Of a DNA stretch of 64,000 nt, positions 1-64,000 are shown piece by piece. The position numbers and the translations under genes are program-made. Under the pieces are notes generated by a model. That model was not told where the DNA came from. It saw only the letters and a program-made list of their open reading frames with translations, and ran no database searches. Location: IMG/VR virus record IMGVR_UViG_3300032224_000970, positions 32,001 through 96,000 of that record; one strand, given 5' to 3'. The DNA is from a virus. Positions within the stretch are counted from its first letter, which is position 1; the number at the start of each line of letters is the position of its first letter.

Positions 1-1
1 A

Positions 2-3000
2 TCAGATGACTGGTTTGAAACCAAGTATGACAGTAAATATGACATTATTCGAAATGTAGAAGGTAGCTTTAATACTGTCGCTGCTCTTGCAACACAGGCT
101 GGCATCCTTGGAACTATCTGGGGCGCATGGCAAATTAACTGGTATGGTGAACCTGTAATTCAAAATGGCGGTTCATTGATTCAGTATACTACTGGATCAA
201 ACTGGGCGAATGAGCGAGCACTAAGCGAAGGTGCAACATATATTAACGTACAAGATTTTAATAATCGTTTCGGTACTGGTGGCGGTGGTGGTCCAGCACG
301 TCAGGTTTTTGTTGAAGCACGTGCACAAAAAGGTATTGGACATAGAGAGGGTGTTAAGTCTACTCTTGCCGTACAGTGGGAAAGACAAGTAATTGATGAT
401 CGCATTATTTCTACTGCTGTTATTCCATATATGCGTTCACGCAATATTTTAGTTCAGGTTAAGAAACTAAAAGCAAATACAAAGTTCTATGCATTCTTTG
501 ATGATGTAAATGTTTCTACACAATGCACACCTTCTTCATCAATCACTTATACTCTACCAACTGCTACTTCTGTTGACTTTGATATTACATCAAATGCAGG
601 TGGTGGTGCAGCAGATGCTGGTCGTGTGATTAATACAATTACTGATAAATTAAATTCAGATAACGTGGGTAATATGTGTCTGAATGTTGGAGATATGATT
701 CTAGGTGGTACTTCAGCTGCTACTGCAGTTGTTGTAGGTAAGGAATATAATCCTGATACTACTATTAGAAAATTGCATGTAATGAACATCAAGGGTACTT
801 TCCAGAATGGTGAAACTATCACTGGTTCTATTTCTGGTGCTATTGGTACAATCAGTGCAGTTCCAGAAACTAACAAGTCTCTTGGTGGAGATCTAGTAAC
901 AAACTTCCGTGGAGATTTGAATTTTATTTTCAATCTTCCAAATAACGATGCTCTAAAATTTAGAACAGGTACTCGTGAATTTAAACTGCTAGATGTTTCA
1001 AGCGCAAATGGACAATGGACATCTTCAGCTAAAACACAGTTCGAGGCGTCTGGTGTTTTACAAACTCGTGCTCAAACAATTAACAATGTACGTAATGGTC
1101 ACATTATTCAAGAAATTGTTGCAGAGGACGATAAAGTTACAAGAACTATTGAACGTGTTGCAGCAGATACTGGTTGGTATGACCCACTGGCACAAACATT
1201 CTTGGTTCAAAGTAAGGGTGGTGCATTCTTAAGTAAGGTAGATATCTTCTTCGCTTCTAAAGATAGCAAGTATCCTGTTACTTTACAAATTCGTGAAGTT
1301 GTAAATGGTTATCCAGGTAAAGTTATTCTTCCATTCTCTGAGGTTACATTAAATCCAGAACAGGTTAATCTGTCTGTTAATACTGTAACTTTAACTGATG
1401 GTTCAGAAGCCAACTATCCAAAGTATGATACAGCAACTACATTTACATTCCCAAGTCCAATCTATGTAGAAGATAATACTGAATATTGTATTGTTCTTGC
1501 ATCAGATTGCAGCAACTATAAAGTTTGGATTAGTCAGATGGGAGATCAGATTCCTGATTCCTCAAGCACTATTTCTGAACAGCCTTATGCTGGTGTTCTA
1601 TTCAAATCACAGAACGCATCTACTTGGACTGCAAATCAAGACCAAGACTTGAAGTTTACTTTATGGCGTGCAAATTTTGAAACTAACTCAGTAGGAAATG
1701 TAACATTCGTCAATGATGTATTGACACCTGAGTTAATTGAATCTGATCCATTCGAAGCTGTATCTGGTCAAAGTAAAATTCGTGTATGGCATCCAAACCA
1801 TGGTATGTTCCCAGGATCATATGTTCAGTTTACAAACACTGATGATACAGTAATTAATGGTACTGCTTTAAGCGGAACGATGACTGTCTCTGCAGGTAAT
1901 ACTACAGTTACAGGTGGAACATCTGGTACAGCACAAACATACTTTGTAGCTGAATTAAATTCTTCACGTTATGTTCTTCGCAGAGCATCTGATAATGCTT
2001 TCGTTGGTGTTATCTCTGGTGTAACTGATAATAACCATTTAGTGTTGTTATCTGGTGCAGCTGTTCCTCTTGCTGGTGTTGCTTGTAAAGTTTGCAAACC
2101 AATCGCTGGTAGTGATACTGGTGGTATTCCAACTACAGAGATCTACAAGAACTCAGGTGGAACACAAATAACTCATACTATTTCTGACGTAGATCTAGAC
2201 TCTTATTGCATTACAGTTTCAAGTACTGCAGGTAGAACTGGATATAGCGGTGGACAAACTGTAAATGCTACATACAATGTGATGTATGATATGGTTCAGC
2301 CAGCCCTACAAATTCAGAATTTCTCTGAAACACAATGTGATGTTTCTATGGCGAATGCTACTGGAAAATCTGTTGATGGAACTGAAACACCATATACTAT
2401 TAGTAGCCCACCAACTTATTACGCTGTATCACCAAATGATACAAATATTCTTTATTCACCAGCTGTTATTGCTTCTAGCATTAACCAGTCCTTCGTTGGT
2501 TCTAAATCAGTATTCTTGAAAGCAGCGATCTCTTCTGATAATTCTGCTCTTTCACCCATCATTGACACTCACAGAACTTCTCTGTTGGCTATTTCGAATA
2601 AAGTCAATACACCATCTCCTGATAATATCAACGTAGATGTTATTGATACAAGAACTGTATTTGAACATACAGCATATGGACCATTTAGTTTTGCCAATAC
2701 AGGAACTTTATGGTCAGCAACTGCAACTGTTGCTTTGAATGCTCAGTTATATTGGCTGGGTAACCTGTATACTGTAACTCAGGCTGGTACAACAGGTGCG
2801 GTTGCTCCAACTCATACAGCTGGTTACGCTACAAATGGAACTGCAATTTTGACTTATGCAGGTTACTCTACAGTAATCACTACGTCAGATTCAGTGATTG
2901 CTGGATTGATACCAACCATTGCAGTGGGTAAATACATTACTGTTACTGGCGCAACTACTTCTGGCAACAATAATAGCACTACTGGTTATCTGGTGACTAA

Positions 3001-3490
3001 GATTGCTGGCGATGGTTCTACCACTGGAACAATTACTGTGGCTAGAGGTTCAAACTGGTCTGCTGCGGAAAACTCTGTTTCTGGAACTACAGTCAAGTTG
3101 AAAAACCTTTTTGTAGACGAGATTTCTCCAAAGGGAAGTTCTTCGGTTAATAAATATATTTCTAAGAACATCAAACTGGATAACCCTTCTACGTTCTTTA
3201 GAATTCGCCTAGCAGCGAACTGCCCAACTGAAGCAAACATCTTAGTTTATTACAAGATTTCACCTATCGGTTCTACTGTTGATTTTGATACTGTAAATTG
3301 GACTCAGTCTTACCCAGATGTTGATATGAAGAAAGTACAAAGAGGCGACTTTACTACATTCTATGATGTAGATTATTCTGAAGAAAAGCTGTCACCTTTT
3401 GATACTATTGCAGTCAAGATTGTCCTTCAGTCTACAAACAGTTCTGCCGTACCAAAGGTTAAAGACCTAAGAATTATTGCCTGTGCTTAA
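2..3490 (+). CDS. Large virion structural protein (VrlC/DUF4815-like), 5'-truncated by the window edge
   Basis: Frame is open from position 2 (SDDWFETKY...). Motifs WYDPLAQTF, LFKSQNASTW..Q..DLKF and C-terminal VPKVKDLRIIA are typical of the large structural protein of T4-like cyano/pelagiphages. Confidence 0.8.
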   Translation, partial: SDDWFETKYDSKYDIIRNVEGSFNTVAALATQAGILGTIWGAWQINWYGEPVIQNGGSLIQYTTGSNWANERALSEGATYINVQDFNNRFGTGGGGGPARQVFVEARAQKGIGHREGVKSTLAVQWERQVIDDRIISTAVIPYMRSRNILVQVKKLKANTKFYAFFDDVNVSTQCTPSSSITYTLPTATSVDFDITSNAGGGAADAGRVINTITDKLNSDNVGNMCLNVGDMILGGTSAATAVVVGKEYNPDTTIRKLHVMNIKGTFQNGETITGSISGAIGTISAVPETNKSLGGDLVTNFRGDLNFIFNLPNNDALKFRTGTREFKLLDVSSANGQWTSSAKTQFEASGVLQTRAQTINNVRNGHIIQEIVAEDDKVTRTIERVAADTGWYDPLAQTFLVQSKGGAFLSKVDIFFASKDSKYPVTLQIREVVNGYPGKVILPFSEVTLNPEQVNLSVNTVTLTDGSEANYPKYDTATTFTFPSPIYVEDNTEYCIVLASDCSNYKVWISQMGDQIPDSSSTISEQPYAGVLFKSQNASTWTANQDQDLKFTLWRANFETNSVGNVTFVNDVLTPELIESDPFEAVSGQSKIRVWHPNHGMFPGSYVQFTNTDDTVINGTALSGTMTVSAGNTTVTGGTSGTAQTYFVAELNSSRYVLRRASDNAFVGVISGVTDNNHLVLLSGAAVPLAGVACKVCKPIAGSDTGGIPTTEIYKNSGGTQITHTISDVDLDSYCITVSSTAGRTGYSGGQTVNATYNVMYDMVQPALQIQNFSETQCDVSMANATGKSVDGTETPYTISSPPTYYAVSPNDTNILYSPAVIASSINQSFVGSKSVFLKAAISSDNSALSPIIDTHRTSLLAISNKVNTPSPDNINVDVIDTRTVFEHTAYGPFSFANTGTLWSATATVALNAQLYWLGNLYTVTQAGTTGAVAPTHTAGYATNGTAILTYAGYSTVITTSDSVIAGLIPTIAVGKYITVTGATTSGNNNSTTGYLVTKIAGDGSTTGTITVARGSNWSAAENSVSGTTVKLKNLFVDEISPKGSSSVNKYISKNIKLDNPSTFFRIRLAANCPTEANILVYYKISPIGSTVDFDTVNWTQSYPDVDMKKVQRGDFTTFYDVDYSEEKLSPFDTIAVKIVLQSTNSSAVPKVKDLRIIACA

Positions 3491-3491
3491 T

Positions 3492-3728
3492 ATGACAAGA
3501 TACTTAAAAGTCGAAGGAAATTCTTCTTTGGTCAGAGATGTCGAGACCATGGCTATCCTAAATACTAATAGAACAGAATATGAAAATTATCTGCGCAAGA
3601 AGGAAGCCATGGAAACTTCTAAAGAAGCTATTGAACGACACTCGCAGGAAATAAATACCATCAAAGAAGATTTAAGTGAAATTAAACAAATGATTTATGC
3701 GTTATTACAAGATCGTACAAAGGGATAA
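3492..3728 (+). CDS. Small conserved coiled-coil phage protein
   Basis: YLKVEG..SLVRD..T.AILN and a C-terminal heptad IKEDLSEIKQMI. ATG at 3492 follows the upstream stop. Confidence 0.7.
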   Translation: MTRYLKVEGNSSLVRDVETMAILNTNRTEYENYLRKKEAMETSKEAIERHSQEINTIKEDLSEIKQMIYALLQDRTKG

Positions 3729-3731
3729 TAA

Positions 3732-4724
3732 ATGTCAACGATAGTCACAAGAGCAGGTAAAGGCTCTCCTTTAACTAATACCGAAGTTGATTCCAACTTT
3801 ACTAATTTAAACACAGATAAACTAGAGTCCACTTATTCAGGTGCGATGAATAGTTTAACTGGCGGTACTTCTATCGCTACTGTTGGTACAGTCACTACTG
3901 GTACTTGGTCTGCTACTGCAATAGGTGCTACCAAAGGTGGTACTGGGCAAACAACTTATGCAACTGGCGATACACTTTATGCAAGTGCCTCAAACACTTT
4001 AAGTAAACTGTCAAAGCCAGCCAGCGCAACATCTATTCTACAGATGGATTCCGCAGGTGCTCCCAGCTGGTTAGATAAAGGTGCAACAGGTATTACTGGT
4101 GTTGGCACTGTCACTACTGGTACTTGGAATGGTACTGCAGTCGGTGCTGCATATGGTGGTACTGGTGTTGCAAATAATGCTGCCAATACTATTACCTTTA
4201 CAGGTGCGTATTCTCTTGGTTTGACTTTAACTGCATCAACTACTTTGACTTTGCCAACTAGTGGAACTTTAGCTACTCGTGCAGGATCTGAAGCACTGAC
4301 AAATAAAACGATTAATGGTATGACCATTACATCTAGCACTGGTACATTCACTCTTACTAATGCCAAAACATTATCTGTTTCAAATACTCTAACATTTACT
4401 GGTACTGATTCTTCATCGGTTGATTTTGGTGCTGGTGGTACTGTTCTTTATACAGGTGGTACTACTTCGATTACTAGTGTTGGTACTATTACTACTGGTA
4501 CTTGGTCAGCAACTGCGATTGCAGCTACTAAAGGTGGTACTGGTTTAACCACTTATACTACTGGCGATATCATCTATGCATCTGCTACAAATACCCTAAG
4601 TAAATTAGCAGCAGGTACAGATGGACAAATTTTAACATTGGCAAGTGGAGTTCCATCATGGACAACTTCCAATTCAGCAACAACAGGTAAAGCAATCGCC
4701 ATGGCAATGGTTTTTGGCGGATAA
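3732..4724 (+). CDS. Tail fibre-like protein
   Basis: N-terminal RAGKGSPLTNTEVDSNF, three GT(V/I)TTGTW..T repeats, C-terminal TGKAIAMAMVFGG. Confidence 0.7.
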   Translation: MSTIVTRAGKGSPLTNTEVDSNFTNLNTDKLESTYSGAMNSLTGGTSIATVGTVTTGTWSATAIGATKGGTGQTTYATGDTLYASASNTLSKLSKPASATSILQMDSAGAPSWLDKGATGITGVGTVTTGTWNGTAVGAAYGGTGVANNAANTITFTGAYSLGLTLTASTTLTLPTSGTLATRAGSEALTNKTINGMTITSSTGTFTLTNAKTLSVSNTLTFTGTDSSSVDFGAGGTVLYTGGTTSITSVGTITTGTWSATAIAATKGGTGLTTYTTGDIIYASATNTLSKLAAGTDGQILTLASGVPSWTTSNSATTGKAIAMAMVFGG

Positions 4725-4746
4725 TTTTTAAAGAGGATAAAATAAA

Positions 4747-5151
4747 ATGGCAGCTCCAAATATTGTAAACGTAGCAACTATCACTGGTTCTACAGCATAT
4801 CAAACATTAACTAATACCAACGATAACGCATTAATTAGCAATGCAGCTTCTTCTGGTAAAGTTTTAAAAGTAAACAACATCTTCGTGTCTAACGTAAATG
4901 GTGTTGCAGCAGCGACTGTTACTCTATCATATCGTTCAGCTGCAAATGCTGTTACTGATGGTACTTTGTCAACAGCTTCTTCTGGTACTGCATATCGTAT
5001 GGCATATCAGATCTCTGTTCCTGCAAACACTACATTAATGTTGTTGGACAAGTCTGGTTCAATCTACTTGCCAGAAAATGCATCATTATCAATTCAGGCT
5101 GGTACTGCATCTTACTTAGAAGTAGTAGCGTCATACGATCAGATTTCTTAA
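4747..5151 (+). CDS. Small virion/fibre-associated beta protein
   Basis: MAAPNIVNV...KVNNIFVSNV...ISVPANTTL family, commonly found after GKAIAMA-ending fibre genes. SD GAGG upstream. Confidence 0.6.
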   Translation: MAAPNIVNVATITGSTAYQTLTNTNDNALISNAASSGKVLKVNNIFVSNVNGVAAATVTLSYRSAANAVTDGTLSTASSGTAYRMAYQISVPANTTLMLLDKSGSIYLPENASLSIQAGTASYLEVVASYDQIS

Positions 5152-5186
5152 TTAAGTAGGTTGTTTTGAACACGAGATAGGACATC

Positions 5187-8100
5187 ATGTCTAAAAGATA
5201 TACAGGTAATTTTATTAGTGGAACTCCGCAAGTTCCTACGTTATCGTCAAATAATGGTATTTTTGATACTAATGATGTCTACACAGCTGTAAGTAATGGT
5301 ACTTGGCAAGAGCCAGATGGTGTTTATGAGATTGGTAAATCACTAAGATTTAGAGCAGCATCAACTACATATTTTAATCGAACTCCTTCAACTGCTTCTA
5401 ATCGTACTACCTGGACATGGAGTGGTTGGGTCAAAAGAGGTTCTGCTGGTGGACCGAATGTATTTACTTTGTTTTTTGCTGAAAGTGGTGGAAATACAAA
5501 CGCTAGAATTGAATATTTGGCGTCTGGTCAATTTAGATGGTTTTATCAGGTTAGTGGTGTAGATACTGCAGGTACAACATCAAATGCTCTCTATCGAGAT
5601 TATTCTGCTTGGTATCATGTTGTTTATGTGTATGACTCAACTCAAGCGAATGCAGGAAACAGGCAAACACTTTATGTAAATGGAGTAATTGCGACAAATG
5701 CATCAGTTATAGCCCCTGCACAAAATACTGCAACTTCAATTAACAACACAGTCACTCATTGGCTTGGAAGAAATAACTCTCCTGAATATTTTGATGGTTA
5801 CATGGCTGAAGTCAACTTTGTTGATGGTCAAGCACTAGATCCTTCATACTTCGGTTACTTCGACCCAGTTACAAATATCTGGCAACCAAAGAAATATACT
5901 GGTGCTTATGGAATTAATGGCTTCTATTTACCATTCAGCGAGAATTTCTCCACAACAAATCTTGGTAGAAATTTTGCTGGATCAAATCATTTCACATATT
6001 CTCAAGCTGGTACTGATGCTAGTTATGTCTATAATAATGCAAGTGGAACTGCAAACTTTACAACTGCGCCAGATGGTACATCTACAGCAACTAAACTAAC
6101 AATTGATAGTTCTAATACATCTCATCGTTTTTATAAACAATATACAGTATTAACAAGTGGTGCAGTTGCGGTAGTTTCAGCATATGTTAAAGCACTTCCA
6201 GGAAGTGCATATAATGTTGTTGCACTTGAAAACTGGACTGGATCTGCTGGTGGACAAGCATATTTTAACTTGACTACTGGACAACCACAGTATGCTGCTG
6301 CGTGGCCAGCAGGATCTGGATTCCAATATGTTGGTGATGGATGGTATAGAATTTGGACAACTTTTGCAAATGCAACAAGTAATGGTAGTGGTACTCCATC
6401 TATTGGTATTTACATGGTAGATAATTCCAATGGTCTAACATATACAGGTAATGGTACTGCAGGATTTTATTTCTGGGGTGTTCAAGTAAATCTTGGAACA
6501 ACACCAGACAATTATATCGCAACAACTTCAACAGCATCAATTAATAATTTTACTCCAAATAACTTCTCTGTAACTGCTGGTACAACATATGACTCAGTAA
6601 CAGACTCTCCAACCAACGTATTTCTCGGAAATGTAACAGATACTGGTGGTGTGATTCCAGGAAACTATCCAACATTTAATCCTTTAGATATAGATTATGG
6701 TGGTGGTACTGCTCCATCATTTTCAAATGGTAACTTAACAACATCGTTTGCTAGTAGTGGTTATACTTACGTACAAACAACATTCTCAAAGGCTAACGTA
6801 GCATTTGCTAGTAATTATCTTATTGATAATATTGGTTTTGAATTTTATGTAAATGCAATCGGTGCATACAGTTATGGTGTTTCGGTACAGCTTTGTGGAA
6901 AAGAAGTTAGAACTGATGGCTTTCCATACACCACAACAACTTTTACAACAGGAGACTATATTCAGTGTACGTATAGTGCCGCAAGTAATGGTACAGTAAG
7001 ATTTTATAAAAATGGCACATTAATGACCAATGGAACATTTACTAGCTGTGGTGATTTTCTAATGCCTAGAATTGTAATGCAGGGTAGTGGTGCTTCTGTT
7101 TCTATGAATGCTGGTCAACAGCCATGGAAATATCCAACTCCATTTGTTGGATTTAGAGGAATATGTACTACAACTTTACAGGCATATGGAACATCGCTTG
7201 TTGGTAAACCCGCAATTCAACCAAATAAATGGTTTGATACTGTTCTTTATGGTGGTACTGGACAAGCAAGAACAATTACAAATCCTGGAGGTTTTGTTCC
7301 AGATTTAGTTTGGACAAAATCAAGAAGTAATACTTACAGTTATAACATAACAGACTCTGTTCGTGGTGCTGGTATCAGATCTTATTCTGATGGTACTGCT
7401 GTAGAAGCAGCTATTCCTAATGGTGGTGTTACTTCCTTTAATACAATATCTAATAATGGATATGACATTAATGGTGGTGTTGAGGTTAATGAACTTGGTA
7501 AAACTTATGTTTCATGGCAGTGGAAACAATCACCAACAGCTGGATTTAATATTATCACTTATACTGGTGATGGTACTTCTAATAGAGCAATTTCTCATAA
7601 CCTTGGAGTAACTCCAGGTTTTCAAATAGTTAAGGCTAGATCTGGTGGTAATGCTGGTTCTTCGCAATGGATAATTCATCATCAGAGTCAGGCTACTGGA
7701 TATACACATTATTTTAATTCTGGTCTTCCTGCTGACAGTGGAACATATCAATGGGGAACAAGTGCTGCAACCAGTTCTAACTTTTATGTTGGGTGGTACG
7801 CTGGCGCAACAGGTTCAAATGAAAATGGTACTTTATATGTAGCTTACTTGTGGGCAGAAGTTCCAGGATTCAGTAGGTTTGGTTCTTATGCTGGAAATAC
7901 TTCTGCAGATGGTCCATTTATGTATTGTGGATTTAGACCAAGATGGATTACTATACGATCAACTACTGCGGCAAGAGAATGGAATGTATGGGATACAGCT
8001 AGAGGACCATATAATATTAATAATGCTGGACAACTTAATCTTGGTGATGCTCATGCTGAATATACTACTACTGGTTATAACGATGTTGTTGACTTCCTGT

Positions 8101-8213
8101 CAAATGGGTTTAAATTGAGAAGTGCAGGATCCCCAAACTATAATCAGGGTGAAACATATCTTTGGGCTGCATTTGCCGAGTCACCATTCGTCCTAAATAA
8201 TAGAGCAAGATAA
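5187..8213 (+). CDS. LamG/ConA-like + spike-like insert + SPRY-like receptor-binding/fibre protein
   Basis: SLRF..TYFNRTP..RTTWTWSGWVKRG, AWYHVV, DGYMAEVNFVDGQAL (LamG); GDGWYRIW insert; PDLVWTKSRS; ends AFAESPF..RAR. Confidence 0.75.
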   Translation: MSKRYTGNFISGTPQVPTLSSNNGIFDTNDVYTAVSNGTWQEPDGVYEIGKSLRFRAASTTYFNRTPSTASNRTTWTWSGWVKRGSAGGPNVFTLFFAESGGNTNARIEYLASGQFRWFYQVSGVDTAGTTSNALYRDYSAWYHVVYVYDSTQANAGNRQTLYVNGVIATNASVIAPAQNTATSINNTVTHWLGRNNSPEYFDGYMAEVNFVDGQALDPSYFGYFDPVTNIWQPKKYTGAYGINGFYLPFSENFSTTNLGRNFAGSNHFTYSQAGTDASYVYNNASGTANFTTAPDGTSTATKLTIDSSNTSHRFYKQYTVLTSGAVAVVSAYVKALPGSAYNVVALENWTGSAGGQAYFNLTTGQPQYAAAWPAGSGFQYVGDGWYRIWTTFANATSNGSGTPSIGIYMVDNSNGLTYTGNGTAGFYFWGVQVNLGTTPDNYIATTSTASINNFTPNNFSVTAGTTYDSVTDSPTNVFLGNVTDTGGVIPGNYPTFNPLDIDYGGGTAPSFSNGNLTTSFASSGYTYVQTTFSKANVAFASNYLIDNIGFEFYVNAIGAYSYGVSVQLCGKEVRTDGFPYTTTTFTTGDYIQCTYSAASNGTVRFYKNGTLMTNGTFTSCGDFLMPRIVMQGSGASVSMNAGQQPWKYPTPFVGFRGICTTTLQAYGTSLVGKPAIQPNKWFDTVLYGGTGQARTITNPGGFVPDLVWTKSRSNTYSYNITDSVRGAGIRSYSDGTAVEAAIPNGGVTSFNTISNNGYDINGGVEVNELGKTYVSWQWKQSPTAGFNIITYTGDGTSNRAISHNLGVTPGFQIVKARSGGNAGSSQWIIHHQSQATGYTHYFNSGLPADSGTYQWGTSAATSSNFYVGWYAGATGSNENGTLYVAYLWAEVPGFSRFGSYAGNTSADGPFMYCGFRPRWITIRSTTAAREWNVWDTARGPYNINNAGQLNLGDAHAEYTTTGYNDVVDFLSNGFKLRSAGSPNYNQGETYLWAAFAESPFVLNNRAR

Positions 8214-8224
8214 AGAGAAAAGAA

Positions 8225-8770
8225 ATGACAACTTACTACTTAAATGGAACTGCACTTCAAGAAGGTGCTAACTTTATAATGAATGGGATGAGTTATCCAT
8301 ACTCATGGTTGGAAAACACTTCACCATCTGTTCGTGCTTCTCTTGGTATTGAAAAAGATGGCGATGTTAATTTTGACCCTAAGTATTACTGGGGTGTGAA
8401 TAATCCAAAATCTCTTGAAGATGTAGAAGAAGTAGATGCGGATGGTAATCCAGCATATGTAAAGGTATTTGATGCATCTGTCGGTGAATTTGGTTCTATG
8501 ATTGATTCTGATAAACGTATGGTTACAAAAGGTCTAAAGACTGCATGCACTTCTGAAGTTAAATCAACCGTAAACAACCTACTATCTCCAACTGACTATT
8601 ATGTTGTTCGCAACAGTGTTGAAGATTTAAAAATCCCAGAAAGTATTTCAGAATATCGTGCTGCAGTTATTGCAGAACAAAATAGAGTAGTTCCTGCGAT
8701 TGCTGCAACTACTACCGTAGAAGAACTAATTGAAGTTATGAATTCTATTACATGGCCAAGAGCAGAATAA
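8225..8770 (+). CDS. Tail fibre assembly chaperone-like protein
   Basis: LLSPTDYYVVR...YRAAV...WP motif. Paralog of 14662-15207 (both 181 aa). Confidence 0.6.
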   Translation: MTTYYLNGTALQEGANFIMNGMSYPYSWLENTSPSVRASLGIEKDGDVNFDPKYYWGVNNPKSLEDVEEVDADGNPAYVKVFDASVGEFGSMIDSDKRMVTKGLKTACTSEVKSTVNNLLSPTDYYVVRNSVEDLKIPESISEYRAAVIAEQNRVVPAIAATTTVEELIEVMNSITWPRAE

Positions 8771-8781
8771 AAGGTAAATAA

Positions 8782-10386
8782 ATGACTCGTCGTTATACTG
8801 GTGGATTTTTATCCTCAACAGAACAAGCAACTGATGCTAACTCAGCGAATGGTATTTTTACTCTGTCAGAAGCAGCAGAGAAAACTGCACTCGGTAGTTT
8901 TCCAACAGGTCGTTACAGTACAGGAAGATCTCTAAGATTTAGACGTAGTGCTGGTGGTTATCTAAGTCGCACACCAACAACTAATGGAAGTGGATCTACA
9001 CTTACTTGGGCTGGTTGGGTTAAAAGAGGTATTATTGGCGGTAGCGATTATAATGTTTTATATTCAGCTGGTTCTGGAGACGGTACTCTTAGTGCTTTGT
9101 ATTTTGGAACAGATGATAAATTAAATTGGTTAAGTTATAATGGTAGTTATCAATGGCAATTAATTTCAACTGCAGTTTTTAGAGATCCCTCTGCTTGGTA
9201 TCATATTGTTGCAGTACTTGATACTACACAAGCATCATCAACCAATAGAATTAAGATATATGTAAATAATGTTCAAATAACTTCTTTTGGAACATCTACA
9301 TATCCATCACAAAGTTATGCAAGCCCATTCTATAACCAAACATCTTATGCTCAATTTATAGGTCGTTGGGGTACTTGGAATGGTTCGCACATATATGATG
9401 GTTATCTCTCTGATGTTTATCTTATTGATGGACAGGCATTAACTCCTTCTTCGTTCGGACAAACTGATGCTGCAACAAACGTATGGATTCCAAAACGCTA
9501 CACTGGTACATATGGAACCAATGGTTTTAATCTACCATTCACTGTAGATACAACTTTTAGTGCAGACTTTTTAGTAGTTGCTGGTGGTGGCGGTGGTGGT
9601 TCTAATCGAGGTGGTGGTGGCGGTGCAGGTGGTTTCAGGACTTCCGCTGGAACAAGTGGAGCTAATTCTTCTGCTGAAACTGCTTTAACTTTATCTACAG
9701 GAACTACTTATACTGTAACTGTTGGTGGTGGCGGTGGATCAGCAACCAATGGTAGCAACTCTGTACTTGGAAGTATTACTTCTACTGGTGGTGGTCGAGG
9801 TGAAGGTGCTTCTTCTGGTTCTGGCTCTACTGGTGGTTCTGGTGGTGGTGGATCTGGTGATGCTGGAATTGGCTCGGCAGGAACTTCTGCTCAAGGTTTT
9901 AGTGGTGGTACTGGTGCCGACACTGGTTCAGGTCGTGCAGCTGGTGGTGGCGGTGGAGCTAGTGCTGTTGGTAGTAATGCAGTAGGAACAGTAGCAGGTA
10001 ATGGTGGTAATGGTCTTGCTACAACAATTACAGGTTCCTCAGTAACATACTCTGCTGGTGGCGGTGGTGGTTATTTAAACAACGGAACTGCTGGTACTGC
10101 AGGATCTGGTGGATCATCTGGTCTTGGAGGTGCAGGTGCTTCAGGTGGATCTGGAGGTACAGGTGGATCTGCTTCATCAAATACTGGTAGCGGTGGTGGT
10201 GGGGCTGCTGCAGTTGCTTCAGGTGGATCTGGAGGTTCTGGTATTGTTATTATTAAAATTCCATCATCAAGAAATGCATATTTTAGTTCTGGTGTAACCT
10301 CTACATTATCAACATCAGTTGCTGGATATAAAATCTATACTGTAACTGCTACATCTACAACATCTGAAACGGTAACATTCGCATGA
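8782..10386 (+). CDS. LamG + glycine-rich fibre protein (5' part of a split receptor-binding gene)
   Basis: N-terminus paralogous to the 5187 gene (RRYTG.F.S...NGIF), then LamG, then an FLVVAGGGGGG...GGSGIVII Gly-rich domain. Confidence 0.75.
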   Translation: MTRRYTGGFLSSTEQATDANSANGIFTLSEAAEKTALGSFPTGRYSTGRSLRFRRSAGGYLSRTPTTNGSGSTLTWAGWVKRGIIGGSDYNVLYSAGSGDGTLSALYFGTDDKLNWLSYNGSYQWQLISTAVFRDPSAWYHIVAVLDTTQASSTNRIKIYVNNVQITSFGTSTYPSQSYASPFYNQTSYAQFIGRWGTWNGSHIYDGYLSDVYLIDGQALTPSSFGQTDAATNVWIPKRYTGTYGTNGFNLPFTVDTTFSADFLVVAGGGGGGSNRGGGGGAGGFRTSAGTSGANSSAETALTLSTGTTYTVTVGGGGGSATNGSNSVLGSITSTGGGRGEGASSGSGSTGGSGGGGSGDAGIGSAGTSAQGFSGGTGADTGSGRAAGGGGGASAVGSNAVGTVAGNGGNGLATTITGSSVTYSAGGGGGYLNNGTAGTAGSGGSSGLGGAGASGGSGGTGGSASSNTGSGGGGAAAVASGGSGGSGIVIIKIPSSRNAYFSSGVTSTLSTSVAGYKIYTVTATSTTSETVTFA

Positions 10387-10739
10387 GTCACTTTGCTAAA
10401 TTAGATAAAAATAATATTGTTGTCTTTGTAACTGTTGGTAGACAGGAAGACGATGGTAAGGAAGCAGAATTAACTGCTCGTACAGGAGATGTTTACAAAC
10501 AAACATCTTACAATACACAGGGTGGTGTTCATCTATTAGGTGGAACACCATTTAGAAAAAATTACGCAGGAATTGGATACACTTACGACGAAGAACGTGA
10601 TGCATTCATACCATCGAAAGAATTTAACTCTTGGGTTTTAAATGAAGAAACCTGCTTATGGGAAGCACCAACTGCCATGCCACTAGACGGAAAATTATAT
10701 GATTGGGATGAATCTCAACAGAAATGGGTGGAGGCTTAA
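10383..10739 (+). CDS. Small protein of the MSHFA family that follows Gly-rich fibre domains
   Basis: MSHFAKLD...KQTSYN...FRKNYAGIGYTYD..RDAFIP...W.LNE.TC.WEAP. ATGA overlap with the upstream gene. Confidence 0.7.
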   Translation: MSHFAKLDKNNIVVFVTVGRQEDDGKEAELTARTGDVYKQTSYNTQGGVHLLGGTPFRKNYAGIGYTYDEERDAFIPSKEFNSWVLNEETCLWEAPTAMPLDGKLYDWDESQQKWVEA

Positions 10740-13700
10740 ATGGCAATTTATGTTGGCTCAGACGCATCAAGTAGCGGAAACAATTGGCTTGCAACTAATA
10801 TTAGCACAACAGCAGGAATTACTAATGACTTGTTAGTTGACGTTCCTGGTATTGCATCAGTAACATCACAACCAGATGTTGGTGGTGTACAGCGTGGTAA
10901 CTACTGCACTCTTAGTGTGGTTGATTTTGATACTGCTGCTCCAACTGGTGGAGGTCTAATTTTAACCAATGGTTTTTCCAGAGGAACAATGGCTATTCCT
11001 TCTACTGGTAAATGGTATTGGGAAGTATATTTTTCAGCAGTAAGTAATGCAGGTTTAGGTCTTTCCCCATCAACATCTAGAGTTAGTGATGCTAACGGTA
11101 GTGGCGGATTCTGGGGATATATTTATACTGGTAACAAATATGAAGCAGGAAGTGCTAGTGGATATGGATCTACTTTTACTGCTGGTGATACCATTGCGGT
11201 TGCAGTAGATGCTGATGCAGGTACAGTTACTTACTATAAAAATAATGTAAGCCAAGGTATTGCACACCGATTAGATTTTAAAAATATACAGTGGTTACCT
11301 ACTTGCAGACCAATTACTTCTAGTACTGGGTATATAAATTTTGGTCAACGTGCATATACATATACTCCACCAGCTGGATATAAATCTCTTTGCACAACTA
11401 ACTTACCAAACCCAGTTATCAAACTTCCATCAGATCACTTTGATGTAAAGACATATACTGGTAATGGTACACAGTTAATGGTTGGTGTTAACCCAAAACA
11501 GTTACAAACAGCTTCGATTAATAAATCTCTAAGATTTAAATCAAATCTTAAAACATATTTAACCAGAACACCTTCAAGTGCTTCTAATCGTCAGACATGG
11601 ACTTGGAGTGGTTGGGTAAAAAGAGGTCTCTCAAACACTCGTATGACACTCATGGGTGGATATACAGGAACAACAAATGGTAGTTTAAGAACTGAAGTAA
11701 TTATTTTGGATGGCGGTGCTTTCCAAATGTATACAGACCAGATACAAACTGCCACCGACTTCTCTGTAGTTACAAATCAAATTTTCAAAGATACATCTTC
11801 TTGGTATCACTTTGTTGCAGTTCTTGATACTACACAATCATCTTCAGTAAATAGAGTTAAGCTGTATGTAAATGGAGTTCAGATATCTTCGTTTTCTAGT
11901 GCATCATATCCATCACAAAACTATCAGAGTGGTATTAATTACAATAATATTCAATATATTAATAGGTATTATGATACATCTGGTGGCAATTATTATGGCG
12001 ATGGTTATCTTGCTGATGTCAACTTTATTGATGGTCAAGCATTAACACCATCTAGTTTTGGTCAATTTGATGCCAACAATAACTGGGCACCAAAAACATA
12101 TACTGGTACATATGGTACAAATGGATATAAACTAGATTTTAATGATACACGTAGTCCAACTACTGCTGCTTATGATGTTTCTGGTAACAGCAATCATTGG
12201 ACACCATTAATTGAAACAGCACTTGCTTCTGCTGGGTGGAATACTGCTCCAACTGCAGCAAATGCACCTAACGTACTTTACTACGGAACTCCAGGAACTT
12301 ATACTTGGACAGCACCTGCTGGCGTAACATCTGTCACTTACCTAGTTGTAGGTGGTGGCGGTGGCGGTGGTGATGGTGTTCCAACAAGAACAACTGGTGC
12401 AGGTGGCGGTGCAGGTGGTTATTTAACTGGCACATTATCTGTAACACCATCAACTTCGTATACTGTAACTGTTGGTGCAGGTGGTCTTCCAGGCACTTCT
12501 CCTACGAATGGTGGTAACTCTGTATTTGCATCTATTACTGCACTTGGTGGTGGTTATGGTGCGTATGGTGGTAATAATGGTGCAACAGGTGGTACTGGTG
12601 GATCTGGTGGTGGAACTTCTGGTCCATATAGTGGTGGTACAACTAATGGTGGACTAGGAACTGCTGGACAAGGTAATAATGGTGGTGTTGCATCACAATT
12701 TTCTTGCTCTGGTGGCGGTGGTGCTGGGCAGGTTGGAGGTAACTCTTCTCCAGGTGCTTATGGTGGTAATGGTTTAGCAAATACTATCACTGGTGTTTCA
12801 GTATACTATGCTGGCGGTGGTGGTGGATCAATTGGTGGTCTCGGTGGTGGAGGTAGACAAGCAGACAATCCTTCTAGCGGAACTGCAGCACGTCCAGGAA
12901 CTGATGGTCTCGGTGGTGGCGGTGGCGGTGGTTCAAACCCAACTACTGCTGCAGCGAGAGGTGGTTCTGGTGTAGTTATTCTTTCTTACACTAATGCTGG
13001 TTCATATGTTGGTGCTGGTGTAGGTTCTTCTATTAATAATGATAGTTCGATGGATGTTCCTGCGAACAGTGTAGATTCTCTTGGTAACAGTATTGGTAAT
13101 TTTGCTATTTGGTCAACAAGCAACCAAACTGCATCTTACAATACAACTGCAACAATATCTGAGGGAGGATTATTAGCAACTGGTGGTGCAATTAATAATT
13201 CTTGGAATGCTATTGGGAGTTTAACTATCCCAACAACTGGTAAGTGGTATTGGGAAGTTGAATGTTCCCCTACAGCTTATGGTAATGGATATACTGGAAT
13301 TACTGGTAAAAATATTTCAAAGAATACTGGTTGGAGGATTGGTACTGGTGTTCTATTAAATGATGGAACCACAGCATATACATATACATCGTACAATACA
13401 ACTTCAGCGAATAGAGTTGGTATTGCATATGATGCAGATGCAGGCAAGATGTGGTTTACAGATATCTCTGGTGCATGGTTAAACAGTAAGACTCCAGGCG
13501 TAGATACAACTGGTTTAGTTTCTGGTATTATTAAAGATGACTATGTTCCATTCTGGAGTTATAACTCTGGCGCTGAGATTAACTTATATGTACGTGCTAA
13601 TTTTGGCCAGTCACCATTTGCTTATACTCAACCGACTGGATTTAAATCTCTTAACACTAAGAACTTAAATGATGTTGGTGTTTCTAACCTACCAGATAAC

Positions 13701-14627
13701 TACGGTAACTACGTTAATTCTCCAGATTTAGTATGGATTAAGTCTAGATCTGGTGCTTATGATCACCAACTTGCAGATACAATTCGTGGACCAAGATTAG
13801 GATTAAAGGCTAATTCTCAGGCTGTTCAATCAGCTGAAGCCAATGGCGTTCAAACTTTTATGCCTAATGGATTCATTGTTAACTCGGCACAAGATTTCAA
13901 TAACTCTGGTTCAACATATGTTACTTGGAATTGGAATCGTGGTAAGATTCCAGGATTTGATATTGTAAATTACGGTGGTAATATTACAAACTATCTACCA
14001 TTAACTATTCCACATAACTTAGGTGCACCACCTGCATTTATGATGGTTAAAGCCATGACTGATAGTACTGCTGGTAATAGAAACTGGAACTGCTATCATA
14101 AGGGACTTGGTCCAGGATATACAACATATATATCCTTAGTATCTTCAGCAGCAAACACTGACATTTGGGCAAATATTGTACCCGATTCTAAGAATTTTTA
14201 TATCGGTGGGGCTGCTAATGCACAGGAAATTAACTATACTGGTGGTTCTTATATTGCTTATCTGTGGGCAGAGGTTCCAGGATTTAGTAGAATGGGATTA
14301 TATACTGGTAATGGTGGAACAAGTAATTTTATATACTGTGGGTTTAGACCAAGATTTGTTATGGTAAAAGCCACTGGTACTGCAAACTCTACTAATAATA
14401 GTACAGAGTGGACTATTTGGGATACTGCCAGAAATATATTAAATCCAACTTTACAAGAACTATATCCAAATCGCGCATTTGCTGAAGCAACAGATGGTTC
14501 AGGTATTGATATTCTTTCAAATGGATTTAATTTGAAGAGAAACTCTGAATATGCAAACTGGTCTGGTACCAACTATATATTTGTTGCTTTTGCTGAGGCA
14601 CCATTTAAGTATGCCAATGCTCGATAA
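10740..14627 (+). CDS. SPRY-LamG-Gly-rich-SPRY receptor-binding/fibre protein (3' part of the split gene)
   Basis: Starts mid-architecture (GSDASSSGNNW). Two TGKWYWEV SPRY motifs, a LamG domain, a Gly-rich domain, PDLVWIKSRS; ends AFAEAPFKYANAR. Confidence 0.75.
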   Translation: MAIYVGSDASSSGNNWLATNISTTAGITNDLLVDVPGIASVTSQPDVGGVQRGNYCTLSVVDFDTAAPTGGGLILTNGFSRGTMAIPSTGKWYWEVYFSAVSNAGLGLSPSTSRVSDANGSGGFWGYIYTGNKYEAGSASGYGSTFTAGDTIAVAVDADAGTVTYYKNNVSQGIAHRLDFKNIQWLPTCRPITSSTGYINFGQRAYTYTPPAGYKSLCTTNLPNPVIKLPSDHFDVKTYTGNGTQLMVGVNPKQLQTASINKSLRFKSNLKTYLTRTPSSASNRQTWTWSGWVKRGLSNTRMTLMGGYTGTTNGSLRTEVIILDGGAFQMYTDQIQTATDFSVVTNQIFKDTSSWYHFVAVLDTTQSSSVNRVKLYVNGVQISSFSSASYPSQNYQSGINYNNIQYINRYYDTSGGNYYGDGYLADVNFIDGQALTPSSFGQFDANNNWAPKTYTGTYGTNGYKLDFNDTRSPTTAAYDVSGNSNHWTPLIETALASAGWNTAPTAANAPNVLYYGTPGTYTWTAPAGVTSVTYLVVGGGGGGGDGVPTRTTGAGGGAGGYLTGTLSVTPSTSYTVTVGAGGLPGTSPTNGGNSVFASITALGGGYGAYGGNNGATGGTGGSGGGTSGPYSGGTTNGGLGTAGQGNNGGVASQFSCSGGGGAGQVGGNSSPGAYGGNGLANTITGVSVYYAGGGGGSIGGLGGGGRQADNPSSGTAARPGTDGLGGGGGGGSNPTTAAARGGSGVVILSYTNAGSYVGAGVGSSINNDSSMDVPANSVDSLGNSIGNFAIWSTSNQTASYNTTATISEGGLLATGGAINNSWNAIGSLTIPTTGKWYWEVECSPTAYGNGYTGITGKNISKNTGWRIGTGVLLNDGTTAYTYTSYNTTSANRVGIAYDADAGKMWFTDISGAWLNSKTPGVDTTGLVSGIIKDDYVPFWSYNSGAEINLYVRANFGQSPFAYTQPTGFKSLNTKNLNDVGVSNLPDNYGNYVNSPDLVWIKSRSGAYDHQLADTIRGPRLGLKANSQAVQSAEANGVQTFMPNGFIVNSAQDFNNSGSTYVTWNWNRGKIPGFDIVNYGGNITNYLPLTIPHNLGAPPAFMMVKAMTDSTAGNRNWNCYHKGLGPGYTTYISLVSSAANTDIWANIVPDSKNFYIGGAANAQEINYTGGSYIAYLWAEVPGFSRMGLYTGNGGTSNFIYCGFRPRFVMVKATGTANSTNNSTEWTIWDTARNILNPTLQELYPNRAFAEATDGSGIDILSNGFNLKRNSEYANWSGTNYIFVAFAEAPFKYANAR

Positions 14628-14634
14628 CTAAATA
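14628..14634 (+). promoter_or_regulatory. Putative gp55-dependent late promoter (CTAAATA)
   Basis: T4-type TAAATA core in the short intergenic gap before the chaperone gene. Confidence 0.5.
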
Positions 14635-14661
14635 ATAGAATTCTTTAAGAGGAAATAACAA

Positions 14662-15207
14662 ATGTTCGCTTTAGTAAAAACTGTAAAAAATATGAGCAAT
14701 CAAGATACTCAGGTTATTAGCCTGTTTGCTCCATACACAATCTGGGAAGATAAACATGGCGTACAACATAGTCCAGAAACTTTGTTGTCAATGACAGCTG
14801 ACCAGAAACAGGATGCTGGTATCTATGATGTGGCTTATGCTACTCGCCCAGATGATCGTTTCTATAATGTTTCAGAAGAATCTACATCTTTTGATCAAAC
14901 TGAAAAGATTGTCAAAGTAACTTATACATCAGAGCCAAAACAATTGGATGATATTGATGATGTAAAAGGATTGAAGACGCAGTGGACTAATCAAATTAGT
15001 TCTATCGCAAATTTAATGTTGGCTCAAACTGACTGGATGCTAGTCCGTAAAATTGAACGTAATGTAGATGTTCCAGCAGAAACTACTGCTTATCGTGCAG
15101 CTATTGTTGCTGAGTGTAATCGTATAGTTACTGCCATTGGAAAAGTCAAAACTGTTCCAAAACTTATCGAAGCCATCGAATCTGCTAATTGGCCATCTGC
15201 AGAATAA
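14662..15207 (+). CDS. Tail fibre assembly chaperone-like protein
   Basis: LAQTDWMLVRK.ER..DVP....YRAAI...WPSAE. Paralog of 8225-8770. Confidence 0.6.
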   Translation: MFALVKTVKNMSNQDTQVISLFAPYTIWEDKHGVQHSPETLLSMTADQKQDAGIYDVAYATRPDDRFYNVSEESTSFDQTEKIVKVTYTSEPKQLDDIDDVKGLKTQWTNQISSIANLMLAQTDWMLVRKIERNVDVPAETTAYRAAIVAECNRIVTAIGKVKTVPKLIEAIESANWPSAE

Positions 15208-15227
15208 TAAATCGTTGCTCGAACGAG

Positions 15228-15256
15228 ACCCCACCGAGCGTGGGGTTTTTGTTTTT
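15228..15256 (+). terminator. Rho-independent terminator
   Basis: Stem ACCCCAC-cgagc-GTGGGGT followed by TTTTGTTTTT. Confidence 0.85.
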
Positions 15257-15283
15257 ATCTTTGCAATTGCAGTTTAGAAAACG

Positions 15284-15290
15284 ATAAATA
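15284..15290 (+). promoter_or_regulatory. Putative late promoter (ATAAATA)
   Basis: Lies after the terminator and before the next structural gene. Confidence 0.6.
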
Positions 15291-15312
15291 AGAAGTAGAA
15301 TGGGAGATTTCA

Positions 15313-15651
15313 GTGGCATCCGTATCGAATTTATACATTGATCAGGGTTCAACCTACAGTAACATTATTACTGTAGCTTCCAGCACAGGCACAGCTTTAA
15401 ATTTAACTGGATATACCGTGGCTTCTCAGATGAGAAAGTCGTATGGTTCTTCCACATTTTATACATTTACTGCAAGCGTTTATGACGCTGTAACAGGTAA
15501 GGTTAGATTACAACTAACATCGACACAAACTTCTGCGATTCCAGCTGGTAGATATCTTTATGATATAGAAATCACAAATACATCTACAACTGCAAAAACA
15601 AGAATCTTGGAAGGTATTGTTGTCGTAACCCCAGAAATAACGCAGACATAA
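15313..15651 (+). CDS. Small virion structural protein (baseplate/fibre-adaptor-like)
   Basis: NLYIDQGSTY...LNLTGYT..SQMRKSY...GRYLYDIEI...RILEGIV.V.P, a conserved T4-like cyanophage family. GTG start with GGGAG SD. Confidence 0.7.
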   Translation: MASVSNLYIDQGSTYSNIITVASSTGTALNLTGYTVASQMRKSYGSSTFYTFTASVYDAVTGKVRLQLTSTQTSAIPAGRYLYDIEITNTSTTAKTRILEGIVVVTPEITQT

Positions 15652-15654
15652 AAT

Positions 15655-15927
15655 ATGGCAGAAATAATTGCAATCGTAGATGACCCATCTCTTACAGCGA
15701 TAACTGTAACCACAGGTACAGGAAGTACATTGTCTGATGGTGGTATGGCAGTTATAACTGGGAGTACATTATCTAACCCCCAAACTGTTGAATCAATTTC
15801 ATCGATTGGTAATGTAGACACTACTACATTAGAAAATGGTGCGGTTCTAGTTTATAAAACAACAACAAATAAATGGACTTCTACAACTACGCTAGATGCG
15901 CAGAATATGGAAGCTGGCGAATTTTAA
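15655..15927 (+). CDS. Small virion/fibre protein
   Basis: IGNVD...LENGAVLVY....KW...MEAGEF pattern of short fibre-associated proteins. Confidence 0.55.
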   Translation: MAEIIAIVDDPSLTAITVTTGTGSTLSDGGMAVITGSTLSNPQTVESISSIGNVDTTTLENGAVLVYKTTTNKWTSTTTLDAQNMEAGEF

Positions 15928-15941
15928 CGGAGAAATAAAAG

Positions 15942-18737
15942 ATGGCATCTATAATTAGAATTAAAAGATCATCGACTGTCGGTAATCCAACAACCCTTGG
16001 AGCAGGTGAGTTAGCGTATTCAGCTTTAGCCAACACTGGGTTCACTGGAGGAACTGCTACTGGTGGTAACATCCTATACATCGGTATGGGGGCAGAAACT
16101 GCTGGTAACGCTGCAAACCATTATGCAATCGGTGGTTACTACTATACTCAAGCAATCGATAATGCTACCAACTCTAGCACTGCTTCAACACTTGTTAAAC
16201 GTGATGCTTCTGGTAACTTCTCTGCTGGTACAATTACTGCTGCTTTATCAGGTAATGCTTCTACTGCCACTGCTTTAGCAACTGGTCGTACAATTTCTTT
16301 AACTGGTGATGTTACTTATACATCTGGTTCATTTGATGGTACAGGTAACGTAACTGGTACTGCTACTTTAGCAAACACTGCAGTTACTGCTGGTTCATAC
16401 GGTTCTTCTACTGCGATCCCAACATTTACTGTTGACTCAAAAGGTCGTTTAACTGCAGCTGGCACTGCATCAATTAGCACAACATTATCATTGAACGCTG
16501 GTAGTTCTACTTCTGCCACTGTTGCTCTTGGTACTGATAACTTAACATTCACTGGTGGTTCTGGTATTACCACTAGCATAGCAAAAGTAAGCACTACTTC
16601 TACGCTAACTATCGCCATCGATTCTACAGTTGCGACATTAACTGGCACTCAAACTCTTACAAATAAGACTTTAACACTACCAACTATCGGTGGTACTGGT
16701 GCTACATTTAATGGTTCTACTTCTGGCACGACTGTTCTTAAAGCATCTGCTGCTGCAGGTTCTACAACTATCACTCTTCCAGCAACTACAGGTACTGTTG
16801 TTACTACTGGTGATACTGGTACTGTTACTGATACCATGCTGGCTGGTAGTATATCTAATGGTAAACTAACAAACAGTTCAGTTACTATTAACGGAACTTC
16901 TGTTTCTCTTGGTGCTTCTGCAACTGTTACTGCTGCAGCTGGTACATTAACAGGCACAACTCTTAACGCTACTGTTGTTTCTTCTAGTTTAACTAGTGTT
17001 GGAACTATCGCAACTGGTGTCTGGAATGGTACAACAGTTGCTGTTGGTTACGGTGGTACTGGAACTACGAATGGTTCTATCACTGGTACTGGCGCACTAA
17101 CTTTTACTGCTGGTGGTTCAAATACTAACGTAAACCTAGTTCCAAATGGTACTGGTATTGTTGACGTCGGTGGTAAGCGTGTTGGTAATGCTGCAGATCC
17201 TACACAATCTACTGATTTAGCAACTAAAGCATACGTTGATGGTCTATCAAATGGTTTAGATGTTAAGCAATCTGTTGTTGCTGCATCTACAACTGCACTT
17301 ACTGTAACATATTCTAATGGCACTGGTGGTGTTGGTGCTACATTAACCAACGCTGGTACTCAGGCTGCATTTACTCTTGATGGTATTGCACTATCATCTG
17401 GTGATCGTGTTCTTATTAAAGACCAAGCATCTGGTTTACAGAATGGTGTTTACACTGTTACAACAGTTGGTACAATTTCTACAAACTGGGTTCTTACTCG
17501 TGCCACTGACTTTGATAATAGTCCAAGCACTGAAGTTGGTCCAGGCACTTTCTTCTTCGTTGAACAAGGTAATACTCAAGCAGACAATGGTTATGTTGTA
17601 AATACTGATACTGCCATTACTATTGGTACTACTGCTATTTCTTTCAGTCAGTTCTCTGGTGCTGGTCAAATTACTGCTGGTGCTGGTTTAACTAAGTCTG
17701 GTAATACTATTGACGTAGTTGGTACATTAAACCGTATTAGCGTTGCTACTGACTCTATCGACATTTCTGCAAGTTATGTTGGTCAGACTTCTATTACTAC
17801 TCTTGGTACAGTTACTACTGGTACTTGGAATGGTTCAGTAATTGGTTCTACTTACGGTGGTACTGGTGTTAACAACGGATCTGCCACTCTTACAATGGCA
17901 GGTAGCGTTACCCACGCTGGTGCATATACTCAGTCTTTCACTGCCACTGGTAATACTGCTGTTACATTACCAACTACTGGTACTCTAGCGACTTTAGCTG
18001 GAACAGAAACATTTACCAATAAGACTTTAACTAGCCCATCATTAACTACTCCAGCTATTGGCTCTGGTGGTTTTACTATCGCTGGTTCTACTTCTGGCAC
18101 TGTTAGTATTGTTAGCCAAGCGACTGCTTCTGGTACATTAACTCTACCAAATGGTGCAGATACATTAGTTGGTCGTGCCACTACTGACACATTAACTAAC
18201 AAGACTTTAACTTCACCAACTATCAATGGTGGTGCGGCATCTGCTCTTACTACTTTAGCAGTTCGTGATACTTCTGCTGCGTTTGATGTAACAATCGCTG
18301 CAACTTCTTCTACTACTCTTACTGCTGGTAGAACATTGACTATTGATATGGTTAATGCTGCGAGAACTATTAAACTTGCAGGTAACATTGATTTAGCAGC
18401 AAACTTCACTACTTCTGGTGCCAATGCTTTAACATTGACTACCACTGGTGCTACAAACGTAACTCTACCAACTACTGGTACTCTTGTTAACAGTGCAGTA
18501 ACTACTCTATCATCTCTAGCAAGTATCGGTACTATTACTACTGGTACTTGGAATGGTACTGTAATCGGTTCTTCTTATGGTGGTACTGGCTTTAGCACTT
18601 ATGCAACTGGTGACATTATTTACGCATCTGCGTCAAATACACTATCTAAATTAACAGCTGGTACAAGTGGTCAGGTTCTTCAAGTCTCTGCTGGTGGTGT
18701 TCCAACATGGGCAGACGTTGATGGTGGTACGTACTAA
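15942..18737 (+). CDS. Long tail fibre-like protein
   Basis: IRIKRS...P..LGAGELAY N-terminus; TGRTISLTGDVT; DLATKAYVD..GLDVK; GDRVLIKDQ...NGVY; TLTNKTLTSP repeats; ends DVDGGTY. Confidence 0.75.
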   Translation: MASIIRIKRSSTVGNPTTLGAGELAYSALANTGFTGGTATGGNILYIGMGAETAGNAANHYAIGGYYYTQAIDNATNSSTASTLVKRDASGNFSAGTITAALSGNASTATALATGRTISLTGDVTYTSGSFDGTGNVTGTATLANTAVTAGSYGSSTAIPTFTVDSKGRLTAAGTASISTTLSLNAGSSTSATVALGTDNLTFTGGSGITTSIAKVSTTSTLTIAIDSTVATLTGTQTLTNKTLTLPTIGGTGATFNGSTSGTTVLKASAAAGSTTITLPATTGTVVTTGDTGTVTDTMLAGSISNGKLTNSSVTINGTSVSLGASATVTAAAGTLTGTTLNATVVSSSLTSVGTIATGVWNGTTVAVGYGGTGTTNGSITGTGALTFTAGGSNTNVNLVPNGTGIVDVGGKRVGNAADPTQSTDLATKAYVDGLSNGLDVKQSVVAASTTALTVTYSNGTGGVGATLTNAGTQAAFTLDGIALSSGDRVLIKDQASGLQNGVYTVTTVGTISTNWVLTRATDFDNSPSTEVGPGTFFFVEQGNTQADNGYVVNTDTAITIGTTAISFSQFSGAGQITAGAGLTKSGNTIDVVGTLNRISVATDSIDISASYVGQTSITTLGTVTTGTWNGSVIGSTYGGTGVNNGSATLTMAGSVTHAGAYTQSFTATGNTAVTLPTTGTLATLAGTETFTNKTLTSPSLTTPAIGSGGFTIAGSTSGTVSIVSQATASGTLTLPNGADTLVGRATTDTLTNKTLTSPTINGGAASALTTLAVRDTSAAFDVTIAATSSTTLTAGRTLTIDMVNAARTIKLAGNIDLAANFTTSGANALTLTTTGATNVTLPTTGTLVNSAVTTLSSLASIGTITTGTWNGTVIGSSYGGTGFSTYATGDIIYASASNTLSKLTAGTSGQVLQVSAGGVPTWADVDGGTY

Positions 18738-18747
18738 TTGATTTTCG

Positions 18748-18780
18748 AGGGGAGTTTTTACTCCCCTGTTTTCCTTTTTT
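18748..18780 (+). terminator. Rho-independent terminator
   Basis: AGGGGAGT-tttt-ACTCCCCT followed by GTTTTCCTTTTTT. Confidence 0.75.
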
Positions 18781-18791
18781 AAGGTTATAGG

Positions 18792-20150
18792 ATGCCAAAC
18801 AAAGTTCTTCTTAAGAAGTCCTCGACAGCTGCTAAAGTTCCGCTAACGAGCGACATCGATTACGGTGAGTTAGCGTTAAACTACGCTGATGGAAAACTGT
18901 ATTATAAAACTTCAAGTAACACCATTAAAAGTTTTACAGATGATACTTCTGTTGTAACTCTTACTGGCTCCCAAACTCTTACAAATAAAACCTTAACATC
19001 ACCGACTATTAATAGCGGTGCATTGTCTGGCACTTTCTCTGGTGCAATTACCCTTTCCGATACAACTGCTTCTTCTTCAACCACTAGTGGTGCACTGAAG
19101 ATTGGTGGTGGTCTCGGTGTAGCTGGTTCTATCTACGCTGATAAAATCTACGCTGTTAATAATGGTGCTGGTACCAATGTCTATGTTGGTGATGATGTTG
19201 TCCTTGGCGATGTTAATCAAGCAAACACTCTAGGTCTTAGAGGACAGCAAGACGCATCTCAGGCTTATATTGTTTTTGGTAATGCTAACAACACTACATA
19301 TATTGGTCGTTCTGGAACAAACCCACTTCAAGTAACTGGTCAGTTCAAAGTTGATTCTGGTACTGTTACTGGTGCAAGTGCAGTTGCTATGCAAATTGCT
19401 GGTTATGCTAATAAAGGTGGTACTGGTTATCACGACTTCCTTAGTGTAACAAATGGTTATGGTTCTGCTACAAACGCATCTAAATGGTTTCGTTTAAACA
19501 GCACTGGTGCACTAGAGATTATCAACAGTGCATATACTGCAAGTATCTTTACATTAACTGATGCTGGTGTATTGGTTGTGCCTCAAATTAGTGCTGGTGG
19601 TTCTACAGGTACTAGTGGACAAGTTCTTCAATCTACTGGTACTGGTATTCAGTGGGCATCAGTTAGTGGTTCTGGAACAGTAACTTCTATTACAGCTGGC
19701 ACTGGTTTAACTGGTGGCACAATCACTAGTAGTGGAACTATTGCAATTGATTCCACTGTCACAACCTTAACAGGTTCTCAAACCCTTACAAATAAAACTC
19801 TTACTAGCCCCACAATAAATAGTGCTACGGTAAACAATTCAACCATCACTGGCACATTAACTGCAAATAGTTCTGCAGGAACTAATGGCTACTTTCTACA
19901 GTCTACTGGATCTGGTGTTCAGTGGGCACAGGCTACTTCTACTTCAGTCTTTACTGCAAATGCACAAAGCGATCTTGGTTATGTTTATGATTCTGCTACA
20001 GTTATAGAAGATTTAGGAACACCTCTTGGTACTACAACGACAAGTTATGACTTGGCAGTTCTACGTGTTGATGGTGTTGTTTCATTAAGCAATCTAGATA
20101 GTTCTGTCAAATCAGATTATCTTGCTCAAGCAATTATTTTTGGATTCTAA
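18792..20150 (+). CDS. Tail fibre-like protein
   Basis: LLKKSS...KVP....DYGELALNYADGKLYYK N-terminus; SGALKIGGGLGV; GTVTSITAGTGLTGG; TLTNKTLTSP repeats. Confidence 0.7.
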   Translation: MPNKVLLKKSSTAAKVPLTSDIDYGELALNYADGKLYYKTSSNTIKSFTDDTSVVTLTGSQTLTNKTLTSPTINSGALSGTFSGAITLSDTTASSSTTSGALKIGGGLGVAGSIYADKIYAVNNGAGTNVYVGDDVVLGDVNQANTLGLRGQQDASQAYIVFGNANNTTYIGRSGTNPLQVTGQFKVDSGTVTGASAVAMQIAGYANKGGTGYHDFLSVTNGYGSATNASKWFRLNSTGALEIINSAYTASIFTLTDAGVLVVPQISAGGSTGTSGQVLQSTGTGIQWASVSGSGTVTSITAGTGLTGGTITSSGTIAIDSTVTTLTGSQTLTNKTLTSPTINSATVNNSTITGTLTANSSAGTNGYFLQSTGSGVQWAQATSTSVFTANAQSDLGYVYDSATVIEDLGTPLGTTTTSYDLAVLRVDGVVSLSNLDSSVKSDYLAQAIIFGF

Positions 20151-20159
20151 GGATATAAA

Positions 20160-23036
20160 ATGGCTCGTCAGTTAGTTGAAAAATATGTTTTTACTCCAGG
20201 AGTTGCGAACGTAGGTACGCTAAAGATTCCTGGTAAAATTGAATTAAATCAGTTATTGATTATTGCGAATAAAACTACACAAGAGAACATTTATGCTCTT
20301 GGTGATTCTACACGTAATGCATATTCGTTGTCTTATGATGCGACTGATACTACTACATTTTATGCACCTGAAGATGGTGTAACAACTATTACATTTGCCA
20401 AAGATACTTCGGCAATGTCAGCTAATGATAAAATTGCTGTTTATACTGATGCTCCAAAGAACGTAGGTAACATTGTTCGTCCATATGCTTTCGGTGTTGA
20501 TGCCATTGAACGTGCACGTGTTGCCACTCCACAAGCATTGATTGATGCTGACTTTGAGTATGGTCTTCAACCAACAAAGTGGCAGAACTATACAGATATT
20601 CGTGGAATCCCAGGTATCTTTGAAAAGCCAGGACTTGACTTAGCAATTACAGCAGTTACTACTGATGGAGCAACCCCATCAGTTATTACAGTAACCACAT
20701 CATCTGCACATGGTTTATCTGCTGGTGATCCTGTTATTATTTACGGTCTTGGAAACGTGAGCACTTATGCTCGAGCCGAAGGCGCATTTATTGCTGCTAC
20801 CATTCCAACCAGCACAACATTCACTTATTATGCAAAAGGTACTATAGGTACCAATGGACAATCTTTATTTACTGGTTCAACTTATGGACGTAAGGCTGGT
20901 TTCTTCGCTGGAGCAAACTTACCAGTTGCTAGTATCGCAAGTGATGCAGCATCTCCATCAGTTATTACAGTGACAACTACAAATAACCATGGTTTAGTTC
21001 CAGGGTCGACTCTAATTTGTGTTGCTACTTCTGTTGGTACAAATCACAGTTTAATGACTGGAACTATCTACGCTGAAACAGTCCCATCAGCAACTACATT
21101 TACATTTACTGCCAGAGCAGGTGGTGCTGTAGCGAACTCTTCTATCACAGCAAACATATACACTCGTTCTGATGCTTTTGTTTTACACAGACCATTTGAT
21201 GGTGGTGTTCAACTTGGTCCATTTAATCCAACACATGGCGCATCTGTTTCACGTCAAACTAAAAAATATATGCGTTACCAATCTGGTAAGGGATTATTAT
21301 GGACGTCAGGTGTATTGTTTAATCCAGTTCTTAACTTAGATCAGATTTCTGCATCAAGCACTTCTGTAGGTGCAACTGTTACAGTAACTACAGAAACCGA
21401 CCATGGTCTACAGGCTGGCGCAAGTATTTTAATTTCAGGTGTTGTTACTTCTGGATATAATGGAACATATACTGTTAATGCAGTAACATCTGAAAATACA
21501 TTTACTTATGTGGCGACAAGTGCTCCAGGATTAACAAATGCTGTTATTACAAACCTTCCACGTGTAACTATTAAAAATTGGCATGGTGCAGCGGTTCGTG
21601 TTGGTCCATTCGATGACCAAAATGGATTATACTGGGAATTTGATGGAGTAGAATTGGCAGTAGGTAAGCGTTCTGCAACATATCAGTTATCTGGTAATGT
21701 AGCAGTAAATGCAGCATCTCAAGCAGTAACTGGAACTTCTACTCGTTTCACGCAACAGTTAAAAGCAGGTGATCGTATTGTTATTCGTGGTATGACATAT
21801 ATGGTCAACTCTATTGCAAGTGATACATCTTTAACAATCAATCCAGAATTCCGTGGTGTCAATAACGTCTCTGGTGTTAAAATATCTTCAGTAATTGAAA
21901 CTCGTGTTCCACAGTCACAATTCAACGTAGACAAAATTGATGGAACTGGTTTCTCGGGTTACAATATTAACCTGAATAAAATGCAGATGTTGGGTATTTC
22001 TTCATCATGGTATGGTGCTGGTTTTATTGACTTTATGTGTCGTGGTGTTGATGGTAATATGGTTCTCGTTCATCGAATGAAACAGAACAACGTAAATGAT
22101 GAAGCATATATGCGTACAGGTAACGCTGCTGTTCGTTATCAGGCTATCAATGAATCTGCACGTGACAGACTTGCTGTTGCAATGACAAATAGTGATACCA
22201 CTATGACTCTTGCAGATGCTACACGTTTTCCAAATCCAGGCGCAACTTATCCAGCAGTAGTAATGTGTGAAGGCGAGCTAATTAGATATACCACTAAAAC
22301 AGGTAACGTGCTTTCTGGTTTAACACGTGGTTCTTCATTAACTCAATTTAGTGGTGGTCAATCTAGAACATTTACTGGAACTGCTGCAGCTGCTCATGCT
22401 TTGGGTAATGGATATAATTCAGTAACTTTGGTTAGTTGTACTGCAGCACCAGTTATTAATCACTGGGGTTCTTCTTATATCATGGATGGTGGATATGATC
22501 AAGATCGTGGTTACTTCTTTAACTATCCAAGAACAAATATTACATTAACAACTGGGCAAGCAGTAACAGCATTCTTTGTTCGTCTTGCACCTTCTGTTAG
22601 TAACTCAGTAGTAGGTACACTTGGTGATCGTGAACTTATTAATCGTTCACAGTTATTGCTACAAAGATTACAAATTCAGTCAGACCAATCATTACAGGTT
22701 TATGGTATTTTAAATCCAGGTAATATTGATGCGTCAGCATTAACATGGAACTCATTAAACCAAACATCATTCGGTTCTCAACCATCGTTTGCTCAGATCT
22801 CTACTAGCAGTGCAACAGTTGCAACTCCAGGAGAGCAGATCTTTTCAACACTGGCACCTCCAGGTGGTTTGAATGAAATTGACTTAACAGCACTTAAAGA
22901 ATTAACAAACTCGGCGATTGGTGGTTATAGTAACTACCCAGATGGTCCAGATAACTTAGCGATTGTAATTTCTAACCTTACAACTAACACAGCACGTGTA
23001 AGTCTTAACTTATTCTGGTCAGAAGCCCAAGCATAA
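20160..23036 (+). CDS. Large virion structural (baseplate/fibre-associated) protein
   Basis: LIDADFEYGLQPTKW, RQTKKYMRYQSGKG and HWGSSYIMDGG.D.DRGY motifs of a cyanophage-type structural protein; repeated T...HGL..GD modules. Confidence 0.65.
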   Translation: MARQLVEKYVFTPGVANVGTLKIPGKIELNQLLIIANKTTQENIYALGDSTRNAYSLSYDATDTTTFYAPEDGVTTITFAKDTSAMSANDKIAVYTDAPKNVGNIVRPYAFGVDAIERARVATPQALIDADFEYGLQPTKWQNYTDIRGIPGIFEKPGLDLAITAVTTDGATPSVITVTTSSAHGLSAGDPVIIYGLGNVSTYARAEGAFIAATIPTSTTFTYYAKGTIGTNGQSLFTGSTYGRKAGFFAGANLPVASIASDAASPSVITVTTTNNHGLVPGSTLICVATSVGTNHSLMTGTIYAETVPSATTFTFTARAGGAVANSSITANIYTRSDAFVLHRPFDGGVQLGPFNPTHGASVSRQTKKYMRYQSGKGLLWTSGVLFNPVLNLDQISASSTSVGATVTVTTETDHGLQAGASILISGVVTSGYNGTYTVNAVTSENTFTYVATSAPGLTNAVITNLPRVTIKNWHGAAVRVGPFDDQNGLYWEFDGVELAVGKRSATYQLSGNVAVNAASQAVTGTSTRFTQQLKAGDRIVIRGMTYMVNSIASDTSLTINPEFRGVNNVSGVKISSVIETRVPQSQFNVDKIDGTGFSGYNINLNKMQMLGISSSWYGAGFIDFMCRGVDGNMVLVHRMKQNNVNDEAYMRTGNAAVRYQAINESARDRLAVAMTNSDTTMTLADATRFPNPGATYPAVVMCEGELIRYTTKTGNVLSGLTRGSSLTQFSGGQSRTFTGTAAAAHALGNGYNSVTLVSCTAAPVINHWGSSYIMDGGYDQDRGYFFNYPRTNITLTTGQAVTAFFVRLAPSVSNSVVGTLGDRELINRSQLLLQRLQIQSDQSLQVYGILNPGNIDASALTWNSLNQTSFGSQPSFAQISTSSATVATPGEQIFSTLAPPGGLNEIDLTALKELTNSAIGGYSNYPDGPDNLAIVISNLTTNTARVSLNLFWSEAQA

Positions 23037-23039
23037 ATA
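23033..23039 (+). promoter_or_regulatory. Putative late promoter (ATAAATA)
   Basis: Overlaps the stop codon and precedes the neck operon. Confidence 0.5.
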
Positions 23040-23059
23040 TACAGGAATAGAGGAAAACT

Positions 23060-23548
23060 ATGGCAACACAAGTACAATTTCGAAGAGGAACTACTCTACA
23101 GAACAATGCGTTTACTGGTGCGTTGGGCGAGATCACAGTTGATACTGATTTAAAAACCTTACGTATCCATGATGGCACAACTGCAGGTGGTGGATCTACT
23201 GTTGTTACACTTGCTGGTTCGCAAACTTTAACCAACAAAACTATTGGCTCTGGTTCTTCTTATACAGGAACTGCAATTGCACTAGCATATGGTGGTACTG
23301 GTTCTTCTCTATCTGCAGTACAAGGTGCAGTTACATACTCTGGTGCTTCTGGTTTAGCGTTATCTCTAGCAGGAACAGCTGGACAAATTTTAGTTTCTGG
23401 TGGTACAGGATCTCCAACATGGACTGCTTCAGGAACATCTGGACAATTATTGCAGTCTAATGGTTCTGGTTCTACTCCAACATGGGTAACAGCAACATAC
23501 GCAAGCACTGGTAAAGCAATCGCCATGGCAATGGTGTTCGGAGGATAA
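23060..23548 (+). CDS. Short fibre protein with Mtd-like N-terminal domain
   Basis: QVQFRRGTT...FTGALGEITVDTD...HDGTTAGG; C-terminal TGKAIAMAMVFGG. Confidence 0.7.
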   Translation: MATQVQFRRGTTLQNNAFTGALGEITVDTDLKTLRIHDGTTAGGGSTVVTLAGSQTLTNKTIGSGSSYTGTAIALAYGGTGSSLSAVQGAVTYSGASGLALSLAGTAGQILVSGGTGSPTWTASGTSGQLLQSNGSGSTPTWVTATYASTGKAIAMAMVFGG

Positions 23549-23549
23549 T

Positions 23550-24509
23550 ATGGCGATCCCAACAACAAGAGAAACACTAAAGCAATATTGCTTACGTGAC
23601 TTAGGTGCGCCAGTACTAGAGATTAACGTAGATGACGATCAGTTAGAAGATCGTATCGATCAGGCACTTGACTTTTGGCGTCTATATCACTATGATGGTA
23701 TAGAGAAAATGTATATGAAGCATCAAATACGTGCTTCTGAAATTACATTAACAACTTCTACTGCTACATCATTTAATCTTGCTGAAAACATTACAGGTGG
23801 AACTTCTGGTGCAACAGCACAAGTTTGTAAAGAAACACAAAGATCTTCTTCAGGTACATTGTTGTTAGTGAGAGATGTCACTGGAACTTTTGTAGCTGGT
23901 GAAACTATTACAGGTTCTGCAGGACATACTGCAGTAGTATCATCTGTAACTCTGCGTGAGTATGATAACAAATATATTGAGATCAACGATTGGGTTTATG
24001 GAATAACACGTGTTATTCCTTTTGCGAATGCATCTTCATCTAAAAATCTATTCGACTTACAATATCAATTACGTTTGAATGACTTGTATGATTTAACATC
24101 TACATCAATCGTTTACTACAAAACAGTAATGAGTCATTTGGCTATGTTGGATCTAGAACTAAATGGTTATCCAATGTATCGTTTCAATCGTATGCAAGGA
24201 CGTTTGTATCTAGATATTAACTGGGCTACAGATATTCCTCTTGGAGACTACATTGTTGTTGAAGCATATCGTGCACTTGATCCAACAACATGGAGTAAAA
24301 TTTGGAATGAACAGTGGCTAAAGAAATATGTTACTTCATTGTTTAAAAGACAGTGGGGAACTAACTTAAAGAAATTCTCTGGTATTCAACTTCCAGGTGG
24401 TGTAACTTTGGATGGAGATAAACTATTCTCTGAAGCCACTGAAGAAATTGCGCAGTTAGAAGATGAGTTGATGCGTAAATCTGCACCTCTTGAATTTTTC
24501 CTTGGATAA
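23550..24509 (+). CDS. gp13: Neck protein gp13
   Basis: YCLRDLGAPVLEINVDDDQLEDRID; QWGTNLKKFSGIQLPGGVTLDG. Confidence 0.92.
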   Translation: MAIPTTRETLKQYCLRDLGAPVLEINVDDDQLEDRIDQALDFWRLYHYDGIEKMYMKHQIRASEITLTTSTATSFNLAENITGGTSGATAQVCKETQRSSSGTLLLVRDVTGTFVAGETITGSAGHTAVVSSVTLREYDNKYIEINDWVYGITRVIPFANASSSKNLFDLQYQLRLNDLYDLTSTSIVYYKTVMSHLAMLDLELNGYPMYRFNRMQGRLYLDINWATDIPLGDYIVVEAYRALDPTTWSKIWNEQWLKKYVTSLFKRQWGTNLKKFSGIQLPGGVTLDGDKLFSEATEEIAQLEDELMRKSAPLEFFLG

Positions 24510-24512
24510 TTA

Positions 24513-25442
24513 ATGCCAACAAATGTATACTTCACACAGGGAACTAAGAACGAACAGTACTTAGTTGAAGACCTGATCATAGAATCATTGAGAATCTATG
24601 GACAGGAGATGTTTTACATTCCAAGAACACTGGTTGCAAAAGATGAAATCCTTGGTGAAGATCGTTTAAGTCAATTTACTTCTTCATTTCCAATCGAAAT
24701 GTATTTTGAGAATGTAGATAACTTTGGTGGGCAGGGTGCATTCATTCAGAAGTTTGGTTTGATGATGGAGCAGTCTGCAACTCTTGTAGTTGCTCGCAGA
24801 CGCTGGGAACAATTCATTGGTCGCTATGATAAGACAATTATACCAACTCGTCCATGCGAGGGAGATTTAATTTATTTCCCACTAACTAAAGGTATGTTCG
24901 AAATTAAATTCGTACAACACCAAGACCCATTCTACCAGTTGGGTAAACTATATGTTTACAAACTTCAAGTTGAACTATTCCAGTATTCTTCAGAGCGTAT
25001 CGATACTGGAGTTGCTGCTATCGATGCATTTGAAACACTTAAAACATTCAGTACCAATACTACTCGCAATCCATATGGTGCTGTAACTTCTATCAGTCTA
25101 ACCAATCAAGGATCTGGTTATTCATCAGCACCAACAGTTTCCTTTACAAGTTCTTCTGGTGTTGGCGCAACTGCTACTGCAGTATTAGGTACTGGCGTAA
25201 ATGCAGGTAAGGTTATTCGTGTAGATGTAACAGAGGGTGGTGTTAGTTATGCTACCGCACCTGTTGTTAACTTCACTGGTGGATCCCCATCAGTAGCTGC
25301 TGTTGCAACTGCAAGCATTGATATCGACATAGATCGAAGCGAATCTTTTGGAGATAATAATTCCTTCAAAACACAAGCGCAAGATATTTTATTCAGCTCA
25401 ACAAATCCATTCGGTGAAATAGACGTAGATCATAACCCATAA
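24513..25442 (+). CDS. gp14: Neck protein gp14
   Basis: EQYLVEDLIIESLRIYG..MFYIPR; RPCEGDLIYFP; PFYQLGK; NPFGE. Confidence 0.92.
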   Translation: MPTNVYFTQGTKNEQYLVEDLIIESLRIYGQEMFYIPRTLVAKDEILGEDRLSQFTSSFPIEMYFENVDNFGGQGAFIQKFGLMMEQSATLVVARRRWEQFIGRYDKTIIPTRPCEGDLIYFPLTKGMFEIKFVQHQDPFYQLGKLYVYKLQVELFQYSSERIDTGVAAIDAFETLKTFSTNTTRNPYGAVTSISLTNQGSGYSSAPTVSFTSSSGVGATATAVLGTGVNAGKVIRVDVTEGGVSYATAPVVNFTGGSPSVAAVATASIDIDIDRSESFGDNNSFKTQAQDILFSSTNPFGEIDVDHNP

Positions 25443-26188
25443 TGTTAAACAATCAAGTTTTCTACCACGGAATAATTCGCAAGTGTATTGTAGGATTTGG
25501 CACGTTATTCAGCGACATCTATATCGATCGTAAATCTGGTGGCTCTGTAGAGGGTACTACTGTTCAACGATTACAGGTTCCTCTTGCATATGCACCAAAA
25601 GAAAAATGGCTAGTTCGTTTGGATTCAGATCCAACCTTAGAGAATCACACTTATATTTCTTTACCACGTATGTCCTTTGAGATTACTGGGTATCAGTATG
25701 ATTCTGCAAGAAAAACTAATCGTATGCAGAAAATTACATGCGGTACAGGTGACACTTCTATGTCATATATGTACTCACCTGTTCCTTACAATATTGATAT
25801 TTCTTTCTATGTGTTAACTAAAACACAAGAAGACGGTATGCAAATTATTGAACAAATTCTTCCAACATTTACACCTGAGTATACTCTATCAATTAATGTA
25901 ATTCCTGATATGAATGTTATTCAAGACATTCCAATCATCCTTAACAGTATATCAGTGCAGGATGATTATGATGGAGACTTTCAAACACGTCGTTTCGTTA
26001 CACATACTTTAAACTTTACACTTAAAACAAATATCTTTGGTGCGATTACTGGACAGGGTGTTATTGCTCAGGTTAATTCTAATATTGGATTGAATGAGAA
26101 CTTCACCAATCCAGTAAGAGCATATGTTGCTGATGGTGATGTAACTACTGCAACTGTTACTAATGAAACATGGACTTCTGATTTCTAA
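25442..26188 (+). CDS. gp15: Tail terminator / sheath stabiliser gp15
   Basis: FYHGIIRK..VGFGTLF; VPLAYAPKEK; LPRMSFE; QIIEQILP.F.P. Confidence 0.92.
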   Translation: MLNNQVFYHGIIRKCIVGFGTLFSDIYIDRKSGGSVEGTTVQRLQVPLAYAPKEKWLVRLDSDPTLENHTYISLPRMSFEITGYQYDSARKTNRMQKITCGTGDTSMSYMYSPVPYNIDISFYVLTKTQEDGMQIIEQILPTFTPEYTLSINVIPDMNVIQDIPIILNSISVQDDYDGDFQTRRFVTHTLNFTLKTNIFGAITGQGVIAQVNSNIGLNENFTNPVRAYVADGDVTTATVTNETWTSDF

Positions 26189-27768
26189 TGGCACAAATTT
26201 ATAATGCTAATGTGAATTTGAAAGCAGCTGGGGTAAAGGTTCAATTTACTCCAGAACAAATTCAAGAGTACCTAAAGTGTAAAGCAGATCCTGTTTACTT
26301 TATTGAGAACTATTGTAAGATTGTTTCTCTTGACCATGGTTTGATTCCCTTCAAACTTTATCCATGTCAGGTCAATAAAGTAAATATGATTCACAACAAC
26401 CGTAAGGTTATCCTTATGGAAGGTCGTCAGCAGGGTAAGACGACTACGTCCGCAGCCTATATTCTTTGGTATACAATTTTCCAAGATGAGAAGACTGTAG
26501 CGATCCTTGCAAATAAAGCAACTGCTGCACGTGAGGTTCTTCATCGTTATCAGTTGATGTATGAAAATCTACCCAAGTGGATGCAACAGGGTGTTATTAC
26601 TTGGAACAAAGGTGACATTGAGTTGGAGAATAAGTCGCTAGTGTTTACTGCAGCTACAACTACTTCTGGTATTCGTGGTAAATCTGTTAACTTACTTTAC
26701 GTTGACGAAACTGCAATTATTCCAAACACAGTTGCCGAAGAATTCTTTACTTCAGTTTATCCAACTATTTCTGCTGGTGAAACTACAAAGATTCTATTGT
26801 CTTCAACTCCATTGGGTTACAACCACTTTTGGAAATTCTGGAATGATGCTGAGAACAAGAGAAATGACTTTGTCCCACTTTACATTCCTTACTGGGAAAT
26901 TCCTGGACGTGATGAGAAATGGGCAGAAGCGCAACGTCGTCAGTTGGGTGATCTGAAATATAATCAAGAGGTACTCTGTAAGTTCCTTGGTTCTTCATTG
27001 ACTTTGTTCAATGCAGATGTTATCGCAAGAATGAGTTTGGCTCAGACTGTCTACTCAAAAGATGGTTTAGATATATACGAGAAGCCACAAAGAGCGCATA
27101 CATATGTGATTGTTGCAGATACTGCAAAGGGTGTTGGTGGTGACTACTCTGCCTTTACCATTGTAGATATCACTGAAGTTCCATATAAAATGATTGGTAA
27201 GTACCGCAACAATAATATCAGCCCACTTCTATATCCAAATGTAGTCTATGAGGTGGGTAAGCAATATAATAATGCATATATTTTGGTAGAAATAAATTCT
27301 AGTGAACAGGTTCCGCATATTCTATACCAAGAGTTGGAATATGAGAATATTCTTTTTGTGAATAGAACAACTGGATCTCAGGTAGTTTCTGGTGGATTCG
27401 GTGGAGGTAAAACCCAGTTGGGTGTAAATACGGACAAGAAGGTCAAAAGGATCGGGTGTCATAACTTCAAGTCCCTAGTAGAAGAAAACAAATTATTAAT
27501 AGAGGATGCCGATACTATTTCAGAGATCTCGACTTTCATTGAGAAGAAAGGATCTTATGAGGCAGATGATGGCTACCATGATGACTTAGTTATGAGTTTG
27601 GTTCTGTTTAGTTGGCTTACAACTAACCCTTATTTCAAAGACCTAAATAATATTAATCTGAGAGAAATAATGTATAAGAAACAGATGCAAGCGATCGAGG
27701 ATGAGTTGACACCATTCGGAGTTTATGACGATGGACACATTGAAGAACCAGCCCCTCTAAATTTTTAG
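26188..27768 (+). CDS. gp17: Terminase large subunit gp17
   Basis: RQQGKTT Walker A, LLYVDE Walker B, SSTPLG.NHF, DTAKGVGGDYS, GYHDDLVM nuclease motifs. Confidence 0.95.
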   Translation: MAQIYNANVNLKAAGVKVQFTPEQIQEYLKCKADPVYFIENYCKIVSLDHGLIPFKLYPCQVNKVNMIHNNRKVILMEGRQQGKTTTSAAYILWYTIFQDEKTVAILANKATAAREVLHRYQLMYENLPKWMQQGVITWNKGDIELENKSLVFTAATTTSGIRGKSVNLLYVDETAIIPNTVAEEFFTSVYPTISAGETTKILLSSTPLGYNHFWKFWNDAENKRNDFVPLYIPYWEIPGRDEKWAEAQRRQLGDLKYNQEVLCKFLGSSLTLFNADVIARMSLAQTVYSKDGLDIYEKPQRAHTYVIVADTAKGVGGDYSAFTIVDITEVPYKMIGKYRNNNISPLLYPNVVYEVGKQYNNAYILVEINSSEQVPHILYQELEYENILFVNRTTGSQVVSGGFGGGKTQLGVNTDKKVKRIGCHNFKSLVEENKLLIEDADTISEISTFIEKKGSYEADDGYHDDLVMSLVLFSWLTTNPYFKDLNNINLREIMYKKQMQAIEDELTPFGVYDDGHIEEPAPLNF

Positions 27769-27782
27769 AAATGTGGCTTTTC

Positions 27783-27789
27783 CTAAATA
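27783..27789 (+). promoter_or_regulatory. Putative late promoter upstream of gp18
   Basis: CTAAATA, with a second ATAAATA at about 27820, in the gp17-gp18 gap. Confidence 0.6.
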
Positions 27790-27855
27790 AATTAGTGATA
27801 TCCATGCTTGTCAGAGCACAATAAATAACATGTTAATGTAATAAGGAGAATTACA

Positions 27856-30054
27856 ATGCCTTTTCAACTAAGTCCTGGCGTTGCAGTCGTAGAGAAAGAT
27901 TTCTCTTCAATCGTTCCAGCAGTAGCTACCTCAACAGGTGCATTTGCAGGTACTTTCCAATGGGGTCCAGTTCTTGATCCCGTAACAGTGAATTCAGAGA
28001 ATGTTCTGGTTCAGCGTTTTGGTAAGCCAAAAGACGAGAATGCAACCTCATTTTTCACTGCTGCAAATTTTTTATCTTATACCAACAATATGTTGGTTGT
28101 TCGTGCAGATACTGTAAACCATAAGAATGCTGTAACTACCCAAACAGGTGGTATTACATCAGTAACTATTGGTGGTACAAACTCTGGTTATTCTTCAACT
28201 TCTGCTGCTCCTACTATTACTGTTGGTGCTCCACAAATTACTGGTGGAACTCAAGCAGTTCTAACTGCAGTTCTTTCTGGTGGTGCGATTACTGCTGTTG
28301 CAGTTTCTAGTGGTGGTACTGGATATAGTGGAACTCCAACTGTTACTATTACTTCTCCATCTGGTGGTTCTGGTGCTACATTTACAGTAACAACTTCTGG
28401 TGGTGTAATTACTGCTGTTACAGTTGTAACTGGTGGATCTGGTTATAAAGGTACTGTTACTGCTTCTTTCTCTGGTGGCGGTGGTTCTGGTGCTTCTGCT
28501 GGCGCAGTTACTGTAGGAACATCATCTATCTCTAGCGTAACTATTACTACTGCTGGTACTGGTTATACTTCTGCTCCAACTGCTACTCTTAGCGGTACTG
28601 CAACTCTTACACCTACAATCACTGTTGGTGGTGTTAAGATTAATAATGCTAATGATTACCAAGCAACTTATGTTAATGGTGCTGGTGTTATGGGTCAGTG
28701 GGCTGCAAAATTCCCAGGAGAATTAGGTAATGGTCTAAAAGTTTCAATGGCTGACTATGAAACTTATACTGATTGGACTTACGAAAATGAATTCGATGGT
28801 AAGCCAGATACTTCTGATTATGCTACTGGCGTAAGCGGAACTAATGACGAACTGCATGTTATCGTTATTGACGAAACAGGTGTATGGACTGGTGTTCCAG
28901 GAACCATCCTTGAAAAATTTGCATACCTATCAAAAGCATCTGATGCTAAAAAAGGCGATGGTACTAATAACTACTATCGTGATGTAATCAACAGTCGTTC
29001 AGCATATATCTGGTGGATGGATCATCCAACTGCATTGGCTTCTACACACCAAGGAACTGCTGGTGGTACTGCATGGGGTACTGCTGCATCTAGCAAGAAC
29101 TTCAAAGATCTTACTGCTGCAATTACTGTTCAATTGTCAGGTGGTGTTGATGATCTAACTGCAACTGATGGTCAGTTAATGACTGCATGGGATATCTTTG
29201 CTGATGATGGTCAGTATGACATTTCTCTATTGCCAGTAGGTAAAGCATCTACTACTGTTGCTAACTACGTTATTAGCAACATTGCAGAAACTCGTCTTGA
29301 CTGCGTAGCATTTGTTTCACCACAAGATACTACTTCTGGTGATGTTATCATCGGTTCTGGTTCTGATGCAACTGATGCAATCAATGAATACCGTGATGCG
29401 CTACCAAGCACTTCATACGCTGTTATGGATTCTGGTTACAAATATCAGTATGATCGTTACAATGATGTATATCGTTGGATTCCATTGAATGGCGATACTG
29501 CTGGTCTATGTGCTCGTACTGACTACACTAATGACCCATGGTTCTCTCCAGGTGGTCTAAATCGTGGTCAAATCAAGAACGTAGTTAAACTATCACACAA
29601 CCCAACTAAAACAGATCGTGATACTCTGTATAAGAATGGTGTTAACCCAGTTGTTACCTTCCCAGGACAAGGTACTGTTCTATTCGGTGATAAGACATTG
29701 CTTGCTAAGCCAAGTGCATTTGATCGCATTAACGTGCGTCGTCTATTCATCGTTCTTGAGAAAGCAATTGCTACTGCTTCTAAATTCCAGTTGTTCGAAT
29801 TTAATGACAGCTTTACTCGTGCTCAATTCAAGAATCTAGTAGAACCATTCCTACGTGATGTTCAGGGTCGTCGTGGTATCACTGAATTCGTTGTTAAGTG
29901 CGATGCAACTAACAACACTGGTGAAGTTATCGACCGTAACGAGTTCGTTGCAGATATCTTCATTAAGCCAAATCGTTCTATCAACTTTATCACTCTCAAT
30001 TTCATCGCTGCTCGTTCTAGCATTGCCTTTAGCGAAATTGGTGGTGGTCAATAA
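27856..30054 (+). CDS. gp18: Tail sheath protein gp18
   Basis: SPGVAVVEKD; PWFSPGGLNRG; SAFDRINVRRLF; IKPNRSINFITLNF. Confidence 0.95.
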   Translation: MPFQLSPGVAVVEKDFSSIVPAVATSTGAFAGTFQWGPVLDPVTVNSENVLVQRFGKPKDENATSFFTAANFLSYTNNMLVVRADTVNHKNAVTTQTGGITSVTIGGTNSGYSSTSAAPTITVGAPQITGGTQAVLTAVLSGGAITAVAVSSGGTGYSGTPTVTITSPSGGSGATFTVTTSGGVITAVTVVTGGSGYKGTVTASFSGGGGSGASAGAVTVGTSSISSVTITTAGTGYTSAPTATLSGTATLTPTITVGGVKINNANDYQATYVNGAGVMGQWAAKFPGELGNGLKVSMADYETYTDWTYENEFDGKPDTSDYATGVSGTNDELHVIVIDETGVWTGVPGTILEKFAYLSKASDAKKGDGTNNYYRDVINSRSAYIWWMDHPTALASTHQGTAGGTAWGTAASSKNFKDLTAAITVQLSGGVDDLTATDGQLMTAWDIFADDGQYDISLLPVGKASTTVANYVISNIAETRLDCVAFVSPQDTTSGDVIIGSGSDATDAINEYRDALPSTSYAVMDSGYKYQYDRYNDVYRWIPLNGDTAGLCARTDYTNDPWFSPGGLNRGQIKNVVKLSHNPTKTDRDTLYKNGVNPVVTFPGQGTVLFGDKTLLAKPSAFDRINVRRLFIVLEKAIATASKFQLFEFNDSFTRAQFKNLVEPFLRDVQGRRGITEFVVKCDATNNTGEVIDRNEFVADIFIKPNRSINFITLNFIAARSSIAFSEIGGGQ

Positions 30055-30059
30055 TCACG

Positions 30060-30066
30060 ATAAATA
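30060..30066 (+). promoter_or_regulatory. Putative late promoter upstream of gp19
   Basis: ATAAATA just upstream of the AAGGAG SD. Confidence 0.6.
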
Positions 30067-30084
30067 GGATAAAGGAGATAACAA

Positions 30085-30684
30085 ATGGCAAATATTGCTG
30101 ACTTTAAAGCCCAGATGATTGGTGGCGGTGCTCGCCCTAATCAATTCCGAGTTGAACTATCATTCCCATCATTTGTTACTGGTGGTATTCTAGCAGGACA
30201 ACAGGCTCAGTTCCTGTGCAAGTCTGCTCAGCTACCAGCTTCCACTTTAGAGAACATCTCTGTTCTTTATCGTGGTCGCCCAGTTAACTTTGCTGGCGAG
30301 CGTACTTTCCAACCATGGACAATTACAATTTACAACGACACTACTTTCTCAATCCGTAATGCGATTGAACAGTGGCAAGCTGGTATTCAGAACTATTCTG
30401 CAACTACTGGTCGTGTAAATCCACGTGATTATCAGGTTGACATGAACGTACACCAACTAGATCGTAATGGTGCATCTGTTAAGATCTACAAATTCGTTGA
30501 TGCTTACCCAACTACTATTGGCGCAATTGCTCTTGACTATGAGCAACAAAACCAAATTGAAACATTTGACGTAGAATTCCAATACAACTTCTTTACTAGC
30601 AATAGCACTGAAGGTAACAGCTTTGGTGTTAACGTCGCTGTTAATACTCCAATCGGTACGTTCCCAATTCCAATTGGTACTTAA
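30085..30684 (+). CDS. gp19: Tail tube protein gp19
   Basis: GGARPNQFRV; FLCKSAQLP; GERTFQPWTITIYND; VHQLDRNG. Confidence 0.93.
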   Translation: MANIADFKAQMIGGGARPNQFRVELSFPSFVTGGILAGQQAQFLCKSAQLPASTLENISVLYRGRPVNFAGERTFQPWTITIYNDTTFSIRNAIEQWQAGIQNYSATTGRVNPRDYQVDMNVHQLDRNGASVKIYKFVDAYPTTIGAIALDYEQQNQIETFDVEFQYNFFTSNSTEGNSFGVNVAVNTPIGTFPIPIGT

Positions 30685-30709
30685 TCGATAAAAAGGGTTT
30701 AATTTAATT

Positions 30710-32284
30710 ATGCAGATTTTTGGATTTGAGTTAAAGAGAAAAAAAGCTGGGTTGGATGTAGGGAGTGTTGTAACTCCCTCATCCGACGATGGCTCTACAG
30801 TTGTAGCCAGTGCTAGTGCTTATTATGGCATGGTTATGGACGTCGAAGGTGTCGTTAAGAATGAGAATGATTTAATTCGCAGATATCGCGAGGCAGCACA
30901 ATATGCTGACTGTGATGCAGCTATTGAAGATATTGTTAACGAAACGATTGTTACTGATGGTAATGATCAACCAGTAAAAATTAATCTTGATAAACTAAAG
31001 GTTGGCGAACCTATCAAGAAAAAGATACGTGAAGAATTTGATAATGTCTTGAGACTTTATAATTTTGATTACAAAGGTCATGACATTTTCCGCTCATGGT
31101 ATATTGACGGACGTCTCTACTACCAAATTTTGATTGATGACAATAACCCAAAAGCAGGTATTGTCGAGATGCGTTACATTGATCCTCGCAAAATTCGTAG
31201 GATTAAAAATGTAACAAAGGAAAGAACTCCATCAGGTGTGGAGGTTATAAAGGCAATAGAAGAGTATTTCCTTTATAACGATAAAGGTATTATGGAGCAA
31301 ACAACGCAGGGTGTGAAACTACCGATTGATTCTGTAGTATTTTGCAACTCTGGTTTAATGGATGCTAATACTGGAATGACACTTTCTGCATTGCATAAAG
31401 CAATCAAACCAGTTAACCAGTTAAAGATGATTGAGGATGCGGTAGTTATCTATCGTATTTCACGTGCTCCAGAACGTAGAGTGTTCTACGTTGACGTAGG
31501 TAACCTTCCAAAGTTGAAGGCTGAGCAATACGTTAATGATATGATGAACAAGTTTAGAAATAAAATTGTTTATGATGCAGTAACTGGTGAAGTACGTGAC
31601 AATAAGAAGCATCTATCAATGATGGAAGACTTCTGGATGCCACGTCGTGAAGGTGGCAAAGGTACTGAGATTACTACACTTCCAGGTGGACAGAATTTAG
31701 GTGATATTCAAGATATCGAATATTTCCAAAGAAAATTATACATGGCATTAAACGTGCCTATCTCGAGAATGATTCCATCGCAAGGTTTTAGCCTTGGACG
31801 TACTCAAGAGATTACTCGAGATGAAATTAAGTTTAACAAGTTTATTGTAAGACAACGTAAAAAGTTTGCAGCACTGTTTTCACATACGTTGCGTGTTCAG
31901 CTGGCATTGAAAGGTATTATTCGTGCAGATGAGTGGGAAGATATGGAACACTACATCGAGTATGATTATAACCAAGACAATCACTTCACTGAATTAAAAG
32001 ATAATGAATTGATGCAGACTAGGGTTTCTATGCTGCAGTTAGTTGATCCTTATGTTGGTAAGTATTATTCATCTAAGTGGGTTCGTAAGAATATCCTACA
32101 ACAGACTGATGAAGATATGGCTGAGATGGATAAAGATATGGATCAAGATAGGAAGAATCAAGTTGAACAAGCAGATCATGAAGGAATGATAGCTGGTGTT
32201 ACACAAACTGCTCAGCAAAATTATTTGCAGCAAAATGCGCCACCAGAAACACAAGAAGCACCTACAAGTAAACAGGAGAAATAA
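30710..32284 (+). CDS. gp20: Portal protein gp20
   Basis: LHKAIKPVNQLKMIEDAVVIYRISRAPERRVFYVDVGNLPK; EDFWMPRREGGKGTEITTLPGG. Confidence 0.96.
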   Translation: MQIFGFELKRKKAGLDVGSVVTPSSDDGSTVVASASAYYGMVMDVEGVVKNENDLIRRYREAAQYADCDAAIEDIVNETIVTDGNDQPVKINLDKLKVGEPIKKKIREEFDNVLRLYNFDYKGHDIFRSWYIDGRLYYQILIDDNNPKAGIVEMRYIDPRKIRRIKNVTKERTPSGVEVIKAIEEYFLYNDKGIMEQTTQGVKLPIDSVVFCNSGLMDANTGMTLSALHKAIKPVNQLKMIEDAVVIYRISRAPERRVFYVDVGNLPKLKAEQYVNDMMNKFRNKIVYDAVTGEVRDNKKHLSMMEDFWMPRREGGKGTEITTLPGGQNLGDIQDIEYFQRKLYMALNVPISRMIPSQGFSLGRTQEITRDEIKFNKFIVRQRKKFAALFSHTLRVQLALKGIIRADEWEDMEHYIEYDYNQDNHFTELKDNELMQTRVSMLQLVDPYVGKYYSSKWVRKNILQQTDEDMAEMDKDMDQDRKNQVEQADHEGMIAGVTQTAQQNYLQQNAPPETQEAPTSKQEK

Positions 32285-32286
32285 TT

Positions 32287-32475
32287 ATGAGTGAAGTTAG
32301 AAACTTAATCGATGCTATTAGCACTGGTGATGCAGTTGGAACTGAAGAGTCTTTCGGTGCTGCCATGGCAGAAAAGATTTCCGCAAAACTTGACGATATG
32401 CGTCAAGCGATTGCACAAACAATGTTCAATCATGCTGCAGAAGCTGATAACATTGAAACAGAAACTCAGGAGTAA
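32287..32475 (+). CDS. Prohead core protein gp67-like
   Basis: Small acidic ORF immediately after the portal gene (LIDAI..GD....F...M.EKI...LD). Confidence 0.6.
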   Translation: MSEVRNLIDAISTGDAVGTEESFGAAMAEKISAKLDDMRQAIAQTMFNHAAEADNIETETQE

Positions 32476-32479
32476 TTAA

Positions 32480-33055
32480 ATGTCAGATCTAATTAACGCT
32501 GTCGTTAAAGCATTGGACAATGCTCCAAGCACTTCAAATCAGTTCTCAGAAAACTGGGGTGCTGCGATGGGTGCAATGGCAGCTGCCCAGCATGCTAACT
32601 CTAAAGAAGAGAAAAAAGAAAAGAAGAAAGACGATGAGTCTAAAGAGATGAAAGAGGAAGACGAGTCTAAAGAAAAGAAAAAAGACGATGAGTCTAAAGA
32701 AAAGAAAAAAGACGATGAAGACGAAGAAGAGTTAAGTGAGGAAGAGATTCTTTCTACTATTTCTGAAATGTCTATTGAAGAATTGACTCAACTTACTGAA
32801 GAAGAGCAATCAATCGTTCTTGAAGTTGTAAAACTATACGGTAAAACTGGACCAGGAGAAACTGAAAAGCGTTTCCCTGCAAAACGTGAAGGTGGTCTAC
32901 ACACTGCAACTACTCAGGCGCATCGTGACACTACTGCACAAATTGCTAAAGCTGCTCGTAAAGCGAGACGTGCTGCTGGTAAGTCTGGCGTGATTCCAAA
33001 GAATCGTGAAGCCAGTGGCGCCAACAAAAGCATGTCTGTAACAAGATTCAAATAA
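32480..33055 (+). CDS. Highly charged prohead core/internal protein
   Basis: K/E/D repeats, L-x-E motifs and a basic C-terminus; lies between gp20 and gp21. Confidence 0.5.
   Translation: MSDLINAVVKALDNAPSTSNQFSENWGAAMGAMAAAQHANSKEEKKEKKKDDESKEMKEEDESKEKKKDDESKEKKKDDEDEEELSEEEILSTISEMSIEELTQLTEEEQSIVLEVVKLYGKTGPGETEKRFPAKREGGLHTATTQAHRDTTAQIAKAARKARRAAGKSGVIPKNREASGANKSMSVTRFK
32615..32720 (+). repeat. 27-bp in-frame tandem repeat (about 4 copies, KEKKKDDES)
   Basis: AAAGAAAAGAARAAAGACGATGAGTCT units at 32615, 32642 (degenerate), 32669 and 32696. Confidence 0.85.
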
Positions 33056-33056
33056 T

Positions 33057-33611
33057 ATGTACTTCGGACAGTTTTCAAAATCAATAAACAAGTCTATGGG
33101 TGTAGATCTCGTAGAGAGTATCTACTCCTATGGACATTTGATTCAGAGAACTGCTGATGATAAAATTCTAGTTGACAAAACTGAGACAGAGTTTAAGACT
33201 TTAGAAGAGGCAAGAACATTTATCAAGAATAAAAATTATTCAGATATACTAGAAGAAGAAGTCACGAAAGAACTATACGAAGATATAACTGATACACGTA
33301 TTGCTAATATCATTAAAGAATATCATAATGTCAAAGTAACAGATACTTTAATAGAAACATATATCGATCTTGCCTCTTCTAAAATCTTCACAGTTGATCC
33401 AGTAGTCCAAGAAATTCGTGCGTTAAATAAATCGGATAAAATTGTTGAGGGTAAGTTACACTACGAATTAAATGATGGTTGTGTAGTCGCAATAAATGAA
33501 GCTACACAAATTACACTAAATAATTTGTTACAGGGTCAACAAGAAATTATTGGGTACATGAGAGAGTCGAAAGATAACTTCCTTCATGTGCTTGAAAGAA
33601 TAGAGGAATAA
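33057..33611 (+). CDS. Hypothetical head-region protein
   Basis: 184-aa ORF tightly packed in the head operon. Confidence 0.6.
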   Translation: MYFGQFSKSINKSMGVDLVESIYSYGHLIQRTADDKILVDKTETEFKTLEEARTFIKNKNYSDILEEEVTKELYEDITDTRIANIIKEYHNVKVTDTLIETYIDLASSKIFTVDPVVQEIRALNKSDKIVEGKLHYELNDGCVVAINEATQITLNNLLQGQQEIIGYMRESKDNFLHVLERIEE

Positions 33612-33612
33612 A

Positions 33613-34074
33613 ATGGCTGTCACTAAAACCGTAATGAAAAATACGAACCAAGAGACCATTGTAAAAGTTACTGGTACTGCAGCTGCAGCTACTATTACTT
33701 TGAACAGTGATTGTTTGGCATCTACTCAGGCATTAACTGCAGGTGGAACTCCTACTGCAAACATCGTTGGAGTTATGGTAACTGGACTATTGAGTAGTTC
33801 TGTAACTATCGCAAGAAACAGCGCAACAGTTTTGTCATTCGCAGCAGAAAATGCTAGTAACTTTAATTTTGAAGGTAATGGGTTTGTTGAAACTACAGCA
33901 AATACATCTGACATTGTAGTTACTATTGCTGGCGCAGAAGCAACAGCTTACGTAACTATTCGCAAAATTGCTGGTTACTCTAGCAAGGTTGAAACTGCTG
34001 TTTATGGTGCTTATGATGATGTTACTCGTGTTGGTGCTTCTACCACATTGAGTGGTTCTCCAGATAAGGTATAA
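33613..34074 (+). CDS. Hypothetical beta-rich virion protein
   Basis: 153-aa Thr/Ala-rich ORF with GAGG SD. Confidence 0.6.
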   Translation: MAVTKTVMKNTNQETIVKVTGTAAAATITLNSDCLASTQALTAGGTPTANIVGVMVTGLLSSSVTIARNSATVLSFAAENASNFNFEGNGFVETTANTSDIVVTIAGAEATAYVTIRKIAGYSSKVETAVYGAYDDVTRVGASTTLSGSPDKV

Positions 34075-34077
34075 GCC

Positions 34078-34734
34078 ATGAGACTAATCAGAGAAGTTAA
34101 CGAATCTACTCAGTTTATTGTTGAGAAAGATCTCAGCGGTAAAGGTAAGAACTATTTTATTGAAGGTGTATTCCTTCAATCAGAATTACAAAATCGTAAT
34201 GGTCGCATGTATCCAGAAAAAGTTATGGATAAAGAAGTTGCTCGTTACATGAAAGAGAATGTAGATAATAATCGTGCATACGGAGAGTTGGGTCATCCTG
34301 ATACTCCATCGATTAATCTAGATCGTGTGTCCCACATGATTACCTCTTTGAAAAAAGAAGGTACAAACTATGTAGGTCGTGCAAAGATTTTAGAAACTCC
34401 AATGGGTATGATTGCTCGTGGTCTTTTAGATGGTGGAGCGAATCTTGGAGTTTCTAGTAGAGCACTTGGATCACTGAAGTCTAACAACGAAGGTGTTCAA
34501 ATTGTTCAAGACGATTTTATGCTGTCCACTGCAGCTGACATCGTTGCCGACCCTTCTGCCCCTGATGCTTACGTACGTGGTATTATGGAGGGCAAAGAGT
34601 GGGTTTTCGTTGATGGAAAGTTTGTGGAAAGACATATTGAAGAAGCAAAATCTTTTATTAGAAAGACTTCTTCACGTAACTTAGAAGAAGCGAAGGTTCT
34701 CGCTTTTCAAAGATTTCTGAGTAAAATCAGATAA
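34078..34734 (+). CDS. gp21: Prohead protease gp21
   Basis: IEGVFLQ...NRNGRMY; GELGHP; GVSSRALGSL; DIVADPSAPDA. Confidence 0.95.
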   Translation: MRLIREVNESTQFIVEKDLSGKGKNYFIEGVFLQSELQNRNGRMYPEKVMDKEVARYMKENVDNNRAYGELGHPDTPSINLDRVSHMITSLKKEGTNYVGRAKILETPMGMIARGLLDGGANLGVSSRALGSLKSNNEGVQIVQDDFMLSTAADIVADPSAPDAYVRGIMEGKEWVFVDGKFVERHIEEAKSFIRKTSSRNLEEAKVLAFQRFLSKIR

Positions 34735-34737
34735 ATA
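34731..34737 (+). promoter_or_regulatory. Putative late promoter for gp22-gp23
   Basis: Tandem ATAAATA ATAAATA upstream of the AGGAG SD. Confidence 0.6.
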
Positions 34738-34774
34738 ATAAATAATATAGAACTTATCCAGTTAGGAGAAAACG

Positions 34775-35809
34775 ATGTCAATCGAACAAAAAATCGCTGA
34801 AATGCTTGCCGAGTCTCGTGCGAAAGAATTAGACGAAGCTAAATTTGCTGGTGCCGAAGGTGGTCAAGATTCTGGTAAAGATGGTGCACAGGCTGGAGAT
34901 AAAACTCCAATCCGTAGTTCATCAAACAATGTTCCAGCATCTAACCCAGAAGCAAATCCAGCTAACGCAAAGAATAACGTCCAAGATGAAGATGAAGCTG
35001 CAAATGCTACATCGAAGAAAGGAAACCCTGCTACTGCTTCCTCTGCAGCTGGAGATCAAACTCCAATTCGCAAAGGTGATGCTGTAAAAGGTGTTAAAGA
35101 AGATATTGATGCACTTATGAATGGCGAAGAACTTTCTGAGGAATTCCGTCAGAAAGCTACTACTATTTTTGAAGCTGCAGTAATGACACGTGTTAATGAA
35201 GAATTAGCACGTATCGAAGAAGAATTCGATTCCAGATTGCAAGAGGCAATCGAAAAGAATAAAGAGGGTCTTGTTGAACAGGTTGATGGATATCTCGACT
35301 ACGTTGTCGAGCAGTGGATTGCACAGAATGAACTTGCCCTTGAGCGTGGTATGAAGTCTGAAATTGTTGAAGGTTTCATCAGTGGTTTGAAAGGTCTCTT
35401 CCAAGAGCACTATATCGATATTCCTGAAGAGAAATTCGATGTACTTGGTGCACTAGAAGAACAAGTCGCTACTCTTGAAGAGAAACTAAACGAACAAGTC
35501 GCTGTTAACGTCGAGATGAATAAAACACTTGGCGCACTAAAGCGTTCTGAAATCGTTTCTGAGATTAGCGAAGGTCTAGCTGACACTGAAGTTGAAAAAC
35601 TAAAAGGTCTAGCAGAAGAACTTTCATACGAAGATGAAGAATCTTTCAAAGTTAAAGTTCAAACTATTCGTGAGAACTACTTCACTACTAAAGCACAAGC
35701 AGATATTAAATCTGTTGTAACTGATGCTCCTGTTGACCAATTGACTGAAGAGGTAAAACTCGATCCAGCGATGGCTGCATACACTAGCATCCTTAACCGC
35801 AACAAATAA
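34775..35809 (+). CDS. gp22: Prohead core scaffold gp22
   Basis: LSEEFRQKATTIFEAAV; VDGYLDYVVEQW; GLKGLFQEHYIDIPEEK. Confidence 0.93.
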   Translation: MSIEQKIAEMLAESRAKELDEAKFAGAEGGQDSGKDGAQAGDKTPIRSSSNNVPASNPEANPANAKNNVQDEDEAANATSKKGNPATASSAAGDQTPIRKGDAVKGVKEDIDALMNGEELSEEFRQKATTIFEAAVMTRVNEELARIEEEFDSRLQEAIEKNKEGLVEQVDGYLDYVVEQWIAQNELALERGMKSEIVEGFISGLKGLFQEHYIDIPEEKFDVLGALEEQVATLEEKLNEQVAVNVEMNKTLGALKRSEIVSEISEGLADTEVEKLKGLAEELSYEDEESFKVKVQTIRENYFTTKAQADIKSVVTDAPVDQLTEEVKLDPAMAAYTSILNRNK

Positions 35810-35824
35810 TTAAAAGGAAATAAA

Positions 35825-37117
35825 ATGACAATTCGTCAAGATCTAGTTAAAAAATGGGCACCTGTGCTTGAGCACGAAGGCGCAGCCCCAATCAAAGATC
35901 AGTATCGTAAAGAAGTTACTGCTGTTCTTTTGGAAAACCAAGAACGTGAAATGCGCAAGCAAACTGAAGCTCTTTTCGAAGCTGCTCCAGCTAACGCTGT
36001 TGGTTCTTATGGCGACACTGGCGGTTTCGCTAAGTTTGATCCAGTATTGATCAGCTTGGTTCGCCGTGCAATGCCACAACTTATTGCGTATGACATCGCT
36101 GGCGTTCAGCCAATGACTCAGCCTACTGGCTTAATCTTCGCAATGAAGTCACGTTATTCAACACAAGGTGGTACTGAAGCATTGTTCAACGAAGCTGACT
36201 CTGCATTCTCAGGTACTGGTACTCAAACAACTCCATTTGACTTCGGTGGTTCAGAGACTACTGGTACTGGTGTTACTACTGCTGCAGGTGAGCGTCTTGG
36301 TCAAGGTGGCGTGGGTGATGGTTCTTTCGGTGCTATGGCTTTCTCAATCGAGAAAACTAGCGTAACTGCTAAGACTCGTGCTCTAAAGGCTGAGTACTCA
36401 ATCGAATTGGCACAAGACATGAAGTCTGTTCATGGTCTTGACGCTGAAGGCGAATTGAGCAACATCCTTTCAACAGAGATCCTTGCTGAGATCAATCGTG
36501 AAGTTGTTCGTACTGTATATGCAACTGCTAAGGCAGGTGCTGCTGTTGGTACTACTACTGCTGGTACTTTTGACCTAGACACTGACTCTAATGGTCGTTG
36601 GTCTGTTGAGAAATTCAAAGGTCTATTGTTCCAAATCGAACGTGAAGCCAATGCGATTGGTCAACAAACTCGTCGTGGTCGTGGTAACTTCATCATCACT
36701 TCAGCTGACGTTGCGTCTGCTCTAGCGATGGCTGGTGTTCTTGACTATGCTCCAGCATTGTCAACTAGCCTAAATGTTGATGATACTTCTACTACTTTCG
36801 CAGGTGTTCTAAATGGTAAGTACAAAGTGTATGTTGACCCATATACTTCAAACGTAAGCGCAACTCAGTATTTTGTTTGCGGATACAAAGGTACTTCAGC
36901 ATTTGACGCTGGTCTATTCTACTGCCCATACGTTCCACTACAATTGGTTCGTGCAGTTGATCCTAACAGCTTCCAACCAAAGATTGGTTTCAAGACTCGT
37001 TACGGTCTAGTTGCTAACCCATTCGTTAACTTGGACGATGGTACTAGCGGTGAGGATAACCTAACTGTTAATGCAAACTACTACTACCGTCGTGTTAAGG
37101 TTACTAACCTAATGTAA
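35825..37117 (+). CDS. gp23: Major capsid protein gp23
   Basis: KWAPVL; LISLVRRAMP.LIAYD..GVQPM..PTGLIFAM; AFDAGLFYCPYVPL; FQPKIGFKTRYG. Confidence 0.97.
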   Translation: MTIRQDLVKKWAPVLEHEGAAPIKDQYRKEVTAVLLENQEREMRKQTEALFEAAPANAVGSYGDTGGFAKFDPVLISLVRRAMPQLIAYDIAGVQPMTQPTGLIFAMKSRYSTQGGTEALFNEADSAFSGTGTQTTPFDFGGSETTGTGVTTAAGERLGQGGVGDGSFGAMAFSIEKTSVTAKTRALKAEYSIELAQDMKSVHGLDAEGELSNILSTEILAEINREVVRTVYATAKAGAAVGTTTAGTFDLDTDSNGRWSVEKFKGLLFQIEREANAIGQQTRRGRGNFIITSADVASALAMAGVLDYAPALSTSLNVDDTSTTFAGVLNGKYKVYVDPYTSNVSATQYFVCGYKGTSAFDAGLFYCPYVPLQLVRAVDPNSFQPKIGFKTRYGLVANPFVNLDDGTSGEDNLTVNANYYYRRVKVTNLM

Positions 37118-37158
37118 TCGTTAGGTTGGCTACTAAGCCGACATAGAAGCGGTACTTT

Positions 37159-37186
37159 AATGGGGATCTTCGGATCCCCATTTTTT
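37159..37186 (+). terminator. Rho-independent terminator with cUUCGg tetraloop
   Basis: AATGGGGATC-TTCG-GATCCCCATT followed by TTTT. Confidence 0.92.
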
Positions 37187-37192
37187 ATTCGA

Positions 37193-37199
37193 CTAAATA
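37193..37199 (+). promoter_or_regulatory. Putative late promoter for gp3
   Basis: CTAAATA directly after the terminator, 5 nt before the ATG at 37205. Confidence 0.55.
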
Positions 37200-37204
37200 A
37201 TCTT

Positions 37205-37738
37205 ATGGCTAATACACTTTCTTGTCCGATTCCAGATAACATCAACCCACTATCTCCGAATGGGTTTAATTTTGCTATACAGAAATTACCTGAGATGAGT
37301 TACTTCTGTCAGCAAGTAAACTTACCTGGAATTATTTTGGGTGAGCCAACTATCGCTAACCCATTTACAACACAACCACTTCCTGGCGAACACTTAACCT
37401 ATGATTCTCTGAATGTGCAGTTTTTGGTTGATGAGAATATGGCAAACTATAAAGCAATCTATAACTGGATTATTGCTTTAGGTTTCCCTAACAACTACGA
37501 TCAGTATATAAATTTTATCAATGCAGACCAACGTGGTCTAACTTCTGAATTAGCAAAGAACTATTCAGATGCATCTCTTGAGATACTTGGGTCAAATAAT
37601 CTTGCAGTGCAAACTGTTCAGTTTGTTGACATGTTTCCAACAACTCTCGATTCAATCGTATTTCAATCTACAAACAATGACGTAAATTACCTAGTAGGGA
37701 ATGCAACATTCCGCTACGGTTACTACAAATTTATTTGA
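37205..37738 (+). CDS. gp3: Tail tube terminator/completion protein gp3
   Basis: NPLSPNGF.F.I.KLP...YFCQ..NLPG; FLVDENM.NY..IYNWI; SDASL. Follows gp23. Confidence 0.85.
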   Translation: MANTLSCPIPDNINPLSPNGFNFAIQKLPEMSYFCQQVNLPGIILGEPTIANPFTTQPLPGEHLTYDSLNVQFLVDENMANYKAIYNWIIALGFPNNYDQYINFINADQRGLTSELAKNYSDASLEILGSNNLAVQTVQFVDMFPTTLDSIVFQSTNNDVNYLVGNATFRYGYYKFI

Positions 37739-37763
37739 CTTTTTTGCCAATTTGTAGTATAAT
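37735..37763 (+). promoter_or_regulatory. sigma70-type early/middle promoter for uvsY
   Basis: TTGACT-17 nt-TATAAT. Confidence 0.85.
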
Positions 37764-37787
37764 GTATACTACGAAAGTGAGGATATT

Positions 37788-38225
37788 ATGACGCTAGATG
37801 AAATTCAACAAGAGTGGGACAACGATTGCCAGATAGATGATAACTATCTCGGTGAGCAATCTACTGCTACTCCCAAACTGCATGCCAAGTACGTTAAGCT
37901 ACTTGTGAATGCTAAACTCAAACATACCAAACTTTCTGCTGATTACAGCATCCTACGTAAGAACAAGTTTCGTTACTATCGTGGCGAACTCTCACGTGAT
38001 GAGTTAACACAACTTGGCTGGGATCAGTGGCAAGGTATTAAACCAATCAAGAATGAAATGGATGAATTCCTAAAGGGAGATGACGATCTGCTTGTAATAG
38101 AGCAAAGAGTTTCATATCTCGAGACTATGATATATCTTCTTGAATCTATTCTTGGACAAATCAAAGCACGTGACTGGCAGATTAAAACTGGAGTCGAGTG
38201 GAAGAAGTTTCTAGCAGGGATGTAA
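37788..38225 (+). CDS. uvsY: Recombination mediator UvsY
   Basis: IQQEWDND..ID; PKLHAKY; YYRG; I..RDWQIK..EW.KF..G. Confidence 0.88.
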   Translation: MTLDEIQQEWDNDCQIDDNYLGEQSTATPKLHAKYVKLLVNAKLKHTKLSADYSILRKNKFRYYRGELSRDELTQLGWDQWQGIKPIKNEMDEFLKGDDDLLVIEQRVSYLETMIYLLESILGQIKARDWQIKTGVEWKKFLAGM

Positions 38226-39703
38226 TGGTAACGATAGAAAAATTAGATGAAGTATACATGCGAGTATTCAGCGACTCTAGTATTGAACAAGAACTTGCTG
38301 ACTTCTTTACGTATGAATATCCTGGAGCAAGGTTCACTCCGCAGTATAGAGCAAGACTTTGGGATGGTAAAGTACGTTTGTATGATCAAGTAAGAAAAAC
38401 TCTTTACGTTGGTTTATACAATTACGTACTAGAATTTTGCTCACGAAATAATTATGAAGTACAATTTAAATCGCAAATTGTATTCAGTAATGACATAACA
38501 AATGATATAGTTGAAAACTTTGCCAGATCTCTTGAACCACATGGTCGTGGTAAACCAATCGAGATACGTGACTATCAAATAGATGCAGTAACAACTGCTC
38601 TCGATAAAGAGAGAACATTACTTCTATCTCCAACTGCTTCTGGTAAATCATTTATCATATACACAACGATGCGTTGGCATCTTGACAAGGGGCGTAAGTG
38701 TATTATCATTGTTCCTACTACATCTCTCGTAGAGCAACTCTTCGCAGACTTTGAAGACTACTCATCGGTTAATGGTTGGAATACAGATTCTCACTGTCAG
38801 AAACTCTACTCTGGGTTTACAAAAGAATTTACACGTGATGTATTGATTACAACTTGGCAATCAGTATACCTGCAACCTAAAGCATGGTTCAAACAATTTA
38901 ATGTAATCTTCGGTGATGAGGCACACCAGTTTAAAGCCAAGTCTCTGACTACCGTAATGGAAAAGATGGATAATATTCGTTATCGCATCGGCACTACAGG
39001 AACTCTTGACAATAAGAAAGTGCATCGTCTAGTTCTTGAAGGTATGTTTGGTCCAGTGCATAAGGTAACTACTACCAAAGCATTGATGGACTCAGGAAGA
39101 CTCTCAACACTAAATATAACGTGCCTCATATTAAAATACTCTGAGGAGATTCGTAAAGCACAAAAGAACATGACCTACCAAGATGAAATGGATTTTATCG
39201 TATCCAATGAGGCACGAAACAAATTCATACGCAATCTGGCGGTGAAATCTAAAGGAAATACGCTAGTTCTTTTTCAATACGTTGAAAAGCATGGCAAAGT
39301 GCTATACGAACTAATCAAAAATAAAGCGCATGATGAACGTAAAATTTTCTTCGTATATGGTGGAACTGATACAACTGATCGAGAAGCAGTGCGTCATATC
39401 ACAGAAGGAGAGAGCGATGCTATTATCATTGCGTCGTTCGGGACATTTTCGACTGGTATCAATATACCTTCGATTGAGAATGTTATCTTTGCGTCTCCTT
39501 CAAAAAGTAAGATTCGCAATCTACAAAGTATTGGTCGTGGTCTAAGATTGAAGGATGGTAAGACTGCTTGCAATCTTTATGACATTGCAGATGATCTGCA
39601 CTGGAAGTCATGGAAGAACCATACTCTAAATCATGCAGCTGAACGCTACAAAACTTATGCCGAAGAGCAGTTTGAAATAAAATTAGTGGAGGTTACTTTA
39701 TGA
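38225..39703 (+). CDS. uvsW: DNA helicase UvsW
   Basis: WDGKVRL; RDYQ; SPTASGKS; GDEAH; FSTGINIP; LQSIGRGLR. Confidence 0.95.
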   Translation: MVTIEKLDEVYMRVFSDSSIEQELADFFTYEYPGARFTPQYRARLWDGKVRLYDQVRKTLYVGLYNYVLEFCSRNNYEVQFKSQIVFSNDITNDIVENFARSLEPHGRGKPIEIRDYQIDAVTTALDKERTLLLSPTASGKSFIIYTTMRWHLDKGRKCIIIVPTTSLVEQLFADFEDYSSVNGWNTDSHCQKLYSGFTKEFTRDVLITTWQSVYLQPKAWFKQFNVIFGDEAHQFKAKSLTTVMEKMDNIRYRIGTTGTLDNKKVHRLVLEGMFGPVHKVTTTKALMDSGRLSTLNITCLILKYSEEIRKAQKNMTYQDEMDFIVSNEARNKFIRNLAVKSKGNTLVLFQYVEKHGKVLYELIKNKAHDERKIFFVYGGTDTTDREAVRHITEGESDAIIIASFGTFSTGINIPSIENVIFASPSKSKIRNLQSIGRGLRLKDGKTACNLYDIADDLHWKSWKNHTLNHAAERYKTYAEEQFEIKLVEVTL

Positions 39704-40200
39704 TTAATACAGAAGGAAACTTTGTAATCATAAAACTTGTTTCTGGTGAACAGATTATGGCAACATTGACCAATGAAGATGATGCAATGATACAAATTGA
39801 CTATCCAATGCTCATTAGGCTAGTCCCATTTATGCAGGGTGGTAAAACACATGAACATGTGACTGCGTCGCCACTGTGTCAATTTTCTGAAGATAAACAC
39901 TTCAGTATCCCAAAAAGCACTGTTATATTTGTCAAGAAACTCCATCAAATGATCGTGCCACATTATACACGTTTAGTAGACGAACATGAAGCATCTGTTC
40001 TTGTGAGAAAAGAAGAGGATGGCTCCGTAAGTCAAATATCATTGAAGCCAGTGGAAGAGGAAGAAGAACCGATTACTGTGGAGGAAATTCGCAGAAGGAT
40101 TGATATGCTGGAAGCAATCGCTAATGCTCCCACTGTAAGAACCGAGGAAGAGAAAGAAGGTTATCGTTATTACATCGAAGGAAACGATACACTTAATTGA
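39700..40200 (+). CDS. Conserved T4-like protein between uvsW and gp55 (Sm-like N-terminus)
   Basis: IIKLVSGEQI.A motif, acidic C-terminus, usual position. Confidence 0.65.
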   Translation: MINTEGNFVIIKLVSGEQIMATLTNEDDAMIQIDYPMLIRLVPFMQGGKTHEHVTASPLCQFSEDKHFSIPKSTVIFVKKLHQMIVPHYTRLVDEHEASVLVRKEEDGSVSQISLKPVEEEEEPITVEEIRRRIDMLEAIANAPTVRTEEEKEGYRYYIEGNDTLN

Positions 40201-40225
40201 ATTTCTCATCAACCCTAACACTGTA

Positions 40226-40254
40226 AGTTTACTCGCTTGTCAAATAAAAGTAAA
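40226..40254 (-). promoter_or_regulatory. Putative leftward sigma70-type promoter
   Basis: Minus strand TTTACT-17 nt-TAAACT, with AG before the -10 as in several other promoters here. Confidence 0.45.
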
Positions 40255-40291
40255 ATAAATTTACACTTGCAAAAATGCAATAAAAATATAT

Positions 40292-40320
40292 TTGCTTTTT
40301 AATCAGTTATGTAGTATAAT
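40292..40320 (+). promoter_or_regulatory. sigma70-type promoter for gp55
   Basis: TTGCTT-17 nt-TATAAT. Confidence 0.75.
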
Positions 40321-40350
40321 GAATTTTGTTATTTGAAAGGATTGAATCTT

Positions 40351-40893
40351 GTGGCTCATTACGTAGACAATAAAGAATTTTTAAAAGCGATCACTGAACA
40401 TCGAGCGAAGGTGATGGATGCAAAGGAGAAAGGTTTACCCTTACCCCAAGTACCAAATTATCTCGGCGACTGCATTCTTAAGATAGCAACACACCTATCT
40501 TACAAACCCAACTTCATAAACTATTCATACCGAGAAGAGATGATCTCTGATGGCATTGAAAACTGTTTACAATATTTCAATAACTTTGATCCTGCAAAAT
40601 CTTCAAATCCTTTCGCATACTTCACGCAAATTATCTACTATGCATTCTTGCGTAGGATAGCTACTGAGAAGAAACAAACATACGTTAAAGGTAAGCTGAT
40701 TCAAGACATGCCATTCGATGCTTTTGAGTTACAAGAGCATGACGAAGATGGACAATATCAAAATGCTTATCTTGACTTCATGCAAAACAATCAGAACTTT
40801 GATGACTTTATTGAACGTAAGAAAGAAAAGCGTAAGAAGAAAAAAGAGCAATCTACCCTTGATGAATTTATTGGATTGAAAGATGAACAATGA
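40351..40893 (+). CDS. gp55: Late-transcription sigma factor gp55
   Basis: HYVDNKEFL; HLSYKPNFINYSYREEMISDGIENC; NPFAYFTQIIYYAFLRRI..EKKQ. Probable GTG start at 40351. Confidence 0.95.
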   Translation: MAHYVDNKEFLKAITEHRAKVMDAKEKGLPLPQVPNYLGDCILKIATHLSYKPNFINYSYREEMISDGIENCLQYFNNFDPAKSSNPFAYFTQIIYYAFLRRIATEKKQTYVKGKLIQDMPFDAFELQEHDEDGQYQNAYLDFMQNNQNFDDFIERKKEKRKKKKEQSTLDEFIGLKDEQ

Positions 40894-42071
40894 GTTTTGA
40901 TTTACGTGATTATATAACTACATTAAGAAATGCGCCAGCTTTGCGTAGAACAAAACCAGCGACAGCATCCCGAAAAAGAAGAGCTAAAAGATTATTGCGT
41001 AAACATGTGTGGCACCCTTCTGATAATGTTTTTAATTTGAAAGAGATTATGAGTAATAATGACAATAAAATTTTCCTTGGTGTGTCAGATACTGAAGATC
41101 TGATCACTGCTGAGATTATGAAATTACGTGCAGACGAAAACAAAACAACAGTGCAAAGAGAGACCACTGTTCTTTGTAATCGTGCTCGCTGGGCTGACTG
41201 GGCAGAGAATCATTACATAGATTATCTGTATGTGCAGCACAACTCTTCTGCAGGTATGATTATCGATAAGAAAAATAACAGTCTCAACTTTATTAAGTTT
41301 GATGTTAACAGCAACTCAACTACAGTACGTGCATATGGCGATGTAGATTTTTGTGAAGAACAAATTGAAATCGTTGAAGATAACTTTGATGTTGTATCAT
41401 CTTATGTTGAATGGGTTTATACTTCTGATGGTAACTCTGTCAATGTCCCACTGAATCGTGATCGTCTTCCAGTTGCAGAGATGTATCCATTCCTTAAAGA
41501 CGAAAGTCTTGAGGACTACTACGATCGTTATATGGCATCGTCAGCAAATATTCTTTTGTTGATTGGACCTCCAGGAACTGGTAAGACTACTTTCATTCGT
41601 GGTCTACTTGCACATCGCAATTGCTCTGCGATCGTTACCTATGACGCAGGCATCCTTGAGAAAGATTCTTTCTTTGCTAAATTCATTGAAGATGATTCCG
41701 AAGTTATGGTGCTTGAAGATAGCGATGCTTTCCTGAAGTCTCGTAGCGATGGTAATACAATGATGCACCGATTCCTAAATGTAGGTGATGGTCTTGTTAC
41801 AACTAAAGGTAAGAAGATGATTTTCTCTACCAATCTTCCAAGCATTCGTGATATTGATTCTGCTCTTATTCGTCCAGGACGTTGCTTTGATATTGTTGAA
41901 TTCAAACCACTGTCTCTGTTTGACGCTAAGAAATTGGCAGATAAACTTGATGCTAAACTACCAGTACGCAATGGTGGTGAAGTTGTTGAGTACTCTATTG
42001 CTGAGGTATTCAATCAGCAGTCTGAGCAAAGTAAACAAACACAAGCAAATAGAAGGATGGGGTTTGTATGA
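40890..42071 (+). CDS. AAA+ ATPase
   Basis: GPPGTGKT Walker A, VLEDSD Walker B, STN sensor 1, DSALIRPGRCFD arginine finger, C-terminal MGF. Alternative start near 41049. Confidence 0.85.
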   Translation: MSFDLRDYITTLRNAPALRRTKPATASRKRRAKRLLRKHVWHPSDNVFNLKEIMSNNDNKIFLGVSDTEDLITAEIMKLRADENKTTVQRETTVLCNRARWADWAENHYIDYLYVQHNSSAGMIIDKKNNSLNFIKFDVNSNSTTVRAYGDVDFCEEQIEIVEDNFDVVSSYVEWVYTSDGNSVNVPLNRDRLPVAEMYPFLKDESLEDYYDRYMASSANILLLIGPPGTGKTTFIRGLLAHRNCSAIVTYDAGILEKDSFFAKFIEDDSEVMVLEDSDAFLKSRSDGNTMMHRFLNVGDGLVTTKGKKMIFSTNLPSIRDIDSALIRPGRCFDIVEFKPLSLFDAKKLADKLDAKLPVRNGGEVVEYSIAEVFNQQSEQSKQTQANRRMGFV

Positions 42072-42220
42072 TCACCATACGTTTAACAAATGAAGATGGA
42101 ACTTTTGTTGAACATCATTTTGCAAACTTTGACGATGCTGTAGCATTTTACAAAGATAACTTCGAGTTAGTTTATAAGGCAGAGGTACTAGAAATAAATG
42201 AAAATTGCGATCATCACTGA
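42068..42220 (+). CDS. Small hypothetical protein (50 aa, not in the ORF track)
   Basis: ATGA overlap with the ATPase stop; MITIRLTNEDGTFVEHHF... fills the gap to gp47. Confidence 0.5.
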   Translation: MITIRLTNEDGTFVEHHFANFDDAVAFYKDNFELVYKAEVLEINENCDHH

Positions 42221-43253
42221 CCAACACTTTGGTGCTAGGAATGACAGTATAGCATTCCTAGATTTTTTTGAAAGGTTCTACAATGATATATTCTTTAGTA
42301 ATCTGGACGCTAATAATATTGAACATCTTCTTATCCTTGGTGATACTTTTGACAGACGAAAATATGTAAACTTCTATTCGCTGCAACGTGCGAAAGAAAT
42401 GTTCTTTGATAAACTTGAAGAACGTGGTATCACTGTTCATATGCTCGCTGGCAATCATGACACTTACTATAAGAATACCAATGATGTAAACTCACCTGAT
42501 CTTCTTCTACGTGAGTATGCAAACATTACAGTTATTGATACACCACAGACCATCACAATTGATGGAACGAAAATCTGTATGATGCCATGGATCTGTCCAG
42601 AGAACTATCAAGAATCATTGGATCATATTCAAACTACCGATGCCGAAATTTGTATGGGGCATTTTGAGATTGCTGGCTTCGCAATGTATAGAGGGATGGA
42701 ATCACATGATGGTTTATCTAAAGATCTTTTTAATAAGTTTGATCTCGTATTTTCTGGGCATTATCACCATCGCTCTAGTGATAAACACATTCATTATCTC
42801 GGAAACCCATATGAACTTACTTGGCAAGATTTTAATGATCCCCGAGGATTCCATCTGTTCGATCTATCAACAAGAGAACTTGGATTCATTCAAAATCCTT
42901 ATACAATGTTCTGTAGAATCGAATACGACGATAAAGAGCAAGAGCCACTTGATCTAGACACACTTGACCTAAAGAACATGTATGTTAAGTTGATTGTAGT
43001 CAACAAAACTGACTATTATAAATTTGACAAATTCATTCAGAAGCTGTATAATAAGGGAAGTCACGAGATCAAGATTGTTGAGAATCTATCTGAGTTTGAG
43101 GATGGTGAAGTCGGTGAAGAAATCAATCTTGAAGATACACTAAGTGTTCTTTCAAACTATATCGACTCTGTACAAACTGATGTTGATAAAGAACAAGTTA
43201 AAACATATATGAAGTCTCTATACACTGAGGCAGTTAACGTAGAGGTGGTATAA
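42198..43253 (+). CDS. gp47: Recombination endonuclease subunit gp47 (Mre11/SbcD-like)
   Basis: TDQHFG, GDTFD, GNHD, GHFE and SGHYH phosphoesterase motifs. Confidence 0.95.
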   Translation: MKIAIITDQHFGARNDSIAFLDFFERFYNDIFFSNLDANNIEHLLILGDTFDRRKYVNFYSLQRAKEMFFDKLEERGITVHMLAGNHDTYYKNTNDVNSPDLLLREYANITVIDTPQTITIDGTKICMMPWICPENYQESLDHIQTTDAEICMGHFEIAGFAMYRGMESHDGLSKDLFNKFDLVFSGHYHHRSSDKHIHYLGNPYELTWQDFNDPRGFHLFDLSTRELGFIQNPYTMFCRIEYDDKEQEPLDLDTLDLKNMYVKLIVVNKTDYYKFDKFIQKLYNKGSHEIKIVENLSEFEDGEVGEEINLEDTLSVLSNYIDSVQTDVDKEQVKTYMKSLYTEAVNVEVV

Positions 43254-43573
43254 TGCAACAGCTAGAGATTAAATTCTTTTGGCCATTGACAGAACAGATT
43301 CCGCTGGACTTGGATTTTAAACCAAGCGAAGATTATGAAGATGAGAAAAGAGCAGTTAGGTATTGGGCAAACAATACCATCGCTTCAGGAATTTATCTTC
43401 TCTCGAATGGTGGTACTGGTGGTACCTGGACAACTATCTCAAAAGATCTTGGTGAACCATCATTTACTATTGATGTTGACTATACACCAATTACTATTAA
43501 GTCAAAAGAAAAACCAAACTTTATTAAAAGATACATCTACAAAATGTTGGGTATGAAATGGAAGGCTAAATGA
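43253..43573 (+). CDS. Hypothetical protein between gp47 and gp46
   Basis: Translationally coupled ORF (TAATG junction). Confidence 0.55.
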   Translation: MQQLEIKFFWPLTEQIPLDLDFKPSEDYEDEKRAVRYWANNTIASGIYLLSNGGTGGTWTTISKDLGEPSFTIDVDYTPITIKSKEKPNFIKRYIYKMLGMKWKAK

Positions 43574-45285
43574 TCATTTTCAAATCTGTTGAGTGGAAGA
43601 ATTTCCTATCAACTGGTAATTCACCAAATAAAGTATTACTGGATAAATCATCAACTACGTTAATCATCGGCAAGAATGGTGAAGGTAAAAGTACAATCTT
43701 AGATGCATTGTGCTTCTCGTTGTTTGGTAAACCTTTCCGTAACATCAACAAGAATCAACTTATCAACAGTATCAATGGTAAGGGGTGTCTAGTCACAATT
43801 GAATTTTCTATAGGATCAAAAGATTATAAAATTGTACGTGGAATAAAACCAAATTTGTTTGAGATTTACTGTGATGGTGAGATGTTGAATCAAGAAGCAG
43901 CAAGTCGTGACTATCAAAAGGTTCTCGAGCAACAGATCCTACGTCTCAACTATAAGACATTCACGCAGGTAGTTATCCTTGGCTCTGCTTCCTTTGTTCC
44001 TTTTATGCAGCTGCCTTCTGGACAACGCAGAGAAGTTATCGAAGACATCCTTGACATTCGTATCTTCTCTACAATGAATACGATATTAAAAGATAAAGCG
44101 CAGGAAACTAAAGATGCTATTGCCAAAATCGAAAATGAAATCTCCGCTGCAAAGACGAAGGTCGACTCACAACAAGCGATCATTAAAACAATTGCTGAAG
44201 CGAAAACGAATGCCATCGAAAATATCAGAGCGAAAATTTCTGCAAACACTGCTGAGATTTTATCTGGTGAGATCGAGATATCTACCATCTTGGAGGAGAT
44301 CGATACTCTTAAAGCAAGCATCAATGACAAGGAAACTGTTGCTGAAGACATCGACAAAGCAAAGTCGTTCAGAAGTAAATTTCTCCAGCAAATTGAAACA
44401 TGTGAGCATAACTCAGAATTCTTTAACTCACATGATGTTTGCCCTTCATGTAGACAAGGTATACCTGAGGAACATAAATCGAACATTGTCGAAGATCTTA
44501 ATTCGCAGTTGGTGGAACAGAACAGAAAAGTTGGTGAACTCGAAACAGTTCTCTCCCGCCTTAATGAAAATCTACGTAAGATTACTGAAATCCAATCAAA
44601 GATTACCGAAAAGAATATTGAATTATCGACTAAAAACTCTGCGATCTCCTTACTCAATAAACAGATAAAAACTTTACAAGAGGAAGTTGAAAGCGCAAAG
44701 AATGACACAGCAAATCTTGACGAAGAGAAAGCAAAGTTAAAAGATCTTGCTACTGAAGCGATTAATAAGATTCACACAAAATCATCATTACTTGATCAAC
44801 GTAACTTGGAAGAAGTTGCTTCGGTATTGCTCAAGGATACTGGTATCAAGACAGCTATCATACGTGAGTATCTACCAGTGATGAACAAACTCATCAACAA
44901 GTATTTGAATGCAATGGATGCTTACATACACTTTGAGTTAGATGAGTCTTTCAATGAAGTAGTCAAGTCTCGTTATCGTGATGAGTTTACGTATGCGTCT
45001 TTCTCTGAAGGTGAGAAGATGCGTATTGACTTAGCGATTCTGTTTACTTGGCGTCAGATTGCAAAGATGAAGAACAGCGTGAACACAAACCTTCTGTTGC
45101 TTGATGAAATTTTTGATTCGTCACTTGACAATGCAGGAACTGACTACTTCCTTAACCTGATGAATCAGTTTGGCGAGAAGAGCAACATCTTTGTTATCTC
45201 CCACAAAGGCGACCAGCTGTTTGATAAGTTTAGGTCAGTCATCAAATTTGAGAAGCGCAACGACTTCTCTGTCATCGTACCCTAG
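43570..45285 (+). CDS. gp46: Recombination ATPase subunit gp46 (Rad50/SbcC-like)
   Basis: GKNGEGKS, CPSC zinc hook, FSEGE signature, LLLDEIFD. Confidence 0.95.
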   Translation: MIIFKSVEWKNFLSTGNSPNKVLLDKSSTTLIIGKNGEGKSTILDALCFSLFGKPFRNINKNQLINSINGKGCLVTIEFSIGSKDYKIVRGIKPNLFEIYCDGEMLNQEAASRDYQKVLEQQILRLNYKTFTQVVILGSASFVPFMQLPSGQRREVIEDILDIRIFSTMNTILKDKAQETKDAIAKIENEISAAKTKVDSQQAIIKTIAEAKTNAIENIRAKISANTAEILSGEIEISTILEEIDTLKASINDKETVAEDIDKAKSFRSKFLQQIETCEHNSEFFNSHDVCPSCRQGIPEEHKSNIVEDLNSQLVEQNRKVGELETVLSRLNENLRKITEIQSKITEKNIELSTKNSAISLLNKQIKTLQEEVESAKNDTANLDEEKAKLKDLATEAINKIHTKSSLLDQRNLEEVASVLLKDTGIKTAIIREYLPVMNKLINKYLNAMDAYIHFELDESFNEVVKSRYRDEFTYASFSEGEKMRIDLAILFTWRQIAKMKNSVNTNLLLLDEIFDSSLDNAGTDYFLNLMNQFGEKSNIFVISHKGDQLFDKFRSVIKFEKRNDFSVIVP

Positions 45286-45293
45286 GAAAAAAT

Positions 45294-45373
45294 CCTTTAA
45301 AATCAATGACTTACGCATTCCCCTACCCTCTGTAGGGGAATCGCTTTACTTTAATTCAACTTTAGGGCATAAT
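45294..45373 (+). promoter_or_regulatory. Cassette copy 1: IHF-consensus site + hairpin + sigma70 promoter
   Basis: AATCAATGACTTA 45301-45313 (WATCAA-N4-TTR); hairpin TTCCCCTAC/GTAGGGGAA 45318-45340; TTTACT-17-CATAAT 45345-45373. Confidence 0.75.
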
Positions 45374-45406
45374 TCCTGTATCGACTAAGAAAACGAAAGG
45401 GAAATT

Positions 45407-45601
45407 ATGTGGGACGACTTTAGCGACTACGAGCTAGTCGAGTTGGCTGGCTCTTATGGTCTTGAAGATTCAGTGGTCTTTGCAAACGATTTGAGTCTTG
45501 CAAACCGAGCCGAAGTAGAGAAGTTGTTGACTCTCGCTGAATATGACCTTGCCTTCCCGATTGAAATACTTGACAATAATTCAGAAGTAGAGTATAATTG
45601 A
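45407..45601 (+). CDS. Small acidic early protein
   Basis: 64 aa, AAGGGA SD, directly behind an early promoter. Confidence 0.65.
   Translation: MWDDFSDYELVELAGSYGLEDSVVFANDLSLANRAEVEKLLTLAEYDLAFPIEILDNNSEVEYN
45570..45598 (+). promoter_or_regulatory. Consensus sigma70 promoter
   Basis: TTGACA-17 nt-TATAAT. Confidence 0.9.
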
Positions 45602-45623
45602 GTTATACACAAAGGACTATATT

Positions 45624-47813
45624 ATGAAAATGAATTCAGTTGACCTCGCTGCAAAACTTCTTGCAAACGAAAACATCACTGTGGTGCGTGCGAATGTTAG
45701 TACCGCATCCTTTGACATCAAATCCCGTGTTCTCACACTTCCGCAATGGAAGGACATGACTCCCGAACAAGAGCAGATGCTTGTCGGTCATGAAGTTGGA
45801 CACGCACTCTACACAACCGAAGAATATAGCGATAGCGTTAAAGAACAAATGTCGCTAATGGGTTACCTCAATGTGATCGAAGATGTACGCATCGAGAAAC
45901 TTATGAAGCGAGAGTATCCTGGTATCCGTAAGGTGATGGCTGAGGGTTATCGTCAGCTGAATGAAAAAGACTTTTTTGGTATCTCTAAAATTCCAGATCT
46001 GTCCTCACTCAATCTGATCGACCGCATCAACCTATACTTCAAAGCTGGTTATCAGTGTGGTGTTCGATTCACTGCTGAAGAGAAAGTGCTTGTAGATGCA
46101 GTTGAACGTACCGAATCTGTAGAAGAAGTTATTGACCTTGCGAAGAAGGTATATGACTTCTCGAAGGCATCTGCCGAGAAGAAAATGAGTGAGCGTAAAC
46201 TCAACATCACTGCAGAAGATCTACAAGAACAAGAAGATGAATTTGATGAATTTAATGACAATCTTGATTATGAAGATTTGATTGCTGATGGTGAGATCGA
46301 TCCTGATCTTGATGCGGAAGACGATTACAATCGTACACCATCTATCGGTCGTGATATGCGCACTCCCGAACAGAAAGAAGCTGATAGCAAAGCACAAGAA
46401 GAAAAACAAATAGAGAAAGAGTTGGAGTCTATCACCGAAAAAACATTCCAAGAAAAATTGGAAGCACTTGCTGATACTGATACTGAATACTTCTACTACA
46501 ACTTAGAAGAGAACTACAAGTTTGATCCTATCGTTGACTACAAACGTATTTTGCGTGAGACTGTTTTAGTAGAAGACCAGCTGAAAGGAAATGCAGCTGC
46601 TAAAGAAAAATTGGAACAGTTTAAGGTTGACTCTTCACGTATTGTGAGTTACTTAATCAAAGAATTTGAGATGCGTAAGAGTGCGACTCTTTACAAACGT
46701 GCTCAGGTCTCTAAGAGTGGTTCTCTGGATATGACCAAAGTTTGGTCTTACAAATTGAATGAGGATTTGTTCAAACGTGTAACTACCATCCCTCAGGGTA
46801 AAAACCATGGTATGGTTTTCTTGCTTGACTGGTCTGGTTCTATGGATTATGTTTTGAATGACACTATGAAACAGGTAATTAGTCTTGCGATGTTCTGCCA
46901 TCGTGCGCAAATTCCTTATCAGGTTCTTGCATTCTCATCACAGTACTCAATCTTTGGTGATGATACTGGTTACAAGATGAATGATCTTAGACGTGAGTTC
47001 TACCATTCAAACAAAGATGAAAAATTGAATTCCAAAATTTCAAAACTTGGTAATGCTGTAAATGCATTCGCACTGTTGGAATTGTTCTCTAGCAAAATGA
47101 GTAACGTAGAATTCAATACAATGATGCGTCGTTTCATTGACCCATATATGCTGCGTTACATTCCAGGTAACCAGTATACAACTGGTGGTACACCATTGAA
47201 CGAAGCACTCGGTTATATGGTGTCTTACTTGCCGAAGTTTGCCAAAACTAACAACGTGGAAAAAATGTCACTGATTACATTGACAGATGGCGAAGGTCAT
47301 ATGCTTGACACTGATAATGGTACTCGATTCAAGAGTTTTGGATATAACAATGACTACAGCAAGAAAAGAAATATGCGTCACTTCTTGCAAGATCCGCAAA
47401 CGAAAAAGACATATGAGGTTGCTGATAATGGTTTCAGTCAAACCGAATCGATTATCCGTATGATGAAAGATCGTTATAACATTAACATCATTGGCTTCTA
47501 TATCTGCGAGAATGGTCGTCGTGCACTGGGTAATGCTATTCGTGCAAACATTCCAGGCTATGCTGGTAGCGTTGATGTGTTGGTTGACATCTGGCGTAAC
47601 CAATTTCGTGACTATGGTTTTGCTTCAGTCAAGAGCAGTGGACGTGATGACCTGTTTATTGTTCCTATGAACAAACTCAAAGTTGAGGATGGTGAAATGG
47701 AAGTTGCGGAGAAGCAAACTGCAAAACAGATTGCAAGGTCTTTCACCAAACACCTGACTGGACGCAAGACTTCTCGAGTCCTGTTGAACCAGTTTATCGG
47801 CTACGTAGCGTAG
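45624..47813 (+). CDS. CobT-like protein: HEXXH metallopeptidase-like domain + acidic linker + vWA domain
   Basis: HEVGH, NVIEDVRIE, MIDAS DWSGS, GGTPL, LTDGE. Confidence 0.85.
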   Translation: MKMNSVDLAAKLLANENITVVRANVSTASFDIKSRVLTLPQWKDMTPEQEQMLVGHEVGHALYTTEEYSDSVKEQMSLMGYLNVIEDVRIEKLMKREYPGIRKVMAEGYRQLNEKDFFGISKIPDLSSLNLIDRINLYFKAGYQCGVRFTAEEKVLVDAVERTESVEEVIDLAKKVYDFSKASAEKKMSERKLNITAEDLQEQEDEFDEFNDNLDYEDLIADGEIDPDLDAEDDYNRTPSIGRDMRTPEQKEADSKAQEEKQIEKELESITEKTFQEKLEALADTDTEYFYYNLEENYKFDPIVDYKRILRETVLVEDQLKGNAAAKEKLEQFKVDSSRIVSYLIKEFEMRKSATLYKRAQVSKSGSLDMTKVWSYKLNEDLFKRVTTIPQGKNHGMVFLLDWSGSMDYVLNDTMKQVISLAMFCHRAQIPYQVLAFSSQYSIFGDDTGYKMNDLRREFYHSNKDEKLNSKISKLGNAVNAFALLELFSSKMSNVEFNTMMRRFIDPYMLRYIPGNQYTTGGTPLNEALGYMVSYLPKFAKTNNVEKMSLITLTDGEGHMLDTDNGTRFKSFGYNNDYSKKRNMRHFLQDPQTKKTYEVADNGFSQTESIIRMMKDRYNINIIGFYICENGRRALGNAIRANIPGYAGSVDVLVDIWRNQFRDYGFASVKSSGRDDLFIVPMNKLKVEDGEMEVAEKQTAKQIARSFTKHLTGRKTSRVLLNQFIGYVA

Positions 47814-47824
47814 AGAGGGCTAAA

Positions 47825-47886
47825 AAAGTCCTTTAAAATCAATGACTTACGGAGTGCTTTACTTTAATTCAGAACTAGGGTATAAT
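47825..47886 (+). promoter_or_regulatory. Cassette copy 2: IHF-consensus site + sigma70 promoter
   Basis: AATCAATGACTTA 47837-47849; TTTACT-17-TATAAT 47858-47886. Confidence 0.8.
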
Positions 47887-47935
47887 TCTCTTGTAGGCTT
47901 GTGAAATGTTGTTAACTTTATGATGGAGAAAATTG

Positions 47936-49093
47936 ATGGCTAAAATTACCGAAGGTCAGAAGGCAGTTTTTGAAGAGAAACTCTTTGCAAAATTTCCTGA
48001 TGTCAAAACCACTAAGACTGTGACACGTAAACAGTTGCTTGAGATTCGTGAGGAAATGGGTAACCAGTTCCATCCTTTGTGGCTCATGCAAAATGTTATC
48101 GGTCGTGGCTTGTATGCAATCGATGGTGGTGCAGCTACCCCTGTCGTTATCGGCAATACCGTAACTAAACCTGTACAGAAAGCAGAATCATTCGTGGTTG
48201 ATTATACTGATATTGATGCGTTGATCCCGAAGAAGGATTCAAATTTTGTTCCTTTCGGTAACTTTTCTGATGTTGAAAACATTATCAAGGCAGGTATTTT
48301 TTATCCTTCCTACATCAGTGGTCCTACTGGGAATGGTAAGTCAACGATGATTGAGCAGATCTGTGCCAAGCACAAGAAGCCACTCATTCGTGTTAACCTG
48401 AATATGATGACTGACGAAGAACAGCTGATCGGTTCAAAAACACTGATCGAAGGTAACGTGCAGATCGTTGAGGGTCCAGTCCTGATTGCAATGCGCACTG
48501 GTTGCACTTTGCTGCTTGACGAAATTGACGCTGGCTCTGCAAATACTTTGCTGTGCTTGCAACCGATTCTTGAGGGTAAGCCATATTACTTCAAACTCAA
48601 GAATGAAATGATTGTTCCTGCTGCTGGTTTCAATATCATTGCAACTGCGAACACTAAGGGTAAAGGTTCAGACGATGGTCGTTACATCGGTACCAACGTG
48701 CTGAACGAAGCATTCTTGGAACGATTTGCTGTTACATTCGAACAAGAATATCCGAATGCCAAAGTTGAAGTTAAGATTATCAAGAATCTGATGGAAACTT
48801 ATGCATGTGTTGACGAAGAGTTTGCAAATACCCTTGTTAAGTGGGCTGAAGCAATTCGTCGCACCTTTGATGATGGTGGTGTGGATGAGACGATCACGAC
48901 TCGTCGTATGACTCATATCGTTCGTGCCTTTGCAATCTTCAAAGACCGTAAGAAGGCAGTTGAACTTTGCTGCAATCGTTTTGACTCTGCAACGAAACTT
49001 GCATTCCAGGATCTGTTTGAGAAGGTATCAAACCCTGTGGTCGAGCCAGTTGCAGCACCTCAACCGACTGCAACAGATGAAGTGCCATTTTAA
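47936..49093 (+). CDS. CobS-like MoxR AAA+ ATPase with N-terminal putative DNA-binding domain
   Basis: GPTGNGKS, LLLDEID, ATANTKGKGSDDGRYIGTNVLNEAFLERF, ITTRR. Confidence 0.9.
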   Translation: MAKITEGQKAVFEEKLFAKFPDVKTTKTVTRKQLLEIREEMGNQFHPLWLMQNVIGRGLYAIDGGAATPVVIGNTVTKPVQKAESFVVDYTDIDALIPKKDSNFVPFGNFSDVENIIKAGIFYPSYISGPTGNGKSTMIEQICAKHKKPLIRVNLNMMTDEEQLIGSKTLIEGNVQIVEGPVLIAMRTGCTLLLDEIDAGSANTLLCLQPILEGKPYYFKLKNEMIVPAAGFNIIATANTKGKGSDDGRYIGTNVLNEAFLERFAVTFEQEYPNAKVEVKIIKNLMETYACVDEEFANTLVKWAEAIRRTFDDGGVDETITTRRMTHIVRAFAIFKDRKKAVELCCNRFDSATKLAFQDLFEKVSNPVVEPVAAPQPTATDEVPF

Positions 49094-49095
49094 AT

Positions 49096-49124
49096 TTGAC
49101 ATTTATTCAAAAGTGTAGTATACT
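49096..49124 (+). promoter_or_regulatory. sigma70 promoter
   Basis: TTGACA-17 nt-TATACT. Confidence 0.88.
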
Positions 49125-49154
49125 TCTATTGTTAACTTGATAAAGGAATTGATT

Positions 49155-49637
49155 ATGAAAAAATTTGCTGACCTGTCCAAAGCCCAGAAACAATTTTGCG
49201 TGCGTATTTTGGATGTATGTCCTCAATACCGTAAGCAGAAAGATCTGACATGGAAGGAACTGCTTGCTGGTTACTTCTTGCTGAAAGACCAACGTAAGCA
49301 AACTGGCGAGAAGATTGGTTTCCCGATGTGGCTTCAGAAAACTAATATCGTGGGACGTGGTACTTATCAAATGCCATGGCCAACTGATAAAGAACTTTCT
49401 GACTACGTCGCAGCCAAGACTGCACCTAAAGCTGTTAAGCAGCCGAAGGTTGCCAAAGTCAAGGTAGCCAAAGTTAAAGCAACTAAGACTGTAGCAAAAT
49501 CTAAACCTGCTGCACCTGTTGCTGATACGGATCTCGGTAAGTCTCGTTTGCAATCTATCATCGATGACTCAGTGTCTCATGATGCAGACGAAGAAGACTT
49601 TAACCAGATCCTGCGTGAGAATGGTATCGAAGTCTAA
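49155..49637 (+). CDS. Putative DNA-binding protein: paralog of the CobS-like N-domain + K/A/P/V-rich tail
   Basis: FPMWLQKTNIVGRGTY matches HPLWLMQNVIGRGLY of the upstream ATPase; AAKTAPKAVKQPKVAKVKVAKVKATK; acidic end. AAGGA SD before the ATG at 49155. Confidence 0.65.
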   Translation: MKKFADLSKAQKQFCVRILDVCPQYRKQKDLTWKELLAGYFLLKDQRKQTGEKIGFPMWLQKTNIVGRGTYQMPWPTDKELSDYVAAKTAPKAVKQPKVAKVKVAKVKATKTVAKSKPAAPVADTDLGKSRLQSIIDDSVSHDADEEDFNQILRENGIEV

Positions 49638-49652
49638 TTTTAGATTTCTCTA

Positions 49653-49697
49653 ATCGGGTAGAGGGAAAGCCATCCCCTCTCCCGATCTTTTTATTTT
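49653..49697 (+). terminator. Rho-independent terminator
   Basis: ATCGGG-t-AGAGGG...CCCTCT-CCCGAT followed by CTTTTTATTTT. Confidence 0.75.
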
Positions 49698-49725
49698 GAT
49701 GGCGTGTTAATTATGGAGACATTAT

Positions 49726-49995
49726 ATGTCCAAACAAGCAAAGTTGTTGTCTTATTTGCAGTCTGGTAATGAAGTGACTGTTAAACAGATTTCTGGTGTG
49801 TTCGGTATCGCTCACCCAGCATCTGCAATTCGTAACCTACGTGAGCAAGGCTACTGCGTTTACACTAACGCTGCTAAACTCTCTGATGGTACTCGTACTA
49901 CTAAGTACCGTATCGGTGCTCCAAGCAAGCGTATGATTCGTCTCGTGAATCTTATCGCTGGTGCATCTGCTTTTACCGCACAGCGTAAAGGCTAA
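49726..49995 (+). CDS. Winged helix-turn-helix protein
   Basis: LL.YL.SG..VT..QI...FGI......I..LR.QGY.VY.N...KYRIG pattern. Confidence 0.75.
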   Translation: MSKQAKLLSYLQSGNEVTVKQISGVFGIAHPASAIRNLREQGYCVYTNAAKLSDGTRTTKYRIGAPSKRMIRLVNLIAGASAFTAQRKG

Positions 49996-50004
49996 TTGAG
50001 TAAC

Positions 50005-50040
50005 TGAGTCTGGGTATCTCTAGGTACTCAGACTCATTTT
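50005..50040 (+). terminator. Long hairpin / terminator
   Basis: TGAGTCTGGGTATC-tcta-GGTACTCAGACTCA followed by TTTT. Confidence 0.7.
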
Positions 50041-50053
50041 ATTATGGGATACT

Positions 50054-50392
50054 ATGGTAACTAAACAAGAAATAGAGAAGTCCCAAACAGCTACGACTGG
50101 TGGGCGAAAATTTGATGGTAACAAACTTGAATATGGTTTGTTACCTCCACTTGCATTGAAAGCAACAGTAGAGATTCTGACTTTCGGTGCACAAAAATAT
50201 GAACGGGACAACTGGATACGTGTTCCCGATTCAAAGCGTAGATACTTTGACGCAATGCAAAGACATCTATGGGCATGGAAAGAGGGAGAACAAAACGATC
50301 CCGAGACTGGTAAGAATCACTTGGCGCATGCAATGTGCTGCCTAATGTTCTTGTATGAGCATGATGTAAAGTATTCAAAGGATGAAAAATGA
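50054..50392 (+). CDS. dATP/dGTP diphosphohydrolase-like protein (DUF5664 family)
   Basis: GRKFDGNK..Y.LLP; LTFGA.KY..DNW; AM.RHL.AW..GE..DPETG..HLAHA.CCL.FL. Confidence 0.8.
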   Translation: MVTKQEIEKSQTATTGGRKFDGNKLEYGLLPPLALKATVEILTFGAQKYERDNWIRVPDSKRRYFDAMQRHLWAWKEGEQNDPETGKNHLAHAMCCLMFLYEHDVKYSKDEK

Positions 50393-50790
50393 TTGAGTGC
50401 ATCATAGCAGGTGATAGTATCGCAGTCGGCATTGCTAATGTTCGTAAAGAATGTGTTGCGTATGCAAAGGGTGGTATCAACTCAAAGAACTGGTTGAACA
50501 GCAATATTCAAAACACACCATTGGTCGCTAAGCATGTTATCATCTCTCTTGGATCTAATGACCACAAAGGAATCAAGACAGAAGAAGAACTGCGTACGAT
50601 TCGCAAACTAACAAATGCTGATAGAGTATTTTGGGTTATGCCTAGCACCAAGTTTCCAATTCAAAGAGAAGCAATCGTGAAGATTGCCAATGAATATCAC
50701 GATACTGTTTTGAGAACAGAAAGAATGCAAGAAGATAATGTCCATCCTTCTTGGGCAGGATATAAAGAAATTGCCAAAGCAACTGAATAA
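50389..50790 (+). CDS. Minimal SGNH/GDSL hydrolase
   Basis: GDSIA, G, SLGSND and DNVHP blocks. Confidence 0.8.
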   Translation: MIECIIAGDSIAVGIANVRKECVAYAKGGINSKNWLNSNIQNTPLVAKHVIISLGSNDHKGIKTEEELRTIRKLTNADRVFWVMPSTKFPIQREAIVKIANEYHDTVLRTERMQEDNVHPSWAGYKEIAKATE

Positions 50791-50792
50791 AT

Positions 50793-50821
50793 TTTACTTA
50801 TACTCAAATCTGGAGTATAAT
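50793..50821 (+). promoter_or_regulatory. sigma70 promoter for gp45
   Basis: TTTACT-17 nt-TATAAT. Confidence 0.8.
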
Positions 50822-50862
50822 AATTTATACATAGTAATGTGTTTAATTGAATGGAGAATCAA

Positions 50863-51525
50863 ATGAAATTAAGTAAAGATACGGTATCACTTTTTAAGAA
50901 CTTTGCTGGAATCAATAGCAACTTGTTGTTGAAGCATGGTAATAAACTTGCCACCATCTCATCTCAAAAGAATGTTATGTCCGATACAGTCGTGACTGAA
51001 ACATTCCCCATCGACTTCGGTATCTATGATCTGAATGAGTTTCTTGGAGCAATGTCCTTGTTCGAAGATCCTGAGTTGGATTTTGGTGAGAAGTTTGTTA
51101 CCATCAAAGAAGGTAACTCTAGCATTAAGTATTTCGCTGCAGACCCAAGCGTACTTACTGCACCACAGAAAGCAATCACATTCCCCAATGCAGATATCGA
51201 CTTCACGATGACATCTACAATGTTGAATATGATTCAGAAGACCGCATCTGTTCTTCGTGCAACTGATCTTATCATTGTTGGTGATGGTAGCAAGATGGTT
51301 ATCCAAGTTGGCGACAAGAAGAATGCCACTGGTAATACTTACAATGCTCAGGTAGGTAACACAGATAAGACTTTCAAAGTATTTGTGAAAGTAGAAAACC
51401 TAAAGATGCTTCCTGGCGATTATCTTGTCAGCATCTCAAGTAAGAAGATCTCTCGCTTCAAAGCAACATCTAGCGACTTGGTTTACTACGTCGCAGTTGA
51501 AGCAGATTCAACATTTGAGTTTTGA
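50863..51525 (+). CDS. gp45: Sliding clamp gp45
   Basis: MKLSKDT..LFKNFAGIN; FGIYDLNEFL; ENLKMLPGDY.V; YYVAVE. Confidence 0.95.
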   Translation: MKLSKDTVSLFKNFAGINSNLLLKHGNKLATISSQKNVMSDTVVTETFPIDFGIYDLNEFLGAMSLFEDPELDFGEKFVTIKEGNSSIKYFAADPSVLTAPQKAITFPNADIDFTMTSTMLNMIQKTASVLRATDLIIVGDGSKMVIQVGDKKNATGNTYNAQVGNTDKTFKVFVKVENLKMLPGDYLVSISSKKISRFKATSSDLVYYVAVEADSTFEF

Positions 51526-51530
51526 TTATG

Positions 51531-51557
51531 ACAGGGGTGACTCCCCTGTTCCCTTTA
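51531..51557 (+). terminator. Hairpin / weak terminator
   Basis: ACAGGGG-tgact-CCCCTGT followed by TCCCTTTA. Confidence 0.5.
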
Positions 51558-51575
51558 TTATGCTTGGAGTGATAT

Positions 51576-52526
51576 ATGATTGATAGTCGTAATGAGATGT
51601 TCCTGTGGGTTGAGAAGTATCGCCCACAGAAGATTGATGATTGTGTCCTACCTGAATCCCTGAAGAAAACTTTCCATGAGTATATTGCTCAAGGAGAGTT
51701 ACCTACATTCTTGTTTTGTGGAACCGCAGGTGTAGGTAAGACTACTGTTGCCAAGGCACTGTGTAACGAGATCGGTGCTGAGTATATGTTCATCAATGGT
51801 TCAGAAGAATCAGGTATCGATGTTCTGCGAACCAAAATCAAATCCTTTGCTTCTTCAGTTTCCCTAACTGATGCAAAGAAAGTTGTCATCCTTGACGAAG
51901 CGGACTATCTCAATCCCAATTCAACTCAACCAGCGTTGCGAGCATTCATCGAAGAGTTCTCTGCCAACTGTCGTTTCATCTTTACATGTAACTTTAAGAA
52001 TCGTATCATTGAACCATTGCACTCACGATGTGCAGTTATTGACTTCAAGATCGAGAACAAAGACAAGCAGGAAACTGCAGCTGCATTCTACAAACGTGCA
52101 GCACAGATTCTGAAGCAAGAAAATGTTGAGTTTGATCCAAAGGTTGTCGTTGAAGTTGTTATGAAACACTTCCCTGACTATCGTCGCATTCTAAATGAAC
52201 TTCAGCGTTACTCTGTGTCAGGTAAGATTGACTCAGGTATCCTTGTCAATGTAAGTCAAGAATCATTTAAAGACTTGGTTAAATTGATGAGCCAGAAAGA
52301 GTTTAACGAAGTGCGTAAGTGGGTCGGTAAGAACTCTGACATGGATTCAGTTGCTCTGTTCAGAGAACTATATGATTCCGCAAATACTTTACTTGAACCA
52401 GCAAGCATACCACAGATGGTAATTACACTTGCAGAGTATCAGTACAAGGCTGCATTCGTAGCAGACCATGAACTAAATACTATGGCAGCATTAACCGAAA
52501 TAATGGCTAACTGCAAATTCAAGTAA
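51576..52526 (+). CDS. gp44: Clamp loader large subunit gp44
   Basis: LWVEKYRP; GTAGVGKTT; ILDEAD; PLHSRC. Confidence 0.95.
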   Translation: MIDSRNEMFLWVEKYRPQKIDDCVLPESLKKTFHEYIAQGELPTFLFCGTAGVGKTTVAKALCNEIGAEYMFINGSEESGIDVLRTKIKSFASSVSLTDAKKVVILDEADYLNPNSTQPALRAFIEEFSANCRFIFTCNFKNRIIEPLHSRCAVIDFKIENKDKQETAAAFYKRAAQILKQENVEFDPKVVVEVVMKHFPDYRRILNELQRYSVSGKIDSGILVNVSQESFKDLVKLMSQKEFNEVRKWVGKNSDMDSVALFRELYDSANTLLEPASIPQMVITLAEYQYKAAFVADHELNTMAALTEIMANCKFK

Positions 52527-52535
52527 GGAATTAAA

Positions 52536-52850
52536 ATGGAACTAATCATTTTAGTTGTTGCCGTAATTATTGCATATAAAATTGGTTGGATAGCACGAGA
52601 GTATCATGCGAGAGCTACTATCGATAATTTTGTGCAATATATGGAAGCAAAACAAGAAGAAGCCACTGAAGGTTTGATTCCTATCATAATCGAAAAGGTT
52701 GATGGTGTGTTCTACGTATACAGTGGACAAGATAATACATTTATGGCACAGGGTAAAAATCGTAGGGATCTTGAAGATGCACTAGATAAAAGATACCCAG
52801 GAAAGAAGTTTGCAGCATTACCCTCCAATTTAAAAGAGGTTGGATTATGA
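52536..52850 (+). CDS. Hypothetical protein with N-terminal membrane anchor
   Basis: MELIILVVAVIIAYKIGW. Confidence 0.6.
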   Translation: MELIILVVAVIIAYKIGWIAREYHARATIDNFVQYMEAKQEEATEGLIPIIIEKVDGVFYVYSGQDNTFMAQGKNRRDLEDALDKRYPGKKFAALPSNLKEVGL

Positions 52851-53029
52851 TGATAAGCGAATATACAGAAGGTATGCGTAATGCTAAAGTTTTGAGGATG
52901 GAAAGAGGACACTATATTGTTATGGTTTGGGATGCCGATCGTGAGATTGATGAGCACAAAACATTCGATAACTTAGACTCTGCCGAGGATTTTGCTGAGA
53001 ATTGGGTGCTCAAACATGTCCCCCTTTGA
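52847..53029 (+). CDS. Small hypothetical protein
   Basis: ATGA overlap; AEDFAENWV motif. Confidence 0.6.
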   Translation: MMISEYTEGMRNAKVLRMERGHYIVMVWDADREIDEHKTFDNLDSAEDFAENWVLKHVPL

Positions 53030-53396
53030 TTTTATTAATGCAATAAACACCACCAAACAGAATCTCTTCGAGGATCCACAGGCAGATAAGGATTATTCTG
53101 CCTTCATGGTCAATCGTGGTCTGTCGTATTTTCCCGATACGGTTCTATATGCCAATGAGATGAATAGATATCCTTCTTTACCGAAGGAATGGCAATTTTC
53201 GTTTTTCCTAAATACTATATCTAAGAAGAAAAGATTTAGTAAGTGGGCTAAGAAAGACAACGAAACTAAGTCTATTCAACTTGTCAAGGAATACTATGGG
53301 TATTCTACGGAGAAGGCGAAAGAAGCACTATCGGTTCTTTCGCCAGAGCATTTGAACATGATAGAAGAAAAATTATATAAAGGTGGAAAATCATGA
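53016..53396 (+). CDS. gp62: Clamp loader small subunit gp62
   Basis: PFDFINAIN..K; FMVNRGLSYF.DT...ANEMN; KKKRFSKW.K; VKEYYGYS. Confidence 0.92.
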   Translation: MSPFDFINAINTTKQNLFEDPQADKDYSAFMVNRGLSYFPDTVLYANEMNRYPSLPKEWQFSFFLNTISKKKRFSKWAKKDNETKSIQLVKEYYGYSTEKAKEALSVLSPEHLNMIEEKLYKGGKS

Positions 53397-53812
53397 CTGT
53401 TGAAATGATTTATTACGACTGGACGCCAGAGTCCATGCTTGAAGTGACCTTGCCAGAACCAGACAATTTTTTGAAGGTTCGTGAGACACTTACCCGCATC
53501 GGCATCGCATCCAGAAAAGAACAGAAGTTATACCAATCCTGCCATATCCTACATAAGCAGGGAAGGTACTTCATCGTTCACTTTAAGGAACTGTTTGCAC
53601 TAGATGGTAAAGAGTCGAACATCACTTCAGGTGACATTGAACGTAGGAATGCCATCGCTGGCTTATTGCAAGACTGGGATCTATTGAAGATTCTTGTTCC
53701 TGCTAAGGCAGATCCAAAAGCATCTCTATCTCAGATTAAGGTTGTATCCTATAAAGAGAAAGAGGAATGGGAACTTGTTCCTAAATATAACATTGGTAAA
53801 AAGTCTAAATAA
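53393..53812 (+). CDS. regA: Translational repressor RegA
   Basis: PDNFLKVRETLTRIGIAS; LYQSCHILHKQGRYFIVHFKELF.LDG. Confidence 0.96.
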   Translation: MTVEMIYYDWTPESMLEVTLPEPDNFLKVRETLTRIGIASRKEQKLYQSCHILHKQGRYFIVHFKELFALDGKESNITSGDIERRNAIAGLLQDWDLLKILVPAKADPKASLSQIKVVSYKEKEEWELVPKYNIGKKSK

Positions 53813-53824
53813 TAGGAAACTGAA

Positions 53825-54013
53825 ATGATTAAACTTGAATTGAGTGTAGATGACGTAAATATGATTCTTCGTACTTTAGGGAAACATCCCTTTGAAGAGG
53901 TTGTTAGACTTATCGAAAATATTAAATCACAGGGAGATCCTCAGGTTGAGGTTCTTGTGAAAAAGATGCAAGAAGAACAGGCAGCTGCACAAGCTGAGTT
54001 GCCACAAGTATAA
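53825..54013 (+). CDS. Small hypothetical protein
   Basis: 62 aa, AGGA SD; L...PFEEV..LI..IK.Q motif. Confidence 0.6.
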   Translation: MIKLELSVDDVNMILRTLGKHPFEEVVRLIENIKSQGDPQVEVLVKKMQEEQAAAQAELPQV

Positions 54014-54016
54014 ATA
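54009..54016 (+). promoter_or_regulatory. Late promoter, perfect T4 consensus TATAAATA
   Basis: Exact match upstream of a structured non-coding stretch. Confidence 0.75.
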
Positions 54017-54021
54017 GAATT

Positions 54022-54160
54022 GTCCCATCGGGATGGGAACGTATTGGCTTCACCTTAGGACCGCTAAGAAACGAAGCGTAATAAAGCGGATGCGACGTAC
54101 GGCATCGCTGGATCTCGTAACCAGCAAACCCTCTGTGCTCAATTTTGAGGCAGAGTTTAT
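54022..54160 (+). ncRNA. Candidate structured RNA (5' leader or sRNA)
   Basis: Five adjacent stems in an ORF-free, GC-enriched gap; see findings. Confidence 0.55.
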
Positions 54161-54190
54161 TTAATCAATCTCGCTTAATAGGAGAACTAT

Positions 54191-54415
54191 ATGTTACAAG
54201 CTATCAACACATCAATCGACACCATTTCTGGTGCAAAGACTCAATTCGTTAAGACATTCGTTCAAAACGAAGAAGTCAAAAAACAACTCCAAACTTACAT
54301 CGATGCTCAGCAGTCATTCGCTAAGACTGTTGCTAAGTCCACTGTAGATTTCTTTACTACAGTTGGTACATCAGCAACTTCGTTTGACACTAAAAAAGCA
54401 TTCGTATCTAAGTAA
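54191..54415 (+). CDS. Small amphipathic helical protein (possibly phasin-like)
   Basis: 74 aa, strong AGGAG SD. The family call is tentative. Confidence 0.55.
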   Translation: MLQAINTSIDTISGAKTQFVKTFVQNEEVKKQLQTYIDAQQSFAKTVAKSTVDFFTTVGTSATSFDTKKAFVSK

Positions 54416-54426
54416 GGAGAACAATC

Positions 54427-54936
54427 ATGGTCAGTAAATTTCTACCTGATGCTATGCTGCACCCACAATTCAAGGACTTCGAAAAGTTCTTTGTAGGGTT
54501 TGATGATCAATTCACACGTATGGCAAAGTTCCATGAGGATGTTACTAAGAACATTCCTAACTACCCACCATACAATATCAAGAAAAATGATGACAACCAT
54601 TACACCATTGAGATCGCTGTAGCTGGCTTTGGTCAGCAAGACATCGATATTGAAATGGCTGATGGTAAGTTAATCGTTCGTGGTAATGTGAAAACTGAAG
54701 AAGACCAAGACAACTTCTTGTTCAAAGGAATCGCAAATCGTGCCTTCACTCGTTCATTTGTTTTGAATGACGAAGTAGTAGTGAACGATGCTGAGATGCT
54801 CAACGGTATGTTGAAGATCTTCTTGGAACGTCTGATTCCAGAACACAAGCAACCAAAGAAAATCGCTATTAAATCCAAAGGTGAAAAACAACTATTAACC
54901 GAAGGAGAAAAAGATGCGATTGCTGAAACTTTGTAA
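54427..54936 (+). CDS. hsp20: Small heat-shock protein Hsp20 (IbpA-like)
   Basis: NYPPYNI; IEIAVAGF; KGIANRAFTRSF.L; NGMLKI.LER.IPE..QPKKI.I. Confidence 0.93.
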   Translation: MVSKFLPDAMLHPQFKDFEKFFVGFDDQFTRMAKFHEDVTKNIPNYPPYNIKKNDDNHYTIEIAVAGFGQQDIDIEMADGKLIVRGNVKTEEDQDNFLFKGIANRAFTRSFVLNDEVVVNDAEMLNGMLKIFLERLIPEHKQPKKIAIKSKGEKQLLTEGEKDAIAETL

Positions 54937-55006
54937 GGAACTGTTCATCGGTCTAGGTAATGGTATCCATGCATTTAAGACTTACAAAAAAGGTAAAGTG
55001 AAGTAG
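54914..55006 (+). CDS. Possible 30-aa basic peptide overlapping the hsp20 3' end
   Basis: AAGGAG SD at about 54902; MRLLKLCKELFIGLGNGIHAFKTYKKGKVK; stops just before a hairpin. Confidence 0.4.
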   Translation: MRLLKLCKELFIGLGNGIHAFKTYKKGKVK

Positions 55007-55017
55007 TCATACAAAAC

Positions 55018-55045
55018 TTAGGGGGACTTCGTGTTCCCCTAAATA
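55018..55045 (+). terminator. Hairpin overlapping a CTAAATA late-promoter core
   Basis: TTAGGGGGAC-ttcgt-GTTCCCCTAA; CTAAATA at 55039-55045. Confidence 0.6.
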
Positions 55046-55051
55046 CTTTGT

Positions 55052-55264
55052 ATGAAAGCAAAACTATCACCCAATCTTGTATCCTTCATCACGATACGTC
55101 GTGGGAACTGGATCATGAAGATCTCTGTATACAAACACAGAGAGGTTATGGTTATTGCTCAACATTATTTTGATAACGATCGTTTCGAGATTCGACACTT
55201 TGGTGATCAAGAAGCAGCAGCAGACTTTATAGAATTTTTAGTGACTAATGAGGACAGTTTATGA
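55052..55264 (+). CDS. Hypothetical protein
   Basis: 70-aa ORF coupled to the next gene. Confidence 0.6.
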   Translation: MKAKLSPNLVSFITIRRGNWIMKISVYKHREVMVIAQHYFDNDRFEIRHFGDQEAAADFIEFLVTNEDSL

Positions 55265-55563
55265 TTAAAGTATTCAAGATGATCAATGGTGAAGAATTGA
55301 TAAGTGAGTCTGAACCAGCAGGTGTTGGTTACACACTTGAGAATCCTGCATCAATTGTTATGCAGCAAACAGAAAAAGGTATGGGTGTAGCAATTGCACC
55401 TTATATGCCATACGCACAAGGCAGAGTTACCTTATACGCTACAGCAATCGCAGCTGAAGCTGAACCCGATGACAAAATGAAGAACGAATACAACCGAATC
55501 TTTGGTTCGGGCATTCAGGTCGTTCCAGCGTCCGCTCTACCCCGATCCCCCATCATCACGTAA
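55261..55563 (+). CDS. Conserved T4-like Sm-like protein
   Basis: IKVFKMINGEELI; APYMPY; Y.RIFGSGI.V. Confidence 0.7.
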   Translation: MIKVFKMINGEELISESEPAGVGYTLENPASIVMQQTEKGMGVAIAPYMPYAQGRVTLYATAIAAEAEPDDKMKNEYNRIFGSGIQVVPASALPRSPIIT

Positions 55564-55696
55564 GTCATTGATTCCAGAGGAGTTTTTCCTCTCGTAAGTC
55601 GTTGATTTTAAAGGACTTTTCACACCCAAAATAACCCTACACTCTGCCTGGGATTGCAACAAAGTGCTTTACTTTAATTCAGGTTTCCTGTATAAT
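55559..55696 (+). promoter_or_regulatory. Cassette copy 3: two inverted IHF-consensus sites + hairpin + sigma70 promoter
   Basis: TAAGTCATTGATT 55561-55573 and TAAGTCGTTGATT 55595-55607 (reverse WATCAA-N4-TTA); TTTACT-17-TATAAT 55668-55696. Confidence 0.75.
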
Positions 55697-55726
55697 TATA
55701 TTATGATGATGAGAAAGGGTTCTGAA

Positions 55727-56104
55727 ATGGAAGACTTCAAAAGCTGGGACGAGATGTCTGATCTGGAACAAGCCCAATGCCAGTACTGGGATATGTATAA
55801 GGATGCCTACGGTGTCCGTCCTCGTGGTATCGACACCAGTGCTTGGACGCTGGAGCAGTTCGATGCTGAATTCAAAGTACTCGGTCGTGCGATCGAGGAA
55901 TCAGAAAATCAGCGCAAGGCTGATGAAGCAGAAGCGATCGTTCGCTTCGAAGATCGTGTCCTTAACCTGATGCACACTGGCACGAATCGTGAACGTGTCA
56001 TCGCATGGTTGATGGATGCTGAAGGTGCTAATGGCGACTTCGAGTACTTCTGCTTTACGCAGGGTCTTCCTTATGGTTATTTCAACGTGAAAGAGGTGGT
56101 ATGA
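55727..56104 (+). CDS. Conserved early hypothetical protein
   Basis: YWDMYKDAYGVRPRG motif; start inferred from the promoter and SD. Confidence 0.65.
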   Translation: MEDFKSWDEMSDLEQAQCQYWDMYKDAYGVRPRGIDTSAWTLEQFDAEFKVLGRAIEESENQRKADEAEAIVRFEDRVLNLMHTGTNRERVIAWLMDAEGANGDFEYFCFTQGLPYGYFNVKEVV

Positions 56105-56307
56105 TGAATGTTATCTACAAAAGCAAATCGCAAATCCGCAAAGAAACCGAAGCAGCTGTCAAGAAATTCTTGAAGACTGGTGGCTCGATTGAAGTTGTGA
56201 AAGCACGCAAAGCACCAAAACAAAAGATGCGTGTCAAGAGTTCTCGTGGTTTTGTTTCTGGCACTTCTGGTTTTGCAACAGGGTTTCCTAGCCAAACATT
56301 GGCTTGA
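56101..56307 (+). CDS. Small basic hypothetical protein
   Basis: AVKKFLKTGGSIEVV motif; ATGA overlap. Confidence 0.65.
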   Translation: MMNVIYKSKSQIRKETEAAVKKFLKTGGSIEVVKARKAPKQKMRVKSSRGFVSGTSGFATGFPSQTLA

Positions 56308-56332
56308 CTTGCAATAAATTCTGGAGTATAAT
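56304..56332 (+). promoter_or_regulatory. sigma70 promoter
   Basis: TTGACT-17 nt-TATAAT. Confidence 0.85.
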
Positions 56333-56338
56333 TATATT

Positions 56339-56692
56339 ATGATGCTTGTGAAAGAAATTACAAAGTGGGAAGGTGTGAGTCGCCAGCCGAATCATACCTA
56401 CCTTATCTCCGAGGACTACTCAAAAATCTTTGGTTACTTTAAGTGGGACACCAAAGATTTTCAGATGTTCAAGAAGGCGATAAGGTTTGATTCTCGCTAC
56501 CGTAAATTTAAAGTAATAAAGACAGACCTGTACTTCAAAGGCGAGAAGCCCACAAACAAACAGTGGAAGATTGCAGGTAGCAAAGGTAATGTCTACGTGG
56601 TTGAAGAAAGTGCAAATGGACTTACCTGCAGTTGTGTTGGATTCAAATTCCATGGCAAGTGCAAACATATTGATGAGGTAACTACACGATGA
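56339..56692 (+). CDS. SWIM zinc-finger protein
   Basis: GSKGNVYVV...CSCVGFKFHGKCKHI (CxC...CxH). Confidence 0.8.
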   Translation: MMLVKEITKWEGVSRQPNHTYLISEDYSKIFGYFKWDTKDFQMFKKAIRFDSRYRKFKVIKTDLYFKGEKPTNKQWKIAGSKGNVYVVEESANGLTCSCVGFKFHGKCKHIDEVTTR

Positions 56693-58005
56693 ATATCAAT
56701 TCCTTTCTCGAGAGTCTTGCGGACAACAGTTCTCGCAACTTCAAAATCGATCAATTGAACGCAAACTGCGATAACGAAGTGTTGCGTGAAGTTGTTCGCT
56801 TGGCTCTCGACCCTTTCACGCAGTTCTACCAGCGCAAGATTCCCGACTACGAATATGTTGGTGAAGACTCTGAGCATCAAACAACGCTAGAGATGGCTAT
56901 CGAAAATCTCTACTACCTATCCAGTCGTGAAGTCACTGGTAATGCAGCGATTGCTCATCTGCGTGCAATCCTTTCTGGACTTTCATCTGATGATGCCAAG
57001 GTTATCGAACGTATCATTCAAAAGGATCTCAAATGCGGAGTACAAGTGTCAACTGCCAATGCCGTTTGGTCTGGTCTAATAAAAGAGTACCCAGTGATGT
57101 TGTGCAGTGGTTACGAACAGAAACTCGTAGACAAAGTAAAGTATCCTGCATATGCTCAGTTAAAAATGGACGGGATGCGTTTCAACGCTATCGTCAGAGA
57201 TGGTAAGGTTGAATTCCGTAGCCGAAATGGTAAGGAACTAAACCTACTCGGTAATCTTGAGAAAGAGTTTGCTGCACTGGCTGGTGATGTAGACTGTGTG
57301 TTTGATGGCGAACTGCTAATTATGGATCCAGATGACTATCAATTTATGGATCGTCAGACTGGTAATGGCATTCTTTCTAAAGCCAATAAGGGAACTATCA
57401 GTGCTAAAGAAGCAGCAATGGTTCATGCTACTGTATGGGATGTGATTCCTTATGCTTACTTTATTGATGGTTATTGTCCGACACCATACTCAACTCGTTT
57501 CTCGTCTTTAGAAGTTTTGGTTAATAGACAAGTTATAAAAGAAAAGAAAATCTGGTTGGTTACAAGTAACATCGTCCAGAATCTGGATGAAGCAAAGGTT
57601 CTATTTGAGGGATATCTTGCAGATGGTCTTGAGGGTCTCATCCTTAAAGATGGTAGTGGTGTTTGGGAAGACAAACGTGCAAAGCACCAGATCAAATTCA
57701 AAGGTGAGTTGGAATGTGATCTGAAGATTGTTGATGTTGAAGATGGTACTGGTAAGTACGAAGGTATGCTTGGTGCTATCGTCTGCGAATCGTCTGATGG
57801 TATTGTCAAAGTTAATGTAGGGAGTGGCTTCAATGATGCGCATCGTAAATCGCTTACGAAGAAAGATCTTCTGGGCAAGATTGTGGCTGTCAAGTACAAT
57901 GCTCGTATTAAGAATAAACTGGGAGATGAAAGTCTATTCCTTCCTATCTTCATTGAGGTACGTGAAGATAAAGATGTCGCAGATAGCAGCAAGGAAATAA
58001 AATGA
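56689..58005 (+). CDS. gp30: ATP-dependent DNA ligase gp30
   Basis: KMDGMR adenylation motif; FDGEL; EGLILK; WEDKR; VGSGF; LFLPIF..R.DK. Confidence 0.95.
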   Translation: MNINSFLESLADNSSRNFKIDQLNANCDNEVLREVVRLALDPFTQFYQRKIPDYEYVGEDSEHQTTLEMAIENLYYLSSREVTGNAAIAHLRAILSGLSSDDAKVIERIIQKDLKCGVQVSTANAVWSGLIKEYPVMLCSGYEQKLVDKVKYPAYAQLKMDGMRFNAIVRDGKVEFRSRNGKELNLLGNLEKEFAALAGDVDCVFDGELLIMDPDDYQFMDRQTGNGILSKANKGTISAKEAAMVHATVWDVIPYAYFIDGYCPTPYSTRFSSLEVLVNRQVIKEKKIWLVTSNIVQNLDEAKVLFEGYLADGLEGLILKDGSGVWEDKRAKHQIKFKGELECDLKIVDVEDGTGKYEGMLGAIVCESSDGIVKVNVGSGFNDAHRKSLTKKDLLGKIVAVKYNARIKNKLGDESLFLPIFIEVREDKDVADSSKEIK

Positions 58006-58574
58006 ATGTAAAACCAACTGAGTGGGTACGTCTCACAGACTTTCCAAGTGCAGGCAGCTACAACAGTTTAACTGATACTTGCATTTCTTGGTGGAAACAA
58101 TATACAGATGGTGCTCATTCAGGTGTGTATCAGGTATCGTTGAGTAAACCGAAGAACATTGTCGATAAAGATATATGTTACATTGGTGAATCAAACTGCT
58201 TACCTAAACGTATAAGTGACTTGCGCTCTAGCGCAGGGCAGGGAAACAAAGTTACACATCATATGTGTGGAGTTTTTATTCGTGAAGAAAAGATTGACAT
58301 TGAAAGTGTATTTGTTCGGTGCTTGATTGACGAAGATAAGAAGTCACTTGAAGACTGGTTGCATACTCAACATAAAGTTAAGTTTGGTTATATCATGGGT
58401 TATGCATGGCAAGAAGCATCGGGTGGTCATAAATCCGCAAGGATAAACATTCAGTCAAGTATTAAGCGTCTGAATTCATTGGAAGCTGTCGAGAAAATAC
58501 AGGCTGCACTAAATGAACATAAGGCATATTTAAAAAGAAATGCAAAGGCTACACTAACCGAATGGATACTATGA
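58002..58574 (+). CDS. GIY-YIG-like nuclease
   Basis: GVYQV...CYIGES..L.KRI...E pattern. Confidence 0.55.
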   Translation: MNVKPTEWVRLTDFPSAGSYNSLTDTCISWWKQYTDGAHSGVYQVSLSKPKNIVDKDICYIGESNCLPKRISDLRSSAGQGNKVTHHMCGVFIREEKIDIESVFVRCLIDEDKKSLEDWLHTQHKVKFGYIMGYAWQEASGGHKSARINIQSSIKRLNSLEAVEKIQAALNEHKAYLKRNAKATLTEWIL

Positions 58575-58575
58575 G

Positions 58576-58779
58576 ATGATACTTGAGACCTTTGTTAAAC
58601 AGAAGAGGTTCTTCAATGTTAACAATAAGAAAGATGTTGAGGTGTTTAGGAGTTTCCTTATGACACATGCTTGGGGAAAGGATGGGTGTCCATTCATACT
58701 TGAGTTTCCATATATGACGATTCCTGATATGATACGTGATAAGTTAATTCATAAAATTTTAAAGGTGGAAAAAATATGA
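58576..58779 (+). CDS. Hypothetical protein
   Basis: W...GCPFILEFPY..IPDMI.DKL motif; tightly packed. Confidence 0.65.
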   Translation: MILETFVKQKRFFNVNNKKDVEVFRSFLMTHAWGKDGCPFILEFPYMTIPDMIRDKLIHKILKVEKI

Positions 58780-59201
58780 AAGTAGTAATAAACAAGTGTC
58801 ATGGTGGGTTTGGTCTGAGCCACGAAGCAATCCTGCGATACTTTGAGATCAAAGGCATCAAAGTATATCCAGAACAAGGCAAAGATTCTTGGGGATTCTG
58901 GACTTACTGGACAGTTAAGCCAGAAGATCGTGTTGAAGTTAAAGAAGGTGATGCCTTCTACGAAATGTCTCAGGCTGAACGTCGTGAACATAATAAAAAA
59001 ATATCTGAACAAAGTGTTCAAGAACGTGATATCCAACGACACGATCCAGCACTGGTTCAAACAGTTGAAGAAATGGGTGATGAAGCCAATGGTTCTTACG
59101 CTGAGTTGAAAGTTGTTGATATTCCTGATGATGTTGACTATGTCGTTGAGGAATATGATGGTATGGAACACATTGCTGAAGCACATAGGACTTGGTCATG
59201 A
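58776..59201 (+). CDS. Conserved phage hypothetical protein
   Basis: KVVINKCHGGFGLS; RHDPALVQ.VEE.G..ANG....LKVV.IP; EYDG.E. Confidence 0.75.
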   Translation: MKVVINKCHGGFGLSHEAILRYFEIKGIKVYPEQGKDSWGFWTYWTVKPEDRVEVKEGDAFYEMSQAERREHNKKISEQSVQERDIQRHDPALVQTVEEMGDEANGSYAELKVVDIPDDVDYVVEEYDGMEHIAEAHRTWS

Positions 59202-59425
59202 AAAATTTAGAAATTCCTTTCGAAGTAGCCGATGGTATTACTAAGGCTAATCTAATTGATGCTCGAGACTATCTACAGTCTGAATTGGATCAGTGGCAAA
59301 CAAATCCAAAAAATGAAACGAATCCCAATGGATATTGGTTACACCCTGAAGATTTGGCTCTCAACATGCAGTTGATTAAAGCCATGACATTAATTATTAA
59401 CTACTATGGTGGTGAAAATGCGTGA
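59198..59425 (+). CDS. Hypothetical protein
   Basis: ATGA overlap; WLHPED...IINYYGG. Confidence 0.6.
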   Translation: MKNLEIPFEVADGITKANLIDARDYLQSELDQWQTNPKNETNPNGYWLHPEDLALNMQLIKAMTLIINYYGGENA

Positions 59426-60002
59426 AGAACTAGACAAACTGTTGTGCGAACGCTATCCTAAGATGATGGTAAATCGTAATAAATCAATGCAAGAAACTGC
59501 AATGTGTTGGGGTTTCTCTTGTGGTGATGGGTGGTTTAACATTCTCAATGAATTGATGAGTAACATTCAACATCATATTGATTGGAAAAATCAAACTCGC
59601 ACGAGAGATATCGCATTCAATCAGGCAATTATTGATGCACGTAGACAACCTGCCGACTGGACTAAGTTTAATGAAATCCATCCACGGGATAATTCATGGA
59701 CTGATGAGTTGCGTGAAGATATTATCAATGGCACTTTAGAGTTACGTAACATTGAACCTGAAGTAGAACAGGTAACACTCGATCAAGTAAAAGAGAAGTT
59801 TGGTACATTGCGTTTCTACTATACTGGTGGTGATGATTATGTTCGTGGTCTTGTTAGTATGGCAGAAAGCATGAGTAGTGTTACCTGTGAGGAATGTGGT
59901 AATCCTGGAGAGACACACCATGGTGGTTGGATTCGTACTTTGTGTGATACACACGAAGCTGAAAGGCAAGCAAAAATGAAAGAAAGGTTCGGCGATGAGT
60001 AA
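59418..60002 (+). CDS. Conserved phage protein with C-terminal Zn-ribbon
   Basis: WGFSCGDGWF; QVKEKFGTLRFY; TCEECG.PG...GWIRTLC..H. Confidence 0.75.
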   Translation: MREELDKLLCERYPKMMVNRNKSMQETAMCWGFSCGDGWFNILNELMSNIQHHIDWKNQTRTRDIAFNQAIIDARRQPADWTKFNEIHPRDNSWTDELREDIINGTLELRNIEPEVEQVTLDQVKEKFGTLRFYYTGGDDYVRGLVSMAESMSSVTCEECGNPGETHHGGWIRTLCDTHEAERQAKMKERFGDE

Positions 60003-60306
60003 ATTTATTTTGGTTGATACTATTTCCCAATACCGCATGCGTTATGTTATCGAAGTACCTGATGATCATAACGAACGTGAGTATCCTTGCAGTGCTGAGA
60101 CATGGGCAGCAGACACAGTTACCTCTGAAGAGATGCGAGAGTTTTCTCAACTTTGGATTGGCGAGTCTATCCTTAGCACTCGTGAGATTACAAAGGAAGA
60201 AGTTATCACAATGTGTGATAAAGAAAATGAGTACTGTTCTTCATGGTCAGATGAACAAAAGATGGATGTCTTTGTGACTGAAATCGGATATAAGAGGGAC
60301 TGGTAA
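59995..60306 (+). CDS. Hypothetical protein
   Basis: LVDTISQYRMRYVIE; EFSQLWIGE.I.S.RE. Confidence 0.65.
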   Translation: MSKFILVDTISQYRMRYVIEVPDDHNEREYPCSAETWAADTVTSEEMREFSQLWIGESILSTREITKEEVITMCDKENEYCSSWSDEQKMDVFVTEIGYKRDW

Positions 60307-60878
60307 TGTTTATTTTTGATGTGGAAACACTTGGAGTTGAATCTAACGCTGTCATTCTATCGGCAGCGTTAATTCATTTTGACCCAGAGAAGCGTCCTAC
60401 TTATCAGGATCTACTTGATAATGCATGCTTTGTTAAACTAAAAGCCAAAGATCAGGGTACTCGTTTGGGAAGATCTGTTGATATTGAAACAATCGAGTGG
60501 TGGAAAAATCAGCATGAGTATGTACGCAGTGTTTCATTGGATCCTAACTCAACCGATGTTCCTGCTGAAGATGCAATTACAATCTTGCATAATTATATGA
60601 ACAAGTTTCCAAATGCGCAAAAGCAAACTATGTGGGCACGTGGTTCAATGGATCAGATGGTTATTGACAGCTTGTGTGTTAAACTTGACATGCAAAAGAT
60701 CACAGGGTATAATATGTGGAGGGATGTAAGAACAGCTGTTGATATTTTATATGGTACAACGAATGGCTATGTAGAAGTCGATCATCCTTTGTTTGAGCGA
60801 GCATCAGTTATCAAACACCACCCAGTCCACGACTGCGCACTTGACGCAATGCAACTAATGTATGGAAAACAAACTTAA
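60306..60878 (+). CDS. dexA: DexA-like 3'-5' exonuclease (DEDDh)
   Basis: IFDVETLG; WARG..D; RDVRT; HHPVHDCALD. Confidence 0.8.
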   Translation: MFIFDVETLGVESNAVILSAALIHFDPEKRPTYQDLLDNACFVKLKAKDQGTRLGRSVDIETIEWWKNQHEYVRSVSLDPNSTDVPAEDAITILHNYMNKFPNAQKQTMWARGSMDQMVIDSLCVKLDMQKITGYNMWRDVRTAVDILYGTTNGYVEVDHPLFERASVIKHHPVHDCALDAMQLMYGKQT

Positions 60879-63364
60879 TGCAATTTTATACTAACGTATT
60901 TCCCTTTGGCGATAAGATGTTCGTCAGAGGTTACGATAATGGGAGAGCATTCAATCGTAAGATTGACTTCTTCCCAACCCTTTATGTACCTTCCAAGAAA
61001 GACTCCGCATGGCGTACCTTGGAGGGTACAGTCATAGATGAGATTAAGCCAGGAACAGTTAAAGAGACACGTGAGTTTGTCAAACGATATGAAGGTGTTG
61101 ATGGTTTCGATATCTTCGGTAACACAAATTATGTGTGCCAGTATCTGAGCGATACATATGAAAGCGATATTCGTTTTGATATGGAACACATTCGTGTGTT
61201 CTCGATTGACATTGAGACTGCCACTGAAGATGGTTTCCCAGATATCAAAGCAGCGAATGAGGAAGTGCTTCTTATCACTATCAAAGACAGTCAATCAAAA
61301 CAGATCGTTACGTTTGGCTCACGTCCATTTGAAAACAAGCGTAGTGATGTAAAGTATATTCATTGCAAAGATGAACTACATCTACTGAAAGAGTTTGTCA
61401 TCTTCTGGCAACAGAACTATCCTGATGTTATCACAGGATGGAACACTGAATTCTTTGACATTCCTTATTTGGTTAAACGTATTGATCGAGAACTCGGTGA
61501 GTTGTTCTCAAAGAAACTTTCACCATGGGGATATATCAATGAGCGTAAGACCTTTATCAAAGGTAACGAAGAAATTCACTATGACATTCATGGTATCGCA
61601 CACCTAGACTATCTTGCTCTCTACAAAAAGTTTACCTACCAGAAGCAAGAATCTTATCGTTTGGATTATATCGCCAAAGAAGAACTTGGTGATGCAAAGA
61701 AACTAAATCCAGAAGATAACTTCAAAGATTTTTATACTAACTACTGGCAACAGTTTGTTGAGTATAACATTCATGACACTGAACTTGTTGATCGTCTTGA
61801 AGATAAGATGCGTCTGATCGAACTGTGTTTGACTATGGCGTATAATGCCAAGATTAACTATGAGGATGTGTTCAGTCAGGTACGTATGTGGGATGCGATT
61901 ATCTACAATCATCTACGCAAAAAGAAGATCGCCATTCCTGCAAAGTCTGGCTCTGGTAAAGACGCACAGTTTGAAGGTGCGTATGTTAAAGATCCTCTTG
62001 TTGGTTTACATAAGTGGGTTGCTTCCTTTGACTTGAACAGTCTGTATCCTCACCTGATCATGCAGTATAACATCAGTCCTGAAACATTGACACAGGAAAA
62101 GATTCCCTGCACAGTTGAGAAGTTACTTAACCAAGAAGTTGATACTGATTATGCTAAGCGTAGAGATCTATCACTGACTGCCAATGGCTGGTGTTATCGC
62201 AGAGATATCAAAGGGTTCATGCCTGAGTTGATGGAAAAGATGTATACCGACCGAAGCAAATTCAAGAAGCAGATGTTGAAAGCTGAACAGGAATATCAGA
62301 ACGATAAGACAAAGACTCAACTACTTAAAGAGATCTCTCGTTTAAACAATCTACAAATGGCAATGAAGATTGCGTTGAACTCTGCTTATGGTGCGATGGG
62401 TAATCAGTACTTCCGCTACTTCGATCTGCGTATGGCTGAAGGTATTACGACCAGTGGTCAGCTGAGTATTCGTTGGATGGCAAACAAGTTGAATGCTTTT
62501 CTTAATCGAACACTCAAGACAGAAGATAAAGACTACATCATTGCGATTGACACTGACTCAATCTACCTTACTCTTGAAACTCTTGTCGAGAAAACCTGCG
62601 AAGGTAAAACCGATGAGCAGAAGATTAAGTATATGGATAAAATATGTGAAGACATCTTCCAACCATTCATCGATAAAGGTTATCAAGAACTTGCTGACTA
62701 TATGAATGCCTACTCGCAGAAGATGCAAATGAAGCGAGAGGTGTTGGCTGATAAAGCAATCTGGACAGCCAAGAAGCGTTATGTGCTTAACGTGCATAAC
62801 TCTGAGGGTGTTCAGTATGCGAAACCAAAGATGAAAGTGATGGGTCTTGAGATGGTCAAGTCTTCAACACCTGCAGTCATTCGTGATAAGCTGAAAGATT
62901 CTTTGACAGTTATTCTTGAAGGTAAGCAATCAAACCTGCATACATATATTGCAAAGTTTCGTGAAGAGTTTAAACAACTGCCGATTGAAGAGATTGCTTT
63001 CCCACGTGGTGTGAATGGCATGCGACAGTATGCAGGTTCACCGATCTACGCAAAGGGTACACCGATCCATGTTCGTGGTTCTCTCTTGTATAATCACTAT
63101 GTGAAGCGCAAGGGTCTTGATAAGAAGTATCAACCGATTCGTGATGGTGATAAGATTCGTTTCGTATATGTACGTAGACCGAATCCTTTTGAGGAAGATG
63201 TGATTGCATTCCCACAAGAGTTGCCGAAAGAGTTTGGACTACATCAATACATAGATTATGACAAGCAGTTTGAAAAGACTTTCCTTGATGCCTTGCAGGG
63301 TGTTATCGATCCTCTTGGCTGGAAGGTAGAAGAACAATCATCGTTGGAGGACTTCTTTGGCTAA
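60878..63364 (+). CDS. gp43: Family B DNA polymerase gp43 (uninterrupted)
   Basis: IDIET, GWN..FFD and YNIHD exonuclease motifs; FDLNSLYPH, KIALNSAYG, DTDSIY, KKRY. Confidence 0.97.
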   Translation: MQFYTNVFPFGDKMFVRGYDNGRAFNRKIDFFPTLYVPSKKDSAWRTLEGTVIDEIKPGTVKETREFVKRYEGVDGFDIFGNTNYVCQYLSDTYESDIRFDMEHIRVFSIDIETATEDGFPDIKAANEEVLLITIKDSQSKQIVTFGSRPFENKRSDVKYIHCKDELHLLKEFVIFWQQNYPDVITGWNTEFFDIPYLVKRIDRELGELFSKKLSPWGYINERKTFIKGNEEIHYDIHGIAHLDYLALYKKFTYQKQESYRLDYIAKEELGDAKKLNPEDNFKDFYTNYWQQFVEYNIHDTELVDRLEDKMRLIELCLTMAYNAKINYEDVFSQVRMWDAIIYNHLRKKKIAIPAKSGSGKDAQFEGAYVKDPLVGLHKWVASFDLNSLYPHLIMQYNISPETLTQEKIPCTVEKLLNQEVDTDYAKRRDLSLTANGWCYRRDIKGFMPELMEKMYTDRSKFKKQMLKAEQEYQNDKTKTQLLKEISRLNNLQMAMKIALNSAYGAMGNQYFRYFDLRMAEGITTSGQLSIRWMANKLNAFLNRTLKTEDKDYIIAIDTDSIYLTLETLVEKTCEGKTDEQKIKYMDKICEDIFQPFIDKGYQELADYMNAYSQKMQMKREVLADKAIWTAKKRYVLNVHNSEGVQYAKPKMKVMGLEMVKSSTPAVIRDKLKDSLTVILEGKQSNLHTYIAKFREEFKQLPIEEIAFPRGVNGMRQYAGSPIYAKGTPIHVRGSLLYNHYVKRKGLDKKYQPIRDGDKIRFVYVRRPNPFEEDVIAFPQELPKEFGLHQYIDYDKQFEKTFLDALQGVIDPLGWKVEEQSSLEDFFG

Positions 63365-63908
63365 CATCAAAGTTATCAGAACTGGAATCAATGTCTCAAA
63401 GATATTGAAGCAGTTGGAACAACACCCAGAAGATTGGGGTGGACAGAAAAGCATTGAGGGAACTGCATCCTTACTTGACAAAGGTTACTTGGATGTTCCC
63501 ATCGGTGTATTGCAACTGATTATGGGTGGAGTTGAAACCGAAGATCAGTTTGTTGGAGACACAGAGATATGCATCGTTACACCTGCATATCGCAAACACA
63601 CAGAGATAGTTGGATTTATGAAGAGACATTTCCGTAGCCATAGTCGTTGCGGATTCTTGTCTCTTCCAGTTGGTGGCACAGTAGGACTACATATTGATGA
63701 GGGAACTTACTATCAAACAAAAGATAGGTATCATCTCTCAATACAAGGAACGTATAACTATTATTGCGGAGAAGAGATGGTTGTTGTAGAGCCAGGAACT
63801 TTGTTGTGGTTCAACAATAAATTACCGCATGGTACTGAGAATGTTGGAGATTGCACAAGAATTACTTTTGTATTTGATGTGCCACATTCAAAGTGGAACC
63901 CAAAATAA
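63357..63908 (+). CDS. Asp/Asn beta-hydroxylase-like 2OG-Fe(II) oxygenase
   Basis: HID..Y...RYH; WFNNK.PHGTEN....RI..VFD (HxD...H...R). Confidence 0.75.
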   Translation: MANIKVIRTGINVSKILKQLEQHPEDWGGQKSIEGTASLLDKGYLDVPIGVLQLIMGGVETEDQFVGDTEICIVTPAYRKHTEIVGFMKRHFRSHSRCGFLSLPVGGTVGLHIDEGTYYQTKDRYHLSIQGTYNYYCGEEMVVVEPGTLLWFNNKLPHGTENVGDCTRITFVFDVPHSKWNPK

Positions 63909-63910
63909 AT

Positions 63911-63939
63911 TTGACTGCAAATAAAGATTGTAGTATAAT
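63911..63939 (+). promoter_or_regulatory. sigma70 promoter
   Basis: TTGACT-17 nt-TATAAT. Confidence 0.85.
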
Positions 63940-63957
63940 TATACCTGGAGATAAAAA

Positions 63958-64000
63958 ATGAAAGCAATTAAATTTTACGCTGATTGGTGTGGACCATGCA
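63958..64000 (+). CDS. Thioredoxin, 3'-truncated by the window edge
   Basis: MKAIKFYADWCGPC active-site motif; GGAG SD. Confidence 0.85.
   Translation, partial: MKAIKFYADWCGPC

Follow-up and report, generated by a model that had tools for sequence, protein, structure and literature searches.

A free paralog of the N-terminal head of a phage MoxR ATPase probably serves a widespread phage machine as adaptor or regulator

Pairs of a MoxR ATPase and a vWA protein with an N-terminal metallopeptidase have been described in group 2.2 jumbo phages, where a role in virion assembly or maturation was proposed and an archaeal-virus MoxR–vWA system required for tail assembly was cited (Iyer et al. 2021, PMC7824862). 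A phage CobS/CobT-type role, acting with host CobN and raising B12 supply, has also been proposed (Liu et al. 2021, PMC8651126). The MoxR/vWA-peptidase pair is part of the core gene set of T4-like phages of cyanobacteria and SAR11, and its annotation remains that of a B12-synthesis enzyme although it fails the thresholds of that family. Among bacteria, MoxR–vWA 'ternary' conflict systems whose sensor heads are variable or DGR-diversified were reportedly described by Kaur and colleagues in 2020. A related logic is found in chloroplasts, where ClpT1 and ClpT2 are free paralogs of the N-domain of the ClpC unfoldase.

The window analysed here, a 64,000-nucleotide stretch of the virus record IMGVR_UViG_3300032224_000970 (all features are on the + strand), comes from a T4-like aquatic myovirus related to the pelagimyophages and holds an early or middle unit of five genes. 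The unit is centred on a MoxR AAA+/HExxH–vWA(MIDAS) pair that is core to its phage family, the same two large proteins as in the jumbo phages (PMC7824862) and as the 'CobS' (phrog_249) and 'peptidase' (phrog_459) of the Kyanoviridae (E 1e-101 and 3e-181). It lies between gp46/47 and gp45/44, amid replication genes and outside the structural block, and the pair stands upstream of gp45 as it does in HTVC008M, Mosig and S-ShM2. The gene order is fixed in more than 100 loci: an acidic 64-aa gene, the HExxH–vWA gene, the MoxR ATPase, a free head and HTH_39. The first product (45407..45601) is strongly acidic, is always encoded 5' of the vWA gene in the window's clade, is kept at 39–70% identity across related loci and has no match in Pfam, PHROG or NCBIfam. 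The last (49726..49995), which the earlier note had taken for a separate wHTH protein, is indeed an 89-aa basic (+10) winged-helix protein of Pfam family HTH_39 (27.5 bits, gathering cut-off 21.3).

The ATPase gene (47936–49093; corrected start ATG at 47936, after GGAGA) specifies an N-terminal head (residues 1–62; 47936..48121), a disordered tether some 45 residues long (63–109; 48122..48262; pLDDT 25–38), a MoxR/CobS-like AAA+ core (48263..49030) and a disordered P/E/V/A-rich C-terminal tail (49031..49090; pLDDT <50). Walker A (GPTGNGKS) is conserved in 68/68 ATPases of the clade and Walker B (LLLDEID) in 67/68. These motifs within an AAA_5 domain (8e-17, 62 bits against a cut-off of 22), together with a CbbQ/NorQ-type C-terminal lid (CbbQ_C, 9e-5, 23 bits against 20.6), place the protein in the MoxR class. 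The core matches phrog_249 (E 1e-101), and among structures it matches midasin AAA domains (1e-43) better than CobS (E 2e-31). Given that solved CobS structures align just to ATPase residues 84–362, CobS is without the head and the tail.

The partner (45624..47813) is a 729-aa protein with HExxH at residues 56–60, an acidic linker and a C-terminal vWA/MIDAS domain, and matches phrog_459 'peptidase' at E 2.8e-181. HExxH and the MIDAS DxSxS motif each occur without exception in the 47 full-length copies examined, and D402, S404, S406, T523 and D555 of the MIDAS are invariant in 30 vWA sequences; it is the MIDAS that identifies the vWA domain, the Pfam VWA_2 score of 17.7 bits falling below its cut-off of 27. 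The metallopeptidase part is putative, having the HExxH motif and the PHROG label but matching no Pfam peptidase family. Because Walker A/B, MIDAS and HExxH are all intact, the machine looks active, as judged from its sequence. The CobS–CobT motor of aerobic cobaltochelatase has an alignable AAA+ core and a partner that likewise carries vWA/MIDAS after an acidic linker, whereas the phage ATPase adds head, tether and tail, and the phage partner adds the HExxH domain.

The gene directly after the ATPase (49155–49637; corrected start ATG at 49155, after AAGGAA) encodes the head a second time. The earlier note had aligned the first ~60 residues of the ATPase by eye with the N-terminus of this gene product, and the two are homologous over about 62 and about 75 residues, respectively. 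BLASTP aligns ATPase residues 3–63 with residues 11–79 of the free protein (29% identity, 53% positives, E 3e-5 as a single comparison), and hhalign of 32 ATPase heads against 84 free heads gives a probability of 96.4% and E 1.4e-9 over 61 columns. The AlphaFold2 models have a common order of helices and strands: H9–21, H23–27, E30–32, H33–50, H60–63, E65–67, E70–72 and H78–89 in the free protein (pLDDT 93–97), and H6–19, H21–26, E28–30, H31–40, E53–56 and E59–61 in the ATPase head (pLDDT 70–89). When viral models were searched with the free protein, the first match was a family member and the second a phage AAA_5 ATPase (E 8e-3, probability 0.97). A search of the whole library with the free-family profile gave no CobS-like ATPase at E <= 1e-3; the paralogy is detectable only through direct comparison. 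Since attached and free heads from one genome stay apart on the tree of the window's clade, no recent gene conversion is seen. The free gene product is an ancient stand-alone paralog of the ATPase head.

In the free protein, a variable linker connects a head of 90 residues (49155..49424; pLDDT 93–97) with an acidic helix and tip at the C-terminus, both of them conserved. This head is basic, about +5.5; the one attached to the ATPase is close to neutral (+1.6). In the window's clade only, a disordered K/A/V-rich basic linker follows (residues 91–128; 49425..49538; K 27%, A 19%, V 17%, net about +7), and then an acidic C-terminal module (49539..49637, net about −6) with two short helices and invariant columns in A1, ending G-I-E-V. 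Across the family the tip reads as acidic residues followed by F-x-x-[E/I]-L-x-x-x-G-I-x-[V/I/L]. The basic segment and the acidic tail of the earlier note are thus both real, but the histone-H1-like segment is no family trait: linkers of sister-clade free proteins are short (7–28 residues) and neutral or acidic (mean charge −1.6). Nucleoid coating as the core function of the free protein is ruled out, because the basic linker is not family-wide.

Clustering at 50% identity divides the family, which has no name, into at least 138 clusters. A free paralog beside the CobS/CobT-like pair, a synteny to be expected from the earlier note, is borne out: an ATPase with the same head lies directly 5' of the free gene in 115/120 informative viral loci (64/64 close and 51/56 divergent), and the vWA gene lies upstream in 46/46 close and 39/42 divergent loci. 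In a large group of T4-like aquatic phages, then, the free head is encoded directly after the MoxR motor and its vWA partner. HTH_39 lies downstream in 139 of 146 informative loci (80/80 close, 59/66 divergent). The pelagimyophages HTVC008M and Mosig have the ATPase head without the free gene, so the free copy is dispensable for the machine; cyanophage S-ShM2 has a different ATPase N-terminus and no free gene.

Both heads diverge far more quickly than the motor core: median pairwise identity is 52% for either head and 55% for the vWA protein, against 84% for the AAA+ core and 76% for gp45. The closest correlates of attached-head identity are the identities of the free head (rho 0.48) and of the vWA protein (rho 0.47). 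In how fast it evolves, the head resembles a recognition module. The bacterial 'ternary' systems likewise combine MoxR with a vWA-peptidase-type partner and an N-terminal head that evolves fast and probably picks out the target, but they have other head folds, no free head paralog has been described for them, and the window has no retroelement.

There is some reason to compare the head with a winged helix, as the earlier note did. The element order common to both heads stands and fits the topology H1-S1-H2-H3-S2-wing-S3, but the modelled fold bears only a weak resemblance to a winged helix. Two structure searches gave lists dominated by winged-helix domains (MCM8, ORC/Cdc6, cullin WHB, DpnI) with a best Z of 4.0, under the tool's noise guide (6l0o; rmsd 3.4, 59 residues), and Z 3.4–3.9 for ORC/Cdc6. 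One family member matched Pfam WHD_MCM8 weakly (E 0.14), Foldseek found nothing in the PDB with the head, and a comparison of profiles showed no similarity between the head and the HTH_39 protein encoded next to it. The best though weak alignments are thus to winged helices of AAA+ replication proteins, ORC1/Cdc6 WHD and MCM8 WH; unlike these, which are C-terminal to their AAA+ core, the phage head is N-terminal, the scores are below significance, and its third helix, at the place of the recognition helix, is a single turn. A conserved P-x-W-L lies on this helix and a G-R-G-x-Y on the hairpin tip. No significant structural match connects the head to DNA in these searches. The free gene lies amid replication/recombination genes in both contexts seen, gp46–gp45 in the window and UvsX–gp41–TET/JBP at locus L142. 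Counted as hints at DNA were the basic free head and linker, the placement of the motifs, the winged-helix-dominated lists, the gene context and the SSB-Ct-like tip of the ATPase.

That tip, D-E-V-P-F (49076–49090), recurs as a C-terminal [D/E]x[I/V][P/A]F in 65/68 ATPases of the clade and in most sister clades. It has the sequence character of an SSB-Ct, acidic residues and then I/V-P-F at the extreme C-terminus of a disordered tail, SSB-Ct being DDDIPF (PMC5872125). As in bacterial SSB, the tail is P/E-rich, and the free protein shares the hub layout, in which a disordered linker joins a folded domain to a conserved acidic tip; unlike SSB, the phage proteins have no OB fold, the likeness of the ATPase tip amounts to five residues, and binding to tail readers is a prediction.

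We suggest that the free protein is probably an adaptor or regulator of this widespread phage machine. More specifically, and tentatively, it may be a trans copy of the motor's target-recognition head that serves as adaptor or competitor, with a target perhaps at DNA or at replication/recombination complexes. The head would be the machine's module for target recognition, and the free paralog would recognise the same target. It could then act as an adaptor in trans, with its head on the target and its C-tip on a partner, or alternatively as a competitor that gates the access of the motor–protease. It is more speculative that the target lies at DNA or replication/recombination complexes, that the basic linker of the window's clade adds non-specific affinity for polyanions, and that the SSB-like tip docks the motor onto proteins that read SSB tails. 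ClpT1 and ClpT2 would offer the same logic by analogy, a stand-alone recognition domain from the N-terminus of an AAA+ unfoldase that regulates the machine, although their fold and AAA+ clade are unrelated to those of the phage proteins. For the MoxR class, a free paralog of an AAA+ recognition domain would represent an accessory subunit of a new kind. A limited literature search found no report of the homology between head and free protein, of the free family, of its C-tip or of the SSB-like ATPase tip. The tethered fast-evolving head, the free paralog with its conserved docking tip and the SSB-like motor tip make function directly testable.

A bolder proposal, unlikely as a whole, is that the marine T4-like 'CobS/peptidase' pair is a remodeller–protease, not a chelatase, aimed at DNA-transaction hubs. 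An SSB-tail mimic would dock the motor, the winged-helix-like head (on motor and free adaptor) would select a DNA-bound target, and host replication, repair or defence complexes would be dismantled or reprogrammed early in infection.

It is possible, if doubtful, that the head recognises a host protein and not DNA, in which case the MoxR/vWA-peptidase would serve as a remodeller in counter-defence or host takeover, with the free head acting as decoy or adaptor. Fast heads and vWA proteins around a slow motor core are what an arms-race interface would be expected to produce, and many winged-helix domains in the weak structural lists are protein binders, as cullin WHB, MCM and Cdt1 WH domains are. 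In a transposon screen, the phage MoxR ATPase bas54_0063 was required to overcome the predicted defence system DS-28 (preprint 10.1101/2025.11.20.689424). However, Bas54 is from a different phage lineage, the present family has no known defence target, and a pair found in the core gene set of an entire phage family fits housekeeping better than strain-specific counter-defence.

A chaperone–protease for virion assembly or protein maturation, with the free head as co-chaperone, appears rather improbable here. This is the role proposed for the jumbo-phage pair, and the archaeal-virus precedent for tail assembly agrees with it, but the promoters of the unit are sigma70-like, its position is between gp46/47 and gp45/44 and not in the structural block, and none of the loci links it to a structural gene.

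Decidedly improbable is a free protein that works chiefly with HTH_39, for example as a regulator pair in middle transcription or replication, and that has ancestry alone in common with the ATPase head. HTH_39 is the most constant neighbour of the free gene, the RNA between the two genes has a conserved structure, and locus L091 keeps the free gene and HTH_39 together before gp45, with an unrelated gene upstream and the ATPase not adjacent. Yet five loci have the free gene without either neighbour (ATPase or HTH_39), HTVC008M has an HTH_39 homologue without the free gene, and the free gene is linked to the ATPase in 115 of 120 informative loci. Finally, a genuine cobaltochelatase motor of the CobS/CobT type, hijacking host CobN for B12 supply and docking CobN or CobT by its head, is hardly credible despite the usual database annotation (phrog_249 'porphyrin biosynthesis'), the proposal of Liu et al. 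and the match of solved CobS structures to the AAA+ core, given that the ATPase scores 85.5 bits against the CobS equivalog TIGR01650 (cut-off 558.55) and the vWA protein 15.1 bits against the putative cobaltochelatase TIGR02442 (cut-off 779.45), far under both, that midasin matches better, that CobS aligns to part of the ATPase, and that the partner has an invariant HExxH, a motif not known from CobT.

Terminator-like hairpins flank the unit on both sides, at 45317..45341 after gp46 (10-bp stem, five G–C pairs) and, strongly, at 50005..50036 (14-bp stem). The promoters read by the earlier note before the first four genes are present as sigma70-like sites at 45345–45373 (9/12), 45570..45598 before the vWA gene (12/12, perfect consensus), 47858–47886 (10/12) and 49096..49124 before the free-head gene (11/12), in a region whose total is not above shuffled controls (15 versus 12.5 ± 3.8). 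Two of them lie, as had been noted, in a common cassette (45301..45373 and 47837..47886) in which the site is preceded by AATCAATGACTTA (45301–45313 and 47837–47849), a match to the IHF consensus WATCAANNNNTTR. The structure between the free gene and HTH_39 is a terminator-like hairpin with a U-run (49654..49703), whose loop GCCATC (49669–49674) is complementary to GATGGC (49698–49703) just 5' of the HTH_39 ribosome-binding site. In 26 relatives the loop is invariant and the stem covaries, with changes on both sides in 6/6 predicted pairs.

Two copies of one N-terminal domain, or head, one attached to a MoxR/CobS-like ATPase and one in the small protein encoded next to it, are found in a complete virus record of 159,683 bp with terminal repeats. 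The genes run gp47 and gp46 (Mre11/Rad50-like), a 64-aa acidic ORF, a 729-aa HExxH-vWA protein (45624–47813), the 385-aa AAA+ ATPase (47936–49093), a 160-aa protein without any family (the free protein, 49155–49637), an 89-aa HTH_39 winged-helix protein (49726–49995), a dATP/dGTP diphosphohydrolase-like gene, an SGNH-like gene, gp45 and gp44. The cultured phages nearest by ATPase are the pelagimyophages HTVC008M (51 per cent identity) and Mosig, then T4-like cyanophages, all of them Kyanoviridae, and their ‘peptidase’ and ‘CobS’ genes occupy the same location upstream of gp45. The gp46–gp45 interval of T4 contains 45.2 and rpbA; RpbA was rejected as a counterpart (no similarity, probability 0.2 per cent).

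The earlier note had aligned the N-terminus of the ATPase by eye with that of the next gene product, and this homology is borne out by BLASTP (E 3e-5, ATPase residues 3–63 with residues 11–79 of the free protein) and by comparison of an attached-head profile (32 sequences) with a free-head profile (84 sequences), which gave a probability of 96.4 per cent and an E-value of 1.4e-9 over 61 columns. Motifs common to both profiles are an early Q-K, a proline that follows helix 1, [I/V]-T-x-K-[Q/E], P-x-W-L and N-x-V-G-R-G-x-Y. In AlphaFold2 models the elements of both heads come in one order: a pair of helices leads to a short strand, then to a long helix, a helix of one turn and finally a beta-hairpin, with pLDDT of 93–97 for the free head (residues 1–90) and 70–89 for the attached head (residues 1–62). 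In the ATPase the attached head is followed by a disordered tether (about residues 64–109), then by the AAA+ core and, at residues 369–385, by a tail that is also disordered. A search of viral models with the free-protein structure placed a family member at rank 1 and a phage AAA_5 ATPase at rank 2. Complex prediction for the ATPase and the free protein scored 0.00, which speaks neither for nor against binding. In the head tree there is no mixing, within genomes, of attached with free copies from the window's clade of close relatives, and the paralogy of the two heads is therefore old and has not been homogenised.

The free gene is tightly linked to the MoxR unit. Gene order is invariant across 81 close viral loci (gp47, gp46, small acidic gene, vWA, ATPase, free head, HTH_39, diphosphohydrolase and, further on, gp45). 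Among loci with enough flank to be counted, the divergent set numbering 68 loci in all, an ATPase with a head lies directly upstream of the free gene in 64/64 close and 51/56 divergent loci, and the vWA gene lies upstream in all 46 close and 39 of 42 divergent loci. The separate winged-helix gene said to follow is likewise there: HTH_39 is downstream in 80/80 close and 59/66 divergent loci. Five exceptions (L142, at 2579–7363, and L138, L141, L144 and L145) carry the free gene away from the MoxR unit, after UvsX (RecA-like), gp41 helicase and a TET/JBP dioxygenase; in the related locus L091 it stands ahead of HTH_39 and gp45, and the gene upstream of it is unrelated. The ATPases of HTVC008M and Mosig have the head (by eye; HMM E 0.003), and the free gene is absent in the cultured relatives examined (HTVC008M, Mosig and S-ShM2). 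HTVC008M gp110 (6475–6810 of its locus, L085), a hypothetical 111-aa protein encoded two genes downstream of cobS, behind a gene for phage ribosomal protein S21, looks like a homologue of the HTH_39 protein, to judge from the motifs L-R-E-x-G-Y-C-V-Y and Y-R-I-G-x-P-S-K that by eye are common to the two.

The family to which the free protein belongs is genuine and widely distributed. A word-indexed search gave 211 relatives of 137–173 aa, none of them named, and an exhaustive profile search (E ≤ 1e-3) found at least 138 clusters at 50 per cent identity, almost all of proteins of 46–232 aa and none a CobS-like ATPase. The ESM Atlas returned unnamed viral clusters only, Pfam gave nothing consistent on 19 divergent members, and tblastn with the free protein as query had no match in 50,697 deposited phage genomes; the gene was not found in any cultured phage. 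No longer fused forms of the family turned up on search, although this is weak evidence. What stays constant throughout the family is the head together with a tip at the C-terminus, in which acidic residues are followed at the very end by F-x-x-[E/I]-L-x-x-x-G-I-x-[V/I/L]; in the window's clade the acidic C-terminal module is longer and nearly invariant, and no other protein of the phage genome contains it. An 87-aa ORF outside the window (G000:C1:151512-151775, locus L094) ends in E-E-F-G-Y-E-I-K-K-H-F-G-V-E-V, loosely like this tip, probably by chance. Between head and C-module the earlier note had seen a K/A/P/V-rich, histone H1-like segment; the window's clade does have a K/A/V-rich linker (12–46 aa, net about +7), but linkers in sister clades (7–28 aa) have a mean charge of −1.6, and the feature is thus clade-specific. 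Apparent domain swaps in three family members (P0214, P0222 and P0247), in which the same linker and C-module follow other N-termini, were not trusted: they are probably chimeric or frame-shifted assemblies, P0214 beginning with a patatin fragment and the sole contig read for P0247 being 585 bp.

The ATPase belongs to the MoxR class by AAA_5 and CbbQ_C. It matches solved CobS structures (E 2e-31) and midasin (E 1e-43), but falls below the cut-off of the CobS equivalog model (85.5 vs 558.55 bits), as does the vWA partner with the cobaltochelatase model. The MIDAS of the partner is intact, and all full-length copies checked contain HExxH. Functions proposed or shown for such phage pairs are a virion-assembly chaperone-protease (PMC7824862), a CobST hijacking the CobN of the host (PMC8651126) and a counter-defence role (preprint 10.1101/2025.11.20.689424), and none of these three papers mentions the head or its free copy. 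At its C-terminus (49031–49090) the ATPase has a disordered tail rich in P, E, V and A, with [D/E]-E-[I/V]-P-F as its cap, which is present in 65/68 clade ATPases and in most sister clades; the loci that show the feature are L001, L005–L084 and most of L096–L163. This tip resembles DDDIPF, the C-terminal hexapeptide of SSB, which is conserved in bacteria and recruits genome-maintenance proteins (PMC5872125). In HTVC008M, Mosig and S-ShM2 the ATPase tail is acidic but lacks the tip.

Median pairwise identity among 30 non-redundant loci is 84 per cent for the AAA+ core, 76 per cent for gp45, 73 per cent for the free C-module, 65 per cent for HTH_39, 55 per cent for vWA and 52 per cent for both the attached and the free head. 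With 52 per cent in both heads against 84 per cent in the core, the heads thus act as specificity determinants would on a motor that is itself conserved. The ATPase has a tethered head, and the terminal motifs are conserved; the head may pick the target of the machine, and the free copy would bind the same target, its own conserved tip either joining that target to a partner or blocking it. More speculatively, the target could be DNA itself or a replication or repair complex bound to it, and it is mainly over the nature of the target that rival readings divide.

That the head binds DNA is offered here as a hypothesis, because winged-helix scores are below range, Foldseek found nothing, similarity to HTH_39 is lacking and the attached head is about neutral (+1.6). 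Only four points speak for it: charge (the free head is basic, +5.5), the placing of conserved residues at the hairpin tip and on the third helix, the replication and recombination neighbourhood and the SSB-like tip. As for the winged helix read into the shared domain in the earlier note, the order of elements fits, but the best alignments (MCM8 WH, Z 4.0; ORC1/Cdc6 WHD, Z 3.4–3.9; also cullin WHB, DpnI and Rpc5) give winged-helix scores that all lie below the range the structure-search tool treats as meaningful. Foldseek with the free-protein model returned no PDB match at E ≤ 0.001, and the HTH_39 neighbour was rejected as kin of the head (hhalign probability below 4 per cent, no profile similarity). 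A DNA-binding ‘RGR’ loop of the H-NS/Lsr2 kind was considered and dropped, neither H-NS nor Lsr2 appearing in the PDB profile search or the structure lists. That profile search with the free protein gave only weak acylphosphatase rows (E 0.03–0.5), spanning its G-x-P-x-W-L to R-G stretch, and a designed helix bundle, all dismissed as chance hits, since the modelled structure lacks a ferredoxin-like fold.

The 64-aa protein at the start of the unit (45407–45601), in which acidic residues number about 16 and basic ones 2, has no family and shows 39–70 per cent identity within the clade; it recalls in composition small acidic phage proteins of the DNA-mimic type. Between the unit and gp45 (50054–50790) lie a gene for a dATP/dGTP diphosphohydrolase N-domain (Pfam PF18909, E 5e-34), present in nearly all related loci at 74–96 per cent identity, and a weak SGNH/GDSL-like gene found among related loci only in one pair (L017). 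Promoter-like sites do occur where sigma70 promoters had been proposed (45345, 45570, 47858 and 49096), and, as the note had it for an IHF cassette, two of them lie in a shared cassette that holds an IHF-consensus box. Near-identical cassettes, TCCTTTAAAATCAATGACTTACG followed by a TTTACT-17-[C/T]ATAAT promoter, stand upstream of the 64-aa gene (45301–45373) and of the ATPase gene (47837–47886), and terminator-like hairpins bracket the unit (45317–45341 and 50005–50036). A further hairpin followed by a U-run separates the free gene from HTH_39 (49654–49703); its stem covaries among 26 relatives, and its invariant loop, GCCATC, is complementary to a GATGG[C/T], likewise conserved, immediately ahead of the ribosome-binding site of HTH_39. 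Probably the element unites a terminator with a pseudoknot-type control of translation or read-through.

Follow-up and report, generated by a model that had tools for sequence, protein, structure and literature searches.

A conserved folded RNA precedes a small heat-shock operon in an uncultured T4-like phage and probably joins a ROSE-like hairpin pair to a pseudoknotted module

The gap between a 62-aa ORF and a 74-aa ORF in the genome of an uncultured T4-like phage is a real, conserved and folded non-coding RNA that precedes a small heat-shock operon. It lies in a window of 64,000 nucleotides, the whole stretch of DNA analysed here (positions 32,001 to 96,000 of IMG/VR virus record IMGVR_UViG_3300032224_000970), which belongs to a complete 159,683-bp genome with terminal repeats, and the gene order on the + strand is gp44, gp62 (clamp loader), regA, 62-aa ORF, gap, 74-aa ORF and hsp20. 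The RNA is probably a composite leader in which a ROSE-like translational hairpin pair (H4 and H5) is joined to an autonomous double-pseudoknot module (P1-P2-P3), both acting on their own mRNA.

The mechanism that we propose builds on the structure, conservation and context of the RNA and on the hallmark motif of ROSE elements that it carries. The gap would encode a ~168-nt untranslated leader of the (74-aa ORF)-hsp20 operon on the + strand, transcribed at least partly from a TATAAATA box, with the hairpin H0 at about the place where a T4-type late transcript starts. H5 would bury AGGAG against CUCGCU, leaving one bulged G, and so limit ribosome access to the first cistron; it would open as the temperature rises, or once a bound small heat-shock protein is titrated away, a route comparable to that of E. 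coli IbpA on its own leader, while the knotted domain would work independently of H4 and H5. If true, abundant lytic phages of oceans and lakes tune a chaperone post-transcriptionally to temperature or protein-folding stress through a conserved ROSE-type leader. The gene concerned, hsp20, counts among the core genes of T4-like cyanophages (PMC3037559), and a 2024 paper counted three phage RNA thermometers, namely lambda cIII, SPbeta blyA and a gut phage sigma-70 leader (PMC11182007). The upstream domain, with at least 120 instances in IMG/VR, clean covariation in two pseudoknots and no family match, is a well-defined structural target. A wider reading, which we put forward only tentatively, is that the double (possibly triple) pseudoknot represents a new functional RNA class of uncultured T4-like phages, a riboswitch-like sensor for a ligand or protein, or a nuclease-resistant knot, able to work alone as in the four loci that retain it in the absence of hsp20, and that ROSE-type thermometers are general for chaperone genes in lytic marine and freshwater phages.

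A conserved, folded RNA between regA and hsp20

The regA gene is well supported (Pfam Translat_reg, 2.5e-47), and the closest cultured phages reach only ~79% nucleotide identity to the genome, over a piece of this gene (Synechococcus phage Bellamy); the identity of their Hsp20 proteins does not exceed 38%. psbA (Photo_RC), sought in the complete 159.7-kb genome, is absent, which makes a cyanophage improbable, even though the gene order is Kyanoviridae-like. Taken together, these values and the missing psbA point to an uncultured phage related to the T4-like group of cyano- and pelagiphages. The first cistron behind the gap, the 74-aa ORF, gave no match in Pfam and PHROG searches; its Atlas family is viral only, and among named Atlas clusters those closest to it are phasin-like (score 0.86), which we take as a lead and no more. 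hsp20 follows it in all 80 loci retrieved with the 74-aa ORF, and in the window starts 11 nt past its stop codon with a ribosome-binding site of its own.

To locate the RNA in this setting, the features discussed below are collected in Table 1.

Table 1. Coordinates of the promoter box, RNA elements and genes in the window (RNA and promoter features are predictions from sequence)
Feature	Position	Strand	Details
T4-type late-promoter box TATAAATA	54009..54016	+	Exact match; overlaps the stop codon of the 62-aa ORF
H0, 5'-terminal hairpin	54023..54038	+	UCCCAU-CGGG-AUGGGA; in MFE fold; contains conserved GGGAUGGGA; optional module
P1	54047..54077	+	54048-51 with 54073-76, enclosing inner hairpin P1a (54054-58 with 54064-68)
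PK1, pseudoknot	54077..54097	+	CGU 54077-79 with ACG 54095-97 in P2 loop
J1/2 strand, middle	54080..54085	+	AAUAAA; part of nearly invariant UAAAG; candidate PK3 partner of P1 loop
PK2, pseudoknot	54086..54118	+	GCG 54086-88 with CGU 54116-18 in P3 loop; encloses P2
P2, hairpin	54089..54106	+	GAUGC/GCAUC; 54089-94 with 54100 and 54102-06; inner pair G54094-C54100; conserved G54101 bulged
P3, hairpin	54107..54125	+	GCUGG/CCAGC; 54107-11 with 54121-25; loop A-N3-5-GUAA
H4, stable hairpin	54131..54155	+	Core YGCC-loop-GGG with bulged G; followed by UUUAUUU
H5, hairpin over Shine-Dalgarno	54169..54185	+	UCUC-G-CU (54169-75) with AG-GAGA (54180-85); in MFE fold
74-aa ORF	54191..54415	+	First cistron 3' of leader
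hsp20 (small heat-shock protein)	54427..54936	+	Second cistron; Pfam HSP20 2.9e-18, PHROG 432 5.6e-42

The initial annotation, made from the letters alone, had listed five stems in the gap (H0, P1, P2, P3 and H4), and all of them are present in the sequence and in the minimum free energy fold of the leader (-53.4 kcal/mol, z = -2.67, with 1 of 200 shuffles doing as well). A sixth hairpin, H5, lies inside the range that it gave and was missing from its list. A search of IMG/VR with the 74-aa ORF returned 80 loci with 56 distinct leaders, and the 140-180 nt upstream of the ORF are 70-87% identical in DNA among related loci. When 29 sequences of the window's own structural type (type A) were aligned with MAFFT, the RNAalifold consensus contained double changes in 10 of its 30 pairs, and a covariance model built from this alignment found exactly one match per locus and one in the whole 159.7-kb genome; across 0.79 Mb of related loci the copy number is likewise one per locus. 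A second comparison took in 49 distinct sequences, which fall into three structural types (A, B and C): 98.3% of cells were paired, against 79% in shuffled alignments and 35-54% with partners slid, and compensatory double changes occurred in 19 of 32 pairs. An independent set was then chosen solely by the DNA pattern ACCTTAGGACC-N35-60-GTAACCAG, which occurs in at least 120 IMG/VR stretches and yielded 94 further distinct sequences among the matches listed; these were 97.8% paired (30-51% with partners slid) and showed 18 compensatory pairs. Over more than 140 distinct sequences in total, compensation supports P1, P2, P3 and H4, four of the five listed stems, and H0 is conserved through an invariant GGGAUGGGA without clear covariation.

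These comparisons also bear on the simplest account of the gap, namely that its stems are ordinary intergenic features, a terminator of the upstream operon plus chance hairpins. H0 and several stems of the window do match a consensus terminator scan (11 found against 2.7 expected), and the z-score of the window on its own is just -2.67. Nevertheless, at least 18 compensatory pairs, including two pseudoknots, in more than 140 distinct sequences, together with the presence of one copy per genome at a fixed place and a conservation that reaches cultured phages, make this account very improbable.

The conserved G.U pairs, found in PK2 in 93 of 94 sequences and in H4 in 57 (among the matches listed), would read C.A on the other strand and place the RNA on the + strand; along with the weaker fold of the minus strand (z = -1.99), they speak against an RNA transcribed in the opposite direction. 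A coding reading was rejected as well, since the 43-aa ORF at 54033-54164 is not conserved and the leaders of close relatives differ by 1-nt indels, which mark the region as non-coding. No known family accounts for the RNA: an Rfam scan of the whole window (Rfam 15, 4227 families) gave 0 matches at the gathering score, an 801-nt region searched at E <= 10 gave only spurious snoRNA matches, scans of eight related and three cultured loci gave nothing on the leader, and a tRNA/tmRNA search found none. The view that the gap holds an unassigned structured RNA on the + strand thus held up, as did its placement as a leader of the 74-aa ORF/hsp20 unit. In cultured S-CREM1 the interval from regA to hsp20 carries, on the opposite strand, an annotated glutamine (glnA) riboswitch (L085:233-331; Rfam 33.5 bits, just under the gathering score).

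Among the matches listed, 110 loci were informative about context, and in all of them the element lies downstream of the regA region. The full leader stands directly before hsp20 in 72 and before the 74-aa ORF and then hsp20 in 34; in the remaining 4 (L140, L151, L166 and L189) the domain occurs alone, with no hsp20, H4 or H5 in the locus. In those 72 relatives the leader runs straight up to hsp20 with no 74-aa ORF in between, for which reason the ORF seems to be an insertion that separates hsp20 from the ROSE-like hairpin. As an observation on the same interval, a gene for a 23-aa PqqA precursor peptide lies between regA/orf62 and the leader in about 35 of the 80 related loci, outside the window (L001:2283-2351, L003:2292-2360, L068:2197-2265; Pfam PqqA 2.7e-10, NCBIfam TIGR02107 above cut-off). 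A PQQ precursor encoded by phages is a hint that their hosts use PQQ; in the source genome, a search run without a working control gave no match for the gene.

The late promoter called perfect in the initial annotation stands in one respect, the exact match to TATAAATA, and falls short in another, as the motif occurs in only 2 copies in 64 kb, below chance. It is not enriched in the window, and the case for a promoter rests on position. The first hairpin begins 6 nt downstream of the box, in keeping with the placement of a T4-type late promoter, for which the start is expected a few bases downstream; roughly half of the related loci carry a (T/C)ATAAATA or CTAAATA box 5-6 nt upstream of their first hairpin, and the same spacing recurs in cultured S-CREM1, P-RSM6, S-CRM01, S-SSM5 and HTVC008M. 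In about 45 of 96 distinct relatives there is no promoter box in the ~165 nt upstream and the leader directly follows the upstream ORF, so the domain may not sit at the 5' end there; read-through transcripts probably carry the leader RNA as well. The conserved GGGAUGGGA of H0 recurs in 25 of the 96 distinct related leaders, and the register of H0 shifts between relatives, with no clean covariation found. A further optional module, outside the window, occurs between H0 and P1 or H4 in eight leaders (L009, L020, L063, L032, L066, L068, L016 and L101). It consists of a 5-bp hairpin of which a 6-7-nt loop segment pairs with the tail beyond an A-rich linker, and these loop/tail pairs co-vary (among them UUGAUGG/CCAUCAA, UGGUAG/CUACCA, UGGGGG/CCCCCA and AGUCGG/CCGACU); in topology the module is reminiscent of a preQ1-I-like H-type pseudoknot, and it has no Rfam match.

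The hairpin pair H4-H5 over the first cistron

H4 corresponds to 'hairpin I' of the hsp20 leader and has six covarying pairs across 36 uncultured and cultured phages. The initial annotation had stated that no stem in the gap carries a U-tract; this does not apply to H4, the last of its stems, which is followed by UUUAUUU in the window and by a run of at least four U in 57 of 94 relatives among the matches listed. As an intrinsic terminator H4 is only weakly convincing, with a stem and this tail but no call in the consensus terminator scan. In seven cultured phages no U-tract was found after H4, the linker being A/C-rich, and for this reason we read it as the first hairpin of the leader rather than as a dedicated terminator. 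The frequent U-run makes it conceivable that some transcripts could end at H4 in the window's clade.

H5 places AGGAG (54180-84) opposite CUCGCU within a short hairpin with the loop UAAU, whereas the AUG at 54191 lies outside. In the predicted fold G54173 is bulged and stays unpaired from 10 to 45 C. In the window the hairpin covers the ribosome-binding site of the 74-aa ORF, not that of hsp20. Its stem is invariant among relatives apart from wobble-preserving changes, and covariation therefore cannot support the pairing; the conservation of the stem could reflect something other than pairing. The loop, on the other hand, varies in sequence and length (UAAU, GAAA, UAAA, UAAAUA, UAACUA). The window's H5 has six pairs, each of them Watson-Crick, and a predicted energy of -5.65 kcal/mol at 25 C; U.G pairs are present in some relatives. 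The predicted unpaired fraction of the Shine-Dalgarno sequence in the full leader rises from 0.20 to 0.34 between 10 and 45 C, a shallow response, and the predicted opening with temperature is uneven among phages. CUCGCU..AGGAG has only one genuine site in the 159.7-kb genome. A second CTYGCT..AGGAG site (G000:C1:7131-7147, minus strand, outside the window) was set aside as a chance match because it lies antisense inside a 306-aa ORF, which we take to be gp32-like.

ROSE-like thermometers are defined by a U(U/C)GCU anti-Shine-Dalgarno sequence and a bulged G in the 3' hairpin of small heat-shock leaders, and in short two-hairpin versions a stable first hairpin precedes the sensing hairpin (PMC3669281, PMC11342760). 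The phage leader is itself the 5' UTR of a unit with a small heat-shock gene, has its Shine-Dalgarno sequence in the 3' hairpin, carries UCGCU at 54171-75 and has a predicted bulged G. The 'thermosensor-like' label of the initial annotation thus fits, by way of a hairpin over the ribosome-binding site that it had not listed. The Rfam ROSE models RF00435, RF01832 and RF02523, searched singly, gave no match at the leader at E <= 10, and we therefore call it ROSE-like and not a member of ROSE.

The pair extends to cultured phages. A blastn search with the S-CREM1 leader returned 282 phage records, the best among the matches listed lying at or just before hsp20, and the leaders of seven of these records were inspected. 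In all seven (Bellamy, S-CREM1, S-SM2, P-RSM6, S-CRM01, S-SSM5 and Pelagibacter phage HTVC008M) H4 and H5 stand directly before hsp20; in five the pair sits 5 nt after a (C/T)ATAAATA box and in the other two a TATAAT-type box is present. The anti-Shine-Dalgarno sequence of S-CRM01 and HTVC008M is UUGCU. Searches of the cultured phages for the 74-aa ORF and for the P1-P2-P3 domain found neither. As part of the explanation that we favour as a whole, H4 and H5 are probably the ancestral hsp20 leader of T4-like cyano- and pelagiphages.

The knotted P1-P2-P3 domain

The domain of ~80 nt upstream of H4 matches no described RNA family in our searches, and its architecture emerges from the comparison of relatives. 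P1 includes a near-invariant ACCUUAGGA at 54052-60, and its outer pair alternates between A-U (51) and C-G (43) in 94 sequences among the matches listed. The inner stem CUUAG/CUAAG is found only in type A; types B and C present ACCUUA in the loop of a simple hairpin, the stem of which covaries (UCC/GGA, CCC/GGG, CUCU/GGAG). P2 has compensatory changes in 5 of its 6 pairs, the inner one occurring as G-C 19, U-A 13, A-U 10 and C-G 4 times, and P3, invariant within type A, covaries between types (GCUGG/CCAGC, CCUG/CAGG, CCAG/CUGG) and is 100% paired.

The two pseudoknots covary as well. In the 94 sequences among the matches listed PK1 is 100% paired, with C-G 85/U-A 9 at one position and U-A 86/C-G 8 at another. 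Its combinations among the sequences compared are CGU.ACG, UGU.ACA, UGC.GCA and CGC.GCG. PK2 is 99.6% paired in the same 94 sequences; in the set of 49 it takes the forms GCU.AGU (24), GCG.CGU (13), ACC.GGU (5), GCA.UGU (3), ACU.AGU (3) and GCC.GGU (1), and all four Watson-Crick pairs occur at its variable position. It follows from PK1 and PK2 that the loops of P2 and P3 both dock on one single strand, that between P1 and P2. The P1 loop may join them by pairing with the middle of this J1/2 strand (PK3): the candidate, ACCUUA or CCUUA with J1/2, is 5-7 bp long in types B and C, does not form in L067, and shows no covariation because the P1 loop does not vary. UAAAG in the strand is at least 97% conserved in type A. 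In this type an additional strand, CUAAG...GAA, pairs with ACCUUAG nearby, and two alternative states are conceivable. A different pseudoknot or switch had been proposed in the initial annotation, between CCGCT (54061-65) and AGCGG (54085-89); the two segments can pair in the window, but of their two variable positions one is unpaired in 15 of 28 relatives and the other in 11 of 28, with no compensation, and the proposal was dropped.

The domain is also separable from its surroundings. The four stand-alone copies (L140:547-673 on the minus strand, L151, L166 and L189) lie a few bases after the regA stop codon and are followed by a terminator-like GUGGCA-UGAU-UGCCAC hairpin with a U-run, then by a sigma-70-like promoter and an unrelated gene that probably encodes a metallophosphoesterase. 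Conversely, six distinct leaders (L032, L036, L041, L066, L068 and L071) are without the domain and have H4 and H5 unchanged, with other compact modules in the same place. The spacer between P3 and H4 varies from 1 to 20 nt in the 94 relatives among the matches listed. Stand-alone copies, domain-less leaders and variable spacer argue that the domain is an autonomous, optional module of the regA-hsp20 intergenic region. A scan for covariation and for antiterminator or anti-anti-Shine-Dalgarno pairing between the domain and H4/H5 brought out no outstanding candidate, and CUCGCU versus AAAGCNG showed no covariation. On this evidence the module appears structurally uncoupled from the ROSE-like pair, which speaks against a classical riboswitch expression platform.

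A covarying, aptamer-like and compact pseudoknotted fold in a 5' leader could nonetheless serve a new riboswitch as its aptamer, or be an operator that senses a protein; the bound ligand would then control H4 as a terminator or H5 as a mask of the Shine-Dalgarno sequence. Near-invariant unpaired nucleotides (UAAAG, the GACCR loop, the bulged G and A...AA in the P3 loop), a core kept constant through types A, B and C while the periphery changes, the U-run after H4 and the two states conceivable in type A, where CUAAG..GAA can lock ACCUUAG, would all agree with such a device. We consider it rather unlikely, given that no covarying alternative pairing joins the domain to H4/H5 across so variable a spacer, and that close relatives without the domain keep both hairpins, an arrangement intolerable for a terminator that needs an antiterminator. 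In addition, the H4 of cultured phages is without a U-tract, most of the conserved loop bases are already engaged in pseudoknots and the downstream genes point to no ligand; a mutually exclusive expression platform was not found in the leader, nor was any described class matched in Rfam 15.

The same stand-alone loci bring up another possibility, that the domain, with or without H0, is a stand-alone or UTR-derived small RNA, ending at H4 or at some other terminator, whose targets would be other molecules; it might, for instance, be a decoy that draws off an RNA-binding protein of host or phage. That four hsp20-less loci among the matches listed carry it alone and ahead of a terminator-like hairpin would suit this role, as would the U-rich tail common after H4 in the window's clade and a late-promoter box that can drive the domain directly. 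Even so, 106 of the 110 loci (among the matches listed) place the domain before the hsp20 unit on the same strand, and an exact complement of the P1 loop was sought elsewhere in the window and not found. Moreover, three of the four stand-alone copies (L140, L151 and L189, those inspected) have a C.A mismatch in P2 and could therefore be decaying remnants, which leaves the small RNA an unlikely explanation. The several GGA motifs prompted the idea of a CsrA-type sponge with GGA loops, to which we assign a low prior.

Returning to the composite leader that we prefer, our best guess for the knotted domain, held with some reserve, is that a rigid fold close to the 5' end, or at it, would protect or insulate the leader. 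A role as a sensor for a ligand, a protein or temperature seems about as likely as this protective one, and an action on other molecules somewhat less so than either.

Comparison with known leader RNAs

T4-like phages use leader RNA structures for translational control; the mRNA of T4 gene 32 has a leader pseudoknot, and preQ1-I and SAM-II are H-type pseudoknot aptamers. In the phage domain, as in these three, hairpin loops pair with an adjacent single strand. It differs from them in that two, possibly three, loops converge on one strand, and the Rfam searches detected no similarity in sequence or model.

At the level of data the nearest precedent is Fremin et al. 2023 (PMC10690425), who predicted structured RNAs from the viral metagenome contigs of IMG/VR, among them cis-regulatory candidates upstream of phage genes; hsp20 does not appear in its main text. 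A literature search turned up no paper that combines cyanophage, hsp20 and RNA thermometer, and none that describes this leader.

The closest counterparts of the hairpin pair are the two-hairpin ROSE-like thermometers of Pseudomonas ibpA (ROSE_3, RF02523; PMC3669281), which likewise occupy the 5' leader of a small heat-shock gene and place a stable GC-rich first hairpin before a short 3' hairpin. H5 further resembles ROSE-like elements (PMC11342760) in the pairing of the Shine-Dalgarno sequence to U(U/C)GCU, in the bulged G within this pairing and in an AUG that is left out of the hairpin. In contrast to ROSE, the phage leader belongs to a lytic T4-like phage and matches none of the three Rfam ROSE models, the pairs of the window's H5 are all Watson-Crick where ROSE has several non-canonical ones, the 74-aa ORF comes first and hsp20 second, and an extra pseudoknotted domain of ~80 nt lies upstream. 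Regulation by the chaperone itself offers a last parallel: IbpA is reported to bind its own 5' UTR, and E. coli ibpA to be repressed by IbpA itself (PMC10474464). Both E. coli ibpA and phage hsp20 have a structured leader of ROSE type, and a similar protein-titration route is conceivable for the phage.
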